Source of the DNA: an uncultured delta proteobacterium
GTDB taxonomy: Bacteria; Desulfobacterota; Binatia; UBA9968
Direction: 5' to 3'
Length of the DNA stretch: 64,000 nt
NCBI GenBank assembly: GCA_963755715.1
Contig: CAVWLW010000038.1
Coordinates: forward strand, 32,001 to 96,000
Shown here: positions 1 to 64,000 of the stretch, in pieces
Layout: the number at the start of each line of letters is the position of its first letter
Position numbering within the stretch: the first letter of the stretch is position 1
Translations under genes and position numbers: made by a program
Notes under the pieces: generated by a model
Databases searched by the model: none
What the model was told of the DNA's origin: nothing
Seen by the model: only the letters and a program-made list of their open reading frames with translations

Positions 1-133
1 CGATCGGCGGCAATTCGCCCGCCGCAATGTTGAGATCGAGATTGCGCGTGACGCACCGAATGCCGAATGTCGCCAACACATTCTTCAGGTGGCCGATCAT
101 CAAAGGATCTTTTGCGCTATGGATTCGTTTCAT
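1..133 (-). CDS. DUF2007-like putative signal-transducing protein (5' part; runs off window edge)
   Basis: Not in ORF track. Manual translation MKRIHSAKDPLMIGHLKNVLATFGIRCVTRNLDLNIAAGELPPI resembles DUF2007 N-termini; ATG overlaps the stop of the upstream gene (ATGA). Confidence 0.7.
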   Translation of the reverse strand, partial: MKRIHSAKDPLMIGHLKNVLATFGIRCVTRNLDLNIAAGELPPI

Positions 134-495
134 GCGTCTTTGATGGCGCGCTCCTCGCTACGCCGCAGCGCTCCTTCGTTCAATTTTAACTTCTCGCCGA
201 GCCACAGAGAGCGCTCCAGATGATCGCCGTAACCGTCGCCGGTCGATGGGTGCACGAGCACCGATAAGCCTTCGCGATGAAGCATCAGCCACGGAACGAC
301 GCTGGCGAATTCCTCGGGAGCAAAAACCGCCTGATACATCGCGTCTAAGTGCGGCCCGACCGGCTCATCATGCCAACGGCCAAGCTGGACGTTGAAACTC
401 GTCAGTCCGGCGCGCACCCGCGCCGCCGCATCCCGCGTCTTCGCCGGATCGTAATAAATATGGGCGTGGTAGCCCTTGATCACGCGCTCGCTCAT
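130..495 (-). CDS. DOPA 4,5-dioxygenase family protein
   Basis: YHAHIYY, GRWHDEPVGPH, WLMLHREGLSVLVHP and DHLERSLWLG motifs; likely start MSERV with GAGAGG RBS. Confidence 0.88.
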   Translation of the reverse strand: MSERVIKGYHAHIYYDPAKTRDAAARVRAGLTSFNVQLGRWHDEPVGPHLDAMYQAVFAPEEFASVVPWLMLHREGLSVLVHPSTGDGYGDHLERSLWLGEKLKLNEGALRRSEERAIKDA

Positions 496-667
496 AAAAA
501 CACCTCTCTCAATAGAGATGATGTTCTTTATTATCAAATCTGGCTTGCCGAAGCCAAATCAAACGGAGATTATTGGAAAGATAATGAGATCGCGAGTGCA
601 CGCGTGATTCAAAGGTTGACGCGAGGAACACCCGCGTAAGGAAGCTTCAGGGGAAAGACCGAATGAG

Positions 668-862
668 TTAGGAATTGGCAGCTTCTGGCAAGATTTCCTC
701 GGGAAAGAGATATTCATAACCGGCCTGGCCGAAATTGACCAAGATTAACTGGCGTCCCATATTTTCCACCATCCGCACGAAAGTGCCTTCGCGCGGCAAC
801 ACTACTCCCGTCTTCTGCGATCTGATGGGTTTACTGGTTTTCAATAGGTCTCCAGGACTCAT
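668..862 (-). CDS. small hypothetical protein (64 aa, beta-rich)
   Basis: Strong GGAGG RBS before ATG; protein-like composition. Confidence 0.7.
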   Translation of the reverse strand: MSPGDLLKTSKPIRSQKTGVVLPREGTFVRMVENMGRQLILVNFGQAGYEYLFPEEILPEAANS

Positions 863-982
863 TGTATATCCTCCCAGTGTGTAACGCGTTGCTTGCTAGA
901 ATTTCATTTGTCGAATGTCGTCTCCTGTTCCAACAACCTCGTTGCTTCACTTCTTATTAGACGCTCGCCATTGGGAAACTAA

Positions 983-998
983 TGCAAGCGAAAGACCA
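983..998 (-). promoter_or_regulatory. candidate sigma-54 promoter
   Basis: Minus strand TGGTCTTTCGCTTGCA = GG-N10-GC with TTGCA, ~120 nt upstream of the 64-aa gene; AT-rich tract further upstream. Confidence 0.5.
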
Positions 999-1730
999 AC
1001 TTGATCGTATTCCGCCAATGGCTATTTCAGGACAACCCGGCGCTGCCGCGCCGAATCCTCCCGAGAACGAAAACATTTTGAAAACAAAGGTGTTTTTTAA
1101 CTTTTGTCGATTCTAAAATCGGTTTGGCGGCGTGCCGGGCCAGCGCCGGCAAAGCTGGCAATTTGTCCGATGTTGCCAAAAAAGCAGGCATTTCGAACAA
1201 AGCTGGTATTTCATTCTGCCCGAAAATTGTCGACCTTTCCCTCAAAAATTGAACGGTGAATTCCTCCATGATGTCGGCGGATGGCTGGATGGGGCGGCAA
1301 AATGTGCCTATTCTCCAATCGCTCCCGCTCGCAGGAGGCGAATAGTTAAAAATCGAAAATGGAAACAGGTCGGCGCGGGTGAATTTACGAATGAAGTAAC
1401 TGAATAATCGGACAGGCGATTTCACAATAGGTCAAGTAAAGTTGTGTACGTAGGTGACAGTTTCGAGAGCCGATTTTCCGGAACTCGCGTTTGCAAAGCT
1501 ACGAACAGATACGATTTCGTTTCTTCGAATCAACCGTTGAAAAATGGCGTCGGTCCACGACCTTGCCACATCGAAAAGAGTTGGCGCGGTGAGGTGCATT
1601 TAATTTTCGGCGACCTTAGCATAAAGCGAGGGAGCAATGCACGAAAAAAATCACGCTTGCGGAAAAATTTCTATTGGCGAAAATGATGCGGTGAAAATCT
1701 GTCTGGCTTTGGATGGAGCTATTTCAACTG

Positions 1731-1916
1731 CTACTTGGCTGACCTGTCCGAATCTAGACACCTGGAACAGACAGTGCCACGGGCTTTGAGAAATGCCTTG
1801 AGGAAGTGTTTTGAGCACACCCGTCTGCGGCAAACAGAACAGATGCTTCCTGCAAACTCATCGAGCCTAGCTGCACAGATCAAGCACCTAATGGGCGCGA
1901 TTGAAATACTAATCAT
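1731..1916 (-). CDS. small putative two-zinc finger protein (61 aa)
   Basis: CxxC-x11-CxxC-x4-CxxH-x12-CxxC ligand pattern; no clear RBS. Confidence 0.5.
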   Translation of the reverse strand: MISISIAPIRCLICAARLDEFAGSICSVCRRRVCSKHFLKAFLKARGTVCSRCLDSDRSAK

Positions 1917-1991
1917 TGTTAGTCTTGAAGATGCGAAGAGACTTATCCAGCAGTTGATGCCAAGGTCTTACCGTAAGCATCCCTTCTTCTT

Positions 1992-3005
1992 CTATTTTCC
2001 CCCGTAAACCTTCTCGAAGAACCCTTCGCTGTCGAGTTTTTTTAACCAACTGCTGTCGACGATCTCCTCGACTTTGACCGCCGCGGCTTTGGGGTTTTGT
2101 TCGGCGACATACTTGATCACGACCTTGAAACCTTCCAACGACGGATAGGGTTTGCGATCGAGCTCTTCCTGGGCTTCGAGATAAAAATCCTCTGCGGCGT
2201 CGAGGTTGGCCAGGCGCAGATTGCGCGCGAGCACTTCTTTGACCGCTTGTTTGTTCTCCTTCTTGAAAATATAGCCGTACGCTTCGATCGTTGCTCGGGT
2301 AAAACCGTCGATCACTTTTGGATTGGCCGCGGCATAGTCTTTCTTAACCGTGAGTCCGGTATTCTGATAGGGAATCTTCGCCTGCAGCATGTTGAGCAGC
2401 GGATAGTAGCCCTTGCCGACCATGACTTTCGTCGCGACACGCTGGAGCATGCCGGCGTCGATGGCCTTGGTTTCTAGCGCCACCATGCGATCCGGATCGA
2501 CACCGGTCTGAATGAGCACGATCTTGTCCCGCTTGAGATCGAGTTTAAGATGCTCAAGAGCGATCAAGGCCGAAATATGCGATGAGCCGCCGAAGCGCGC
2601 TGTCCCGATTCGCTTTCCCTTGAGGTCATCGGCGCGGCGCAGGTTCGGTTGCGTGACGACCGTAAATGGCGAAGTGTTGCTCAGACCGAGAAAAAAACTT
2701 ATCTTCTCGCCCGTCGCCGCAAGGTTGACCAGCGACGCCGGCGCGTTGGCAGTCATTTGCAATTCACCAGAGGCAAACATCTGGGCGACTAGCGAGCCGC
2801 TGTTGACCAGGATCAACTGCACGTCGAGGCCGTATTTTTCGTAGAATTTCTTATCCTTGCCGACGTATAGGGGCGCCATGTGCGGCGTCGGCGTCGACAG
2901 AGCGATGCGCACCTGCTGGAGCTTTTGCGCCTGCGCGGGTGGCGCGATGAGAAGACCTACAAAAAAAGTTAGCGACGCCAGAGCTGCCATTACCGTTTTC
3001 ACCAA
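1992..3005 (-). CDS. ABC transporter substrate-binding protein, NMT1/THI5/SsuA family
   Basis: Signal peptide, FYEKYGLDVQLI and DLKGKRIG motifs; GGAGG RBS near 3012 suggests start about 3002-3005 (ORF track extends to 3140). Confidence 0.88.
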   Translation of the reverse strand: MVKTVMAALASLTFFVGLLIAPPAQAQKLQQVRIALSTPTPHMAPLYVGKDKKFYEKYGLDVQLILVNSGSLVAQMFASGELQMTANAPASLVNLAATGEKISFFLGLSNTSPFTVVTQPNLRRADDLKGKRIGTARFGGSSHISALIALEHLKLDLKRDKIVLIQTGVDPDRMVALETKAIDAGMLQRVATKVMVGKGYYPLLNMLQAKIPYQNTGLTVKKDYAAANPKVIDGFTRATIEAYGYIFKKENKQAVKEVLARNLRLANLDAAEDFYLEAQEELDRKPYPSLEGFKVVIKYVAEQNPKAAAVKVEEIVDSSWLKKLDSEGFFEKVYGGK

Positions 3006-3090
3006 GGAGACCTCCGGTCGAGTTTTAGTTGTCATGCGTGAGCTTGAGAAGTCTACCCGATACCAAGATACCGACGCAATCGAGTCGGGT

Positions 3091-6000
3091 TTAGGCGACA
3101 CCCTTGCGCATCGGCCACTGTCTAAGAACCAAATCCGCAAGGAACAAAATTAATCCGACGCTAGCCAGCGGCCACCAGATGTCGCGCCCCTGGGTAGCTT
3201 TTCCCGGCGTTGGTTTGTAAAGACGCTCCAGTCCGCCTTGAAATTTCTCCGGGTCGATCATTTCACCGCCGGTTTCCTCCGCCAGACGGCTGAGCAGAGA
3301 CAGATTAGGTTTGAGTTCACGATACTCTCGCGGATAGGGCGCAATGTAGGGAACCGTCGCCACGGGGATTGGCGCATCGGCGCCGTTGCCCTCGGCGTAA
3401 ATTGTCACGAAATGAATGCCGCGCGCCACGGCGGTGAACTTTCCTTCATAGCGACCTGGGGCGGTCTGCTGAAAGCTTTGTTCCTGGCTGGCCTGATTGG
3501 GCGCGGAGATGTTGGCTTTGAGCTTTAGAAAATTTAAAAACTTGCCATCGCGTGAAACCACATCGGTCATGACTTTGATCGAATCGCCATCGGGAGAAAA
3601 GTCCGTGCGCACCTTGGTTTCGAGAACCTTGCGCATCGTGTCACGCGCGACTTGACTGGCCCATTGGGGGAAACCTTGCCAAGCAACCCAATCTCTGCCC
3701 CATCGTCCGCTGAGATCGGAAGTAAACGCCGTCACCCGGCCGACGCCGTAGCGCCAAGCGACGAGCAACGGGTCCTGGTCAGCGCGCATCAACAACTCGG
3801 TGCGCGGCTTCGGATAGGTGAGTACGTAACCGCGCAGCGCCGGCAGATTATTTTGGGGCAAGCCCTTGAGCGGACCGCTCGGCGTCACGATGCTCGGCGT
3901 TACCGGTTTTTCGATTAACAGATCGCGCGAAATGAGCAGCGTTTCGGTGGTAAAGATTTGCGGAATCGTCTCGGGATCGAGGGCAACGTAACCGCGCCCT
4001 TTGCCGTCTTTGGCGATGTCCGCCATGAGCTGCACATCGGCGTCATTGCCAACCGAGACGGTCGAGACCGTGATGCCGTCGCGCGCCATCTTGGCGACCA
4101 GCGAATGGAAATCCGCCTTGTCGGTTAGCCCGTCCGACAGCACGATGACATGTTTGATCGCCGCCTGCTTGGCGGCGATGCCGCGATGCGCTTCGAGCAT
4201 CGCTTTGTAAAGATCGGTGCCGCCGTCGGATTGCAACGATGAGAGCCGTTCGGAAATCCACTCGCCCTTGCCGACTTGCCGGAACGGCAAAGCCCAATCC
4301 CAAGCGGCGTCGAAAGCAAGGATGCCGACCTGATCCGTCGGGTTCATGATATCGGCGGCAGCGATCGCGGCGGCTTTGGCGAGATCGAGCTTAGTGCTGC
4401 CTTCGGCGCCCGCGCCCATGCTGCCGGATTTATCGAGCACGAAAAGCAGCGCCACATGAGGCATCTCGAGCCGCGCCGGCGGGCGCATATCGACGGGAAG
4501 AATGCGCTCGAGCGGCGTGCGGAAATAGCCGCCGGCGCCGTAACTCTGGGAGCCGCCGATGACCAGCAGACCGCCGCCCAAGTCGCGCACATATTTTTCG
4601 ATGGTCTCCATCTTCGCGTGGGACAGTTGAAAGGCCGGCACGTTATCGAGCACCAAAAGATCGTAAGCCGAGAGCTCGGAGAGCGTCAGCGGATGCGCCC
4701 CGGGCAGCGATTCGATAACCGTGTAGCCCTGCACCTGCAATACTTTGGCGATCACGCGCTGACTTTCCGGTTGCGCCGAGAGTAAAAGCACGCGCGGCGG
4801 TCCCTTTACCGCCACCACGCCTTGGAGCAAATTGTTTTCCGCTAAGGTGTCATCCGGCGACTCGACCAAAAGCTCGTAGGAATGCTGGCCGCGCTCTGTC
4901 AAACTATCGCGGAACGCCACCGAGTTACTGCCCGCCTTCAAGCGCAACTCCCGCTCCGCGTGTAGTTGGCCGTCACGCAGCAAACGAATCCGCGCCGGCG
5001 CTTCGCGCAGGCTCTCGATCACCCCGTGGATTTCAAATCCTTCGGCGCTGTCGACTTGCCGCGGCAAGGTCAGATCGCTTAAATAAATTTCATTGCGACC
5101 GCGCGATAAGCCGACCGGCAGCGTCCATACTTCCACACCCTGGGCGCGCAAGAGCGGCATCACGCGCGCGCTTTCACCGCGATTTTCGTTGCCATCGGAA
5201 AGCAGCAGGATCTTCCCTTGACGCCCCTCGCCGACCTGAGCCGCCGCGGCTTGCAGCGCGGCTTGAATGTCGGTCTGGTCGCGATCCAAGCGCGCGCCGA
5301 AGTCGCTTGCCGGCATCTGCTCACGCGGCAACGACTCCCACTCCGGCGCGCGGCCAAAGGTCAATAATCCAGTGCGCGTGTTCGGGGTCTTCAAGCGGCC
5401 GGCCGCAGCGAGAATCTCGAGCGCCTTCTCGCGCCCCTCCTGGCCCACGCTACGCGACAGATCGACGCCCAGGATCACATCGAGCGCGGTGGTCGCGCTG
5501 AAGATACGCGGGTTGAACAGAGCAAGGGCCAAGGCCGCGAAGGCCGTGGCGCGGAGCGCCATCGAATAGATCGTCAAGCCCTGGCGCAACGCCAAGAGAA
5601 GCTCGATCGCGAGCACCGCCAGCACCACGCCTAGCAGCACGGGCCAGAGGGAGAATCCGCTTTCAGTTGTCGCGGCTGCTTCGCTGCTGTTCTGCGCCGC
5701 CGTGCGCAAGCTTGCCCGCGGCCGGATTTGCGACTCTTCCTCGTCGAATAAATTGACCGCGAAGCGGCCGGCACGACCGGCGCTGCTGAACGTGTAAAAA
5801 CCGCTCTGAAAAGTATCGGCCGAATGCGAGCGGGCTGGTCGCGCCGCTAAAAATTTCTCGTTTGCCGTCGGGTAAACTAACTTCCAGGTTGGCGTCGCCC
5901 GGCGGCAAACGCAACGCGATCGGCGTGCCGGCCTGGGTCGATTGACCGGGAAATTCGAGCCGCTGCGGCTGAAACCATTCGAGCGCATTGTGAAAAAGCA

Positions 6001-7423
6001 CCGGAAAAGCGACGCGCAACGGCAGATCGGAGGCCATCAGGTCAAACCCGATAAAGAGCAGCCGGAGCTTGCCCTTGTCCAAAACGTAGAGGAGCGGGCT
6101 TTGCTCGGCGCGGGCCAAAACCGTGCCTTCGCTGGGCACGCCGACACGCAGCGCTTCATCGACTCGAAGATCGCCGAGGTTCAAGCCTTCGGTCAACGGA
6201 TGCTTCGTCACCGGTGCGGCTACACGTGGGTTGTGAATTTTGCCTTCGAGCTTGAGCGGCAGATTCGGCGCGACGGTGTCGATCAAGATAAAGTTGCCTT
6301 CTTTTAGCGCCGGCACCGCGACCCGATCGAAGATCACGAGATCAAAGGGCGGCGCCGCTCGCACGGCCTCGCGATCCCATTGCGCCGCGCGGGTCAACTG
6401 AACGTTGGTAAAAAAGCGCAGGAGTTGATTCAAATAATGGTTTCCCGGACCGACGTAAAGAATGCGCACCGGCGGTAAATCAGTGAGCGCCAAGTAAGCT
6501 TGATTGTCGGTGCTGAAATCATCGTCGATCTCCAAGCGCGCGATCAGCGTGCCGTTCAGGCTGCCGTCATAGGGATAAATCAGCACGCGCCGATCATCGG
6601 CGTCGATTTCAATGTCCTGGCGCAGCAAAATTTTGTCGTTTGCCGTCAAGACGAGCGGCACGCGCACCGCTTTATCGGTGAAGTTTCTGACGTGCACCAT
6701 AATTTCCGCCGGGCCCGGCTGCTCGGCATGGCGCCGCACCTCGAAACCGACGATGGCGACGTTGTCTTTACCGCCGCCGACGCTGACGAAGCGGTAGTGC
6801 GCCGCGGCCTTGGTGAACTCCTCGGCGCCGGTAAAGGCGCCATCGCTGATCGCCACGATGCGATCCGCGCTGGCGCGCTTGAGAAAGGCATGCGCGAAGA
6901 GAATTGCGTCTTTGACCCGGCCGGGTGCGTCGGTCGCGTGCAGGTCGCGCGCCAGTTCTCTTAGCTTGCGCTTATCGGCAGTGAAGGGTGCGAGCAATCT
7001 CGGCTGCGGGCCGGCGCCGATGACCATCATTTTTCGCGCCGCCGGCAGCTCGTCGACGAGCGCGAGAAACTCCCGCCGCGCCTGATCGAAGCGCGAACCG
7101 TTTTTGCCTTTGGCCTTCATGCTCGCGCTCAAGTCGACGACCACGATCCTATCGCCGGCCGTCGAGCCGAAGTTACGCAAGTACGGATCGGCGAGCGCGG
7201 CGATCATGGCGAGCGCGGCGAGGATCTGTAAGATCAGCAAAAGATTATTCCGCAAGAGCCAGCCCAGCCGCGTGCCGAGCGGGCGTTCTTTCAGGATGCG
7301 CTCCCAGAGGAACAGCGTCGTCGTACCGACCTTAAGTCCTCTGGGCTTCAGGCTATGCAGGAAAAGGATGAGCGGGATCACCCCGGCGAGGAGCAAAAGC
7401 GCGGATGGAAGGCGCCACAACAT
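3091..7423 (-). CDS. large BatA/vWA + vWA + glutamine-amidotransferase-like + vWA membrane protein (one frameshift near 5820)
   Basis: BatA-like N-terminus; MIDAS motifs DLSASM, DLSRSV, DKSGSM; ORFs 5663..7423 and 3091..5988 join at SPLAF/ADTFQSGFY. Confidence 0.8.
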
Positions 7424-7426
7424 AAC

Positions 7427-8503
7427 TCACGCAACGCTGCTCACCCGGCGCAGCGTCTGCAAGACAAATTCGTCGAACGGCACCTGCGTCGTCGTGCGCA
7501 GGTAATCGATGCGGCGGCTCGCGCACACGGCTTCGATCTCTTTGAAATAGCGGTCCAATTCCGCTTGAAAGCGGCGCACCAGATCGACGTCGAGAAAAAA
7601 TTTGCGCTCGCGACCGCCTTCCACGTCGACCAAGGCGATATCGCCCCAAGGTTTCGGCCGCGTTTCTTGCTCGTCGACAATGTGGATCACCAGCAACTGG
7701 TAGCGTTTTGCGGTCAATTCCTCCAAGGCCGCGCGCCAACCGGCGGGATCGAACAGGTCGCTAATCACCACCACGAAACCGGGATGAGGAAAAAGATTTG
7801 TGAACGAATGGATCGCCGCGCGCAAGTTGGTCTCGCCGGCGCAGGAAAGTTTGCCGAGGAAGCGAAATAAGCTGAGCACCTGCTTCCTGCCGCGCCCAAG
7901 AGTGAGCGGCGCTTGCAGGCGGGTCGAAAACGACGCACCGCCAAGCCGATCGAGATTCTTCAGACCGATGTAGCCCAGAGCCGCGGCGACTTTTTTGGCG
8001 TAATCGAGCTTCGCCGGCGCGCCTTCGGCCATCGACCGACTGGTGTCGATCAACAGGTAAATATTCATCTCTTCCTCGGCGGTAAACACTTTCAAGAGCA
8101 GCCGCTCGAGGCGCCGGTAGATATTCCAGTCGACGTAACGCAGATCGTCGCCGTGCTGATAGCGGCGGTAATCGGAAAATTCCAGGCTAAAACCTTTGCG
8201 CGAGGCGGCATGCTCGCCCTTGGCGCCGGCCCAGCTCAGCCGCTTGGCGACCAGATGAAGCCGTTCGAGCTTGCGCAGGAATTCGGTGTCGAAAAAAGTT
8301 TCAGGTTTCGGGTCTCGGGTTTCGGCTTGACGGCCCGCAAATGGTTCAGATAAATTTTTACTGCTGCCGACGTGATACCCATCCGATTGGTCATTCCGAG
8401 CAAAGCGAGGGATCTTGCTTCCGGCGGCGCGAAGCCGTGCAACAACTTCAGCGAACCATCCTCGTCTAAATTCGAAATTCGAAACCCGAAACTCTAAACT
8501 CAT
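7427..8503 (-). CDS. DUF58 domain protein (MoxR-associated)
   Basis: EFSDYRRYQHGDDLRYVDWNIY and LLIDTSRSM; N-terminal ~70 aa are repeat-derived. Confidence 0.9.
   Translation of the reverse strand: MSLEFRVSNFEFRRGWFAEVVARLRAAGSKIPRFARNDQSDGYHVGSSKNLSEPFAGRQAETRDPKPETFFDTEFLRKLERLHLVAKRLSWAGAKGEHAASRKGFSLEFSDYRRYQHGDDLRYVDWNIYRRLERLLLKVFTAEEEMNIYLLIDTSRSMAEGAPAKLDYAKKVAAALGYIGLKNLDRLGGASFSTRLQAPLTLGRGRKQVLSLFRFLGKLSCAGETNLRAAIHSFTNLFPHPGFVVVISDLFDPAGWRAALEELTAKRYQLLVIHIVDEQETRPKPWGDIALVDVEGGRERKFFLDVDLVRRFQAELDRYFKEIEAVCASRRIDYLRTTTQVPFDEFVLQTLRRVSSVA
8297..8500. repeat. heptamer-periodic inverted repeat enclosing a REP-like palindrome
   Basis: AGTTTCAGGTTTCGGGTCTCGGGTTTCG (8297-8324) is complementary to AAATTCGAAATTCGAAACCCGAAACT (from ~8468); GTCATTCCGAGCAAAGCGAGGGATCT at 8390-8415. 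Confidence 0.65.
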
Positions 8504-8509
8504 CGTATT

Positions 8510-9535
8510 CTATTCCACTTCCGGGACTTGCTCCGCCACTTCGCTCAAGATTTTCTCCGCGTTGACGCCTTCGGCGTCGGCTTCGAGGTTGAGAATCAAG
8601 CGGTGACGCAGGCTCGGCAGCAACAGGCTGCGAATATCGTCGAAAGAAACATTGGGCCGGCCGGCTAGCAGCGCGCGCCCTTTCGCCGCCAGAATCAAGC
8701 TCTGCAAACCGCGCGGGCTCGAGCCGTACATGACGAAGCGCTGTGCTAAGCCACCCGAACCGTTCGCTTGTTTTTGTTGCGGGTGGGTGCTCAACACCAA
8801 GCGCACCGCGTAATCTTTCACGACATCCGCGAGCGGAACTTCTCTCACCCACTGGCGCATTTGCAGGATTCCTGCCGCGTCCAAAACCTCGCGCAGCGCC
8901 GACGGCGGCGCCGCCGTGGTCAAATCGGCGATCCGCGCCAGCTCTGCGCGGCTCGGGAACTGCAGCAGCAATTTGAAAAAAAATCGATCCACCTGCGCCT
9001 CGGGCAAAGGATAGGTGCCTTCCATTTCGATGGGGTTTTGCGTCGCCAGCACCATGAAAGGATTTTCCAAGCGATGCATCTTGCCGCCGACGGTGACGCT
9101 CTGTTCCTGCATCGCTTCCAATAACGCCGACTGGGTTTTCGGCGTGGCGCGATTGATTTCATCGGCGAGAACGATGTGGGCAAAGAGCGGCCCGCGCTGG
9201 AACTCGAATATCTTGCGCCCCGAGGGATCGTCGGTGAGCATATTCGTGCCGGTGATGTCGGCCGGCATGAGATCGGGCGTGAACTGAATGCGCGAAAAGC
9301 TCAAGCTCAACGTTTCGCCCAAGCTCCGCACCATCAAAGTTTTGCCCAAGCCCGGCACGCCTTCGAGCAGGCAGTGGCCGCCGCAAACCAGCGCAATAAA
9401 CACTTGCTCGACCAATTCTTCATGGCCGACGATCATCCGAGCCATCTCGGCGCGCAGCCCGTCGAAGGTCCGCCGCGCGTTGACGATACGTTGTTCGATT
9501 TCCTCTACGGATTGCATGACGCGACTCCTGATCAC
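8510..9535 (-). CDS. moxR: MoxR family AAA+ ATPase
   Basis: LLEGVPGLGKT, RIQFTPDLMPADITG, LADEINRATPKTQSALLEAMQE, ATQNPIEMEGTYPLPEAQVDRF. Confidence 0.95.
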   Translation of the reverse strand: MIRSRVMQSVEEIEQRIVNARRTFDGLRAEMARMIVGHEELVEQVFIALVCGGHCLLEGVPGLGKTLMVRSLGETLSLSFSRIQFTPDLMPADITGTNMLTDDPSGRKIFEFQRGPLFAHIVLADEINRATPKTQSALLEAMQEQSVTVGGKMHRLENPFMVLATQNPIEMEGTYPLPEAQVDRFFFKLLLQFPSRAELARIADLTTAAPPSALREVLDAAGILQMRQWVREVPLADVVKDYAVRLVLSTHPQQKQANGSGGLAQRFVMYGSSPRGLQSLILAAKGRALLAGRPNVSFDDIRSLLLPSLRHRLILNLEADAEGVNAEKILSEVAEQVPEVE

Positions 9536-9599
9536 TTAACAGTTTTCAGTTGCCAGCTAGCAGGAAAAAATCAGATCCTTGCCGACGACTGACAACTGC

Positions 9600-11024
9600 T
9601 CACTTACTTTTCACTTCCCCTAACGAGAGAAAATAATTTCTAATCGTTTCTTTGAGCGCATCCGGCACGCGCTCGGAATTGAGCTCCTGCTCGGCCTGGC
9701 GACGATAGGAAGCGGTGATTTCCGCTGGCGGAACTACGCTTTTTCCCGGCGTCGGTTTGCCTTTGAAATCGAGCGCGCTGCTTTCGCCCGCGCCGAGCAA
9801 GCCTTTGGCTTGAGTCGACGCACCCGGACGAAACTCCGGCAGCGAGCGCGAGTCTTGATCTTGTTTTCCCGGTTCTTTGCCCGGCAAGCTGCTGGGATTT
9901 TTTTCCCGAGCGCCTTCGGCGCTTGGATCTTGCTCGCCCGGAGCGCCGCTGCGCGCGTAATTTTCGTCCTTCGCGCCTTGACCCTGTTTCATCAGCTGTT
10001 CGAGATATTGCTGCGCATCGATCAAAGAACGCCGGTCCAACTCGCCGGTAACCTGCTGCTCCAATCTGTCGAGAAAAGATTTTAGCTCTTTCTGACCGAG
10101 GCTTTGGCCGCCGCGCTCGGCATTTTCGAATTGGCGCTTGAGTTGAGGCATAGCCGCCAGCCGCTCCATCCAGCGCTGACCCGTCTCCTGATTTGCCTGC
10201 GCCGGCTCGGGCAACTGCAGCATGTCGCGCGTTGCCTCGATCTCGGCTTTCAAATCCTTGAGGCTTTGCTCGCTTTCGCCGTTCGAGAAAGAATTTTTCT
10301 CCGCGCTGGATTGAGCCGCGGCGGCGAATTTCCCAGCAGCGCCGGCCAATTCTTTTTTTACCGATTCGTCGGCGCTTTTTGCCTCGATATTTTTTTGCGC
10401 GGTTTTTTCAAGCTCTCGGCCCAAATTGAGCGTCTCGCGCAGTCCTTCATTTTTTGCTTTTTCTTGCAGCTCGCGGGAATATTCACGGAGCCTGTGCGCC
10501 AGCGTCGGCGGCCCGCCATAGCGCGCCTGTTCATCGCCGCGGTCGAAATCGAACCACAAAAGCATGAACCAGAGCGCCAGCAAAGGCAGGGCGGCGTAGG
10601 CCGGCCAACTCCAGCGGCGCGGCGAAACCGCGCGCGGCTCAAGGGCACGGAGCTTTTCTTCGGCTTGGTGCAAGACCAGCAGCGCCGCGCCCTGAGTTTC
10701 CTTACGCGTCGACAATTCCCAGGCGGTGACGGCGCGTTCCTCGAGGCCGAGCGTTTTGTCCAGTTTGACCAAAGCCCGTGCCGAATCGCCGAGGCGCCAG
10801 CGCGCGCGGTGGAGAAACCACGGCGCCAGCGAGAAAAATAACGCCGCGGGGGCGAGCCAGCGCAGCCAAGGATTGGGCAGATAGATGTCGAAGGGCGATA
10901 AAATGATCGCCAGCGCCGCCGCGTAGCAACTTACGCTGATCAAAGTCTGCTCACGCCGTTTGCGCCGCTCCCAGCTTAGCAGTCCGGCAAATTTGGCTTC
11001 GAGATTGTCCATTGCTCCGCTCAA
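9600..11024 (-). CDS. membrane-anchored coiled-coil protein of the MoxR/vWA operon
   Basis: N-terminal TM helices, LGLEERAVTAWEL motif, Q/E-rich helices, C-terminal VPDALKETIRNYF. Confidence 0.75.
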   Translation of the reverse strand: MSGAMDNLEAKFAGLLSWERRKRREQTLISVSCYAAALAIILSPFDIYLPNPWLRWLAPAALFFSLAPWFLHRARWRLGDSARALVKLDKTLGLEERAVTAWELSTRKETQGAALLVLHQAEEKLRALEPRAVSPRRWSWPAYAALPLLALWFMLLWFDFDRGDEQARYGGPPTLAHRLREYSRELQEKAKNEGLRETLNLGRELEKTAQKNIEAKSADESVKKELAGAAGKFAAAAQSSAEKNSFSNGESEQSLKDLKAEIEATRDMLQLPEPAQANQETGQRWMERLAAMPQLKRQFENAERGGQSLGQKELKSFLDRLEQQVTGELDRRSLIDAQQYLEQLMKQGQGAKDENYARSGAPGEQDPSAEGAREKNPSSLPGKEPGKQDQDSRSLPEFRPGASTQAKGLLGAGESSALDFKGKPTPGKSVVPPAEITASYRRQAEQELNSERVPDALKETIRNYFLSLGEVKSK

Positions 11025-11767
11025 AATCCCGGCGCCCGCCTAAGCGCCCAGCGATACACCGAGTAGCCGGCGGCGCCGAGCAAGATATGAAAACTCAAAT
11101 GGCTAAAAGTTCCCGACCACTGAATGCCGAATAGCGCCAGCGGCGCCAGCTCCTGGCGGCTCAGAGTAGCGAGCAGAAACGCGATCGGGTTTAACGGCAA
11201 GTAGAACAGCGCCGAGAGAATTACCAAAGCCGTAAATAAGCAACGAATGAAAACCTGGCGGTTTTCCAGACGGCGCTCCCAGAGCGCCAGCGTCGCCAAC
11301 CCCCAGACGCCGTAAATTAGCGCGTAACCCGGCAGGAGCAAAAAAGTGAGCGTGATGCTCGATAGCGGCGTGCGCGCGATCGCCCCGGCCCAGACCAACA
11401 ACGGCCCGCAAAGCAGCAGGGACAGACCGATATGAACGCAAAGAAACCCGAGCTGAGCGCGTCTGATCATCGCCGCGGGCAGACCTTCGTCGCGCAGCCA
11501 AGTCTTGAGCGATTTGAAACGCCAGGGCGCGAACTCTTGATTGGCCACGCGCAGCGAAAAATAAACCACCAGCACCAAAGTCGTCACCGCCGTCACTTTG
11601 AACAGGCTCGCCGAACCGCTCCACATCTGCGCGTCCAAGGACGGTATGTACAAAGACAGAAACTCCACCGGTGCAAGAATAATCAAAAGATAAAAATAAA
11701 CGGCAAAGCCGTGCCCTTCGGCGAAATAAATTTCCATGCTTTCGCGCCACACGGGATTTTCGCTCAT
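11021..11767 (-). CDS. integral membrane protein (ABC-2 permease-like)
   Basis: Start MSENPVWRE overlaps the upstream stop; about 6 TM segments. Confidence 0.7.
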   Translation of the reverse strand: MSENPVWRESMEIYFAEGHGFAVYFYLLIILAPVEFLSLYIPSLDAQMWSGSASLFKVTAVTTLVLVVYFSLRVANQEFAPWRFKSLKTWLRDEGLPAAMIRRAQLGFLCVHIGLSLLLCGPLLVWAGAIARTPLSSITLTFLLLPGYALIYGVWGLATLALWERRLENRQVFIRCLFTALVILSALFYLPLNPIAFLLATLSRQELAPLALFGIQWSGTFSHLSFHILLGAAGYSVYRWALRRAPGF

Positions 11768-13785
11768 TCGTCCTCCCCGCCCGTCAAAGGAAAAATCGCC
11801 CGAAAGAGCGCGTAGTCCTGCGCTTGAATGCGCGGATCGTCGACTCGCACGCGCGGTTCGGGATCCTTCACCCAACCGAAAAAGACCGCCGCGCCGCCCG
11901 CCCAGCGGCTATCGCCGTCGCGCGGGAACATCGACGAGTGAAACAGCACGTCGCGGGTCTTGTCGGGAAAAGTGACCTCGCGGAAGCTTACCGCGTCGAT
12001 CCGGTTAGCGCCGGTGTCGTCGCGTGGTTTGGCGCTCGCCAGCGGAAAGCTCTTGCGCCAGCTTGCGCCGCGCGGAATCGCGCCTAAATCGAAGCGCTGC
12101 CCGGGCAGAAGCAGCCAACAATTGGCCAGATCTTTGGCGCTGCGATTTTCCACCTTCATGAGCAATTGATCACCCTGAGTCTCGAACTCGGCACGCAGTG
12201 GAAACCGATCGATGCGGCGCATGCGAAAAAGCCGATAGTCCCATTCGCGCAGCGGCAACTGGAATCGGCTCGCGCCGGCGCCATCCTGCACGACCACGGC
12301 TTGCTCCGTCGAATCGCGAGGCCGTATCGAGACCGGCGTCAGATCGAGCCAGCCGCGCTCCATTTCTAAATCGTATTGGCGCAGCTGGGTAGAAAACAAC
12401 GCGAGATTCGCCTGGGCGTCGACAAAACCGTCGCCGCTGCTTTCAAGCACAGTGGAGCTTAAGAGCACGCCATCAGGGACATGCCCCCCCCGGCTGAAAT
12501 GGAAGTAGCCGCCTAACATGCCGACGACGACGATCGTCGCGAAGACAATCAATAATCGGCGCGCCGGGAAGCGCTGGCGTTGCCAAAACCACGTGATCAC
12601 GCCAATCGCAATGAGATAGCTCAGCATGGCGAGCAATAACGACCCCGACGGCACATAGGTCGCGATAAACGAGGGGCTGGCGATCAACTGGTTAAAAACC
12701 GCGTCGTTCCATTCCGTGCGCGGCGCCGGATCCTCGCCGCCGCGCGGCGCGATCAAGCTTTGTAAAAATCGCGGCAGACCCTCCCACTGGGAAAGCGGCG
12801 GCCGGCCCACGTCGAGCGCCAGATAAACGATCCGGCCGCGCCCACGGCTTGCTTCGACCAACAGCGGGAGACCGGCGCTTTCGGTGAGCGCGTTGCCGCT
12901 CACGATAGTCGAAGTCTGCGCCCAGGCGCCGGCTATCGACACCGGTCGTTCGCCTTTGACGGCGCTCGGCACAAAGGTGATTTGCTTCGCGCCGGTGACG
13001 CGCACGGGTAAAAAGCGGCTAAGCGCCGGCTCCTGATAAAGCGCGTAGTTCAAACTGCCAAAAACGATCATCTTGCCGCCCGCCGTGAGCCAGGCGTCGA
13101 GCGCCAGCAACTGAGAACGGGACAACTCGCGCAGCGATTGATCGTAAATAATCAGATGGGAAACACCGAGCAGGGCGCGCGAATCCGCCGCCAATTGGGC
13201 GGGTGCGAGCGACACCAACCGGCTTTGTGGCGAAGCCGTCAAGGCGAGCGGCGGCAGCGCGCCGCTTTCGCTCATGAACAGCAGCACCGGTGCGGGTGAA
13301 AAATAACGGCGCAGATCGAGTTCTTGCGAAGCATTCACCTCGGCGCTGGAAAAAGCGATCGTGACCGGCCGGCTGATAAAATCCGGATCCACCGTGAGCT
13401 GCACGGTTTTGCGCGTCTGCGCGCCGAGAAAAATGTCGCGTTGGTATTTGACCAGATAGGGCGCGCCGCCTTTGGTCGCGCCGCCCTTCCAGACCCGAAC
13501 TTCGAGAGTACCTTCAGCGGGACGGCCGGTGTTGCTGAGCTCGATTTCCAATGGAAACGGCCGGCCGAGTTGAAACACACCGTGGAAACCGACGCGCGGC
13601 TCGATCATGACCGCGGCGCGCGCCGCCGGCACCGCAAGCAAGTAAAGAAGTAAGAAGAAAAACCCAGCCACGCTTGGTCGGCCCAGGCGGTGGTAAGAAT
13701 TTGGCGGGAGAACTTTCAAGCGCAGCGGGCTTGGTCGCCGCGACGGATAACGCTTGAGAGCAGCCTCTTGGGCTGAAAAGGACAT
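11764..13785 (-). CDS. exported/membrane protein with glutamine-amidotransferase-like domain
   Basis: Signal-like FFFLLLYLLAVPAARA, ALDAWLTAGGKMIVFG, GRGRIVYLALD, two TM helices; true start uncertain (13785 or GTG near 13671). Confidence 0.75.
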   Translation of the reverse strand: MSFSAQEAALKRYPSRRPSPLRLKVLPPNSYHRLGRPSVAGFFFLLLYLLAVPAARAAVMIEPRVGFHGVFQLGRPFPLEIELSNTGRPAEGTLEVRVWKGGATKGGAPYLVKYQRDIFLGAQTRKTVQLTVDPDFISRPVTIAFSSAEVNASQELDLRRYFSPAPVLLFMSESGALPPLALTASPQSRLVSLAPAQLAADSRALLGVSHLIIYDQSLRELSRSQLLALDAWLTAGGKMIVFGSLNYALYQEPALSRFLPVRVTGAKQITFVPSAVKGERPVSIAGAWAQTSTIVSGNALTESAGLPLLVEASRGRGRIVYLALDVGRPPLSQWEGLPRFLQSLIAPRGGEDPAPRTEWNDAVFNQLIASPSFIATYVPSGSLLLAMLSYLIAIGVITWFWQRQRFPARRLLIVFATIVVVGMLGGYFHFSRGGHVPDGVLLSSTVLESSGDGFVDAQANLALFSTQLRQYDLEMERGWLDLTPVSIRPRDSTEQAVVVQDGAGASRFQLPLREWDYRLFRMRRIDRFPLRAEFETQGDQLLMKVENRSAKDLANCWLLLPGQRFDLGAIPRGASWRKSFPLASAKPRDDTGANRIDAVSFREVTFPDKTRDVLFHSSMFPRDGDSRWAGGAAVFFGWVKDPEPRVRVDDPRIQAQDYALFRAIFPLTGGEDE

Positions 13786-13825
13786 GGTTCCTTTCCAGAT
13801 AGGCCCGCCCCACCGGTAGCCGTGA
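13655..13825 (-). other. candidate structured RNA element between greA and the next gene
   Basis: Several complementary segments (GAAAGGA/TCCTTTTC, CTCAAGCG/CGCTTGAA, GGCGGG/CCCGCC, CGGTGG/CCACCG) ending in a weak hairpin plus T-tract. Confidence 0.3.
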
Positions 13826-13826
13826 T

Positions 13827-14309
13827 CTAATCTGTATATTCCACGCTGAGAATATCAAACGTACGAACGCCCGTGGGGGTGTGGACCTGAACTTCGTCTC
13901 CTTCGCTCTTTCCGATCAAGGCACGAGCGATAGGAGAGCTAATGGAAATTTTTCCGTTCTTCGGTTCCGCCTCATGATCGCCGACGATTTGGTATATCAC
14001 CTTGTCGCCCGTATCACCATCGGCGAGGGAAACCGTGGCGCCGAAGACCACTTTATCACCCGAGAGCTTGGAGATGTCGATCACCTGCGCTCGCGCAACC
14101 TTGTCCTCGATCTCGCGGATCTGCAGGTCGAGCAACGATTGACGTTCCTTTGCCGCGTGAAATTCGGCATTCTCCGAAAGATCGCCGTGATCGCGCGCCT
14201 CTTCGATATCACGAATGTTTTTTGGCCGCTCAACGTTTTTTAAACGTTTCAGCTCATCCACCAGGAATTGGAAGCCTTTCCCCGTCATGGGGACGCTTGC
14301 GTCTGCCAT
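13827..14309 (-). CDS. greA: transcription elongation factor GreA
   Basis: ARDHGDLSENAEFHAAKE and ISISSPIARALIGK. Confidence 0.97.
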   Translation of the reverse strand: MADASVPMTGKGFQFLVDELKRLKNVERPKNIRDIEEARDHGDLSENAEFHAAKERQSLLDLQIREIEDKVARAQVIDISKLSGDKVVFGATVSLADGDTGDKVIYQIVGDHEAEPKNGKISISSPIARALIGKSEGDEVQVHTPTGVRTFDILSVEYTD

Positions 14310-14325
14310 ATTCTCGACTCCTCGA

Positions 14326-14362
14326 CAAAATAAAAACCCCTCGGGATCGCTCCCGAGAGGCC
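14326..14362 (-). terminator. intrinsic terminator inside the greA leader
   Basis: Minus strand GGCCTCTCGGGA-GCGA-TCCCGAGGGGTT-TTTATTTT, just 5' of the greA RBS. Confidence 0.75.
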
Positions 14363-14402
14363 TTCAAAAATCTACGGTATTTATCTCGTTGCTAAATGTG
14401 AA

Positions 14403-14433
14403 ACTATACTAGCATTGCCACCGTCTATTTCAA
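14403..14433 (-). promoter_or_regulatory. sigma-70 type promoter of greA
   Basis: TTGAAA-16-TAGTAT with TGn extension (alternatively TATAGT). Confidence 0.55.
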
Positions 14434-14469
14434 CAGCAAAAAGCCGGTCAGACCCTCGGTCAACAAATG

Positions 14470-15448
14470 CTAGGCGCGCTTGATCGGCCCGAAAACATGG
14501 CAGGACACGCCATGGCGATCAGCGTCAAAATCCAATGGCGGCTCGGTTTGGCTGCAGAGCGCTTCCCGATAGGAGCAGCGCGGGTGAAAGGTGCAGCCCG
14601 GCGGCGGGTTGACCGGACTGGGCACGTCGCCTTCGAGCACGATGCGTTCTTTCTTGCGCGCGGTGTCGGGCATCGGCACAGCGGACAACAGTGCGCGTGT
14701 ATACGGATGTTTGGCGTCGCGGTAAATCGTCTCGGCATTGGCGATCTCGACGACCTTGCCCAGATACATGATCGCCACCCGATGGCTGATATGCTCGACC
14801 ACGCGCAGATCGTGCGAGATGAACAAATAGGTCAGGTGCATGCGCTCTTGCAGCTCCTGCAACAAATTGATGATCTGCGCCTGGATCGACACGTCGAGCG
14901 ACGACACCGGTTCGTCGCACACGATGAACTTGGGACTGACGGCGAGCGCCCGGGCGATGCCAATGCGCTGGCGCTGCCCGCCGCTGAACTCATGCGGATA
15001 ACGGTGGTAATGGTCCTCGCGCAAACCGACTTGTTGCAGCAGCTCCATCACCCGCTCTCGTTTGGCTTTGCCCTTGGCAAGCTTGTGAATTTCCAATCCT
15101 TCGCCGACGATGTCGCCGACGCGCATGCGCGGATTCAGCGAAGCGTAGGGATCTTGAAAAATAATCTGCATTTCGCGGCGCATGTCGCGCAGCTCGCGCC
15201 CCGGCAGCGTCAGGAGATTCTTGCCGTGGAAGATCACTTCGCCGCTGGTCGGCTCGATCAGCCTGAGAATCGTTCGACCCAAAGTAGATTTGCCGCAACC
15301 TGACTCGCCGACCAAGCCTAAAGTTTCGCCTTCGTTGACGGTCAAGTTAACGCCGTCGACGGCTTTGACGCTGCCCTTGTTGCGCGAGAATAACCCGTCG
15401 CCCAACGGGAAAGTGCTTTTTTAAATCGCGGATTTCTAGCAGGCTCAT
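14470..15448 (-). CDS. dppF: oligopeptide/dipeptide ABC transporter ATP-binding protein, F subunit (frameshift in homopolymer near 15420)
   Basis: [36 protein letters not shown]-terminal Cys domain; true start MSLLEIRDL at 15448. Confidence 0.9.
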
Positions 15449-15506
15449 AGCAAAAAGCTTAATGTCGGAATTAGCTTGAAAATCGAAAAATGCGATCTGC
15501 TATTCC

Positions 15507-16511
<1,005 letters not shown>

Positions 16512-16559
16512 GATTGGAACGGCGTTGTGCAATGCTCTTCGGTGGTTCGGCCTCCACGG

Positions 16560-16660
16560 GCTCGGCTCAACCGCGCCTCGACAATATCGCGGATAGCATC
16601 TCCAATAGCATTAAATCCAAGCACTGCCAACATGGTGCGACAATCGCCAAGACGTGCCGC
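16560..16660 (-). pseudogene. 3' remnant of a DppC/OppC-type permease
   Basis: LAVLGFNAIGDAIRDIVEAR matches the DppC C-terminal consensus; no upstream permease body. Confidence 0.6.
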
Positions 16661-16801
16661 TCCTCTATCAAGGGAGAAAATATATCGCGCTTGAAGTTAG
16701 TGCCAACGTGGAATAAACGACGGTTCGATAGAGCTTCAACAAAACCGATTCGAACGGCTAAAACTTCTTGAACCGCTTGAACGACTCCGAAGGAGGCGCC
16801 C

Positions 16802-17897
16802 ATGGGCCGAGATAAAAAATTTAGATGAAATCAAAACGATGATTCGCGAGCGCGTCGGCAAACGTAATACTTTTCGCCACGCCAAAAGGGAAGATGTCGA
16901 GTCGGTTCTCGCGAACTTGACGAGCAAAGATCCGGAGCTCTGGGCCAAGGAATGGTCGCGCGTCGCCAAGCCCTACGAAGAAGCGGGCGTGAAGCTGGAG
17001 CAAGCCGGCAAGTTCAAAGAAGCCCGGGAAGCTTATGTGCAAGCCTATGCTTACTATGCCACCGGTCGCTACCCGACGCCGCATACGCCGGGAAAGATGG
17101 CATGCTATCGAAAGAGCCTCGAAGTGTACGAGAAGGCCGGCAAATACTTCGAGCCGCCGTTGGAGCGGCTCGATATTCCTTTCGGAGATAAGAAAATTCC
17201 GATCTACGTGCGCGTGCCGCATGACGGGCAAAAACACGCAATCGTAATCAACTTCGGCGGCATCGATTCATTCAAAGCGGAGAGTTACGAATACGATGAG
17301 GGTTTGCAGAAAGCAGGCATGGCCAGTTGCTCCATGGACATGCCGGGCGTCGGCGAGTGTCCCATCAAAGCCTCGCCGACCGCGGAGTCAGTCTTTACCG
17401 CCGTGATCGATTATTTGGAGAAGCGCCCCGATATCGATGCTAAACGTATCGCCATCATGGGCCGGAGCTTCGGCGGCTACTGGGCGGCGAAGATGGCCTA
17501 CGTCGAACCCAAGCGCCTGCGCGCGTCGATCGTCTGGGGCGGCGGCGTGCATTATTTTTTTCAGGAAGACTGGCTGCGCGAGTCGACCAACGCCGATAGT
17601 TATCTCATGGATCACGACATCGCGCGCTGCCGGCTCTTCGGCGTCAACAGCATTGACGAGCTGATGAAACCTTGGTCGGCGCTCTCGCTCAAAGATCAGG
17701 GCTGGCTGGATAAACCGTCCTGTCCCATGCTGATCGTCAACGGCAAAAACGATCTACAAACTCCGATCGCCGATCTTTATATCTTGCTCGAATACGGCAC
17801 GCCGAAATCGGCGCGCGTTTTCCCCGGCGGTCACATGGGCCAAACCCCGCAGACCTTTCCGACGATCGTGGATTGGTTAAAAAACGAATTGTCGTAA
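16802..17897 (+). CDS. alpha/beta hydrolase, FrsA/DHPON-hydrolase/Ayg1-like family (frameshift just after ATG)
   Basis: GGIDSFK, DMPGVGE, GRSFGG nucleophile elbow, C-terminal GHMG; AGGAGG RBS before ATG 16802. Confidence 0.88.
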
Positions 17898-17970
17898 GCC
17901 CTCTGCGACATCGTCGCAAACGACGCTCGGTGACCGACGAGATGCCGAAATCTGTATAGACTTCGCAAAT

Positions 17971-19486
17971 TCAATCTCCTCCGATCATCTCACTGACCAT
18001 AATCGGTTTAGCATCGGGCATATAACCGAAGCACTTCACGACATAAAAATGACCAATGACCCTTCCACCTTTCATAACCGGGAGCTGTTTTATATTTTCA
18101 TCCACGCGAACAAAGTATTTCCGTAGCGATTCCAGCTCGGGCGGATTGCCGTCCACCGCGAGCGCGTTGAAACCAACGAGATCGATTTTTGGCGTCCAGT
18201 ATTCGAAGGCCAACGCGTTTTTGCCGACGAGGTTGCGCGAGAAAACGTCGCGGCTGTCATCGCTATAAAACGAAAGAGCGGCGGCGATGTAGTGACTATC
18301 CAAACCCAGAAGGAACACCTTTTTCCCACCGGCGACCTCAAACGCTCGTGCTTCCTGGCCGACCGCCTCTCCCAACTCCTTCCAACCGGTCGTAAAACTG
18401 TGCGTGGGAATTCCCGGTATCGTTAGGGTTAAGTGATAAACCACAACCACATACAGAACTGGCAAAGCGTAAAAAAAAGAGCGCAAGAAATACCTGACCA
18501 CGCGCAGCTTGCGAGCGCCGCTGTTGAAACGAAAATAGCGGTAACAGGGATAAGCGGCGACGAGCAGAGATAGATACCCGGGCAGCGTCCAGTTGGCCTT
18601 GACTCCGGAACGAATGCTGAAAAGCAGCATGAAGGCGAGGATCGGGATCGAGAAAAGAAAACAAAACCGCCATCGGAGGCGCCAGTCGCTCAAAGCGTAC
18701 GACACAGGAAGCGCCGGGATCATGAGTAAACCTGCCAGAAGAATGGGCGAAGTCACGCCGAGCTGCATGAGCAAAAATTCTCCCAAGCTTTTGAGTGGGT
18801 GGCTAGGCGCGCGAGTCAATCGATCGCTCACTTGGAAGCCGAAAGGAGGCCCAGTCGTGCTCGACGTTCCAAAGAATCACCGGAGTGAAGAACAGCGCCG
18901 CGATAAGTAGAGCTAGGTAGGGCTCTTTTCTCGTGAGCCACCGGCGGTAACAGCGGTCTAAGATAAGCCATAGCAGTGTCGACGGAACTAAAAAAATCGC
19001 CGTGTATTTGGACAGCAGGCAAAGCCCGAGCGCAGCCCCGGCCAAGTACCACGCCCATTTTTTTTCCTCGCGCACGGCCAGCGAAACCAGGTAGAGCGTC
19101 AGCAGCCAGAAAAAAATCAGCGGCACGTCGGGCGTGATCAGTAAACCATAAACGAAATAGAGCGGTATCAACTGGAAAAGCAGCGCCGCCCAGAGCCCCG
19201 CTCTGCGGTTAAACCAAAACCTGCCCAGCGTATAGAGAAGCCAAGTTGAAAGAAGAGTTAATAAAAGTCCGCCGAGCCGGACGCCGAGCGCGTTCTTACC
19301 CAGGAAAAATTGACCCGCGCTGATGACCCACGCGATCATCGGCGGATGATCGAAATAGCTCAGCGCCGGATGCTCGGCGTAATTCCAGTAGTAAGTCTCT
19401 TGGGGCGCGAGGTCGATTAGAAAAGCGGCAAGAAATCGCAAGCAAAAAAGCAGGGCTGTTGCCCGTATAAGACGCTGATCCGACAT
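17971..19486 (-). CDS. ArnT/PMT-like glycosyltransferase family 39 (frameshift near 18835)
   Basis: ETYYWNYAEHPALSYFDHPPM, TPDVPL, LSKYTA, PVILWN. Confidence 0.85.
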
Positions 19487-19498
19487 GCGAGTGGCGTC

Positions 19499-20779
19499 CT
19501 ACGAGCTCGCTCGTAGACGACCGACTCGATCCTCGCGGTTCGCCAAAGCCTGCGCATTGAATCTCGCCTCGTAGACTTCGCAGACCTTGTCGAAGACGGC
19601 GTCGACTTCGATGCGCTGCATGCACAAGTTGTTCTGACAGAAAGACTGCTTTTGATTCAACGCGCTGACGCAAGGACTGCAAGCGAGCCCCTCCCAGAAC
19701 ACGTGACTCCTCGGCGTGCGCGCCCGATAAAGCTCGGGTGTTTCCGGCCCAAAGAGCGTAACCACGTCGATCGGCGTCAGCGCAGCAAAATGAGCCGGGC
19801 CGCTGTCGTTCGTGACCAGCACGTCGGCCAGGCCGAAGATCACCAAGAGTTGCCTAAGCGTGGTCCGGCCGGCCAAACTAAAACAGCGCTCTGATGCTAT
19901 CTCTTGCACCAAAGCAGCCGCATTTTCCGCTTCGGACGGCTGTCCTGTCAGCGCCACATGCAAGCGCGGATAACGCGCCGTGAGCCGCCGCGCCAGCTCA
20001 ACATAGCTTTTAGTCGGCCAGCGCCGGAGCGGCAGCAGATCGCTGCAATTGGGATTCAGCAAGATGAGCGACAGCGGCGTTTCGACCCGCGCCGCTTTGC
20101 GGAGCAGGGCTTGAGCTTCAACCACTTCTGCTCGAGTCGGCTCAAAAATTGGCGGCGGATCCTCGGCCAAAGCCGGTTTCATATCCAAAGGTGTCAAATC
20201 AGTCGGCGCAAAAGTCAGCGCCTCGACCATCAAGCGAAAAGTCTCAGCGGTATGCAGATAAGGATTGTAACGCAATCGATGGGTCATCAGATTGCCGCGG
20301 TACGGTCCCTCGCCTCCCGTAGAGTGAAACCCAACTCGATAATCGCTACCGGTGAGAAAGCTGATCGCGGCCGAAAAGCGCGCAAAAAACTCGCAATCGA
20401 TGACCGCATTGATGCGCCGTTTATGCAAGGACCGGATAGCTCGGACCGTGTCGCGAGCTGCTGTGAATAGATTGTCGTGGCGGATGGCCAACACGTTTTC
20501 TCTCGGCAGGAGCGCCATCACGTCGAGGATGAAGCGATTCTCCTCGAACACCAGAAAATAGACATTGTTCCGCCCAACCAGGTCGACGGCGCGGCGAATC
20601 GCGGCACACGCCAACACCGTCGAACCCTGCTCCGCTAATTTGACAAACAGGATAGCGCGCAGCCGCGGCACATGCGGGTGCTTGCCGAGGTCGATCAATC
20701 GGCGCACGCCCGTCAGGACAAAACAAACGGGAATCCCGATCCAACGATCAATCCAACGGATGGCGTTTACGCTTGTCAT
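19499..20779 (-). CDS. glycosyltransferase family 9 (heptosyltransferase-like)
   Basis: RRWP, LAGRTTLRQL, VTNDSGPAHFAA, LFGP, C-terminal CSPC/C cluster. Confidence 0.88.
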   Translation of the reverse strand: MTSVNAIRWIDRWIGIPVCFVLTGVRRLIDLGKHPHVPRLRAILFVKLAEQGSTVLACAAIRRAVDLVGRNNVYFLVFEENRFILDVMALLPRENVLAIRHDNLFTAARDTVRAIRSLHKRRINAVIDCEFFARFSAAISFLTGSDYRVGFHSTGGEGPYRGNLMTHRLRYNPYLHTAETFRLMVEALTFAPTDLTPLDMKPALAEDPPPIFEPTRAEVVEAQALLRKAARVETPLSLILLNPNCSDLLPLRRWPTKSYVELARRLTARYPRLHVALTGQPSEAENAAALVQEIASERCFSLAGRTTLRQLLVIFGLADVLVTNDSGPAHFAALTPIDVVTLFGPETPELYRARTPRSHVFWEGLACSPCVSALNQKQSFCQNNLCMQRIEVDAVFDKVCEVYEARFNAQALANREDRVGRLRASS

Positions 20780-20859
20780 AAGTTCCGACTCCACCAACTT
20801 TATCCTTAGGCTGCGCGTAGAGCAATACACCCATCAAAAAGGTCGCGGCGCAATTTGAT

Positions 20860-20886
20860 GTAGGGGCAGACCTGGGTGTCTGCCCT
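20860..20886 (+). repeat. GTAG-family REP-like palindrome
   Basis: GTAG-GGGCAGAC-CTGGGT-GTCTGCCC. Confidence 0.65.
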
Positions 20887-20950
20887 CGGCAATTTTTTCA
20901 TGCCGATTCGCAATCGACTTCGACATCGGCTAAAATTTTTAGGATCGGCG

Positions 20951-22204
20951 ATGCGATTATTTTTGAAACTGTTTGTTCCGCTGTTCTTCGCGCTCCCGCT
21001 CGCCCTAGCCGGAGCGATTTACCTCGTTGTCGATAGCCAACCGAGCCTTAATCGCGCCGCCGAAATTACGCCTTGGAATATCGAAAGGGCCAAGCGCATT
21101 CTCGATCAGAATGATCCACGCAAATTGACACCCGGTGCGCGCCGGACCATCACTGTGGACCAAGCCGATATCGACCTGGCGGCCAACTATCTAGCACGCC
21201 AGTACTTCGCGGGAGGCGCGCGCGTACAATTGAAGCGGCATTCCGTGCATATCGGCGCGAGCCTGAGGGCGCCGATGATTCCCTTGCCTATTTATTTAAA
21301 TCTGGACTCGGTGTTGTCGGAAGATGGCGCCTTGCCGAAACTGGAGACACTGCGGTTAGGTCAAATATCCCTACCGCCGTGGCTGGCCTATTGGATCATT
21401 CCACGACTTTTTGCTTACGCGTTCAACGACGCAGATATTCGTTCTTTTCAGAATGTCATCAAGAAGGTGGCGATCCAGGATAGACGGATCGCGTTGACCT
21501 ATGAATGGCAAGCCGACCTGCCGAATAAATTGCGCACGGCCTTGCTGCCGGCGGAAGAGCGGGCGCGCCTGCGGGCTTATCAAGAACGCCTCGCTTCGGT
21601 AAGCCATTCACTGAAGGCGAAGGATATTTCACTGACAGAGTTGCTCGCGCCTCTCTTTATGCTCGCCGCGGACCGTTCGACCGATGGCGATGCCGTTGCG
21701 GAGAACCGCGCCGCGATATTTCTGCTCACCCTCTACGTCAATGGACAAAGCTTGGAGACGATTTTACCCGACGCGAAAAGCTGGCCGCAGCCCGAGATGC
21801 GTCGTGCACTGCTCAACCGCCGCGACGACTTTCCCAAGCATTTCATCATCTCGGCAGCCCTAGCCGCTAGAGCCGGCGGGCCCCTCGCCGACGCCGTCGG
21901 TGTTTACAAGGAAATCGAGGACTCCCGTGGCGGCAGCGGCTTTTCGTTCAACGACATTGCCGCCGATCGTGCCGGCACGCGCTTCGGCGAATATGCCGCA
22001 GATCCCGCTTCTGCCCGGCGTTTGCAGCAACGCATGCGCGCCAGGATCGAGGAAAAAGACCTGATGCCCGCGACCGAAGATCTGCCGGAATTTATGCCTG
22101 AGCGAGAATTCCAGCGGCGCTTCGGCGGAGTTGACGCGCCGCCGTACAAAAAAATGATGACCGATATCGAGCGCCGGGTCGCTGCCTTGTCGCTCTACCG
22201 TTGA
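20951..22204 (+). CDS. membrane-anchored hypothetical protein with C-terminal YfiM/DUF2279-like motif
   Basis: N-terminal TM; DFPKHFIISAAL and GVYKEIEDSRGGSGFSFNDIAADRAG. Confidence 0.7.
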   Translation: MRLFLKLFVPLFFALPLALAGAIYLVVDSQPSLNRAAEITPWNIERAKRILDQNDPRKLTPGARRTITVDQADIDLAANYLARQYFAGGARVQLKRHSVHIGASLRAPMIPLPIYLNLDSVLSEDGALPKLETLRLGQISLPPWLAYWIIPRLFAYAFNDADIRSFQNVIKKVAIQDRRIALTYEWQADLPNKLRTALLPAEERARLRAYQERLASVSHSLKAKDISLTELLAPLFMLAADRSTDGDAVAENRAAIFLLTLYVNGQSLETILPDAKSWPQPEMRRALLNRRDDFPKHFIISAALAARAGGPLADAVGVYKEIEDSRGGSGFSFNDIAADRAGTRFGEYAADPASARRLQQRMRARIEEKDLMPATEDLPEFMPEREFQRRFGGVDAPPYKKMMTDIERRVAALSLYR

Positions 22205-22438
22205 TGCTTTATCGGCGCTCAGAAGATTACTGCCTCGGACCAAGCCGGCAAGGAGAATGGAATCTTTTCCTTGGACAATTCGGCGAGGATGTTGAAGCCT
22301 TCTGCTTGAGCCTCGAGCACGGTCCTATCGATCCGCGCTCAACACAGCGGACGAATCCCCATATTGCAGCGATGAACGACATGACCAATTTGTGCATCGC
22401 TCGCGTGCGGCCTAAAAGATTGAACGAATTCGTTCAAG

Positions 22439-23215
22439 CTATTTCTGAAACTGCTCTTTGGGAAAATTCGCCGTCGCCATCACGCCGCCGTCGACCACCA
22501 AGGGATGACCGTAAATGAAATCGGAATCGTCGCTGACCAGAAACAACGCGGCTTTCGCTTGGTCATCCGCGGTGCCCAAACGGCCCGCGAGATTTTCAAA
22601 GGTGCGACTGCCGGCCACGTCGTCGTCGAAACCCACCGGCGAGCCCGAACGGTTCGGCACGACGCAGTTGACGCGGATCTTGTACGGCGCGAGCTGGACC
22701 GCGAGGGCGCGCGTCATGTTGATGACGCCGGCCTTGGCCGCAGCATAGGCGATGCCGTCGAAGCGCCCGATCATGCCCGAGGTCGAACCAAAATTTACGA
22801 TCTTTCCGCCGCGCCCTTGTTGGCGCATTTGCTCCGCGACATACTTGGTGACGAGGTACGGGCCTTTGAGGCTGACCGCGATGACTTTGTCGAATTCCTC
22901 CTCGGTGCTGTCGAAAATATTCGCGTGATCGGTCAGCGCTGCATTGTTGACGAGAATGTCGATGGCGCCGAATTTCGCGACGACCTTTTTGACCATCTCA
23001 CGCACATCGCTCGATTTGGCAACATCGCCAAGAACCACCATCGCATCCTGGCCCGATTTGTTGATTTCATCGACGACCGCCTGCCCGCGCCCTTCATGCA
23101 TTTCCGCTACAGCAATCTTTGCGCCTTCCGAAGCAAACAGTTTGGCCATCGCCTTGCCGATGTTTCTTCCCGCGCCGGTGATCATCGCAACTTGTCCTTT
23201 GAGTTTCATTGCCAC
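22439..23215 (-). CDS. SDR family oxidoreductase (FabG-like)
   Basis: TGAGRNIG, NNAA, YAAAK catalytic motif. Confidence 0.92.
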   Translation of the reverse strand: MAMKLKGQVAMITGAGRNIGKAMAKLFASEGAKIAVAEMHEGRGQAVVDEINKSGQDAMVVLGDVAKSSDVREMVKKVVAKFGAIDILVNNAALTDHANIFDSTEEEFDKVIAVSLKGPYLVTKYVAEQMRQQGRGGKIVNFGSTSGMIGRFDGIAYAAAKAGVINMTRALAVQLAPYKIRVNCVVPNRSGSPVGFDDDVAGSRTFENLAGRLGTADDQAKAALFLVSDDSDFIYGHPLVVDGGVMATANFPKEQFQK

Positions 23216-23303
23216 AATTCCTTTCCTTGAATCGTTTTTCGTAGAACCTCTGGAGTAGCTGCTGGCGCAGGTTGGCCCCGCTTGTGCGCTGGGATCATCT
23301 CGC

Positions 23304-23852
23304 TCAAATCTTGAGATCTTCCGGAGGAGTGAACGTGTAGACGTCGAAAGTATTCAGCGTGCAGGCCAACATCGCATAATAACCGATTGTGGCGGCGAGC
23401 TCGACCATGCCCTTTTCGCCGAAGCGGCCGTAGATCGCCTGAAACGTCGCCTCGCTAACCCGATGCGTGTGAATCATCTCGCGCACGAAGCTCACGATCG
23501 CTGCCTCTTCGGAAGAAAAACTCTCCGTGCCTTTTTTCTGATAAACGGCGCGAATGGTTTCCATCGGAATACCGGCTTTCTCTCCGTGCATAATATGCGC
23601 CGCCCATTCGTGTTTGCATTCCAGCTCCCGCGCCGACACCAACGCCGTAAACTCGATGACTTTGTGATCTAAACTGGATTCGAAACGGATATAGCTCCCC
23701 AGATGCGCCGTGCGCGCCGCCAGCTCCGGGCTGTGCAACAGCGCCAGCCACGGCCCGCCGACGACGCCGCGGCTCTGCGCAATGGTGTCATAAACTTTCT
23801 GATGCTCCGGCGCCAGGTCTTCTTTTTTTGTGATAGTTGCGATGCGTGCCAT
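23304..23852 (-). CDS. carboxymuconolactone decarboxylase (CMD/AhpD-like) family protein
   Basis: GPWLALLHSPELA, HEWAAH, VELAATIGYY. Confidence 0.85.
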   Translation of the reverse strand: MARIATITKKEDLAPEHQKVYDTIAQSRGVVGGPWLALLHSPELAARTAHLGSYIRFESSLDHKVIEFTALVSARELECKHEWAAHIMHGEKAGIPMETIRAVYQKKGTESFSSEEAAIVSFVREMIHTHRVSEATFQAIYGRFGEKGMVELAATIGYYAMLACTLNTFDVYTFTPPEDLKI

Positions 23853-23868
23853 TCTTCCTCCGTTTAAA

Positions 23869-24998
23869 TCAAGTCAGTTTTTCTTTGAGCCATCGAGTCA
23901 CAATGTCAATGACTTCATCGTTCGATTGACCTTTCTTGCGACCCATGTGGCCGGCGCCCGCGATAATGCGCAGTTCTTTCGGGCTGCCGTGCTCCGCGAG
24001 CAGATAAAGATCGCTGATCGGATGCTGATCGTCTTCCTTGCCGTTGATGCAGAGAAGCGGCGCGCAAGGTTGATCGATCAGGCCTTGCGTCACCAAGGAT
24101 AAAGTCGGCGCGATCCTAAGCGTTTCTTCCAGCGTCTTGACGCCGAAGATGTAAGAGCGCGCATCGAGCAGACTCGCCGGCCCCATGAGATATTGCGATG
24201 CAGTTAGAGTCAAAGCCGGGCGCAGCCACTCTTCTTGAAAGGTCCGATGCACGCCGGCGCCCCAGTTTACGGCGCCACGCAACCGCTTGGGCTCAGTATG
24301 CGCCAGCTTTGCCGCCCAATAGCCACCGAAGCTGCCGCCCATGCAGGCGATCCGCTTGCCGTCGATATCGGCGCGGCTTTCGAGATAGTCCATCGCCGCG
24401 GAAAAAGTTCGCTCCGCCCTCGGATCGCCGCCAAGACAAGGGTTTTCCCCGGCGCCCGGCATGTCGATGGTAAAACAGGCAAGGCCATTTTTGAGCAAGA
24501 CGTCATTGTTGGTGCGCCGATCTTCTTTCCAGCCGTCGACGCCGCCCCAGTGCATCACGACCGGCGGGTCGATTGATGCCTTTCGGCACCTGCAAATAGC
24601 CGACGACTTTCTTTCCCTCGAAAGGGATTTCGATCCGCTCCAGCGGCGGGTCCATCGTTGGCGCCGCCTTGAGAAAAGTCCGCAGCGCGCCTTTGTAGCA
24701 GTTCATTTTTTCCGGGCTGCTCGGCACCGGGTAGCGGCCGATGCGGTAATACTCGTACGCCAAATAATAAGTTTCGCCGGCGTCTTTTTTCTTGTCCTTG
24801 TTTTTCTTGCTCCTCGCCAAGCGCTTCATATTTAAGCCCGACTTTGCCCCACTCCCGGCCCCAGAGATCGGCATCGAGGCTGGTGAGGTTTCTCACCACC
24901 TGCTCGACGTCTTCTTTTTTTACCCGTTCGAAAGGATTGATCCGCCCGGCGCGATGTAAAATATCGGCTTTGATTTCTTCGAGAGTTTTTTCGGCCAT
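23869..24998 (-). CDS. second alpha/beta hydrolase, paralog of 16802..17897 (two frameshifts near 24790 and 24560)
   Basis: MAEKTLEEIK start, YRIGRYP, GGVDGWK, DMPGAGE, GGSFGG, GHMG. Confidence 0.85.
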
Positions 24999-25012
24999 GC
25001 CAAGAACTCCCC

Positions 25013-25993
25013 TTACGATTTCGCGCCCGGCTCATTGGCCAATGCTTTGAGCGCCGTCTTGTAGAAGCGATCGTCGATAAATTGCTCCGGTTTGAAGTTC
25101 GGCTTCTCTTTCAATACGGCAAATTCCAATTCGGCGCGCTTGTAGAGGCCCTCTGGACTGAGGCTGGGAATATAGGCATCGCGCATCAAATCGTAAAGCG
25201 AAGCCGCGATCTCGCGCTGATCCAATCGGCCGTTCTTCATGATGATATCGATACTGCCCTCGCGGTTGGCGCGAATCCAATAGAGCGCTTTCATCACCGC
25301 TTTCACCATCCGCTCCGTCATATCGGGTTCTGCTTGGACATGCTTGGCCATCGCCTGCAAAGCGCTGAATGGAACGTTTTTAAACTCATCGCCTAGATAA
25401 ACCAGCCGCTTCATGCCGGCCTTGAGTAGCGGCCGGTCCGTCGGCGGCGCCATCAGCGCCGCGGCCGCTCGGCCTTGCATGAGCGCGATCGCCTTGCCTT
25501 CGTTATCGGGAATATTCAAATACTCGGCGAATTTTTCGCCGTAGCCATATTTGGCAAACAGCGCCTGAAGCACGCTGTAGGTCGAGCCGCCGAAAGTCAC
25601 GGCGATTTTTTGTCCCTTGAGATCTTCCAGCCGTTTGATCTCCGGCCGGGTAATCAAGCCGAACGGAATCTGATTGAAGATTTGCAAGAGCACACGAATC
25701 TGCTCGCCCTTGAACATCGCCTGCATGGACGGCCCGAAAGCAGATGAATAGTGGACGCTACCCGAAAGCAGCGCCTGCACATTCATCGCGTTGCCGCGCA
25801 GCACGACGATGTTGACGTTGGTCAGACCCATTTCGTCGTAGAATTTTTTTTCTTTGGCGACGACGTAGGCCAAGTGCTGGATATTGCCCGGCCCCGGCAA
25901 GGAGACGTAGATAGGCTTACTGACTTGCGCACCGAGCGGAGAAGCAAAGCAGGCAACCATCATCGTGAAGGCGAAGAAATTCAAGCGCTTCAT
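25013..25993 (-). CDS. ABC transporter substrate-binding protein, NMT1/SsuA family
   Basis: Start MKRLNFF with GGAGA RBS; signal peptide; EDLKGQKIAV. Confidence 0.85.
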   Translation of the reverse strand: MKRLNFFAFTMMVACFASPLGAQVSKPIYVSLPGPGNIQHLAYVVAKEKKFYDEMGLTNVNIVVLRGNAMNVQALLSGSVHYSSAFGPSMQAMFKGEQIRVLLQIFNQIPFGLITRPEIKRLEDLKGQKIAVTFGGSTYSVLQALFAKYGYGEKFAEYLNIPDNEGKAIALMQGRAAAALMAPPTDRPLLKAGMKRLVYLGDEFKNVPFSALQAMAKHVQAEPDMTERMVKAVMKALYWIRANREGSIDIIMKNGRLDQREIAASLYDLMRDAYIPSLSPEGLYKRAELEFAVLKEKPNFKPEQFIDDRFYKTALKALANEPGAKS

Positions 25994-26052
25994 AGAAACT
26001 TCTCCTGATAATTTGCCGCTGAGCCTGGACCGAGTTAACAGAAAGAGCGCGA

Positions 26053-27123
26053 CTAGCGCAAGCCCCGCAGGCGCGGATCGAGAACCTCGCGCAGCCCTTC
26101 GCCGACGAGGTAGTAGGCAAGCACGGTAATGAAGATCGCAAAGCCGGGAAACACCGCGAGCCACCAGGCAAAGGTGGTCGTGCTCCCCTCTTGCAGAATG
26201 GAGCCCCAGGTCACCAGTTCCGCGGGCACGCCGATGCCCAGAAAGCTCAGGCTCGATTCGACCAGAATCGCCCCGCCGATGCCGAACACCACCGAGACGA
26301 TGACGGGCGCCAGCGCGTTGGGAAGAATATGCTTGAACATCACTTTGCGATCGGAAACGCCGAGCGCGACCGCCGCCGTGACGTAATCCAGATTTCGGAT
26401 CCTGAGAAATTCGTTGCGCGTAAAGCGCGCCATGCCGACCCAACTGGTCACGCCGATGATCAGCATGGTCAAGTAGAGGCTCGGCGGCAACAGCGCCGCG
26501 ATCGTGATCAGCAAAAAGAAGGTCGGAATCGAAAGCATGATCTCGAAGATCCGCGAAATCACCAGGTCGATCCACGAACCGAAATAGCCGGCGATCGCGC
26601 CGAGGACAACACCGATCAACAGCGCGATGCCGACCGCGACAAAACCGATGGAGAGAGAAATGCGCGAGCCGTGGATCATGCCGGCAGCCACGTCGCGGCC
26701 CAACTTATCGGTACCGAACAGATGTTTTGCCGACGGCGGTTCCAGCGGTTCGAGCAAATTGATGTTACTCGGCCGATAGGGAATCGGCGGATACAACGCT
26801 TTCGCACCTTCGAGCTTTTTGAAATCGACGTTGAGCAGTTCCGCCGGCCACTGCCCCAGCTTGGCGCCGACGAGATAGCTGCGCAGGATGGGGAAATAGC
26901 TTTTGCCCTTGTAATTCAGGTAGTACGGTTTGTCGTTGGCGATAAAATCCGCGAACAGCGCCATGAATACGAGCAGGCAGACGACATAGAACCCGGCGAG
27001 CGCGATCGGATTGTGTTTGAAGCGCCTCCAGACATCCGACCAGAGTCCCTCGGCGACGTTGGCGTCTGCCGCGCCGGCCGGCTTCTCTGTGGCTTGGAGT
27101 TGAACTGTCGATGAGCGGCTCAT
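26053..27123 (-). CDS. dppC: peptide ABC transporter permease C
   Basis: HLFGTDKLGRDV, HILPNALAP, ESSLSFLGIG, VGEGLREVLDPR. Confidence 0.92.
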   Translation of the reverse strand: MSRSSTVQLQATEKPAGAADANVAEGLWSDVWRRFKHNPIALAGFYVVCLLVFMALFADFIANDKPYYLNYKGKSYFPILRSYLVGAKLGQWPAELLNVDFKKLEGAKALYPPIPYRPSNINLLEPLEPPSAKHLFGTDKLGRDVAAGMIHGSRISLSIGFVAVGIALLIGVVLGAIAGYFGSWIDLVISRIFEIMLSIPTFFLLITIAALLPPSLYLTMLIIGVTSWVGMARFTRNEFLRIRNLDYVTAAVALGVSDRKVMFKHILPNALAPVIVSVVFGIGGAILVESSLSFLGIGVPAELVTWGSILQEGSTTTFAWWLAVFPGFAIFITVLAYYLVGEGLREVLDPRLRGLR

Positions 27124-28151
27124 TGCTGCCGTCGGCCGAAGGCGATGCGCGGATCCACGACGGCGAGCAGCAGATCGGAAAGCAGAATGCCGATCAGAGT
27201 CAGCACCGCGGTCACGGTAAACAATGCCAGCACGGTCGGATAATCCCGCGCCAGTACCGACTCGAAACCCAACTGCCCCAGACCCGGTATGGAAAAGATG
27301 GTTTCAATGATGACGCTGCCGCCGATCAGTCCGGGAAGAATGTCGGCCAGGAGCGTAACCTGAGGAATCAAGGAGTTGCGCAGCGCATGCTTGAAGATAA
27401 CGACCTTTTCCTCCAGTCCCTTCGCCCGCGCCACCTGCACGTAATCTTGCCGGAGCACTTCCAGCATGCTCGAGCGCATGTAGCGGGATAAGGCGGCGAA
27501 TCCGCTGTACGACAACAAAACGACAGGCAGGAACAAATGCCAGGCGTGATCCTGGATTTTTTTCCACAGCGGCCACTGCTCGGAGAAATCCAGCGACTCC
27601 ACGCCGCCCGGCGGAAACAGGTAATAAAAATCGCCGCCGCAGATAAATACGATCGCCATCGTCGCAGCCCACACCAGGGGCACGGCGAAAAGCCCAAAGG
27701 CGACGACCGTCGTGATTTGGTCACCCGACGAATTGGCGTGGGTCGCGGAATAAACGCCCAGTGGAATGGCGACTAGGTAGACGACGAGAATCGACCAGAC
27801 ATTCAATTTGATCGTCACCGAAAGCCGTTCGGCGATCTTATCCCAAACCGGCTGGCTGTCCTTGAAGGAATCGCCGAATTTGAGCGTGAAGAGATTCTGC
27901 AACCAGACGAGGTACTGAACGTGCAGCGGTTTGTCGAGGCCATACTGCGCGCGCCACTGGGCCATCGCCTCGTCGACGGCGCCGCGCTTTTCAAGGGAAA
28001 TACCGGCGCCGCCGGCCGCGCCGAGTCCTCCCGCTGCGCGCAGCTCGGCGGGATCGCCGGGCGCCAGGCGCATGATCAGAAAGCCGATCAAGGTAATGCC
28101 GATGAACGTCGGGATCATCAGCAGCAGACGTTGCGCCAAGTAGCTTGTCAT
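27120..28151 (-). CDS. dppB: peptide ABC transporter permease B
   Basis: LAPGDP, QDYVQVARAKGL, HALRNSLIP, IETIFSIPGLG, VDPRI. Confidence 0.92.
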   Translation of the reverse strand: MTSYLAQRLLLMIPTFIGITLIGFLIMRLAPGDPAELRAAGGLGAAGGAGISLEKRGAVDEAMAQWRAQYGLDKPLHVQYLVWLQNLFTLKFGDSFKDSQPVWDKIAERLSVTIKLNVWSILVVYLVAIPLGVYSATHANSSGDQITTVVAFGLFAVPLVWAATMAIVFICGGDFYYLFPPGGVESLDFSEQWPLWKKIQDHAWHLFLPVVLLSYSGFAALSRYMRSSMLEVLRQDYVQVARAKGLEEKVVIFKHALRNSLIPQVTLLADILPGLIGGSVIIETIFSIPGLGQLGFESVLARDYPTVLALFTVTAVLTLIGILLSDLLLAVVDPRIAFGRRQQ

Positions 28152-28162
28152 GATCGCTCGAA

Positions 28163-29932
28163 TTATTGGGCGCTTGCCACGCTGGTGTATCTCTGCCGCC
28201 CCACGGGGACCCACCAGTCGATGGGACGAAGACCGTCCGGAAAAACCTCGACACCTTCGAAGCGGCGCTGCAATGCAGAGGCGCGCTTGCCGACGTAGAG
28301 AAACGTGTAGGGCTGCTCGTCGTTCAAGATCTCCTGGAATTCCTTGTAGAGCTGAATGCGTTTCTGCGGGTCGAACTCGCGCCGGTAGGTCTCCAATATT
28401 TCATCCACGCGCGCGTTCTTGTAACTGATCGCGTTGGAGCCTTTGTTGGCCGCCTGAGAGGAATGCCAGATCTGATACATGTCGGGCTCCGTGGTCTGCA
28501 TCTGCCAGCCCAGCACGACGGCGTCGAATTGATGATTCTTTACGTCGTTTAAAAAAATCGTCCAGTCGAGCTCGCGCACGCGCGCGTCGATGCCGCGCTT
28601 GCGAAGCTCCTCCACCAGCACCAGAGCGACACTCTTGCGCACGGCGTTGCCCGAGTTGACCTTGATCTCGAAACGCAGCGGCGTCTTTTTCCCGTCGATG
28701 ACTTTGTCGAGCACGCCGTCGCCGTCGGTGTCCTGCCAACCCGCTTCATGGAGCAAAGCCAGCGCTTTCTGCGGGTCGAAAGGATAGCTTTTTAGATCCT
28801 TGTCGTACTCGGGCCGGAAAAAATAAATCGTGCTGTCGACCACTTCGCCGAGACCGAAGAGCACGCTTTGGACGATCAGCTTGCGATCGGTCAGGTAGGT
28901 CATCGCCTGGCGAACTCTTTTGTCGCGGAAAATCGGAAGGTCGTTGTTCCAGCCGATGTAGGTGTAGGTCGGCGCGTAGTATTCGTATTTTTTGAACTCG
29001 CGCTTGAAGCGCTCGCTGTTGGTGCCGCGCACCACCTGCACCGGAGTTAAGACTTCCATGTAATCGAGGCCGCCGCTTTTGAGCAGGGTCAGCGCCGCGT
29101 CCATATTGTTCACGATGCGAAACTTCAGCCGATCGAGGTGCGGCTGATCGATGCCTTCTTTGCCGTTGCCCCAGTAGTTTGGGTCGCGCGCGAGCTCGAT
29201 CTCGCGGCCGGTTTTCCAGTGGCTGAACTTGTACGGGCCGGAGCCGAGCGGGTTGCGGTTGAAGTTTCGATTGAATTGCTCGCCGAATTTTTTCGCTTCG
29301 GCCGGCAGTTTCGCCGGGTCCTGGGCGAGCTGTCGCACGCTGATCCGCTGCAAGAGATTTTCCGGATCGTAGTAATGGCGCGGCAGCAGGGTGATGCCGC
29401 CGAGCACGCTCTCGTTGAGAAAATAGGGCTCCTTGGTAACAAAACGAATCGTGTACGGATCGACCAGCTCGGCGTCGATCAAGGAATTGAAATAGACGCG
29501 CAGAAACGGCGCATTGACAAACGGACATTTGATCGCCTTGACGCTGAAAAGCACATCCTCCCCAGTGACCGGCCGGCCGTCCTGGAAGCGCGCATCCTGG
29601 CGAATCTTGAAAGTGTAAATGAGCTTGTCCTGAGATATTTCGGGCCGCGCCGCCGCAACCGCGGGTTTCAGCTCCAAGGTTTTTGGATTGCGCGTCAGCA
29701 GAGTCTCAAAGACGTAGTTCAGCACTTCGCTGGACGAAGCGTCGCTGCTGGTCAGCGGATTGAGCAGCTCCGGGTCGCTGAGGCTGTGGATCACCAGCCA
29801 GTCTCCCGTCACCGGCTTGCCCACTTCTTTTTGCTCCGGCGGCGGCGCGTCGGATACTTTGACTTCGGTTTTATCGCCGCATCCGGTGAGCAAGAGCAGC
29901 GCAAGCGTGAACCGCCAAACCTTCGGGAGCAT
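28163..29932 (-). CDS. dppA: peptide ABC transporter substrate-binding lipoprotein (SBP family 5)
   Basis: Lipobox LLTGC, FQDGRPVTGEDV, GSGPYKF, DKRVRQAM. Confidence 0.9.
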   Translation of the reverse strand: MLPKVWRFTLALLLLTGCGDKTEVKVSDAPPPEQKEVGKPVTGDWLVIHSLSDPELLNPLTSSDASSSEVLNYVFETLLTRNPKTLELKPAVAAARPEISQDKLIYTFKIRQDARFQDGRPVTGEDVLFSVKAIKCPFVNAPFLRVYFNSLIDAELVDPYTIRFVTKEPYFLNESVLGGITLLPRHYYDPENLLQRISVRQLAQDPAKLPAEAKKFGEQFNRNFNRNPLGSGPYKFSHWKTGREIELARDPNYWGNGKEGIDQPHLDRLKFRIVNNMDAALTLLKSGGLDYMEVLTPVQVVRGTNSERFKREFKKYEYYAPTYTYIGWNNDLPIFRDKRVRQAMTYLTDRKLIVQSVLFGLGEVVDSTIYFFRPEYDKDLKSYPFDPQKALALLHEAGWQDTDGDGVLDKVIDGKKTPLRFEIKVNSGNAVRKSVALVLVEELRKRGIDARVRELDWTIFLNDVKNHQFDAVVLGWQMQTTEPDMYQIWHSSQAANKGSNAISYKNARVDEILETYRREFDPQKRIQLYKEFQEILNDEQPYTFLYVGKRASALQRRFEGVEVFPDGLRPIDWWVPVGRQRYTSVASAQ

Positions 29933-29934
29933 CG

Positions 29935-30756
29935 TCAACTCCCCACCGCTTCGATCGGCACTTCCTGCGCGTTGGCGGGTTTTTGCTGCGAGAAAAGCTC
30001 GGCTGGAATCGAGCCGTTGACTTCCGGCTCTTGGTAGCGAATATCGACTTTCTTTTTTTGTAGGGGGGCTTCGAAGACGATGCGCTGGGCAAACAGCCCG
30101 GCCGCCGTCGAAACGTAATTGCTGAACTGAGCGCTCAGCTCGACTTTGCCCTCGGCGTTGAAACGCTCCCATTTGCTCGGCACCGGTTGTTGCGAGTCAA
30201 ACGTCAACGCATCGCGCTTGCGCCCGTTCTGAGCAAAGATCAGCGTGTTGCCGTCGAGGCTCGGTGTCGCGTTGACGTCGACCGGCGGCAAGCCGCTCAG
30301 CAACGTGGTGATCTCTTTGAGCTCGAGCGAGATCTGCGTATAGCGGCGCAAATTTTCTTTCGTGGGCGAGCCGCGCACGAACACCCCCTCGCGCGGATGC
30401 AAGCCGATAATTTCTTTATCGTTGGCCGTAACGATCAGGATCGCGCCCAAAAAAGTCAGCGTCTCCAAACGCAACCGATCGGGCCGCTGTATGAGAACAG
30501 CTTCTTGAAAGCCGTGTTTGCCTTCCGGTCCGGCATAATCGATCTGCGCGAGCGCGCGCAGAGAGCGGAACTGGCGGTCGCGTTGGGTGATCGACTCGAT
30601 CAGTTTGCCCGCTTCCCAGACCGGCGCGGGCAGCTTACTTTCCGGCGGCGGCGTCACCGTCGCGCAACCGAACAGCGCGAAGGCGACGGCCGTAAGAATC
30701 AGAATTTTAAACGAGGTAACCGAGGCAACGCCGGCGCGCCGATGGACCAGGGTCAA
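29935..30756 (-). CDS. LolB-like/DUF4292 outer-membrane lipoprotein
   Basis: Lipobox LFGC, RPDRLRLE motif, LolA/LolB-type C-terminus; downstream of a TPR gene. Confidence 0.7.
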   Translation of the reverse strand: MTLVHRRAGVASVTSFKILILTAVAFALFGCATVTPPPESKLPAPVWEAGKLIESITQRDRQFRSLRALAQIDYAGPEGKHGFQEAVLIQRPDRLRLETLTFLGAILIVTANDKEIIGLHPREGVFVRGSPTKENLRRYTQISLELKEITTLLSGLPPVDVNATPSLDGNTLIFAQNGRKRDALTFDSQQPVPSKWERFNAEGKVELSAQFSNYVSTAAGLFAQRIVFEAPLQKKKVDIRYQEPEVNGSIPAELFSQQKPANAQEVPIEAVGS

Positions 30757-32516
30757 ATCTTTTTCTCCAGGCGCTGGATTTTATCGCGGAGGCGCTTGAT
30801 CTGCTCGTTTTCTTTGGTGCGCTTGAGCGCCTCTCGGTAGCGGGCCAAGGCGCGATCGCCCCTGCCGCTTTTTTCATAGGCGTCGGCGAGGTGTTCGATA
30901 ATGGTCGGATCGTCGACCGTGATCTCGACCGCCCGTTCCAACTGTTCGACGGCCTTCGGATAATCGCCCTTTTGATAATAAACCCAACCCAGGCTGTCGA
31001 TGTAAAAGCCATCGTCGGGCTGGATCTTAAGAGCGCGCTGGATCATATCTTCCGCGTCATCGAGCTGCACGCCCATCTCGGCCCAGGTATAGCCGAGATA
31101 ATTGAGCGCAGCGGCATTTTTCGGATTGAGCTCGATGGCTTTTTTCATGCTCGCGACGGATTTTTCCTTATTTTTGTTTTCGTCGTAAAGCGCGCCGAGC
31201 TGAAAATGGGCCTCATCGTTCTTGGGATCCAAGGTGACGACCTTTTCCATTGCTTGGATCGCTTTCGGATATTCCTTGGTCTTGCGGTAAAGCGAGCTCA
31301 GAAAGGCATAGATTTCCTTGCGATCGTTACGCTTCGCGGCCACCGCTTGGACCAGCTCGATCGCCTTTTGCGTCTCTTCTTTACGATCGTAAAGATAGGC
31401 GGCCTGCACGCGCGAATCGACGTAAAGCTCGCTTTTTTCCGAGACGCGCTCGAAAGCTTCCAGAGCCTTATCGTCGGCCTTCATCTCGATATAGGTCGCG
31501 CCCAAATAGTAGCGCGCCCGATCGTTATCCGGATCGCCGGCCAAAACCAGATTGAATTCCGTCGCAGCGCGCTCAAAATCGCCTTTTTCAAACGAGATCA
31601 GGCCGATTTTAATCCGCGTCTCGCGCGGATCGCTTTCGCTGCCTTGCAGCGTCTCGAATTGACGCAGCGCCTCGTCGAGCTTGTTCTGGCCGACGTAAAG
31701 CTCGCCCAAGCGCCGGCGCGCCCAGGCGTTTTGGGCGTTGACCTGTAAAAGCCGCTGATAGGTTTGGATCGCGTCTTCGGTTTTGCTTTCGAGTTCATAG
31801 ACGAGCGCCAGATCCAGTAGGACCGCCTCTGATTTGGGATTGAGCTCCAGGGCCTTGCGGTAGCTTTGCTCGGCGGCGAGATAAAGTTTGCTCTTGGCGC
31901 GCACTCGACCCAGATAGTAGTAACCGAGCGCCGAATTGGGATCAGCCTTGAGCAATTCTTCCAATCTTTGGCCGGCGCGCGCCAAATCATCGACCTGCAA
32001 GTAGAGCGCGCCGAGATAAAGGAGCGCTTCCTGATTTGCCGGGTCGAGTTGCAAAACTTCATTGTATTCGGCAATACCTTTTTGGTTTTCGTTAAGCGAT
32101 GAGTAGAGCCCGGCCAAAAGCAGGTGGTGATCCACGCTCTTGGGCTCCAGCCGAACCGCCGTTTCGGCCTCGACTAGCGCTTTTTTTAAATCTCCTTTGC
32201 GCAGATAAAGCGAGGCCAAGCGGAAATGAAGAAAGGCATCGTTGGGCTCGGCCGCAACCGCCGCTTCAAACTCTTTTAGCGCCGGATCGAAGTCGCCTTC
32301 GCCGAGCAGAGCATAACCTTTGAGGAAATGACTGAAGGCTTGGGCCTCGGACGAAATCTCGGTTTTACGCTGGTTGCGAAAAGGCGCTTCAGGCGACCAA
32401 GCTAAACCTTCGGGGGGCGGTTTCAGCTCGGGTACCGCCGCGGCGCAACCGGACAGAATCAAAAGCGAAATAGCCGTCCGAAGAGAGCGAGTACCCATTG
32501 ACTGAAGGGTTAACAT
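30753..32516 (-). CDS. tetratricopeptide repeat lipoprotein
   Basis: Lipobox LSGC, many TPRs, ALNYLGYTWAE/DSLGWVYY/EHLADAY C-terminal motif. Confidence 0.9.
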   Translation of the reverse strand: MLTLQSMGTRSLRTAISLLILSGCAAAVPELKPPPEGLAWSPEAPFRNQRKTEISSEAQAFSHFLKGYALLGEGDFDPALKEFEAAVAAEPNDAFLHFRLASLYLRKGDLKKALVEAETAVRLEPKSVDHHLLLAGLYSSLNENQKGIAEYNEVLQLDPANQEALLYLGALYLQVDDLARAGQRLEELLKADPNSALGYYYLGRVRAKSKLYLAAEQSYRKALELNPKSEAVLLDLALVYELESKTEDAIQTYQRLLQVNAQNAWARRRLGELYVGQNKLDEALRQFETLQGSESDPRETRIKIGLISFEKGDFERAATEFNLVLAGDPDNDRARYYLGATYIEMKADDKALEAFERVSEKSELYVDSRVQAAYLYDRKEETQKAIELVQAVAAKRNDRKEIYAFLSSLYRKTKEYPKAIQAMEKVVTLDPKNDEAHFQLGALYDENKNKEKSVASMKKAIELNPKNAAALNYLGYTWAEMGVQLDDAEDMIQRALKIQPDDGFYIDSLGWVYYQKGDYPKAVEQLERAVEITVDDPTIIEHLADAYEKSGRGDRALARYREALKRTKENEQIKRLRDKIQRLEKKI

Positions 32517-32620
32517 AACGGTTGGAGACGGTCAACGTAGACTCGCGCTTGGCTTCATTCACTGGTCCAACTATGTTAATTTTTTTTTGCGGCGCGCGCT
32601 TCATAAGCGCGTCCTATTAG

Positions 32621-34663
<2,043 letters not shown>

Positions 34664-34768
34664 GCAATTGCCAAAAGATTTGCGTTCATCTTTTATTTCA
34701 ACGGCTCGCAACAAGCGGAGATCTCTCGGTAGTTCATCTCCATTCGTCGTGAGTAGTTCGAAGCGCGA

Positions 34769-35095
34769 TTAATAGCGGTCGCGGCGCGGCGGTCGGCCGC
34801 CTCCACCGCCACCGCCAAAACCACCGCCGGAGCGCGAGTCGCGCGGCGCTTGCGGGCGAGCCTCGCTGACGACGATATTGCGGCCGTCGAAGTCCGTGCC
34901 GTTTAGTGCGCTAATCGCTTTTTCCGCTTCCTGATCCGAGCTCATCTCGACAAAGCCGAAGCCCTTCGACCGACCGCTGAATTTGTCGGTAATGATCCTC
35001 GCGCTGACCACCGAGCCATATTGCGCGAAGTGTTGCTGGAGCCTCTCCTCCGTGACGTTGTAGGAAAGGTTGCCAACGTATAACTTTGCTCCCAT
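34769..35095 (-). CDS. RRM RNA-binding protein with Gly-rich tail
   Basis: KLYVGNL (RNP2), KGFGFVEM (RNP1). Confidence 0.95.
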   Translation of the reverse strand: MGAKLYVGNLSYNVTEERLQQHFAQYGSVVSARIITDKFSGRSKGFGFVEMSSDQEAEKAISALNGTDFDGRNIVVSEARPQAPRDSRSGGGFGGGGGGGRPPRRDRY

Positions 35096-35229
35096 CTCGG
35101 CCCTCCTTGTTGGATCGACGAACGCTCACTTTAAACGGATCGACTTAGCCAAAGGGCAGGGCCTCAAACGGGTTTTCCACCACTCGCTCGGCGTGCTCTT
35201 CGGTAACCGGACCCCTGGCGAAATGGCGC

Positions 35230-35260
35230 CAGCCTACAAAAGTCAAAGCGCGCTTGTCAA
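35230..35260 (-). promoter_or_regulatory. sigma-70 promoter of the RRM gene
   Basis: TTGACA-18-TAGGCT, implying a ~130 nt leader. Confidence 0.5.
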
Positions 35261-35341
35261 ATCTTTTCAGCCCGGTGATCGGGCCTTGGCGATGGCTTGC
35301 CGGACCACGGTTCCTGGGCTAGAAAAAAGAGAGGAAAACCG

Positions 35342-35632
35342 ATGGAGCCGTTTGCGGAAAAAGCCCGCGCTCATTTCAAAGTTCATGGGCGCGTCCAAGG
35401 CGTTTATTTTCGCGCTTCGACCGTGCAGTGCGCCCAGGAGCTCGGCCTGACGGGCTGGGTGAAGAACTGCGACGACGGTTCGGTGGAGGGGGTTGCCGAG
35501 GGCCCGCGCCACCGGCTTGAGCAACTGATCTCGTGGTGTTGGCAAGGACCGTCGGGAGCAAAGGTGACAAACGTCGAGGTCTTTTGGGCAAGCGCCGAGA
35601 GCACCTTTATAGGTTTCACGATCAAGCGCTAA
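35342..35632 (+). CDS. acyP: acylphosphatase
   Basis: VHGRVQGVYFR, GWVKNCDDGSVE, GP motif. Confidence 0.93.
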   Translation: MEPFAEKARAHFKVHGRVQGVYFRASTVQCAQELGLTGWVKNCDDGSVEGVAEGPRHRLEQLISWCWQGPSGAKVTNVEVFWASAESTFIGFTIKR

Positions 35633-35636
35633 GCCG

Positions 35637-36479
35637 CTACTCTTTTTGCTTCGTCTGAATCAGATCCAGCGCCAGCCGATAGACCCCACGCTTGGCAAGA
35701 TCGTAGCGTTCGCCGAGCAATTCTGAAATTGCTTTCACGCCCATCCCTGCGCCGGCAAGGCGACGAATCTCCGCCTCGATCTCTTCGTCGGAAACCGCGG
35801 CCACTGACGGTGCACCCTGCACGACGATCGTGATCTCGCCCTTCACCTCCCGATTCGCAATCTGCTCGCTCACTGCGCTGATCGTGCCGCGCAGAAATTC
35901 TTCGTGAATCTTCGTCACCTCGCGGGCAACGACGATTTGACGGTCGCCGAAAACCTGCAGCAAGTCTTGCAGCGACTCTTTGAGCCGGTGCGGCGCCTCG
36001 TAGAAGATCAGCGTCCTGACTTCGCTCTGAAGCTTCTGCAGCTTTTTTTTCTTTTCCTGTTTCTTGGCGGGAAGAAACCCTTCGAAGACAAAGCGGTCGG
36101 ATGGCAGACCGCTGGCGCTTATCACAGCGGCGAGTGCGGCGGCGCCGGGAATCGGCGTTACTTGGATGCCGGCGAGCAACGCGGCCACGACCAAACGGTA
36201 ACCGGGGTCGGAGATCGCCGGCGTCCCCGCGTCGGATACCAACGCGATGCTGTCGCCGCGCAGCAAGCGCTCGACTAAATTTTGCGCCTTAGCGCGTTCG
36301 TTGTGCTCGTGATAACTGGTAAGCGCGGTTTTTATGCCGTAATGATCGAGCAGGTGGCGGGTATGGCGCGTGTCCTCGGCGGCGATCAAATCGACTTCTT
36401 TGAGAATGCGCAACGCGCGCAGCGTAATATCTTCGAGGTTGCCGATCGGCGTGGCGACGATATAGAGAACTCCAGCCAT
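35637..36479 (-). CDS. rsmI: 16S rRNA (cytidine1402-2'-O)-methyltransferase
   Basis: LYIVATPIGNLEDIT, AAEDTR, SDAGTPAISDPG, FYEAPHR. Confidence 0.96.
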   Translation of the reverse strand: MAGVLYIVATPIGNLEDITLRALRILKEVDLIAAEDTRHTRHLLDHYGIKTALTSYHEHNERAKAQNLVERLLRGDSIALVSDAGTPAISDPGYRLVVAALLAGIQVTPIPGAAALAAVISASGLPSDRFVFEGFLPAKKQEKKKKLQKLQSEVRTLIFYEAPHRLKESLQDLLQVFGDRQIVVAREVTKIHEEFLRGTISAVSEQIANREVKGEITIVVQGAPSVAAVSDEEIEAEIRRLAGAGMGVKAISELLGERYDLAKRGVYRLALDLIQTKQKE

Positions 36480-36494
36480 GACCAGAACCGCCCT

Positions 36495-36565
36495 ATAAGA
36501 ATCGAGAATCGGAGATGGAGGAAAAATTGCGCGATCTTCGATCCTCCATCCTCTATCTTCGACTC
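36495..36565. repeat. heptamer-periodic inverted repeat at the nadE/rsmI junction
   Basis: AGAATCGAGAATCGGAGATGGAGGA vs TCTTCGATCCTCCATCCTCTATCTTCGA. Confidence 0.6.
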
Positions 36566-36568
36566 GCC

Positions 36569-37390
36569 TCACTTTCCCCAATCCCGCGAATAGCGAAAAT
36601 CACGGTCAATGGTTCGCTGCGACACTTTGGCGATCACCGGCAGGCGCCGTTTGAATTGTGAAGTCATGATCTGGAGAGCAACTCTGTCGATAAACGTTTC
36701 GGCAAATCCTAAAGTCATTAGCTCCGGCTTGGTGCAACGCTGATCGACCATCATGTAGAGAAGCTTGTCCACTTCCCGGTAAGTGAATCCCAACTCTCCC
36801 TCGTCGGTTTGACCCACCCAGAGATCGGCTGAGGGCTCCTTCGCGACTATCACTGATGGCACCCCGATCGCTTCCGCCAACGCCCAGACCTGCGTCTTGT
36901 AAAGATCGCCGAGCGGATTTATCGCCGAAGCCATATCGCCGTGCAGCGTGCCGTAGCCGAGCAATAATTCGGTTTTGTTGCTCGTGCCGATCACCAAGCC
37001 GTTCCAGCGCGCTGAATGATCGTAGAGTATCGTCATGCGCTCGCGCGCCATCTTGTTGCCGCGCCGCCGCGCGTCGGCGTCCGGGAAGCGATCAAAGTAC
37101 GCGTCGATTTGCGGCGTAATATCGACGACCAACGATTCGAGATTGCTTTTCTGCGCGACCATTTCGGCATGCGCCAGGCTATCGGGATTGGAGCTCTTGT
37201 ACGGCATCAAAACAGCGAGCACGTTTTTCGCGCCGAGCGCTTCGGCGGCAAGCATGGCGCTGAGCGCGGAGTCGACGCCGCCGGATAATCCCACGATGAC
37301 TCGATTCATGCCGGTCTTCTGCACTTCATTGCGGATAAAACCGGTGAGGATTTCGCGCAGCAGCGGCGCATTGGTAGGAATTTGCATCAT
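36569..37390 (-). CDS. nadE: NAD+ synthetase, synthetase subunit
   Basis: [37 protein letters not shown]. Confidence 0.95.
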
Positions 37391-37395
37391 GACCG

Positions 37396-38337
37396 TTACG
37401 GCGGGCAGCCGGAGGCTAGCGCTTTCGCTTTTTTGACGCTTTGAAGCGTTGAACTTTCGAAACCTTTGAGCTTTTGCGCGACATGCGCCGCCGGCCGCTC
37501 GCGAATCCGCATCAATTCATTGATCGTCAGATCGATGTCCTCATCGCGCAGCAGCGGCGACATCGTGCGTTTGCGGCGCACCGATTCCAGCGCAATATCG
37601 GCGACGAGAAAATCTTCTTCATAGTATTTCGCTTTGGCGATCCGCTGGCCAAAAGGATCGACGATTTCCGAACCGCCCCAAAAACCGACGCCGTCCTCGA
37701 AACCACAGCGATTGCCGTACACCATGAACAGACTATAGGTCTCCGCGTAGGTGCGGTTGATCATTTCCCAATAGCGCGCGTTATCGTCCTGAGCTTGCGC
37801 GTCGACGATGCCGCGCAGCGGGCTGGCCGACGGACAGAGAACCGCCAGCGCGCCGTCCAAAGCGGCCAGATAAATCGTCGACGGGTGCCACAGATCCTCG
37901 CAGATCAACAGCGCTAAGCGACCGAACTTCGAATCGAAGACGCGAATTCGGTCGCCGGCGGCGAAATAGCGCTGCTCGTCAAACATGCCGTAGGTCGGCA
38001 GGTAGACTTTGCGGTGCGTGTGGCGAATTTCGCCCTTTTCAAAATAGACCGCGGCATTGAAAAACCGATGGTCGGCGCTTTCCTCGACGAGCCCGGCGAC
38101 GAACGGCAGTTCACGGCTTAATTTTTTTAGCGCCTTCATTTCAGCGGAATTCATCGTCAGCGCGACACTCGGAACCGTATCGCGAAGGTAGTAACCGGTA
38201 AGACTCAGCTCCGGAAAAAGCAGCAGATCGGCCGAGTCTTTGACCGCCTGGCGAATATTTTCCTCGTAGAGCCCCATATTGGCGTCGAGGTCACCAAGCT
38301 TTGGATTTATTTGGGCGATTGCGATGCGGATCGACAC
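37396..38337 (-). CDS. nitrilase-family C-N hydrolase, probable glutaminase partner of NadE
   Basis: FPELSLTGY (E), [18 protein letters not shown] (K), ICEDLW (C) triad; adjacent to nadE. Confidence 0.88.
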
Positions 38338-38480
38338 GGGGAAGTCTCCATTAGCTCTACGATGCAATAAATTCTTATGAAAGTAACATAGGGCTCAGCT
38401 CACTTGCAATTTAACCTCTGCGCGCCTATTTTCGATCAAGCAATCGACTGGAAAAAGCCATAGTCAGGTTATCGGGCAAC

Positions 38481-38705
38481 ATGGATGAAAAAGTTCTGAT
38501 ATTCGGAAAAGATCTCTGACCGTACACCGCCGGCGCCCGGGAGGCATTCAGCCGCCGTAAGATTCCTCATGAGTACGTCAACGTCCTCGAAGACGAGCAG
38601 GGCTTGGAGCGCATGCTCAAGCTTTCGAACGGCCGGCGCCAAGTTCCGGTCATCGTCGAAGCCGGTAAAGTTTCGATCGGCTTCGGCGGTTCGTGAGAAG
38701 TTTAG
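38481..38705 (+). CDS. UXX-star family glutaredoxin-like selenoprotein with two Sec residues (74 aa)
   Basis: Manual translation MDEKVLIFGKDL-U-PYTAGAREAFSRRKIPHEYVNVLEDEQGLERMLKLSNGRRQVPVIVEAGKVSIGFGGS-U-EV-stop; TGA at 38517 and 38694; cis-Pro VP motif; SECIS-like hairpins after both. Confidence 0.88.
38532..38553 (+). promoter_or_regulatory. candidate SECIS element 1
   Basis: GGC-GCC-CGGGA-GGC-ATTCA-GCC; loop starts 18 nt after UGA 38517-38519. Confidence 0.55.
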
Positions 38706-38706
38706 C

Positions 38707-38725
38707 GCGCCGGCGGAGCCGGCGC
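38707..38725 (+). promoter_or_regulatory. candidate SECIS element 2
   Basis: GCGCCGGC-GGA-GCCGGCGC perfect stem; G-first loop 18 nt after UGA 38694-38696; no T-tract. Confidence 0.7.
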
Positions 38726-38768
38726 TGCACGCCATCCTATCAGCTTAAGCGAACGGTCTAAGGCCGAC

Positions 38769-39845
38769 GTGAGCGAGCCGATCAATCCGCTAATCACTGC
38801 TAAAATCCGCGCCGTCTTCGGCGCCGATCAGACATTGACCGCACTCGTGCCGCTCGCCGGCGACGCTTCGAGCCGCCGCTACTATCGAGCCATCCTCAGC
38901 GGCACCGGCACGCCGCCATCCATCATCGTCATGGAGCTGCCGGCCGGCAGCTCGCTACCGCTTTCGAGCGAGGAGTTGGCGATATTCAAGGAAGGGCCGA
39001 AAGAACTGCCATTTTTGAACGTACACCGTTTTCTCAGCCGGACCGGCGTCAATGTGCCGCAAATTCTCGGCGCTTGGGAAAAAGACGGAATTCTTTTGCT
39101 CGAAGACTTGGGCGATACAGCGCTCTGGGACCGGGTCCAGGGCTTGGCCGAGGACGACACCGTCGCCTGGTATCAAAAAGCGATCGACGAATTGTTGAAA
39201 ATACAGATCCGCGGCACCGAGAATCGCGACGGCTCCTGCATCGCCTTCCAACAGCGCTTCGATCTTAAGCTCTACATGTGGGAGTTCGAGCATTTTATCG
39301 AGTGGGGCTTGGAAAAACGCCCGGGCTCGGTCGTCAACGCGAACATGACGGGCCAGCTAAGAAAATCCTTTGCCGCCATCGCCGAGCTTTTGGACCGCCA
39401 AACTCCCTGTTTGAATCACCGCGATTATCACAGCTGGAATTTGATGATCCAAAACGAAGCCGTGCGCGTGATCGACTTTCAAGACGCGCTCATGGCGCCA
39501 CCCCAGTATGACCTCGCGTCCCTGCTGAACGATCGAGTCACCGACAGCGTGATTCGGCCGGCGCTCGAAGAACGGCTCGTGCGCTATTATATCGAGCGCC
39601 GCGGCGAGCTCGAAAAGCGCAAAATTTCGGCCGATGAATTCTGGGAAATTTACCGTCTTTCGGCTATTCAGAGGGACTTGAAAGTCGTCGGCCGTTTTTA
39701 CTATCTCGATCTCGTGAAAGGCAAACCCGGCTATATGAAGTTCGTGCCGCCGACCGCGCGGCGGCTCGAACGCAATCTCGCCAACGTCGCGCAGACGCAA
39801 CCCGTGCTGGAATTACTACGCGAACACTTCGAGGCGATGCGATGA
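38769..39845 (+). CDS. amgK: anomeric MurNAc/GlcNAc kinase (APH-like phosphotransferase)
   Basis: LAGDASSRRYYR, HRDYHSWNLM, IDFQDA, YDLASLL, QRDLKVVG; paired with a nucleotidyltransferase. Confidence 0.82.
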   Translation: MSEPINPLITAKIRAVFGADQTLTALVPLAGDASSRRYYRAILSGTGTPPSIIVMELPAGSSLPLSSEELAIFKEGPKELPFLNVHRFLSRTGVNVPQILGAWEKDGILLLEDLGDTALWDRVQGLAEDDTVAWYQKAIDELLKIQIRGTENRDGSCIAFQQRFDLKLYMWEFEHFIEWGLEKRPGSVVNANMTGQLRKSFAAIAELLDRQTPCLNHRDYHSWNLMIQNEAVRVIDFQDALMAPPQYDLASLLNDRVTDSVIRPALEERLVRYYIERRGELEKRKISADEFWEIYRLSAIQRDLKVVGRFYYLDLVKGKPGYMKFVPPTARRLERNLANVAQTQPVLELLREHFEAMR

Positions 39846-40588
39846 AAGCGATGGTCTTGGCCGCCGGCCAAGGCACCCGTCTGCACCCGATCACCGATAG
39901 CCAACCGAAAGCGCTCGTGCCGCTCGCGGGACGGCCGATGATCGAGTATGCGCTCTTGTTGCTGCGCCACTACGGCATCGGCGAGATCATCATCAACCTG
40001 CACCACTTCGGCGAGCAGATCGAAGATCGGCTCGGCGACGGTCAGCAACTCGGTTTAAACATCATGTACTCGAAAGAAACCGAGCTTCTCGATACCGGCG
40101 GCGGGCTTCTTAAGGCCAAAGCATTCCTGCAAGACGGCAGTTTTATCGTGATCAATACCGACGCGCTCATCGATTTGAATTTGGCCGAAGTGATCGCGTT
40201 TCACAAAAGCAAGAACGCCGCCGCGACGCTGGTGCTTCGTCCCGACGAAAACGCCGAGCAATACGGTTCGATGGATATCGACGAGCACGGCCGCATCTGC
40301 CGTTTCCTTCGGACCCAGGCGCCGATCCGACCGGCGGGATCGATCCAGACGTTGATGTTTTCCGGCGTGCAACTTCTCGAGCCTATCGTTTTCGACTATA
40401 TGGGCGCCGCTCAGGCGGCGCGAAAGTTCAGCACGACCCGGGAAACTTATCCGAAAATGCTGAGCGCCGGCGAAACACTTTCTGGATTTTGCTTCAAAGG
40501 TTTTTGGCAGGACCTTGGAACCATCGAGCGAATTAAACAGGCTGAAGAAAGCCTGGCTTCGGGTCGCGCCAGGCTGCATTATCTTTGA
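39842..40588 (+). CDS. murU: MurNAc-alpha-1-phosphate uridylyltransferase-like nucleotidyltransferase
   Basis: MVLAAGQGTRLHPIT/PK, INLHH, LDTGGGL, WQDLGT; ATGA overlap with amgK. Confidence 0.8.
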   Translation: MKAMVLAAGQGTRLHPITDSQPKALVPLAGRPMIEYALLLLRHYGIGEIIINLHHFGEQIEDRLGDGQQLGLNIMYSKETELLDTGGGLLKAKAFLQDGSFIVINTDALIDLNLAEVIAFHKSKNAAATLVLRPDENAEQYGSMDIDEHGRICRFLRTQAPIRPAGSIQTLMFSGVQLLEPIVFDYMGAAQAARKFSTTRETYPKMLSAGETLSGFCFKGFWQDLGTIERIKQAEESLASGRARLHYL

Positions 40589-40601
40589 ACACCCGTCTTT
40601 G

Positions 40602-41123
40602 TTAGTCCGCCACGATCAGACCACAAGCAGCGCGGTCACCGGCGTTGCCGGTTGGATCGGTGACGTAGTCATCGACGCCGACGTGAATGACCAAAGCGCT
40701 GCCATCGCTGTCAAATACCGAGGCCGGACCGGCTTGAAGCGTAATCGCGTCGGTCTTGGATTCAAAACGGCCTGAGCCGTCCTTGGTCACGAGCATATTC
40801 GGCAGATCGCCGGCGTGTGCGCCATCGGGACTTTTAAGACCGTGCTTTCTTTGCAGCGGGTTGAAATGTCCGCCCGCGCTGGTAAATGCCGGTCCCTCGC
40901 ATTTGCCGACGGCATGCACGTGCACCGCGTGTAACCCCGGTGTGAGTCCTTTCACTTCCAGGCGCACGAGCACCCCGTCGGCGGTATCACGCAGAACCGC
41001 CTTGCCGACGGTTTTGCCGTCTTTGTCTTTCAGATCGGCCGTCGCGTGCGACCCCGGCGCCGCCATCGAACAACCGACAATCAAAATTAATCCGAAAATC
41101 ATGAACAAATTTTTAATCGCCAT
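40602..41123 (-). CDS. sodC: Cu/Zn superoxide dismutase (lipoprotein)
   Basis: HAVHVH, GGHFNP, KHG, HAGDLPN, VIH, GNAGDRAACG; lipobox IVGC. Confidence 0.93.
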   Translation of the reverse strand: MAIKNLFMIFGLILIVGCSMAAPGSHATADLKDKDGKTVGKAVLRDTADGVLVRLEVKGLTPGLHAVHVHAVGKCEGPAFTSAGGHFNPLQRKHGLKSPDGAHAGDLPNMLVTKDGSGRFESKTDAITLQAGPASVFDSDGSALVIHVGVDDYVTDPTGNAGDRAACGLIVAD

Positions 41124-41286
41124 GTTGTTTCCTCCCGTTGAGAATTGTTTTTAAGTAGCACGGGCGTAGTGCAGTCACAAACTACGAGCAGCCGATGCCC
41201 CGAACTAGGCAGCCATTGCTCGATAATTTTTCGTCAAGTTTGCCACCCCTAGGGCCCTATGTTAGCTTTCAGCGTTGGCAGACGAG

Positions 41287-42006
41287 ATGGCATCATTGGG
41301 TTTTTACTTACCGACGGTCATGTTCATTTCACTCATCGGTGGGTTCTTGCCGCTATTGCGCGAGCTTTCGCAAAGAGCGCTGGCGCTGCTGTTGAGCTTT
41401 AGCGCCGGAGTGCTGCTCGGCGCGGTTTTTTTTCACATGCTGCCGGAGATCGGTAAAGTGCTCGTGGACGATACCGGCTTGCCCATCTTGGCCGGATTCT
41501 TATTGATCTTCGTCATGGAAAGGTTTGTCTTCGTGCACGCCTGCGAGGAACGCGAGTGCGACATCCATCAGATGGGCATCCCAGCTTTTTTGGGCATCTC
41601 GCTTCATAGCTTGTTGGACGGCATTGCCCTCGGCGCCGGTCTCATGTTGCCGCAGCTCGGCCCGGTCGTGCTGCTCGCGGTCCTGATTCACAAGATGCCG
41701 GACAGCATCTCGATATCTTCGATCCTCCTTTCCGCTGGCTGGGAACGGCGTAAAGTTGCCACGCTTAGCTTGTTGTTTTCTTTGACCACACCGGTGGGCG
41801 CACTCCTCGCTTTTCTCTTTCTACGCGAGCTTTCCGAGAATAATATAGCCGTCGCCCTCGGAGTGTCGGCAGGCACCTTCCTGGCGATCGCGACAGCGGA
41901 TATTTTGCCGCAAGTTCACCGCATCCAAGAGCGCAATCCCCTGACCTTGCTATTTTTAGTCCTCGGCCTCGGCGTGAGTTGGATCGGCAGGGCGTTGGTC
42001 CACTAA
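41287..42006 (+). CDS. ZIP family metal transporter
   Basis: FSAGVLLG, HSLLDG, HKMPD, AGTFL. Confidence 0.9.
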   Translation: MASLGFYLPTVMFISLIGGFLPLLRELSQRALALLLSFSAGVLLGAVFFHMLPEIGKVLVDDTGLPILAGFLLIFVMERFVFVHACEERECDIHQMGIPAFLGISLHSLLDGIALGAGLMLPQLGPVVLLAVLIHKMPDSISISSILLSAGWERRKVATLSLLFSLTTPVGALLAFLFLRELSENNIAVALGVSAGTFLAIATADILPQVHRIQERNPLTLLFLVLGLGVSWIGRALVH

Positions 42007-42239
42007 TCGCCGCATTGAGGCGCGTTAGAGTTGGTAGTTGTCGTACGCTGGAACGATCCCGCACACATCAATTTTTTTGGATGAAATCATACGAGGAGGG
42101 TCGCGAAGGATTTCGCAGTTCTAAACGGGGTATTGCCGTTACGGCGTGATAAATCACCTTTCGCTTGGAGTGGCGCGAAGAATGCGCAAAGCTTGCTCTA
42201 AGTGCTTTGACGCCTCCTCTTTTTTGCCAAGTTCCAATA

Positions 42240-42450
42240 ATGCACGACCGAGGCTTCCGGCCGTGTGACAGCGGAAAGCGCAACGCTTGATGAACCCCGA
42301 CGCCAATGAACAGGCACCAGGAACAATTGGCTAAATAAGTAAACCGATCCGCCAAGAGTTGTTAAACAGGAAAATCGCCGTGGAGAATGGGCAACCCGAG
42401 CAGCAAAGAGCAAACCCATATTGCTGCGAGAGCTTTCCGAATTAAAGGGC
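42240..42450 (-). pseudogene. degenerate fragment of a TMTC-like glycosyltransferase
   Basis: QLLADRFTYLANCSWCLFIG aligns by eye with QLVADRYSYLACLSWAVLIG of 49632..51665; flanks disrupted. Confidence 0.55.
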
Positions 42451-42652
42451 AGTGAGATCATCTTGAAATTCCATTGGGTGGACGGGCTGACAACACATCC
42501 GTTGACAAAACTGGAACGGGTAAATCTAGCGGATGATCCGATCCCATTTATCAAACTCGTGAATCCGCCTGCCGCTCTGACCTTGAGTGTCGAATCCTCG
42601 CTAGGGAGTCTTTTTGCTCGTCGTCCCTGAATCAGGCCCGAGAGATCCTGTT

Positions 42653-44742
42653 TTACCGCAGATTAGGCGCCGCTTGGCGACTGAGCTGCATAAGCCGGAC
42701 GGCTTCTTGATAGTGCTGTCTGGCTTCGTCGTTCTTGCCCTGCAATACGAGCAGTTGAGCAAGACTTTGATGGGCGGGGATGAAATCAGGTTGAATGCGC
42801 AACGATTGGTAAAAATAATCCGCGGCTTCGGGGAAGCGATTCTGGGCGGCAAAGACGCTGCCTAAATAGTAACTGGCTTCGGCGGAATCGGGCGACAGGC
42901 GCACCGCTTGCTGGAGCGGGCCGATTGCCTCGTCGATTCGACCCAGCTTCGCCAGGGCAACACCGAGGTTGAGGTGCGCTCGACTGACCGCTGGGTTGAG
43001 CTTGATTGCCTGGCGAAAGTATCTAATGCCCGTCTCGATATCGCCGCTCTCGGCGAGCAATTGGCCATAGTTGGCGTGGACCTCGGCATAGTTCGGCAAC
43101 AATCGGAGCGCCTCTTCGAAGTGACGATGGGCAAGTTCCAAGTTGCCTATCCGGACATAGAGATTACCGAGGTTATAGTGCGCCACGCCATAGTCCGGCT
43201 GGACCGCAATCGCTTGCAGCGCGGTTTTGATCGCTTCATCGACCCTGCCTTGCTTCGCGTAGGCGTTGGCCAAATTGTTGTAGCCCGCCGCACCCGCACC
43301 CGAAACTTTTTGCAGTCGGCCAGTTCACGATCACGCCGGCGGCCAACAGGATCAAAAGAGCCGGAACGAGCCCGATCCAAACTCGATCCCGGAAAAGCCG
43401 CACCACCTCAACAACCCCGGCACCGGCGAAAAGCACCAGTAGGGGCACCAGCGGATAACGGTAACGGCCAAATACATAGAAGATTGCGACGCTTGCCGCC
43501 AGGGCTAGGATCATCGCGTAGAGCGGCCACAAATACCGCCACCGGTCACGGGTTAGCCATAATCCTAGTGCGGCCAATGGAGCCAGAATTCCAAAATGAT
43601 TGATCCAGCCTAACAATTTGAGCAGCCAGGACCACTCACGATAAATATAGAAATCGTTAGAGTCTTCGATTTCCCGCGCGTTCCAGACCAAAAGCCATTT
43701 CACGCCCAAAAGACCCAGCCATTCGCCCGGCCGCGAGCGAATATAATCAAGCGATTGACGAAACCAATAATTGGAAACTTCGCCTGGCGTGAGATCACGC
43801 CCCTCTGCCCTTTCAGCCAAGCGTTTGGCGTCCGCCCCTTCGAGTTGCGTTTCACGAATAATGTTTCTAATCGAGCCATAGGTTCCGTCAGCACGCGGGT
43901 TATTGCCGATAAAGAAATTCGCGCCGAACTGGGACGTCGTGAGTTTGAATTCCCCGCCGGCGCTCAGGTTCCTGAAACCGACGGGAACGAGCACCAGCAG
44001 CGAACCCACAACAAACAGCCCAAGCCAGCGTAATCGATTCGCCAATGGTTGGGGTGGAAAATAAAACCAAATCGACAAAGCGATCACCGGTATTAGAATC
44101 AGAGCATTTTCGCGAGACAAACCGAGGAGACCAAGAACCGCCCCCGCACCCAACCATTTCGCCCAACTTTCTCTATGGTTAATGCCAAACACGAGAAACA
44201 ACAAAGCAGAGAGGAGGAATAAATCGAGGGCGCTTTTCTCTATGAGCCCATCGAAAAATATTGCCGGCGCATTACATGCGAGCAGCAGGCCCGATGCAAT
44301 TCCGGCATCGCGGGAAAATAGATTTCTTCCTACGACAAAAATCCAAGCACAGGAGATGGCTCCCAGTGTAATTTGAATAAGTCGTATCGACCAAAGATCA
44401 TGTTTCAGAACGCTTTGGAGGATTCCCAAGAAGTAAGGATAAAGCGGCGCTTGATAGAAAACCTCTTTGCCCAGCCAGTCTCCGGCCGCAATCCGTTGCG
44501 CCCACTCGTCATAAGCGTGGCCGTCTCCCGCAAGATTTTCAAATAAAGGGATCGCCGCGATTTGCCACAAGTAGATCAATCGCAAGAACAATGCGCCGCA
44601 TAAGTATTAGCCAAAACCACTGGGTATCCGTCAGCCCCTTGATTTCGACATTCACCCCGGCGTCCTGTCGACGTCGCTGAGATCTTACTGATTTCCGTGA
44701 ATCTGTGTGCGCCCTGCGCATTGACCCGTCTTCAATCGCCAT
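42653..44742 (-). CDS. GT39/PMT_2-like membrane glycosyltransferase with C-terminal TPRs (frameshifts near 44600 and 43295)
   Basis: GDGHAYDEWA/FYQAPLYPYFL, NFFIGNN, RYRYP, followed by several TPRs. Confidence 0.8.
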
Positions 44743-44818
44743 GAAGTTGTTTTCCGGAAGCAGCCAGCTATGTACATTGTTTTTATTGTTGGATAATGAT
44801 GATGACCAAGCTTGCTGC

Positions 44819-46704
44819 ATGAGTAACAAAAAACCCAAGACATTTCGACCGCATAAACTCGACACGCAACCAGGCACGCACCGATTTCAGTGGTGCACTT
44901 CATGCGCCGGACCCGGCATTATTGTCGTAGTTTTCTTCGCAATGGCTTTCTGGAGCTGGCGGAAATGGCCCGATATCCAGATCGACTTCGGTCAGCAGTT
45001 ATACATCCCCTGGCAACTCGCCAAGTGGAAAACTCCTTCACCAGGACATTGTAATTCTTCATGGTCCCCTCTCACAGTATTTCAACGCATTCTGGTTCAA
45101 GCTCTTCGGGCCGTCTCTCACCGTCATAATCTTTCTAAACCTGTTTATTCTGGCCGGTATGACCGGCATGATTTACTTGACTATCCGTCGATTCGCCGAT
45201 TCGTTCACCGCCACGGTGGCTTGTGTTGTATTGCTGACTTTATTTGGATTTTCGCAGTACGTAGGGGTCGGTAACTACAATTATGTCACTCCCTACACCC
45301 ATGAAGCCACCCATGGTATGGCCTTGACCGTAGTGATGATTTTTGCGTTAATTCGCTATTTCACACGCGGTGGCCGCCTTCCATGCGCAGTTTCCGGTCT
45401 CTGCCTTGGACTAGTACTGCTCACCAAAGTAGAGGTTGCCATAGCCGCGACAATTGTTGCGTTGATCGGCTTTGCCAGCGCATACTTCATTGCTCCTCCA
45501 AGCGTCTCGCCAAAGAAGCGCGAACTTGCGATTTTCTGCGCTGCCGCGTTAGCGCCCGCTTTGGGCTTTTTCCTATATTTCCTCTCCTACCTAACCGCCG
45601 ATCAAGCGCTACGTGCCGTTGGTCAGGGATTCTTGGTTCTTTCGAACGAGCTGACAAAAACAACTTTTTATATGCGGATATTGGGTCTCGACGATCCCGG
45701 TGAGAATTTCCGTCGGATGCTAAGCATGTTCTTAGGCGTAGTAATCTTTATTCTATTCGCCTCAGCCGTCGACTTAGCGATTAGCCGCGTGACACGCAGC
45801 CCCGGGCTAATTGCCATCGGCTTGGGCGCCGTGTCTGCGCTGACCCTTTACCTGAATCGCAACGTCATGCCGTGGATCGATATTCTCCGAGCCCTTCCCC
45901 TGACGACAGCTCTCGCCCTAGCGGTTTTTATCACACTGCTTAAAAGACATTCACACCAGGTTGAAATGTGGACCACCATTTTACCGATGGTTTTGTGGAC
46001 CACTTTCGCCCTCAGCCTGCTCGCCAAGATGGCCCTAAATGTTCACATCTATCACTACGGCTTTTATTTGCCGATGCCCGCCACCCTTGTACTGGTCATC
46101 TGTCTATTTTTCTGGATCCCCAAAGTTTTATCAGGGACGTCCGGGTCTGGCGTCGTTTTCCGGTCGCTCGCAATGGCTGTTTTAGTAGTAGCGATCTTCT
46201 ATCATCTCGACTGGTCACAAAAGTTCTATCGATTGAAGGATTTCGCCGTTGGCCAAGGTGCCGATACAATCATCACTTATGGACCCAAGGTACGAGTAGC
46301 GGGGTTAGTCACTGCTCTGACACTGGAGTGGATCGAAGAAAAGACTTCTCGAGGTGCGACATTTGTCGGGCTGCCAGAGGGGATCATGCTCAACTATCTA
46401 TCGCGGAGAACGACAACAGTGCCTTACGTAAATTTCATGATACCCGAAATGATCGTCTTTGGAGAGCCGCGAATGCTTAACGACTTTAAATCCCGGCCCT
46501 CCCGAATACGTCATGTTGGTCGACAATAACTCTTCCGAGTTCGGTGTCGGTCCTTTCGGATCCGATCCACGCAACGGCAAGCAAATTATGGACTGGGTGA
46601 ATCAAAACTATGAGCCCGTTACTTTGATTGGCAGTGAACCGTTGCAGGGTGGCAATTTTGGCATCAAGATTCTCAAACACAGTCAAACAGCCGTTGTCAA
46701 ATAG
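44819..46704 (+). CDS. multi-TM GT-C-like membrane protein (frameshifts near 45028 and 46497)
   Basis: WPDIQIDFGQQLYIPW and HGPLSQY loop with acidic motif, many TMs, soluble C-terminal domain. Confidence 0.7.
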
Positions 46705-46833
46705 CAGGTTCGCTTTACAAATGAAAAAGTGGCTTCAAGCGAAAGGCTTTACATCGTCCCCAAAAGCTCTTGCATTTAGGCTAACCGTTAGGACTTACAT
46801 CAGGATCGTGGCAAAAGATTTTCGTTGGAGATA

Positions 46834-48404
46834 ATGCCCAGAAAACAAAAAAAGACCTCAGCGTAACCTTCGCGCAAAGTCGACAGCCGCAGCGGATTAC
46901 AAGGCTCGAAGAGCATTGAGCACTACTTCAATTAGCTTTTGTTTTTCTCTGCATCGCCTGCGCAGTGTCAATGGTCTTGCATTTCAGTGTCGACAAGTTT
47001 CCCGATCCGGATGTGTTTTATCATTTTCGCCATGCGGAACTTTATGGCAGCATTACCGAGATTTTCAGAACAGACTTTCCTTGGGTTCATTATTCGATCA
47101 TCAGCAAGCTGTCTTCCGACTTGTGGTACGGATTTCATGTCCTGATAATCCCCTTTACACTCGTGGGCGATCGAATCTTGGGAATGCAACTCGCAGGAGC
47201 TTTCGTTACGACTGTGTTTTTGGTTTCATTCTATGCAGCCTGCATTCGCCTCAAAATTAATCTCGCACTCTTTTGGCCATTCTTCTTGTTATTCTCTTCC
47301 GCCTTCTTGCTGCACCGCCTCGGCATGCTCCGACCACAAGTGCTTTCCCTTGGCTTGAGTAGTTTGTTGTTTGCTCTTCTAGCGACTGGAAGCGTTTGGG
47401 GGGTGTTTTTGGTGACCTTGGCCTCAACATTTCTGCATTTGAACTTTTTTTTCGTGTCATTCTTGGTCGTCGGCGTTTTTACACTAATAAAAATCTTTAC
47501 CGAAAAATTGCTTCCATGGCGTGAGTGCATCGCATTGCTCGGCGGGGTCTTGGCTGGCTGGATCTTGCGTCCCAACCCCATGGGGGCGGCAAGAATTCTC
47601 TATACTCAGCTATTTCAATTAACCATAGAAAAGATTGGCGGCAGCCCACTCGATCTTGCCGCAGAAATGTCACCCTTGAAACTCAAGGCCAATAGCAACT
47701 ATATGTTTTTTATTGTGCTTTTGCTTTTCAGTCTTTTTTGGATGGTGTGGAAATTCTCCAGAAAAGGCCCGGCTCTTTCAGGCCGCGACCGGACTGTCCT
47801 TATCGCCCTCGCCGCTTTATCAACCCTATTTTTCTTGTTATCGGTGTTTTTTGCTCGGCGCGCTTTTGATTTTTGTTCCGGCTTCGGCGTTCTTTTCATC
47901 GGTCTGGTTTTCTCCCATTATTTTAATCGGAACTGGCCGGCCCGACTGTTTTTGATTTGTGCTTTTCTTGGGCTAGCGTTCTACGGCTTAAACCTTCGCA
48001 ATCAGGTTTTATCCGTCGGCTGGGAGCCAAATCGTTTTGAAAGTACGGCTAAGTGGATTGCCGACAACTCTAACCCTGGCGAGATCGTCTTTAACGCGCG
48101 CTGGGAGTATTTCCCTGAGTTATTCTTTTGGAATACTAAGAACGTTTACTCCAATGGTATGGATCCGATTTTCCAATACGCATATGACCCGGATCTCTTC
48201 CGGCAGGGCCATGATTTGGTCACCGGGAAGCTGAGCTCATCAGGTTCCCCTGATTCCTACCAAGTTCTGAAAGAAAAGTTTAATGCACGGTATGTGTTTC
48301 TGGCGAAACCGTTCGACGATTCTCTATACTTCCGCCTCTGGGCTGACCCTAGATTCTCGCTCAGAAAAGAAAACCAGTATTCGGTAGTTTTTGAGGTTAA
48401 CTAA
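46834..48404 (+). CDS. multi-TM GT-C-like membrane protein (5' frameshifts)
   Basis: DPDVFYHFRHA acidic loop after TM1, RPQ motif, C-terminal WIADNS/VFN/W/DP domain reminiscent of STT3/AglB-like enzymes. Confidence 0.7.
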
Positions 48405-48524
48405 ATTCATCACTCGTGCCAATTCGCTATGGCATTGTCGTCGAATCAAGAATTAGAAATTTATGGACAAGGATGCTCCACGTTTAGAAATCGTTCTCTG
48501 CCTTCTCAAGATGTCAGGTAAGTT

Positions 48525-49247
48525 GTGAATCCCGGTAATCCCCAAGAAAACTCGGGGGCGAACCAGCCGGCCGATAGCCGAGTCTTCGTGGTGGTTAGAG
48601 CGTATAATGAAGCGCCGGTAATACGCGATGTCGTCGCCTCCCTGTGCAATCACTTTGATCACATAGTCGTCGTCGACGACGGTTCCACCGATTCGACCGC
48701 CGCCTGCCTCCATGGATTAAAAGTGACATTAATCAGTCATGCTGTGAATTTGGGCGGAGGCGCCGCCCTGCAAACGGGTATTACCTATGCCCTATCCAAA
48801 GGCGCAGATTGGATTCTCACCTTTGACGCTGACGGTCAACACGCGATTGACGATGCGTTGACGCTCCTTAAGTCATTACAGTCGGGTAACTGCGATGTTG
48901 TGTTTGGTTCGCGTTTTTTAGGAAGTGCAGTCAACATGCCGAAAACGCGCGCGTTACTTTTAATCGCCGCACGGTGGTTTTCGAATCTTACTTCTGGCAT
49001 TCGACTGACCGATACGCACAATGGCCTGCGCGGGTTTAATCGCAAAGCGGCATCGTTATTGACGATACAGCAAAACGACATGGCTTACGCGTCGGAAATC
49101 TTGCATCAGTTGAAGCAGGGAAATATGACGATCCGAGAAATTCCCGTAACCATCAAATACACCGAATATTCACGGCGCAAGGGGCAAGCATCTTCCAATG
49201 CCATCACAATTTTAATCGATCTAATTACGGGGAGGTTGATCCGATGA
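48525..49247 (+). CDS. GT2 polyprenol-phosphate glycosyltransferase (DPM1-like)
   Basis: AYNEA, VVVDDGSTD, NLGGGAALQTG, FDADGQH, VFGSRF, TDTHNGLRG. Confidence 0.9.
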   Translation: MNPGNPQENSGANQPADSRVFVVVRAYNEAPVIRDVVASLCNHFDHIVVVDDGSTDSTAACLHGLKVTLISHAVNLGGGAALQTGITYALSKGADWILTFDADGQHAIDDALTLLKSLQSGNCDVVFGSRFLGSAVNMPKTRALLLIAARWFSNLTSGIRLTDTHNGLRGFNRKAASLLTIQQNDMAYASEILHQLKQGNMTIREIPVTIKYTEYSRRKGQASSNAITILIDLITGRLIR

Positions 49248-49570
49248 ACTTTAGATACCTGCTGCTAATTTCTCTGGGTACGTTTTTCATTTACGTGTTG
49301 CTACTTCCCAAGCATACCATGATAAGAAAGTTTTTTGTTCTATGCTTTGTGTCCGCTATGTTGATATTTGCTTTGAATCCCGATTGGTCGACGGAGATTG
49401 CCAACTACTTTGGCATTGTTCGAGGCGTCGATTTCCTTTTTTACCTGTCCAATCTCGCACTATTTTTCATTGCTTTCGTGAATTATCTAAAGTTTAAGAA
49501 AATGGAAATCAGGTTCGCTAAGTTGGTCCGGCGGGTTGCCATGGATCATGCGGTAGAAATGGAAACCTGA
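49244..49570 (+). CDS. DUF2304 family membrane protein
   Basis: IANYFGIVRGVDFLFY and KLVRRVAM; ATGA-coupled to GT2. Confidence 0.85.
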   Translation: MNFRYLLLISLGTFFIYVLLLPKHTMIRKFFVLCFVSAMLIFALNPDWSTEIANYFGIVRGVDFLFYLSNLALFFIAFVNYLKFKKMEIRFAKLVRRVAMDHAVEMET

Positions 49571-49631
49571 GGCATCTTCAAATATTAAGATTTTTAACAG
49601 CCGGCAACTTAACGGTTCCTTCGAGCGCCGA

Positions 49632-51665
49632 TCATGATGGCGGTGCGGCGCTTTCAACGTTGCCGCCGTTACGTTCCGCTTTTAAGAGCCGCATGGCTTC
49701 GCCATAATGTTTTTGCGCCTCAGATGTTTTCCCCTGTGCGGCCAATAATCGAGCCAGCAGTACATGAGCATCGGCGAAATCCGCTTTCAAGTTAATGGCG
49801 GCAACAAGGTACTCTGTTGCTGATTTCACATTCCCCTGGCGCGCAAGAACTTCCGCCAGGCTTACTAGAATAACCGCCTCTCTCGGGTCCAAGCGATTAG
49901 CCTCGCGATAGTAGTTGGTAGCTTGCGCGAGATCGCCTTCTTGGGCAAAGACCCGACCTAAATTGAAAAATGCTCGAGCGAAGTTTGGATCGATTTTGGC
50001 GGCCTTTTGAAACTCGTCCAGCGCCGCTTCGATCTCGCCCTGCACCTCCAGCAGCACGCCCAAATTATTGTGCGTCTCGGCATCATCGGGCTTGATTTGT
50101 AAGGCTTTGCGATAATGCGCCAGGGCCTCTACCGGCAGACCTTTGCGAACCAACATATCTGCCAGGCTATGATGCGCATTGGCGTAGCTCGGATTGATTG
50201 TCACGGCACGACGATAAAATTCGATCGCTTGATCGACTTTTGCTGCGGTTTCGAACGTTTTGCCTAAGTTATAATAGGCTATGCTCGAATCTGGCGTTAC
50301 GGCAATCGCATGTTGCCAAAGGGTCCGGGTATCGCGCCACACCAACGACTGTTTCCATGTCAACAAACCGAGACTCAGCATAGTCACGACCACGAAAGAA
50401 AGCCTAGCCCCGGAAACCCACGGGAAATTTTTGGTGGAATCCGTTAGCGGCGAGACGTTAAACAGTGTTCCTCCGATCAACACTGCCCAGCTGAGGCATG
50501 CCAGGTAACTATATCGGTCGGCGACCAATTGCGGCCCGCTTTGAGCAATACCGGAGACTGGAGAGAGAACAATGATGTAGTAGACCCAGCAAGCAAGCGC
50601 GGCGGGCCACCGCCGCCTCGCCCAATACAAACCGAGCGTAATCGCAAGCGCGCCGCAGGCGGCCAGAACAAAAAGCCGCTTCCAGGCATCATCCAGCAGC
50701 GGCAATTCGTAAAGTGGCGATAGTTGTACGGGGAAAATACTCTTCCCGATACCAAAAAAAACGCCGTAGAAGGTCTGACCCAGGCGGATAGGCAGCTCGT
50801 ACTGCGCCAGCGTCTTGAGGGCTCCGACGCTGCGTTGCGCACTCAAGGCGATCAAAGCAAATCCGCAAGCGAGGATAAGAAATGGCACCTTCTCGAACCA
50901 CACGCCCCTCTGCTCCGGTTTAAACCACTCCGCGACCCTCCCTTTGAACCTTCGCAAGGGATAAATATCGAGCAGGATCAAAATGGCCGGCAGCGTCATC
51001 GCTGTTCCCTTTGAAAATAGCGATAGAGCATAGGTCACACAGGCTAGGCTCAGCCATCGCCGCGAATGTGTCCGTTCGACGTTTGCTGCGCGCAGGTAAG
51101 TATAGATGGTAAGCAGGTAGAACAACCCCGACAGAACATCGCGCCGCTCCGTAACCCACGCAACCGATTCGACTCGTAAAGGATGAATCCCAAACAATAG
51201 AGCGGAAAAAGCCGCGCTGAGGTTTAGCTGCCAGTTTTTTTCGGATACGGACAAAGCAATTGATAACAGCCAACGACTTATGAAGTAGAACAGCACGGTA
51301 TTGGCTGCATGAATAAGCAGATTGGTCAGATGGTAACCAAATGGGTCCATGCCCCAGAGCACATAGTCGAACCCGAGAGTGAGCCAGCTCAACGGCTGGT
51401 AGTGCCCCCCATGAAACGTCGTAACCATCCAGCTGATCTGTTCCCAACCCAGACCTCTGTAGTGAGGATTTTGCAGGAAATTCACCGCGTCGTCCCATTC
51501 GACGAAGCCGTTCTGAAGCACGGGGTAGAAAACAAACGATACGATCAGAACCAAGAGAGCCGGTATCGAGCAGCGGACATACCACGGCGGTTGTGAACCT
51601 TGTGATGGTATAACTGGCGGGTTGGATTTACCTCGGCCATCAACGATTCGTTTTTTGGTTTTCAT
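49632..51665 (-). CDS. TMTC-like GT-C glycosyltransferase with C-terminal TPRs
   Basis: FVEWDD, YQPL, YHLTNLLIHAAN, HPLRVESVAWVTERRDVL, SK, ADRYSYL, WRD-LW then TPRs. Confidence 0.85.
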   Translation of the reverse strand: MKTKKRIVDGRGKSNPPVIPSQGSQPPWYVRCSIPALLVLIVSFVFYPVLQNGFVEWDDAVNFLQNPHYRGLGWEQISWMVTTFHGGHYQPLSWLTLGFDYVLWGMDPFGYHLTNLLIHAANTVLFYFISRWLLSIALSVSEKNWQLNLSAAFSALLFGIHPLRVESVAWVTERRDVLSGLFYLLTIYTYLRAANVERTHSRRWLSLACVTYALSLFSKGTAMTLPAILILLDIYPLRRFKGRVAEWFKPEQRGVWFEKVPFLILACGFALIALSAQRSVGALKTLAQYELPIRLGQTFYGVFFGIGKSIFPVQLSPLYELPLLDDAWKRLFVLAACGALAITLGLYWARRRWPAALACWVYYIIVLSPVSGIAQSGPQLVADRYSYLACLSWAVLIGGTLFNVSPLTDSTKNFPWVSGARLSFVVVTMLSLGLLTWKQSLVWRDTRTLWQHAIAVTPDSSIAYYNLGKTFETAAKVDQAIEFYRRAVTINPSYANAHHSLADMLVRKGLPVEALAHYRKALQIKPDDAETHNNLGVLLEVQGEIEAALDEFQKAAKIDPNFARAFFNLGRVFAQEGDLAQATNYYREANRLDPREAVILVSLAEVLARQGNVKSATEYLVAAINLKADFADAHVLLARLLAAQGKTSEAQKHYGEAMRLLKAERNGGNVESAAPPS

Positions 51666-51811
51666 GGAGTCTAGGCAATGAACTCGAATTTGTCGCCTCT
51701 GTCATGCCTCTATTTTCGAGTGCATCACGGCAATCCAGTCTCCTGATAGTTTGACTTCCGACTGGTTCCCTGGTTACTGATTTGCTAGTCATAGCAATCT
51801 TGCCCAACGCA

Positions 51812-53254
51812 ATGGCCTACCACGATTTAAATAGCTTCGTTCGCGCCTTGGAGCAAGCCGGCGAACTTAAGCGCGTAGTCTATCCGGTCAAGGCAGAATT
51901 GGAAATCACCGAGATCGCGGATCGCGTGATGAAAAGCGGCGGGCCCGCGCTGCTCTTTGAAAATGTCATTGGAAAACAGATTCCGGTCTTGATCAACGCA
52001 TTCGGCTCACAAAAACGCATGGCGCTGGCGTTGGGAGTCCAGGATATCGAAGAAATCGCCGCCGAGATCAGCAAGCTAATTCAAACCAAACCGCCAAAAT
52101 CGTTCAAAGACAAACTGCAATTGGCGTCAGATTTGATAAAGCTTGCCGGCATCCCGCCCAAGATCGTCAAAGACGGCGCCTGCCAGGAAGTGATCCTTCG
52201 CGAACCGGATCTGAATATTCTTCCTGTGCTCACCTGCTGGCCAGGTGACGCAGGGCCGTTTATTACGCTGCCGATGGTCTTTTCCAAAGATCCCGTCAAA
52301 GGCACGAGAAACGTCGGGCTCTATCGCTTGCAAGTTTTCGATGCGCGCACCACCGGCATGCATTGGCACCTCCACAAAGTCGGTGCTCGCCACTTTCAAC
52401 AGCAAAAAGAAACACAGGGGAAGATGCCGCTGGCAGTTTGTCTCGGCGGCGATCCGGCGATGATCTACGCCGCCACCGCGCCGCTGCCACCTCAAATCGA
52501 TGAAGTTCTATTTACCGGTTTTTTGCGCAAGAAAGGCGTCGAACTGGTGAAGGGCATTACCGTCGATATCGAGGTGCCGGCCAACTCCGACATCGTGATC
52601 GAAGGCTATGTCGACCCAGCGGAGCCGCTCCGGCGCGAAGGGCCGTTCGGCGATCATACCGGCTTCTATTCTCTGGGGGACGACTATCCAGTTTTTCATG
52701 TGACCTGCATCACCCACAGAAGGAATCCCATTTATCCGACAACCATCGTTGGCCGGCCCCCGATGGAAGATGCCTATCTCGGTAAAGCCACGGAAAGACT
52801 CTTTCTGCCGCTGCTGCGCGTCACCCTTCCTGAGATCGTCGACATGAACCTGCCGGTGCATGGTGTATTTCATAACCTGGCGATTATCTCGATCAAGAAG
52901 GAATATCCGGCCCACGCGAGAAAGGTCATGCATGCGCTCTGGGGTCTTGGGCAGATGATGTTCACCAAGACACTGATCGTCGTCGATCACGATGTCAACG
53001 TGCAGGACTTATCCGAAGTCACCTGGGTTGTCGGTAACCATATCGATCCCAAACGGGATACGATTTTCGTCGACGGCCCGGTCGATATCCTCGATCACGC
53101 GGCACCGGTAATGGGCTATGGCACCAAGATCGGCATCGACGCGACCCGAAAATGGCATAGCGAAGGCTTCGCGCGCCAATGGCCGGATGCGATCGTCATG
53201 GACGAACAAACCAAACAGTATGTGGACTCTGTCTGGGATAAACTTGGACTATGA
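51812..53254 (+). CDS. ubiD: UbiD-family menaquinone biosynthesis decarboxylase (MqnL-like)
   Basis: GGPALLFEN, RNVGLYR, EGPFGDHTGFY, GRPPMED, KIGIDAT. Confidence 0.92.
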   Translation: MAYHDLNSFVRALEQAGELKRVVYPVKAELEITEIADRVMKSGGPALLFENVIGKQIPVLINAFGSQKRMALALGVQDIEEIAAEISKLIQTKPPKSFKDKLQLASDLIKLAGIPPKIVKDGACQEVILREPDLNILPVLTCWPGDAGPFITLPMVFSKDPVKGTRNVGLYRLQVFDARTTGMHWHLHKVGARHFQQQKETQGKMPLAVCLGGDPAMIYAATAPLPPQIDEVLFTGFLRKKGVELVKGITVDIEVPANSDIVIEGYVDPAEPLRREGPFGDHTGFYSLGDDYPVFHVTCITHRRNPIYPTTIVGRPPMEDAYLGKATERLFLPLLRVTLPEIVDMNLPVHGVFHNLAIISIKKEYPAHARKVMHALWGLGQMMFTKTLIVVDHDVNVQDLSEVTWVVGNHIDPKRDTIFVDGPVDILDHAAPVMGYGTKIGIDATRKWHSEGFARQWPDAIVMDEQTKQYVDSVWDKLGL

Positions 53255-54186
53255 AGGCTGACTCTCTCCGCCAAACCAAACCGCAATATCTAAAATCCAA
53301 GATCGCCGACTACGCGCGCCTGGTGCGCTTCTCCCATACCGTGTTTGCTTTGCCGTTCGCGCTCTCTTCGATTGCCTTGGCGTGGCCGAGGCATCCGGTA
53401 ACGCTGCGCGGTTTCTTGTGGATCTTAATCGCCATGGTGAGCGCGCGCAGCGCGGCGATGGGATTTAACCGCTTGGTCGACCGCAAGTTCGACGCGCTCA
53501 ACCCGCGCACGCAAGCCTGGGAGTTGCCCACGGGAAAAGTCAAAGTTTGGGAAGCGTCATTATTGACGACCACAGCGTCGCTGTTGTTCGTCTTTGCCGC
53601 CTACCAATTGAGTTGGCTATGTTTGTTGTTAGCGCCGGTGGCGCTCGCCATTGTGTTTTTTTACTCGTTAACCAAACGATTCACTTGGGCATCGCACCTG
53701 TTTCTTGGGCTTGCTCTCGCGATCGCCCCGATCGGCGCTTGGCTCGCAGTGGCGGGTCCAGCGATCACACTTGCCGAGTTGGCGGTGCCGCTATTATTGG
53801 GCCTCGCAGTGCTCTTCTGGCTCGCCGGCTTCGATATCATCTATTCACTCCAAGATCGCGATTTCGACCGTAAACAAGGCCTCCATTCGATGCCGGTGCG
53901 ATTCGGCACTGCCGCTGCATTGCGGCTGTCGAGTATTTTTCATGTCGTAACGATCGGTTTTCTTGCGCTGGTCGGCGTCACGGCCGGCCTCGGCATCATC
54001 TATTGGATCGGGTTTGGCGCCGTTGCCATTGTGCTTTTCTGGGAGCATCGCATCGTCGCACCGAATGATTTGTCCCGCATTAATCGAGCATTTTTCGATT
54101 TTAATGCATACATGAGCATCGTTTATTTCGTCGCCACTTTGGCCGATTTGGTTTTGATCTCCGGCGCTGGGACTGCTTTGCAATGA
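53251..54186 (+). CDS. ubiA: UbiA-family polyprenyltransferase (MqnP-like)
   Basis: FSHTVFALPF, ARSAAMGFNRLVDRKFDALNPRT, YSLTKRF, FDIIYSLQD. Confidence 0.92.
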   Translation: MKADSLRQTKPQYLKSKIADYARLVRFSHTVFALPFALSSIALAWPRHPVTLRGFLWILIAMVSARSAAMGFNRLVDRKFDALNPRTQAWELPTGKVKVWEASLLTTTASLLFVFAAYQLSWLCLLLAPVALAIVFFYSLTKRFTWASHLFLGLALAIAPIGAWLAVAGPAITLAELAVPLLLGLAVLFWLAGFDIIYSLQDRDFDRKQGLHSMPVRFGTAAALRLSSIFHVVTIGFLALVGVTAGLGIIYWIGFGAVAIVLFWEHRIVAPNDLSRINRAFFDFNAYMSIVYFVATLADLVLISGAGTALQ

Positions 54187-54491
54187 GCTAACTGCCGGCC
54201 GCCGTCTTGTTTCTGACTCGGCGGCATCGGCGGTTTTTCCGCCATGCGGCGTGTTAATGTTACCGCCTGCTGATTTATGTATTTTCGAAGTCTTGCCGAG
54301 AGTTGCTATTGACAGCAGTTTGATTGTCGCGATGAGAAATCCATAGCGTGCCGGCGAGCGGCTAAATGATCATAGCCCACCTGCGCTTCGCAACATCCAT
54401 AGCTAGACCGTAGCTAGACCGTCAGTTTAGTCAGTCTTTGCGTCCAGCTTTCCGCGGTTGGATTGACGCTTGACTCAAGTGGATTTCGGCA

Positions 54492-54539
54492 CAACCCCCC
54501 GATCGGGGGATTGCATTTTAACAGGGGGATAAGTATGAT
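54492..54539 (+). promoter_or_regulatory. sigma-70 promoter with adjoining C/G palindrome
   Basis: TTGCAT(54511)-17-TATGAT(54534); CCCCCGATCGGGGG dyad abutting the -35. Confidence 0.6.
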
Positions 54540-54569
54540 TTTGCGATGTCCCGAAAGGTGGAAAAAACT

Positions 54570-55166
54570 ATGAAAACAAAATGCTTCCTGGGTTTCTTGT
54601 CCGTAGTTATTTTCCTCTCAGGCTGCGCGAGCATGCAAACGGCCACCGAAGTCAATTCCGGCCGCCAGGCTTATATCACTGGCAATAACGAAGTCGCCAA
54701 TGCTTATTTTGTTAGCGCCGCGCAAAGAGATCCCAACTATATTTACGGGACTGCCCTACGCCAGGGAATTTGGAGTTACGTTGGCAGAACCGAGTATGCC
54801 GCGGGCAGGTTTCCCCAGGCGAGAGAGGCGCTTGACCGGGCGCTATCGGCTAACAACGACGAGAATATCGCTAGACTTTACTTGGGCCTGACTTTGGCTC
54901 GAACCGGTGATCGCCAGAAAGGTCTGCAAGAAATCGAAGGCAGCATGAAAGGCATGCAGAGTTGGCTTGAGTATATCACTGAGACCTTTAGATATTCGTT
55001 TGGACGTTTCTGGGATCCTGGCTACGAGATACGCTCAGCGATCAAAGGTGATCTTGCAATGATCTCCAGTCGGGACCTTGACTGGCAAAAGCTCATTACC
55101 GATAGCGAGTGGCTAGGAAAAAGGATGGAAGAAGAGGGCGATCTTGCGCGGAAGTCAACAAGCTGA
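54570..55166 (+). CDS. TPR lipoprotein (probably extends to ~55209 across an indel)
   Basis: Lipobox LSGC, TPR-like helices. Confidence 0.8.
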   Translation: MKTKCFLGFLSVVIFLSGCASMQTATEVNSGRQAYITGNNEVANAYFVSAAQRDPNYIYGTALRQGIWSYVGRTEYAAGRFPQAREALDRALSANNDENIARLYLGLTLARTGDRQKGLQEIEGSMKGMQSWLEYITETFRYSFGRFWDPGYEIRSAIKGDLAMISSRDLDWQKLITDSEWLGKRMEEEGDLARKSTS

Positions 55167-55222
55167 GGAAGAGTCCCGGGACAGCGGAGGTCGCGGCAAT
55201 CAGCCTTGATTGCCAATGCCGC

Positions 55223-55819
55223 TTATCGATAGAGCGGCGCTACGTTCTGTACGTGGTTATTCTTCTGGAAGTTTTCCTCGTCGTCCACCTGGGCGAGGAG
55301 CTGACTCAGGGACTGAAGGATTTTTTCTTTTGCCTGGGGGTCCGAGATAAGCAGAAAAGCCGAGCGGCGGATTGATGCCTGAATGGTACGGCGGATATCC
55401 CACTTTTCATAGTTGTGGTAACCCTCGACCATCACCTTGCTAGCCAAGGTAATACCGCTTTTAAGGGTCTCAATACCCTTTTCATTTTGCCCCAGCTGCA
55501 GTTGGGTCATCCCGAGACTAATCCAAGCAATCTCGTTATCAGGATTCACCGCCAAGGCTCGTTGCAAGATCGCGAAGGCGTCTTGATACCGTTGCTTGCG
55601 GTAATAGGCGCGGCCTAAATAGGTGAGGCTGTCCTTATAGGTGGGATCAGCCGTGACGACTGCCTCGAAGGCGACAATGGCTTTGTCCATATCGCCGCCC
55701 CTGCCTCTCAAGAACTGGTCTCGTCCCTCTTCGTAACGCCCGCCTGTGCCAAACCTGGGCATACTATTGGAACAGCCGAAGATAAGAACGGCGACGAGCA
55801 AGAGCTTTTTATAATCCAC
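55223..55819 (-). CDS. TPR lipoprotein, paralog of 54570..55166
   Basis: Lipobox IFGC, TPR-like helices. Confidence 0.8.
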   Translation of the reverse strand: MDYKKLLLVAVLIFGCSNSMPRFGTGGRYEEGRDQFLRGRGGDMDKAIVAFEAVVTADPTYKDSLTYLGRAYYRKQRYQDAFAILQRALAVNPDNEIAWISLGMTQLQLGQNEKGIETLKSGITLASKVMVEGYHNYEKWDIRRTIQASIRRSAFLLISDPQAKEKILQSLSQLLAQVDDEENFQKNNHVQNVAPLYR

Positions 55820-56072
55820 CTATGGTTCTCCAAATCAGAGTTCGACGCTGAGCTGCGCGAAGTAATCTTACGAGCCAATGACAAACTACTCACTGATTAC
55901 CATCGGAGGATATTGAAGGCAAGAATGACTCCTGAATTGACTTATCGGGAGCGAGAAAAATTGGCGGGCTCTTTCTACTCCCGGTTTGCGGTCTAAGGCG
56001 AGAGCTTTTTCAACGACCTGCTTTGGCCGTATGATTATGAGAGCATCGCTGTCGGTCAAGTGCGGTCAAAAT

Positions 56073-56108
56073 AAAAAAGGGGAAGCCATCTCTGACTTCC
56101 CCCTTTTT
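56073..56108. terminator. intrinsic terminator downstream of the porin gene (bidirectional shape)
   Basis: AAAAAAGGGGAAG-CCATCTCTGA-CTTCCCCCTTTTT. Confidence 0.8.
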
Positions 56109-56129
56109 GGTTGAGTTTCTAAGTTTCGC

Positions 56130-57599
56130 TTAGAACGTGTAGCGCCAGGCAAGAATTACGTTCACCCAATCCCCACCGCCGCCCGGTCTCCCGTTGGCCT
56201 TGGTGAAGATCTGGTTCTGCGCAGTAGCGCCACGGCCTGCGGTTAGATTCGAGGCGTCGTACCAGAGAATATTGGTGCCGACGCTCATAGCAGGCGCAAT
56301 GAAGTACCAAAGATCCCATTCCCGCAACAGCACCCTCTCACGGTGAAACTGACCGTTGTTTATAGTAGCGGGACAATTGTCACACTTAAAGTTGTCGCGC
56401 TCGAAGTGCGTGCCAAAAAGTATCGACCCTGGCGTGTTCGATGAACCCGTCATAAAACCCTTCGGGCTCCAGACAAAGATATCGTGCGCGATCAAGAACA
56501 CGTTAGCCGACGGGTCGCCTTTGAAGGCTTGGCTACAACATGGCGTCTGGTTGCCGCCGTTGTAAGTTCATGTTACCCGCGATGGCTCGTAACCGGTATG
56601 GCCCGACGGTGTACTGAAACCCAAAATTGACGTAGTTCTGGCGGCCCGCGCCCACAAGCGTGCCCGTGTCGTAAATGGTCGTTTGCGAGTTGGCGCCATT
56701 CTCGTTTTCCCGTACCCGCGAACGTGTTACAGGAGTTCGGATGCTACGGCGCGGGCGTCAACGGCGCAATACCACCAACCCATTTCAAATTTCAAACCGG
56801 AGAGCCATTTGTTCTTAACTTCGGACAACGGGTCGATCCCCAAAAACGCCACTAAGTCTTTCCTATCCGTAAACGTAAAAGTGTTATCCGACCCCTTGCC
56901 TGGAACGGCATAAGCAAGCTGGAACCGCGAAATTCTTCCGGGAATGCCGATGCCGTTCAGCGAACGATCATCCCAGTTAAAGACAATGCCAAATCCCGAA
57001 CTGCCGGTATTGAAACCGTTGTTGCGGCTCATAAGATCGTAGTCCGCTTGAGCCCCCGTGGCGCTCGATCCTTGGCGGATCGTACCACCGGCGCTGGTCG
57101 AAATGTCGTTACCGAAATCAACCGTCGGCAGGAATGGATTCAAGTTCTCCGCATGGAAATGCACCACGGCCCGCTGAAACAGACTGTTGCCGCCAAAGCC
57201 GTCTATATCCCAGGTCGATTCAATTTCCCACAAGCAGTTGTCGATGCAATAAAAGAAACCCGGCCGAAAACGCCGCGCCTCTATTTCACCGTTGGTCCGC
57301 TCATACTGGTCCTGTCCCTGGTTAAAGTACATGCGCCACTGTGTTTCGATAGTCGCGCGAAAACCCCACGACTTATCTGCCGCTTCGATGTTCAACCCGT
57401 TGCCCGGACGATAACTGAACGTCGGCAGCGCCGCGGCCGCCGCCGTGGCCTCCTTCTTCATCTCGACCTGCTGATCTTTTAACTGCGAGAGCTCCTGCTC
57501 GAGCGACTTGATCTTGTCATCGACGCTCTGAGCAAATGCCGGAGCCGCAGCAAAAAGCGCGGCGGATAGCAGTGCTAGCTTTACGAACCTCGTCTTCAT
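56130..57599 (-). CDS. outer-membrane porin, OprO/OprP-like (several frameshifts between 56500 and 56735)
   Basis: Signal peptide, coiled-coil linker, EARRFR motif, C-terminal AWRYTF beta-signal. Confidence 0.75.
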
Positions 57600-57960
57600 T
57601 TTGCCTCCTTGTTCTCCTAATTCTTTTTTTGCTTCTTAATGGAAAATCCTGAAAACAATCCCCTCACGCTTCGCGCACATCAGGATTTCCGAAGGTTTTA
57701 CTTTAATATTGGCCCTTCCAGCAATACGCGGGTAGTATGATTTTTCCGCCTTAGCTAGCCGATAAGGCTACATTCATACGACTTACGGCCTAGCTGGTTA
57801 GACATTTTACGCGGTTTATAGCTGGCTGCTGGGAACCTATTATGACCCGCAACAGTCTAACGAGAGTTCACGGGCTGCTCGCCGAGGTTTTTCTCCCCTG
57901 GATAATCCTTTGGATATCGACGAATTTTGTGTCAAAGGAAAACCATCTGAGGAGTGAGAA

Positions 57961-58437
57961 GTGGGCATGCTGCGATTTGTCTGCTCAATGAAAATCCGGC
58001 TCGCGTTGGTCACCGCGTTTTGCGTGGCAACGGGAACGGCATGCGCGCCGCGTATCGTTCGACTGAGCCCTAACGAAGGCGCGCCGGCGACGCTGGTGCA
58101 TGTTTCACTCGAATACTTAGTGGGCTGGCCGCGCGTCGAGATCGGCGGCATAATGCTGGACTGGCCTCAACTCAACCTCGTCGCAGCGAAGCCGGAACGG
58201 GGCGGCGTTCCCGGCGAAGAGTTGGTGTGGATCGAAGACAAGATTTTGCAATTCAAGATTCCGGATCTGCCGCCCGGTGAATACGTCGTCACGATTCATG
58301 ACGACAAAGGACCGCCCGACGATTTGATTTATTCCTTCTTGGAAACTACTGCCTATGTCATTTTCCCACCGGTTTGGCCGTTCGTTTTTCGCTCCAATCA
58401 GACGCAGTTCACGCTGCGCGTGCTGCCGCACAATTAA
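57961..58437 (+). CDS. hypothetical exported protein with IPT/TIG-like fold
   Basis: GAGGAG RBS; hydrophobic leader ending TAC; LSPNEGAPAT and IPDLPPGEYVVTI. Confidence 0.6.
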   Translation: MGMLRFVCSMKIRLALVTAFCVATGTACAPRIVRLSPNEGAPATLVHVSLEYLVGWPRVEIGGIMLDWPQLNLVAAKPERGGVPGEELVWIEDKILQFKIPDLPPGEYVVTIHDDKGPPDDLIYSFLETTAYVIFPPVWPFVFRSNQTQFTLRVLPHN

Positions 58438-58653
58438 AATAAAAAAGTCTCTCGATCGGCGAGCCGCAATGATGGATCGAGTCTTGCCGCCGGCGGGAAG
58501 CGCACTCCGCGCAGTCGTGGTCACTCACGCCGTCGTAGCGCGGCCTCGAGTTATGTCATGCGGGTGTCAATCCGATCGAGCATCGCGGCGAAATTACCCA
58601 AGGGTCTTTGGTTGAACGTTTTCGTCGACTGATATTTTTCCCGCCCGTAAAAC

Positions 58654-58683
58654 TTGACTCCACCTCGGGTCGACCTGTATTAT
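58654..58683 (+). promoter_or_regulatory. sigma-70 promoter of bamD
   Basis: TTGACT-18-TATTAT. Confidence 0.45.
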
Positions 58684-58714
58684 TGTGCGAAGATTTCAAT
58701 AAGAGGTGTAATGC

Positions 58715-60593
58715 ATGCATATAAAATCCATGATTGCGCTTCTTCTATTCGTCGCATGGGTTTCCGGGTGTTCGTCTATCTCCATGCCGTGGAGCGGTGC
58801 CAAAGCTGATCCGAGCGCCGAGGCGCTGTTCGACGAAGGCATGCGCAACTTTAATGACAAACGTTACGTGCGCGCGATCGATAATTTCTCCAAGCTCAGG
58901 ACCGATTTTCCGTTTCACCCGCAGATGATGCAGGTGGAGTTGAAAATCGCCGACGCCTACTATCTAAATCAGCAGTATCCGGAAGCGATCACCGCCTTCA
59001 AAGAATATCAGTCGATGCATCCTACCAACGAGCAAATTCCCTTTGTCACTTTGCGCTTGGGGCAGTCCTATTTTGATCAATTTAGCGCCGCCGATCGGGA
59101 TCAAAAAAATACCGAAATTGCCAAAGGATATTTCGAAAATGTCATTACGGCTTATCCCAAATCGCCCGAAGCGGCTGAAGCCCGTGAGAAACTTGCGAAG
59201 TGTCTCGAGTACCTCGCCGAACATGAATTCAACATAGCCGAGTTCTACTTCAAACAAGAGAAATACCCTGCCGCGCGCGACCGTTTCGAAGAAATCGTGC
59301 GCAAGTACAAAGACACGCCGACGGCGGTAAAAAGTCTATTTTATCTTGGCGAAAGTTATCGCAACGAGAAAAACGCGATTCGGGCCACTCTGGCTTACGA
59401 AGCTTTGATCCAACATTATCCGAAAACCCAATTCGCCGACCGACGCTAAAGTTCAATTGGCTCTGGTGGAGAAAGAAAAACATGACCCTTTGGCCCTCTT
59501 GCTCATGCGCGATCGTCGGCCCTCTGCCGCGCCCGCCACCTGAGGTCAAGGAAGATCCGGCGCTGGCGAAGCTGAAAGATTTAAATCTTGTCGCGAAGAC
59601 GGAGGTGGTTCACGAGGAGCCCGGTGCCGAAAAGGGGTTTTTCAGCCGGGTGGCGACCAAGTTAAATCCTTTTTCCTCGGATAGCAGCCAAAAAACCGAG
59701 GAAAAGGAGCCGACTGCCGTTGAGATGCTCGCCAAGCGTAGCCAAGCGCAAAAGAAAGAAGAGTCCAGCGGCGTTCTGGCGTCGCTGTGGCCGTTTGGCT
59801 CCAATAGCTCGAACGGAGCTGTGGCGAAAAGCGATCCGAAAACAACGGACGCCTTTGTCAGCCAGATCGATAGTTCGCTCAAACAGAAGGGCATTGACTC
59901 AGCGAGTCCGTCTACTGTGAAGCCGCCACCGGTAGCACTGCCCAACACCGATGATATGTCGGCGAAGCCGGCCAAAACGGCTGATGTCGCGACACTGTTG
60001 AGTTCCGTCGACGCCAATTTAAAGAGCGGCGGAAAAGATGGAACGGCCTTGCCGCCGGCGCCGGAGATGGCAGAGGGCTTCAAAGATGCCGCGGTTATAC
60101 AAGCGGCAAAGGCAAAAGCGGAGCCGCAACCACCCCCGCAGGACGTCCAAACCAGCGGGATTTTGAGCAGCATCGACCAGAAGCTCAAGGCTCAAGGGGT
60201 TGAGCCTGGAAAATTACAGGCAGCGCCCACGCCGGAAGAAACCAGGAAGGCCGTTGCCCAGAAACCGACTAACATCGAGCTCGAACCCAAGTTGAGTCTC
60301 GAAAAAGGCCCTCTGTTCTTGAGTCCGGCGGACATGCAAGCGCAGGAAAAACCCACATCGAAACCGGAAACAATTAAACCTGATGCGTTAAACCTGATGC
60401 GGTGGATACACAGGACATTCCGTCAAGAATCCTCGTCAAGGGGCCTGTGCAACCAAAAGCATCTACGGTCTCGACCAAACCGGCCGAAACAAAAGCCATC
60501 TCGGCCGCGGATGATGCACCTAAAGGTGTTTTCGATCAAATACGCCAGGACATGGAAAATGTCAGCAAAGCGCTCAGCCCATTTAGTTGGTAG
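58715..60593 (+). CDS. bamD: outer membrane protein assembly factor BamD with long C-terminal extension (about three frameshifts)
   Basis: Lipobox VSGC, DRDQ motif, LAEHEFNIAEFY; ORFs 58715..59449, 59482..60621 and 60402..60593 join into one reading. Confidence 0.82.
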
Positions 60594-60692
60594 AAGTCTG
60601 AATCTAAAGCATGAGGCATGAGGGCTGAGTAAAAAAGGATCCAGATATTCCCGCTCCGACCAAGCCGCGCTTTCTTCGAGCGCAGTCAGAAT

Positions 60693-61885
60693 TTAATCCC
60701 GACTGGGCTCGACCGGAGGTTGAGGATTGCCGACGCGGACTCGAATACCAGATTTCAATAAACTCAACTGATCGACGATCAGCCAATCACCGTTTTTGAG
60801 ACCTCGGACGATTTCTACGCGCCCGCGCTCGCTTTCACCGAGCGTAACTTCCTGACGCACTGCCCGGTTCCCCGACCAGCTTATAAACATAATTCTTGCC
60901 GCCGTCAGAGATGATCAACAGGGCGCGGCAACCAAATGGTTTCGACCTCCGTATCAAGTGTAATCGCCGCCTCCGCTGACGTTCCCGGCTGTACCCGCTC
61001 GCGCACAGAGGCAATGCCGATCTCGACTGCAGCGATCCGGTCACCGTCTGTCGCAGGGCGTTCGACGCGAATCACTTTTCCATCAAGTATTTTCTCCGGC
61101 GCCGTCGACTCGATAACTTTGGCGCTCATGCCGGCGTGAACGGCGCCAGCAAATTCCGCGGGAATAGTGGCCTTCATCCGAAGCGCGGCCAAATTGGCGA
61201 TCGTCACAATCACGCTCGATGCCGCGATCGTCGCGCCAGGATTCACGTGACGCTTAAGCACAACGCCGCCGACCGGGGTCGTCACCTGGGTGAATCCCTG
61301 GAGCGCTCGCGTTTGGGTCAACAGCGCTTCTTGTTGCGCCACCTGCGCCCGCGCTAGCTCGGTTTGCGCGCGCGCCGTTTCCATTGTCGCCGTTTCCTGC
61401 TCAACATCGCGCCGGGCGATTAAATCTTGTCGGTATAGTTCTTCGATGCGCGCTAGTTGTTTCTCGGCGCCATCGAGTTGCTCTTGGTTTGCTTTCAATG
61501 ACTTTCGCGCAGCGCTCAGGGCCGCTTCAAGCTCGGTGAGGCGTTGCGTCAGCGTACTGACTCGACGATGGCAACGACGGCATTGGCCGGCACGGCATCG
61601 CCGACATTAAATCGCACTTCGGTGACTTTACCTGCTAGACGGGACGTAACATCAAGCTCATTGACGGGTAAAAGCTCGCCCTTTGCGCGTACGGTCAGCA
61701 GGCCCGACATGCTGCCGCACGCGCGTGACTCGAACGATGATTTCCCGTTCGCCGCCAAGCCAGTTGGGCAAGAATCGGAGCTCTGAAGTGAACCAGGCGA
61801 CACCAACGATCAAGGCGACGATCGCGCTCAAACCGACCCAAACCCAAAGGCTGATGGGAGTGAAATTATGACGCGGTGGAGACAC
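60693..61885 (-). CDS. efflux RND periplasmic adaptor subunit (frameshifted)
   Basis: N-terminal TM, SRLAGKVTEVRFNVGD lipoyl half, alpha hairpin, TPVGGVV, VEIVRGLKNGD. Confidence 0.8.
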
Positions 61886-61950
61886 CCTTCGGCACCTAGA
61901 AAACCACCGTTAAATCTTTGTTGCTGACGAAGAAAAAATTTCGCCGACCG

Positions 61951-61988
61951 AAAAAAAAGGGCTACCGGCCGTGTCGACTGGGTAGCCC
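61951..61988 (-). terminator. intrinsic terminator after the RND permease
   Basis: Minus strand GGGCTACC-loop-GGTAGCCC-TTTTTTTT. Confidence 0.75.
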
Positions 61989-62030
61989 GAAGTCAATGTG
62001 AACCAATTCAAAATCGGTTCACGCCATGAG

Positions 62031-64000
62031 CTAAGGCGCCTTATGCGGTGCCGGATTGCTGATGCTCAGCTCCGCACCAAGCGCCGATCCTTCCGGCGCC
62101 GCAGCGCCGCTTGCGTTCCGCCCACGCATGCGCGCCGGTAATGACACCAAGAATGCTTGGCCCTTCTCCATGTAAAGATACATGACCGGCGTAATGTACA
62201 GAGTCAAAACCTGAGAAATGAGCAAACCACCGACGACAGCGACACCCAAGGGTTGACGCGCCTCCGCACCGGCACCCCAGCCGATCGCGATCGGCAAAGC
62301 GCCAAAAATCGCCGCCATGGTGGTCATCATGATCGGCCGAAAACGCACCAACGCGCCCTCGTAAATCGCTTGCGCCGGCGGCTTGTTTTCGTTGCGTTGC
62401 CCTTCGAGCGCGAAGTCGATCATCATAATCGCGTTCTTTTTGACGATACCGATCAGCATGATCAAACCGACAAACGCATAGATACTCAGATCCATGTTGA
62501 ACAAATACAAAGCGATCAGAGCGCCGAGACCCGGCGGAGGGTAGACCGGAAAGGATCGTTACCGGATGGATAAAGCTCTCGTAAAGAATTCCCAAGACCA
62601 GATAAACGACGAATACCGCGAGAACCAAGAGCACCCACAAGCTTTTGATCGACGATTGAAACTCTTGCGCGGTGCCTTGAAAACTCGTGCTGACGGAAGC
62701 AGGGAGAGTCTCGCGCGCCAGTTTATTGATCTGTTCGACGGCATCGCCGAGCGCCACGCCTTCGCGCAGATTGAATGATATCGTCGCCGATGGCAGCTGT
62801 CCCGAGTGGTTCACCGAAAGCGGACCCACCGTGTAAGCAAGCGTCGCCAGCGCTCCCAACGGCACCATCGGCTGGGCCGTCCCTGCTTGGCCGGTGGTGG
62901 ACCTGATGTTTAGCAGCGACAGCGCCGAGGGGTCATTTTGGAACTTCGGATCGAGCTCGAGGATAACCTGATACTGATTGTTCGGCGTATTGATCGTCGA
63001 GACCTGCCGGGTCGCATAAGCGCTCCAAAACGCTTCTTCGACTTGGCGTTGCGAGATCCCCTGAGCGGTAATGCCCATGGCGGAGGCCCGGTCTCGGTCC
63101 AGCACCACTTTCAGCTGGGGATTTTTGAGCTGTAAATCACTGCCAACATCGCGAAAATCTCCCATCGCCCGCAAGCGTTCTTCGAACTGCGCCGCAGCAC
63201 GATAGAGCTCGGGTGCGTCAGGGCTCTGCAGGGTAAATTGATACAAGACTTCGGCTGAGCCGGCCGCCGACCCGAATGACCGGCGGATTCTGTAATGAGA
63301 CGCGGATGCCGGGCACGCGCGCCAGCTTGGGCCGGAGCTCACGGATCAATTCGTCCGCGCTGAGCGATCGGCACGATTTTAACCATGACGATGTCGGGCA
63401 GACTACTGGCCGCTGCGACCGCGCTTTGAGTTTAACGAAAATCCGGCCCGTGTTGCCGGACAAACCGACGCCGCCCACGCCGACGCTCGAGAAAAACGAC
63501 TCGACGTTCGGATCTTTGCCGACGATCGCGGCCAGCTGCTGCTGGTTACGCACCATCTGGTCGAAGGAAACCCCTTGAGCGCCTTCGGTGTTGATCAGCA
63601 ACTGGCCGGTGTCTTCGCTCGGTATAAAGCCCTTTGGCACTAAGCCGAACATATGGAATGTCGCCCACAGAACGACGAGAGACGCCACCATCGTAGTCAC
63701 GTGGTGCCGCATCACCCACGCCAGAGTCACTTCATAGCCCCTATTCATGAGATCCAGGCAGCGTCCGAGGAAATGATAGAGCCGTCCGTGCTTCTGGTCG
63801 TGCGGCGGGCGCAAGTAACGGCTGCACAACATCGGCGTGAGGCTAAGTGAAATAAACCCGGAAACGAGTATCGCTACGCAAATCGTCACGGCAAACTCGC
63901 GCAAGAGCCGGCCGAGCATGCCGCTCATGAACAGCACGGGAATAAACGCCGCCACGAGCGAGATCGTCATGGAGACAATGGTAAAGCCGATTTCCTGGGC
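62031..64000 (-). CDS. RND efflux permease, MdtB/MdtC-like (5' end outside window; frameshifts near 63245 and 62535)
   Basis: [53 protein letters not shown]. Confidence 0.92.

Follow-up and report, generated by a model that had tools for sequence, protein, structure and literature searches.

A UXX-star family 1 gene with two in-frame UGA codons in an uncultured delta proteobacterium, and a possible role for its tail selenocysteine

Two TGA codons interrupt a short reading frame at positions 38481..38725 of a 64,000-nucleotide window from an uncultured delta proteobacterium (the window being the whole stretch of DNA analysed here). They raise the question of whether this is a selenoprotein gene in which both codons are decoded as selenocysteine (Sec), and of what a second Sec so close to the end of such a small protein might do. 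The sequence-only reading of this DNA had placed here an ATG-initiated frame that carries TGA at codons 13 and 72, closes with a stop two codons after the second and is missing from the list of open reading frames (ORFs). Its coordinates and residues proved exact: the coding sequence of this UXX-star family 1 selenoprotein occupies 38481..38705 on the forward strand (74 residues, opening with the ATG at 38481 and with the TAG stop at 38703-38705 included), and translation of 38481-38725 with TGA read as U gives MDEKVLIFGKDL-U-PYTAGAREAFSRRKIPHEYVNVLEDEQGLERMLKLSNGRRQVPVIVEAGKVSIGFGGS-U-EV, then TAG. The UGA of codon 13 (38517..38519, forward strand) lies at the redox-active position U-P-Y-T (context DL-U-PYT), and that of codon 72 (38694..38696, forward strand) provides the tail Sec in the context GGS-U-E-V-stop. 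After UGA72 come GAA, GTT and the TAG, i.e. Sec, exactly two codons and a stop, a layout kept in 30/30 relatives. The ORF list indeed held no ORF in this frame, which is overlapped only by ORFs in other frames at 38469..38735 (reverse strand) and 38569..38748 (forward strand).

With U read as C, the translation scored 114.1 bits against a cut-off of 72 with the NCBIfam equivalog model NF041114 ('UXX-star selenoprotein family 1'), and a six-frame search with the stops left in gave 99.5 bits. The parent model NF041212 was likewise exceeded (88.2 bits, cut-off 66), and the sister models NF041211 (49.8 vs 100), NF047338 (52.3 vs 97) and NF045501 (54.5 vs 325) stayed under their cut-offs. The first of these scores bears out the earlier assignment to a known family of glutaredoxin-like proteins with two Sec residues. 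The Pfam Glutaredoxin domain was matched over residues 5-63 with 44.2 bits; all Grx and NrdH models of NCBIfam scored under cut-off, GRX_bact among them (33.5 bits vs 90). Nothing of substance distinguishes the protein from UXX-star family 1 as modelled in NF041114, which has the same U-x-x-T site, the same second Sec followed by two residues and a stop, and a length of about 70-75 residues. UXX-star families 2 and 3 and the HUGP/GUXX-star fusion share its glutaredoxin-like core and likewise carry a Sec three residues before the C-terminus; unlike the fusion, the protein described here carries no HUGP domain. The family is already known and catalogued (curated and widespread), so that for the source genome the selenoprotein gene is an annotation correction, not a discovery. 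The primary description of the UXX-star families is reportedly that of Haft and Tolstoy in mSystems in 2025. A 2026 review (PMC13188914) lists a 'Distant Grx-like protein 1' with the motif UxxT and 2 Sec, and cites Haft and Tolstoy 2025 for the UXX-star families; the name 'distant Grx-like protein 1' is absent from the main text of Zhang and Gladyshev 2008 and of Peng et al. 2016.

NF041114 matches over the cut-off were found in 36 of 41 related genomes, the source genome included. Counted per genus with the source genome excluded, they occurred in 24/24, 11/11 and 2/2 genomes, and in 0/3 genomes of two other genera; across the phylum the gene was present in 95 of 401 sampled genomes. The M-D-E-K start is conserved among relatives, and in their alignment 49, 41 and 73 of the 75 codons vary at the first, second and third position, respectively. 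These data bear on the reading in which there is no selenoprotein at all, the TGAs are plain stops or errors, the frame is open by chance and the antisense ORF of 88 codons at 38469..38735 is the real gene. That ORF exists and its frame is open in 19/30 relatives; it is closed in the other 11/30, the family score lies far over the cut-off, the same two TGAs recur across dozens of genomes, the forward frame varies preferentially at third codon positions and codon 13 shows Sec/Cys pairs. Family score, genome counts and conserved TGAs effectively refute this reading, which we regard as vanishingly improbable.

The identity of the residues at the two TGA positions was followed through three sets of relatives. 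In 30 fetched loci translated directly, the tail codon was TGA throughout, and codon 13 was TGA in 24 and Cys in 6; leaving out one of them (L040, genome G005) changes no conclusion. A scan of 185,579 species genomes used one pattern that called for Cys at position 13 and another that called for it at the tail. It returned 26 relatives, each of which combines Cys13 with a tail TGA, and no form with Cys at the tail; this brings the directly translated loci with a tail TGA to 56 of 56. A collection of 5.8 billion proteins contained 852 matches at E <= 1e-5. Among the best 120 of these 852, 113 end right before the tail codon and are all Cys13 forms, 5 were translated with TGA as Trp (W), 2 could not be parsed and none has Cys at the tail. 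The expectation that homologs would carry Cys or Sec at the aligned positions held for position 13, and the tail codon was TGA in every directly translated locus. Pooling the loci gave 77 distinct sequences (44 Sec13 and 33 Cys13 forms), for which a tail count of '77/77 TGA' holds partly by construction, because the search pattern demanded a stop codon at the tail; the unbiased tail counts are those of the 30 loci, the 26 loci and the best-120 set. Within the pool, no Sec or Cys occurs outside residue 13 and the tail position: the number of Cys per protein is 0 in the 44 Sec13 forms and 1 in the 33 Cys13 forms. Judged from these alignments, the Sec/Cys toggle at position 13 is the classic signature of a redox residue.

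Ordinary gene callers overlook the gene, and its Cys13 relatives (entries P0003-P0121) are stored three residues short, clipped at the tail TGA, often under the names 'glutaredoxin 3' or 'GrxC'. Variant relatives with a tether longer by 12 residues, GF.G....LRGG.P.FGGT-U-x-V, were seen in other genomes of the phylum (L086, L087, L090, L092-L094 and L096). Their active site reads U/C-P-F-C and their U is not followed by a stop two codons later; in one paralogue among these loci Tyr replaces residue 13 and the tail U is kept.

A base-call error at the TGAs, which the sequence-only reading had named as a finding that would count against it, is excluded because, of the 30 relatives, 24 share the TGA of codon 13 and all 30 that of the tail, and because contigs from independent public sequencing runs agree with them. 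Of 24 listed runs, labelled soil or rhizosphere metagenome with one exception, 14 contain most of an 801-base stretch around the gene, and no difference at either TGA is listed in the contigs. Contigs from RNA libraries span 38462-38634 and 38632-38933, the uncovered parts carrying no meaning; UGA13 is covered by contigs from two metatranscriptome libraries and UGA72 by one. The contig 38632-38933 spans the stop, the hairpin that follows it and 165 bases at the beginning of the next ORF, and as contigs these sequences cannot prove transcription or a joint transcript.

Decoding of UGA as Sec calls upon selA, selB, selC and selD, whose presence in the genome had been set as a check. All four are there, with the restriction that selD is split over two frames in the assembly. 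selA (617 bits), selB (416 bits) and selD are clustered on one contig, and the tRNA-Sec encoded by selC scores 76.7 bits against a gathering score of 47 with the anticodon tca; selA, selB and tRNA-Sec exceed their cut-offs and are intact, and selD exceeds its own in its split form. The latter, itself a selenoprotein with one in-frame TGA, lies at G000:C3:71086-72013 on the reverse strand (about 1400-1960 of locus L011) as two overlapping pieces in different frames, 71086-71667 and 71648-72013, with an apparent single extra base near ...GGADK|VKESGAVVIGGHS... (also written ...GGADK/VKESG...). Were the split real, Sec could not be made in this organism. Twenty relatives were searched for selD: 18 have it in a single frame with one TGA, one has it truncated where the contig ends, and in one incomplete genome no match was found. 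Three further TGA-interrupted frames elsewhere in the genome, all on the reverse strand (G000:C17:57002-57193, G000:C36:93614-93781 and G000:C43:138460-138630), are redoxin- or GST-like, resemble selenoprotein genes and speak for Sec decoding being in use. They comprise a small glutaredoxin-like U-G-P-C frame, a glutaredoxin-like U-S-S-C frame that opens a longer protein and a GST-like U-P-Y-A frame.

The visible extra base, set beside the single-frame genes of the relatives, is what speaks for a gene that is intact and silent: the selD frameshift would be real, no selenophosphate would be made and translation would halt at codon 13. Against this, the gene, both hairpins, selA, selB, tRNA-Sec and at least three other TGA frames are intact, neither TGA shows decay, and a single-base indel is a common error in a draft assembly of 76 contigs. 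We consider a silent gene improbable, and the selD split is probably an assembly error. That the locus is a genuine member of the family with both UGAs decoded as Sec seems to us close to certain, and on comparative grounds the UXX-star gene is most likely real and translated as a 74-residue protein.

If both UGAs are read as Sec, signals that direct the decoding should lie nearby. Bacterial SECIS elements, by the criteria of bSECISearch, are hairpins placed shortly after the UGA, with an apical loop about 16-37 nt downstream and a G in the loop. Stems with a G-containing loop 18 nt after each UGA, the second of them in the 3' untranslated region, had been pointed out before; both were recovered, and it is the tail stem that covaries, the first being less clear. 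The tail hairpin (38705..38728, forward strand) starts at the last base of the stop codon, which places this SECIS-like element in the 3' untranslated region. Its core (38707-38725) is a G+C stem of 8 bp with the loop GGA at 38715-38717, which begins 18 nt past UGA72, and a minimum free energy of -19.7 kcal/mol. In shuffles of the single sequence it did not stand out (z = -0.73; 41/200 shuffles fold equally well or better). Among the 30 relatives, 88.5% of the cells were paired vs 75.2 ± 1.9% in shuffles, a value that 0/500 of them reached, and vs 20-70% in partner-slid controls, and compensatory changes on both sides were found in 5/7 pairs. The loop opens with an invariant GG in the relatives, most of which have GGU(C) where the source copy has GGA. 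With its G-containing loop at 18 nt and its covarying stem, the tail element fits the SECIS criteria. It is followed by no T-run, and a consensus scan found no terminator there; scanning 38250-38850 for promoter and terminator consensus sequences gave nothing, and an Rfam scan of 38300-38900 with E up to 10 gave no SECIS family and only three chance-level snoRNA/sRNA matches.

The hairpin after UGA13 (38528..38557, forward strand) lies within the coding sequence, covering codons 17-26, and is bulged. An apical stem GCC/GGC closes the loop CGGGA (38538-38542), which begins 18 nt past UGA13, and is separated by a 5-nt bulge from a lower stem CGGC/GCCG; with the loop fixed, the local fold has 9 pairs around the loop and -10.0 kcal/mol. 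Shuffles of the single sequence folded equally well or better in 185/200 cases (z = +1.28). As neither hairpin beats shuffles on a single sequence, the case that they exceed chance comes from the comparison of relatives. In almost every sequence, local folding gives a hairpin around a loop at +21 to +25. The wobble pair 20-26 is paired in 44/44 Sec13 forms, changes from C-G to U-A included, vs 22/33 Cys13 forms (Fisher p = 3e-5, uncorrected for relatedness), and the loop-fixed energy averages -8.2 kcal/mol in Sec13 forms (n=44) vs -4.6 in Cys13 forms (n=33; Mann-Whitney p = 5e-5, again uncorrected for relatedness). The unconstrained folding energy after codon 13 showed no difference between Sec13 and Cys13 forms (-9.59 vs -9.10 kcal/mol), several Cys13 forms retain the stem, and amino-acid constraints overlap it. 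Since the register of the lower stem differs between lineages, RNAalifold recovered next to nothing from the ungapped region around codon 13, and an all-pairs pairing screen of the region was too noisy for use. As a SECIS-like element the first hairpin thus has weaker and mixed support. Residue 22 (codon 38544-38546) is Ala, whose GCN codon pairs in the first hairpin, in 24/44 Sec13 forms; in Cys13 forms it is Ala in 2/33 and otherwise Asp. This pattern may come from a constraint that the RNA stem puts on the protein, or it may reflect phylogeny alone. Both UGAs are most likely read as Sec by SelB and Sec-tRNA, and the hairpin that follows each of them would direct its decoding.

What the protein might do was approached through its predicted structure. 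An AlphaFold2 model built with 29 aligned relatives (mean pLDDT 86.6) has four strands and two helices (β1 5-9, α1 14-25, β2 30-34, α2 39-48, β3 57-60, β4 63-66), and directly after β4 a coil tail, residues 67-74, with a pLDDT of about 68. The best solved matches in Foldseek were glutaredoxins and NrdH-like redoxins with TM scores of 0.6-0.77; glutaredoxin domains of thioredoxin-glutathione reductase (TGR) were among the fold matches, and a sequence-profile search of the PDB gave 0 matches at E <= 0.001. Judged by the model, the fold is a minimal glutaredoxin/NrdH-like thioredoxin fold that lacks the usual C-terminal helix. Alignment with the genome's own 84-residue CPYC glutaredoxin (29% identity) places residue 13 at its first Cys, as the sequence-only reading had supposed, Thr16 at its second Cys and residues 66-67 at its GG motif; Thr16 is invariant in the 29 aligned sequences. 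The protein falls outside the class I dithiol glutaredoxins, having U-P-Y-T instead of C-P-Y-C and no helix past β4. It has the fold, the Pfam match and the position of the first active-site residue in common with canonical CPYC glutaredoxins and NrdH/YruB-type redoxins; it differs from the canonical glutaredoxin in that Thr stands for the second Cys, and a coil of 8 residues with Sec takes the place of the C-terminal helix.

In the glutaredoxin fold the GG motif lines the active-site groove. A possible precedent for a resolving residue close to it is yeast Grx5, where a Cys just past the GG motif is reported to resolve the active-site Cys, a point for which a literature search returned no confirmation. 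In the protein described here the tail would leave β4 beside the active site, five residues past the position of the glutaredoxin GG motif. Because the UxxT site has no resolving Cys, the protein contains no other Cys and the tail would lie near the active site, Sec72 would be the only internal residue able to resolve an adduct of Sec13. We propose that the protein is a small redox carrier with Sec13, at the start of helix α1, as the nucleophile; its U-x-x-T site having no resolving Cys, Sec72 on the flexible 8-residue tail would resolve Sec13 by forming a reversible Se-Se bond, or a Se-S bond in the Cys13 relatives. The sequence-only reading had suggested such a Sec13-Sec72 diselenide relay and, in addition, a selenium-dependent output; the results would be compatible with both. 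A Sec-decoded family member that acts as a small redox carrier with Sec13-Sec72 resolution is the best explanation overall and has, in our estimate, about an even chance of being right; for the intramolecular Sec13-Sec72 Se-Se relay taken by itself, we would put the likelihood at even or a little short of it.

The same tail could serve a different partner. Sec72 might act between molecules: its target would be another protein, or Sec13 in a second copy of the same protein bound head to tail as a dimer, and the bond within one molecule would not arise. The tail is modelled as a coil of lower confidence and could reach outward, animal thioredoxin reductase uses its Sec arm for the other subunit and for external substrates, and the variant relatives elsewhere in the phylum bear their U-x-V tail on the longer tether. 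The family 1 tail, however, is short, and since the family 1 forms have no other resolving residue, an internal partner is the economical reading. An exclusively intermolecular role therefore appears rather unlikely to us.

The gene neighbourhood was inspected for a substrate or partner. Upstream and divergent lie a nitrilase-type amidohydrolase gene (37396-38367, reverse strand) and, adjoining it, nadE (36569-37390, reverse strand), i.e. NAD synthetase as two adjacent genes, not as the fused glutamine-dependent enzyme. Downstream, on the forward strand, an AmgK-like kinase gene and then a MurU-like nucleotidyltransferase gene (together 38769-40588) follow at a distance of 63 nt, and then comes a Cu-Zn superoxide dismutase gene on the other strand. 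Of the earlier description of this region, the nearby sodC and the adjacency to a gene pair some 60 nt downstream stood; the names amgK and murU did not in full, since with 107 bits (cut-off 550) and 174 bits (cut-off 250) the two are only AmgK-like and MurU-like, far under the cut-offs. An AmgK-like gene is found 3' of the selenoprotein gene in 21/30 related loci and a nitrilase-like gene 5' of it in 18/30; both are absent from all eight loci of the third genus (0/8), and the amgK/murU-like linkage is limited to two related genera, found neither in the third nor phylum-wide. We further scanned 82 neighbour proteins at 24 loci, 20 from across the phylum and 4 from the third genus (g3), and among them there was no recurrent reductase or redox partner and no conserved neighbour that would indicate a substrate. 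Compared across these loci, the selenoprotein gene behaves as if it stood alone, and its linkage to amgK/murU appears to reflect lineage-specific gene order passed on by descent. A nucleoside diphosphate kinase (NDK) gene and then a protoglobin-PsiE fusion gene follow the selenoprotein gene in 5/20 diverse loci (L107, L108, L110, L114 and L125), two of which (L110 and L114) have a DNA glycosylase (HhH-GPD) gene upstream; shared ancestry alone may account for this recurrence. SelB is encoded next to the selenoprotein gene once among the 24 loci.

Instead of a self-contained redox pair, the two selenolates could be ligands for a metal or metalloid (e.g. Hg, As, Cu, Zn) or for another small substrate. 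Metal binding, and not a relay, is what the 2026 review suggests (PMC13188914). Chelation would be a natural use for two soft ligands carried on a flexible arm, and a tail Sec that is never Cys in the sets examined would fit a need for selenium chemistry here as well. On the other side, none of the 82 neighbour proteins at the 24 loci belongs to an arsenic, mercury or copper resistance family, the neighbours in the window are genes of NAD synthesis and sugar-nucleotide-like genes, and the fold together with the position of residue 13 is of the thiol-disulfide oxidoreductase type. We hold metal or substrate binding to be unlikely, though worth naming, and return to the Sec13-Sec72 relay as the preferred reading.

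For that relay, two known systems offer a comparison. Animal thioredoxin reductase and thioredoxin-glutathione reductase carry a C-terminal Gly-Cys-Sec-Gly arm, the part of which the tail of the UXX-star protein would play. In both cases a Sec near the C-terminus sits on a glycine-rich flexible arm and could shuttle electrons; unlike these enzymes, the UXX-star protein has no flavoprotein and no Cys adjacent to the Sec, and its arm is on the redoxin itself, so that the likeness is an analogy of mechanism, not homology. That the tail is never Cys in the sets examined while residue 13 toggles suggests that the arm requires selenium chemistry, as does the Sec arm of animal thioredoxin reductase. 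The second system is SelL, which Shchedrina et al. are said to have described in 2007 as a thioredoxin-fold selenoprotein with a UxxU diselenide. Both proteins have two Sec in a thioredoxin fold and a diselenide has been proposed for both, with the difference that SelL has both Sec in one UxxU motif and the UXX-star protein has them 59 residues apart.

A bolder proposal goes beyond the relay, and we offer it as speculation that is less likely to be right than wrong: the tail Sec would be an obligate, selenium-only swinging arm, the 74-residue protein would be a self-resolving redox unit, and termination at UGA72 under low selenium would turn the gene into a selenium-sensing switch. If this is true, the protein would rank as the smallest counterpart in nature of a thioredoxin-reductase Sec arm that is joined to its own redoxin, and at low selenium a stop at UGA72 would yield a tail-less form of 71 residues with different chemistry. 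The family is widespread, and its pattern of exactly two Sec/Cys per protein, a tail Sec for which no replacement by Cys was found and a toggle at site 13 gives a hypothesis that is cheaply testable with recombinant protein.
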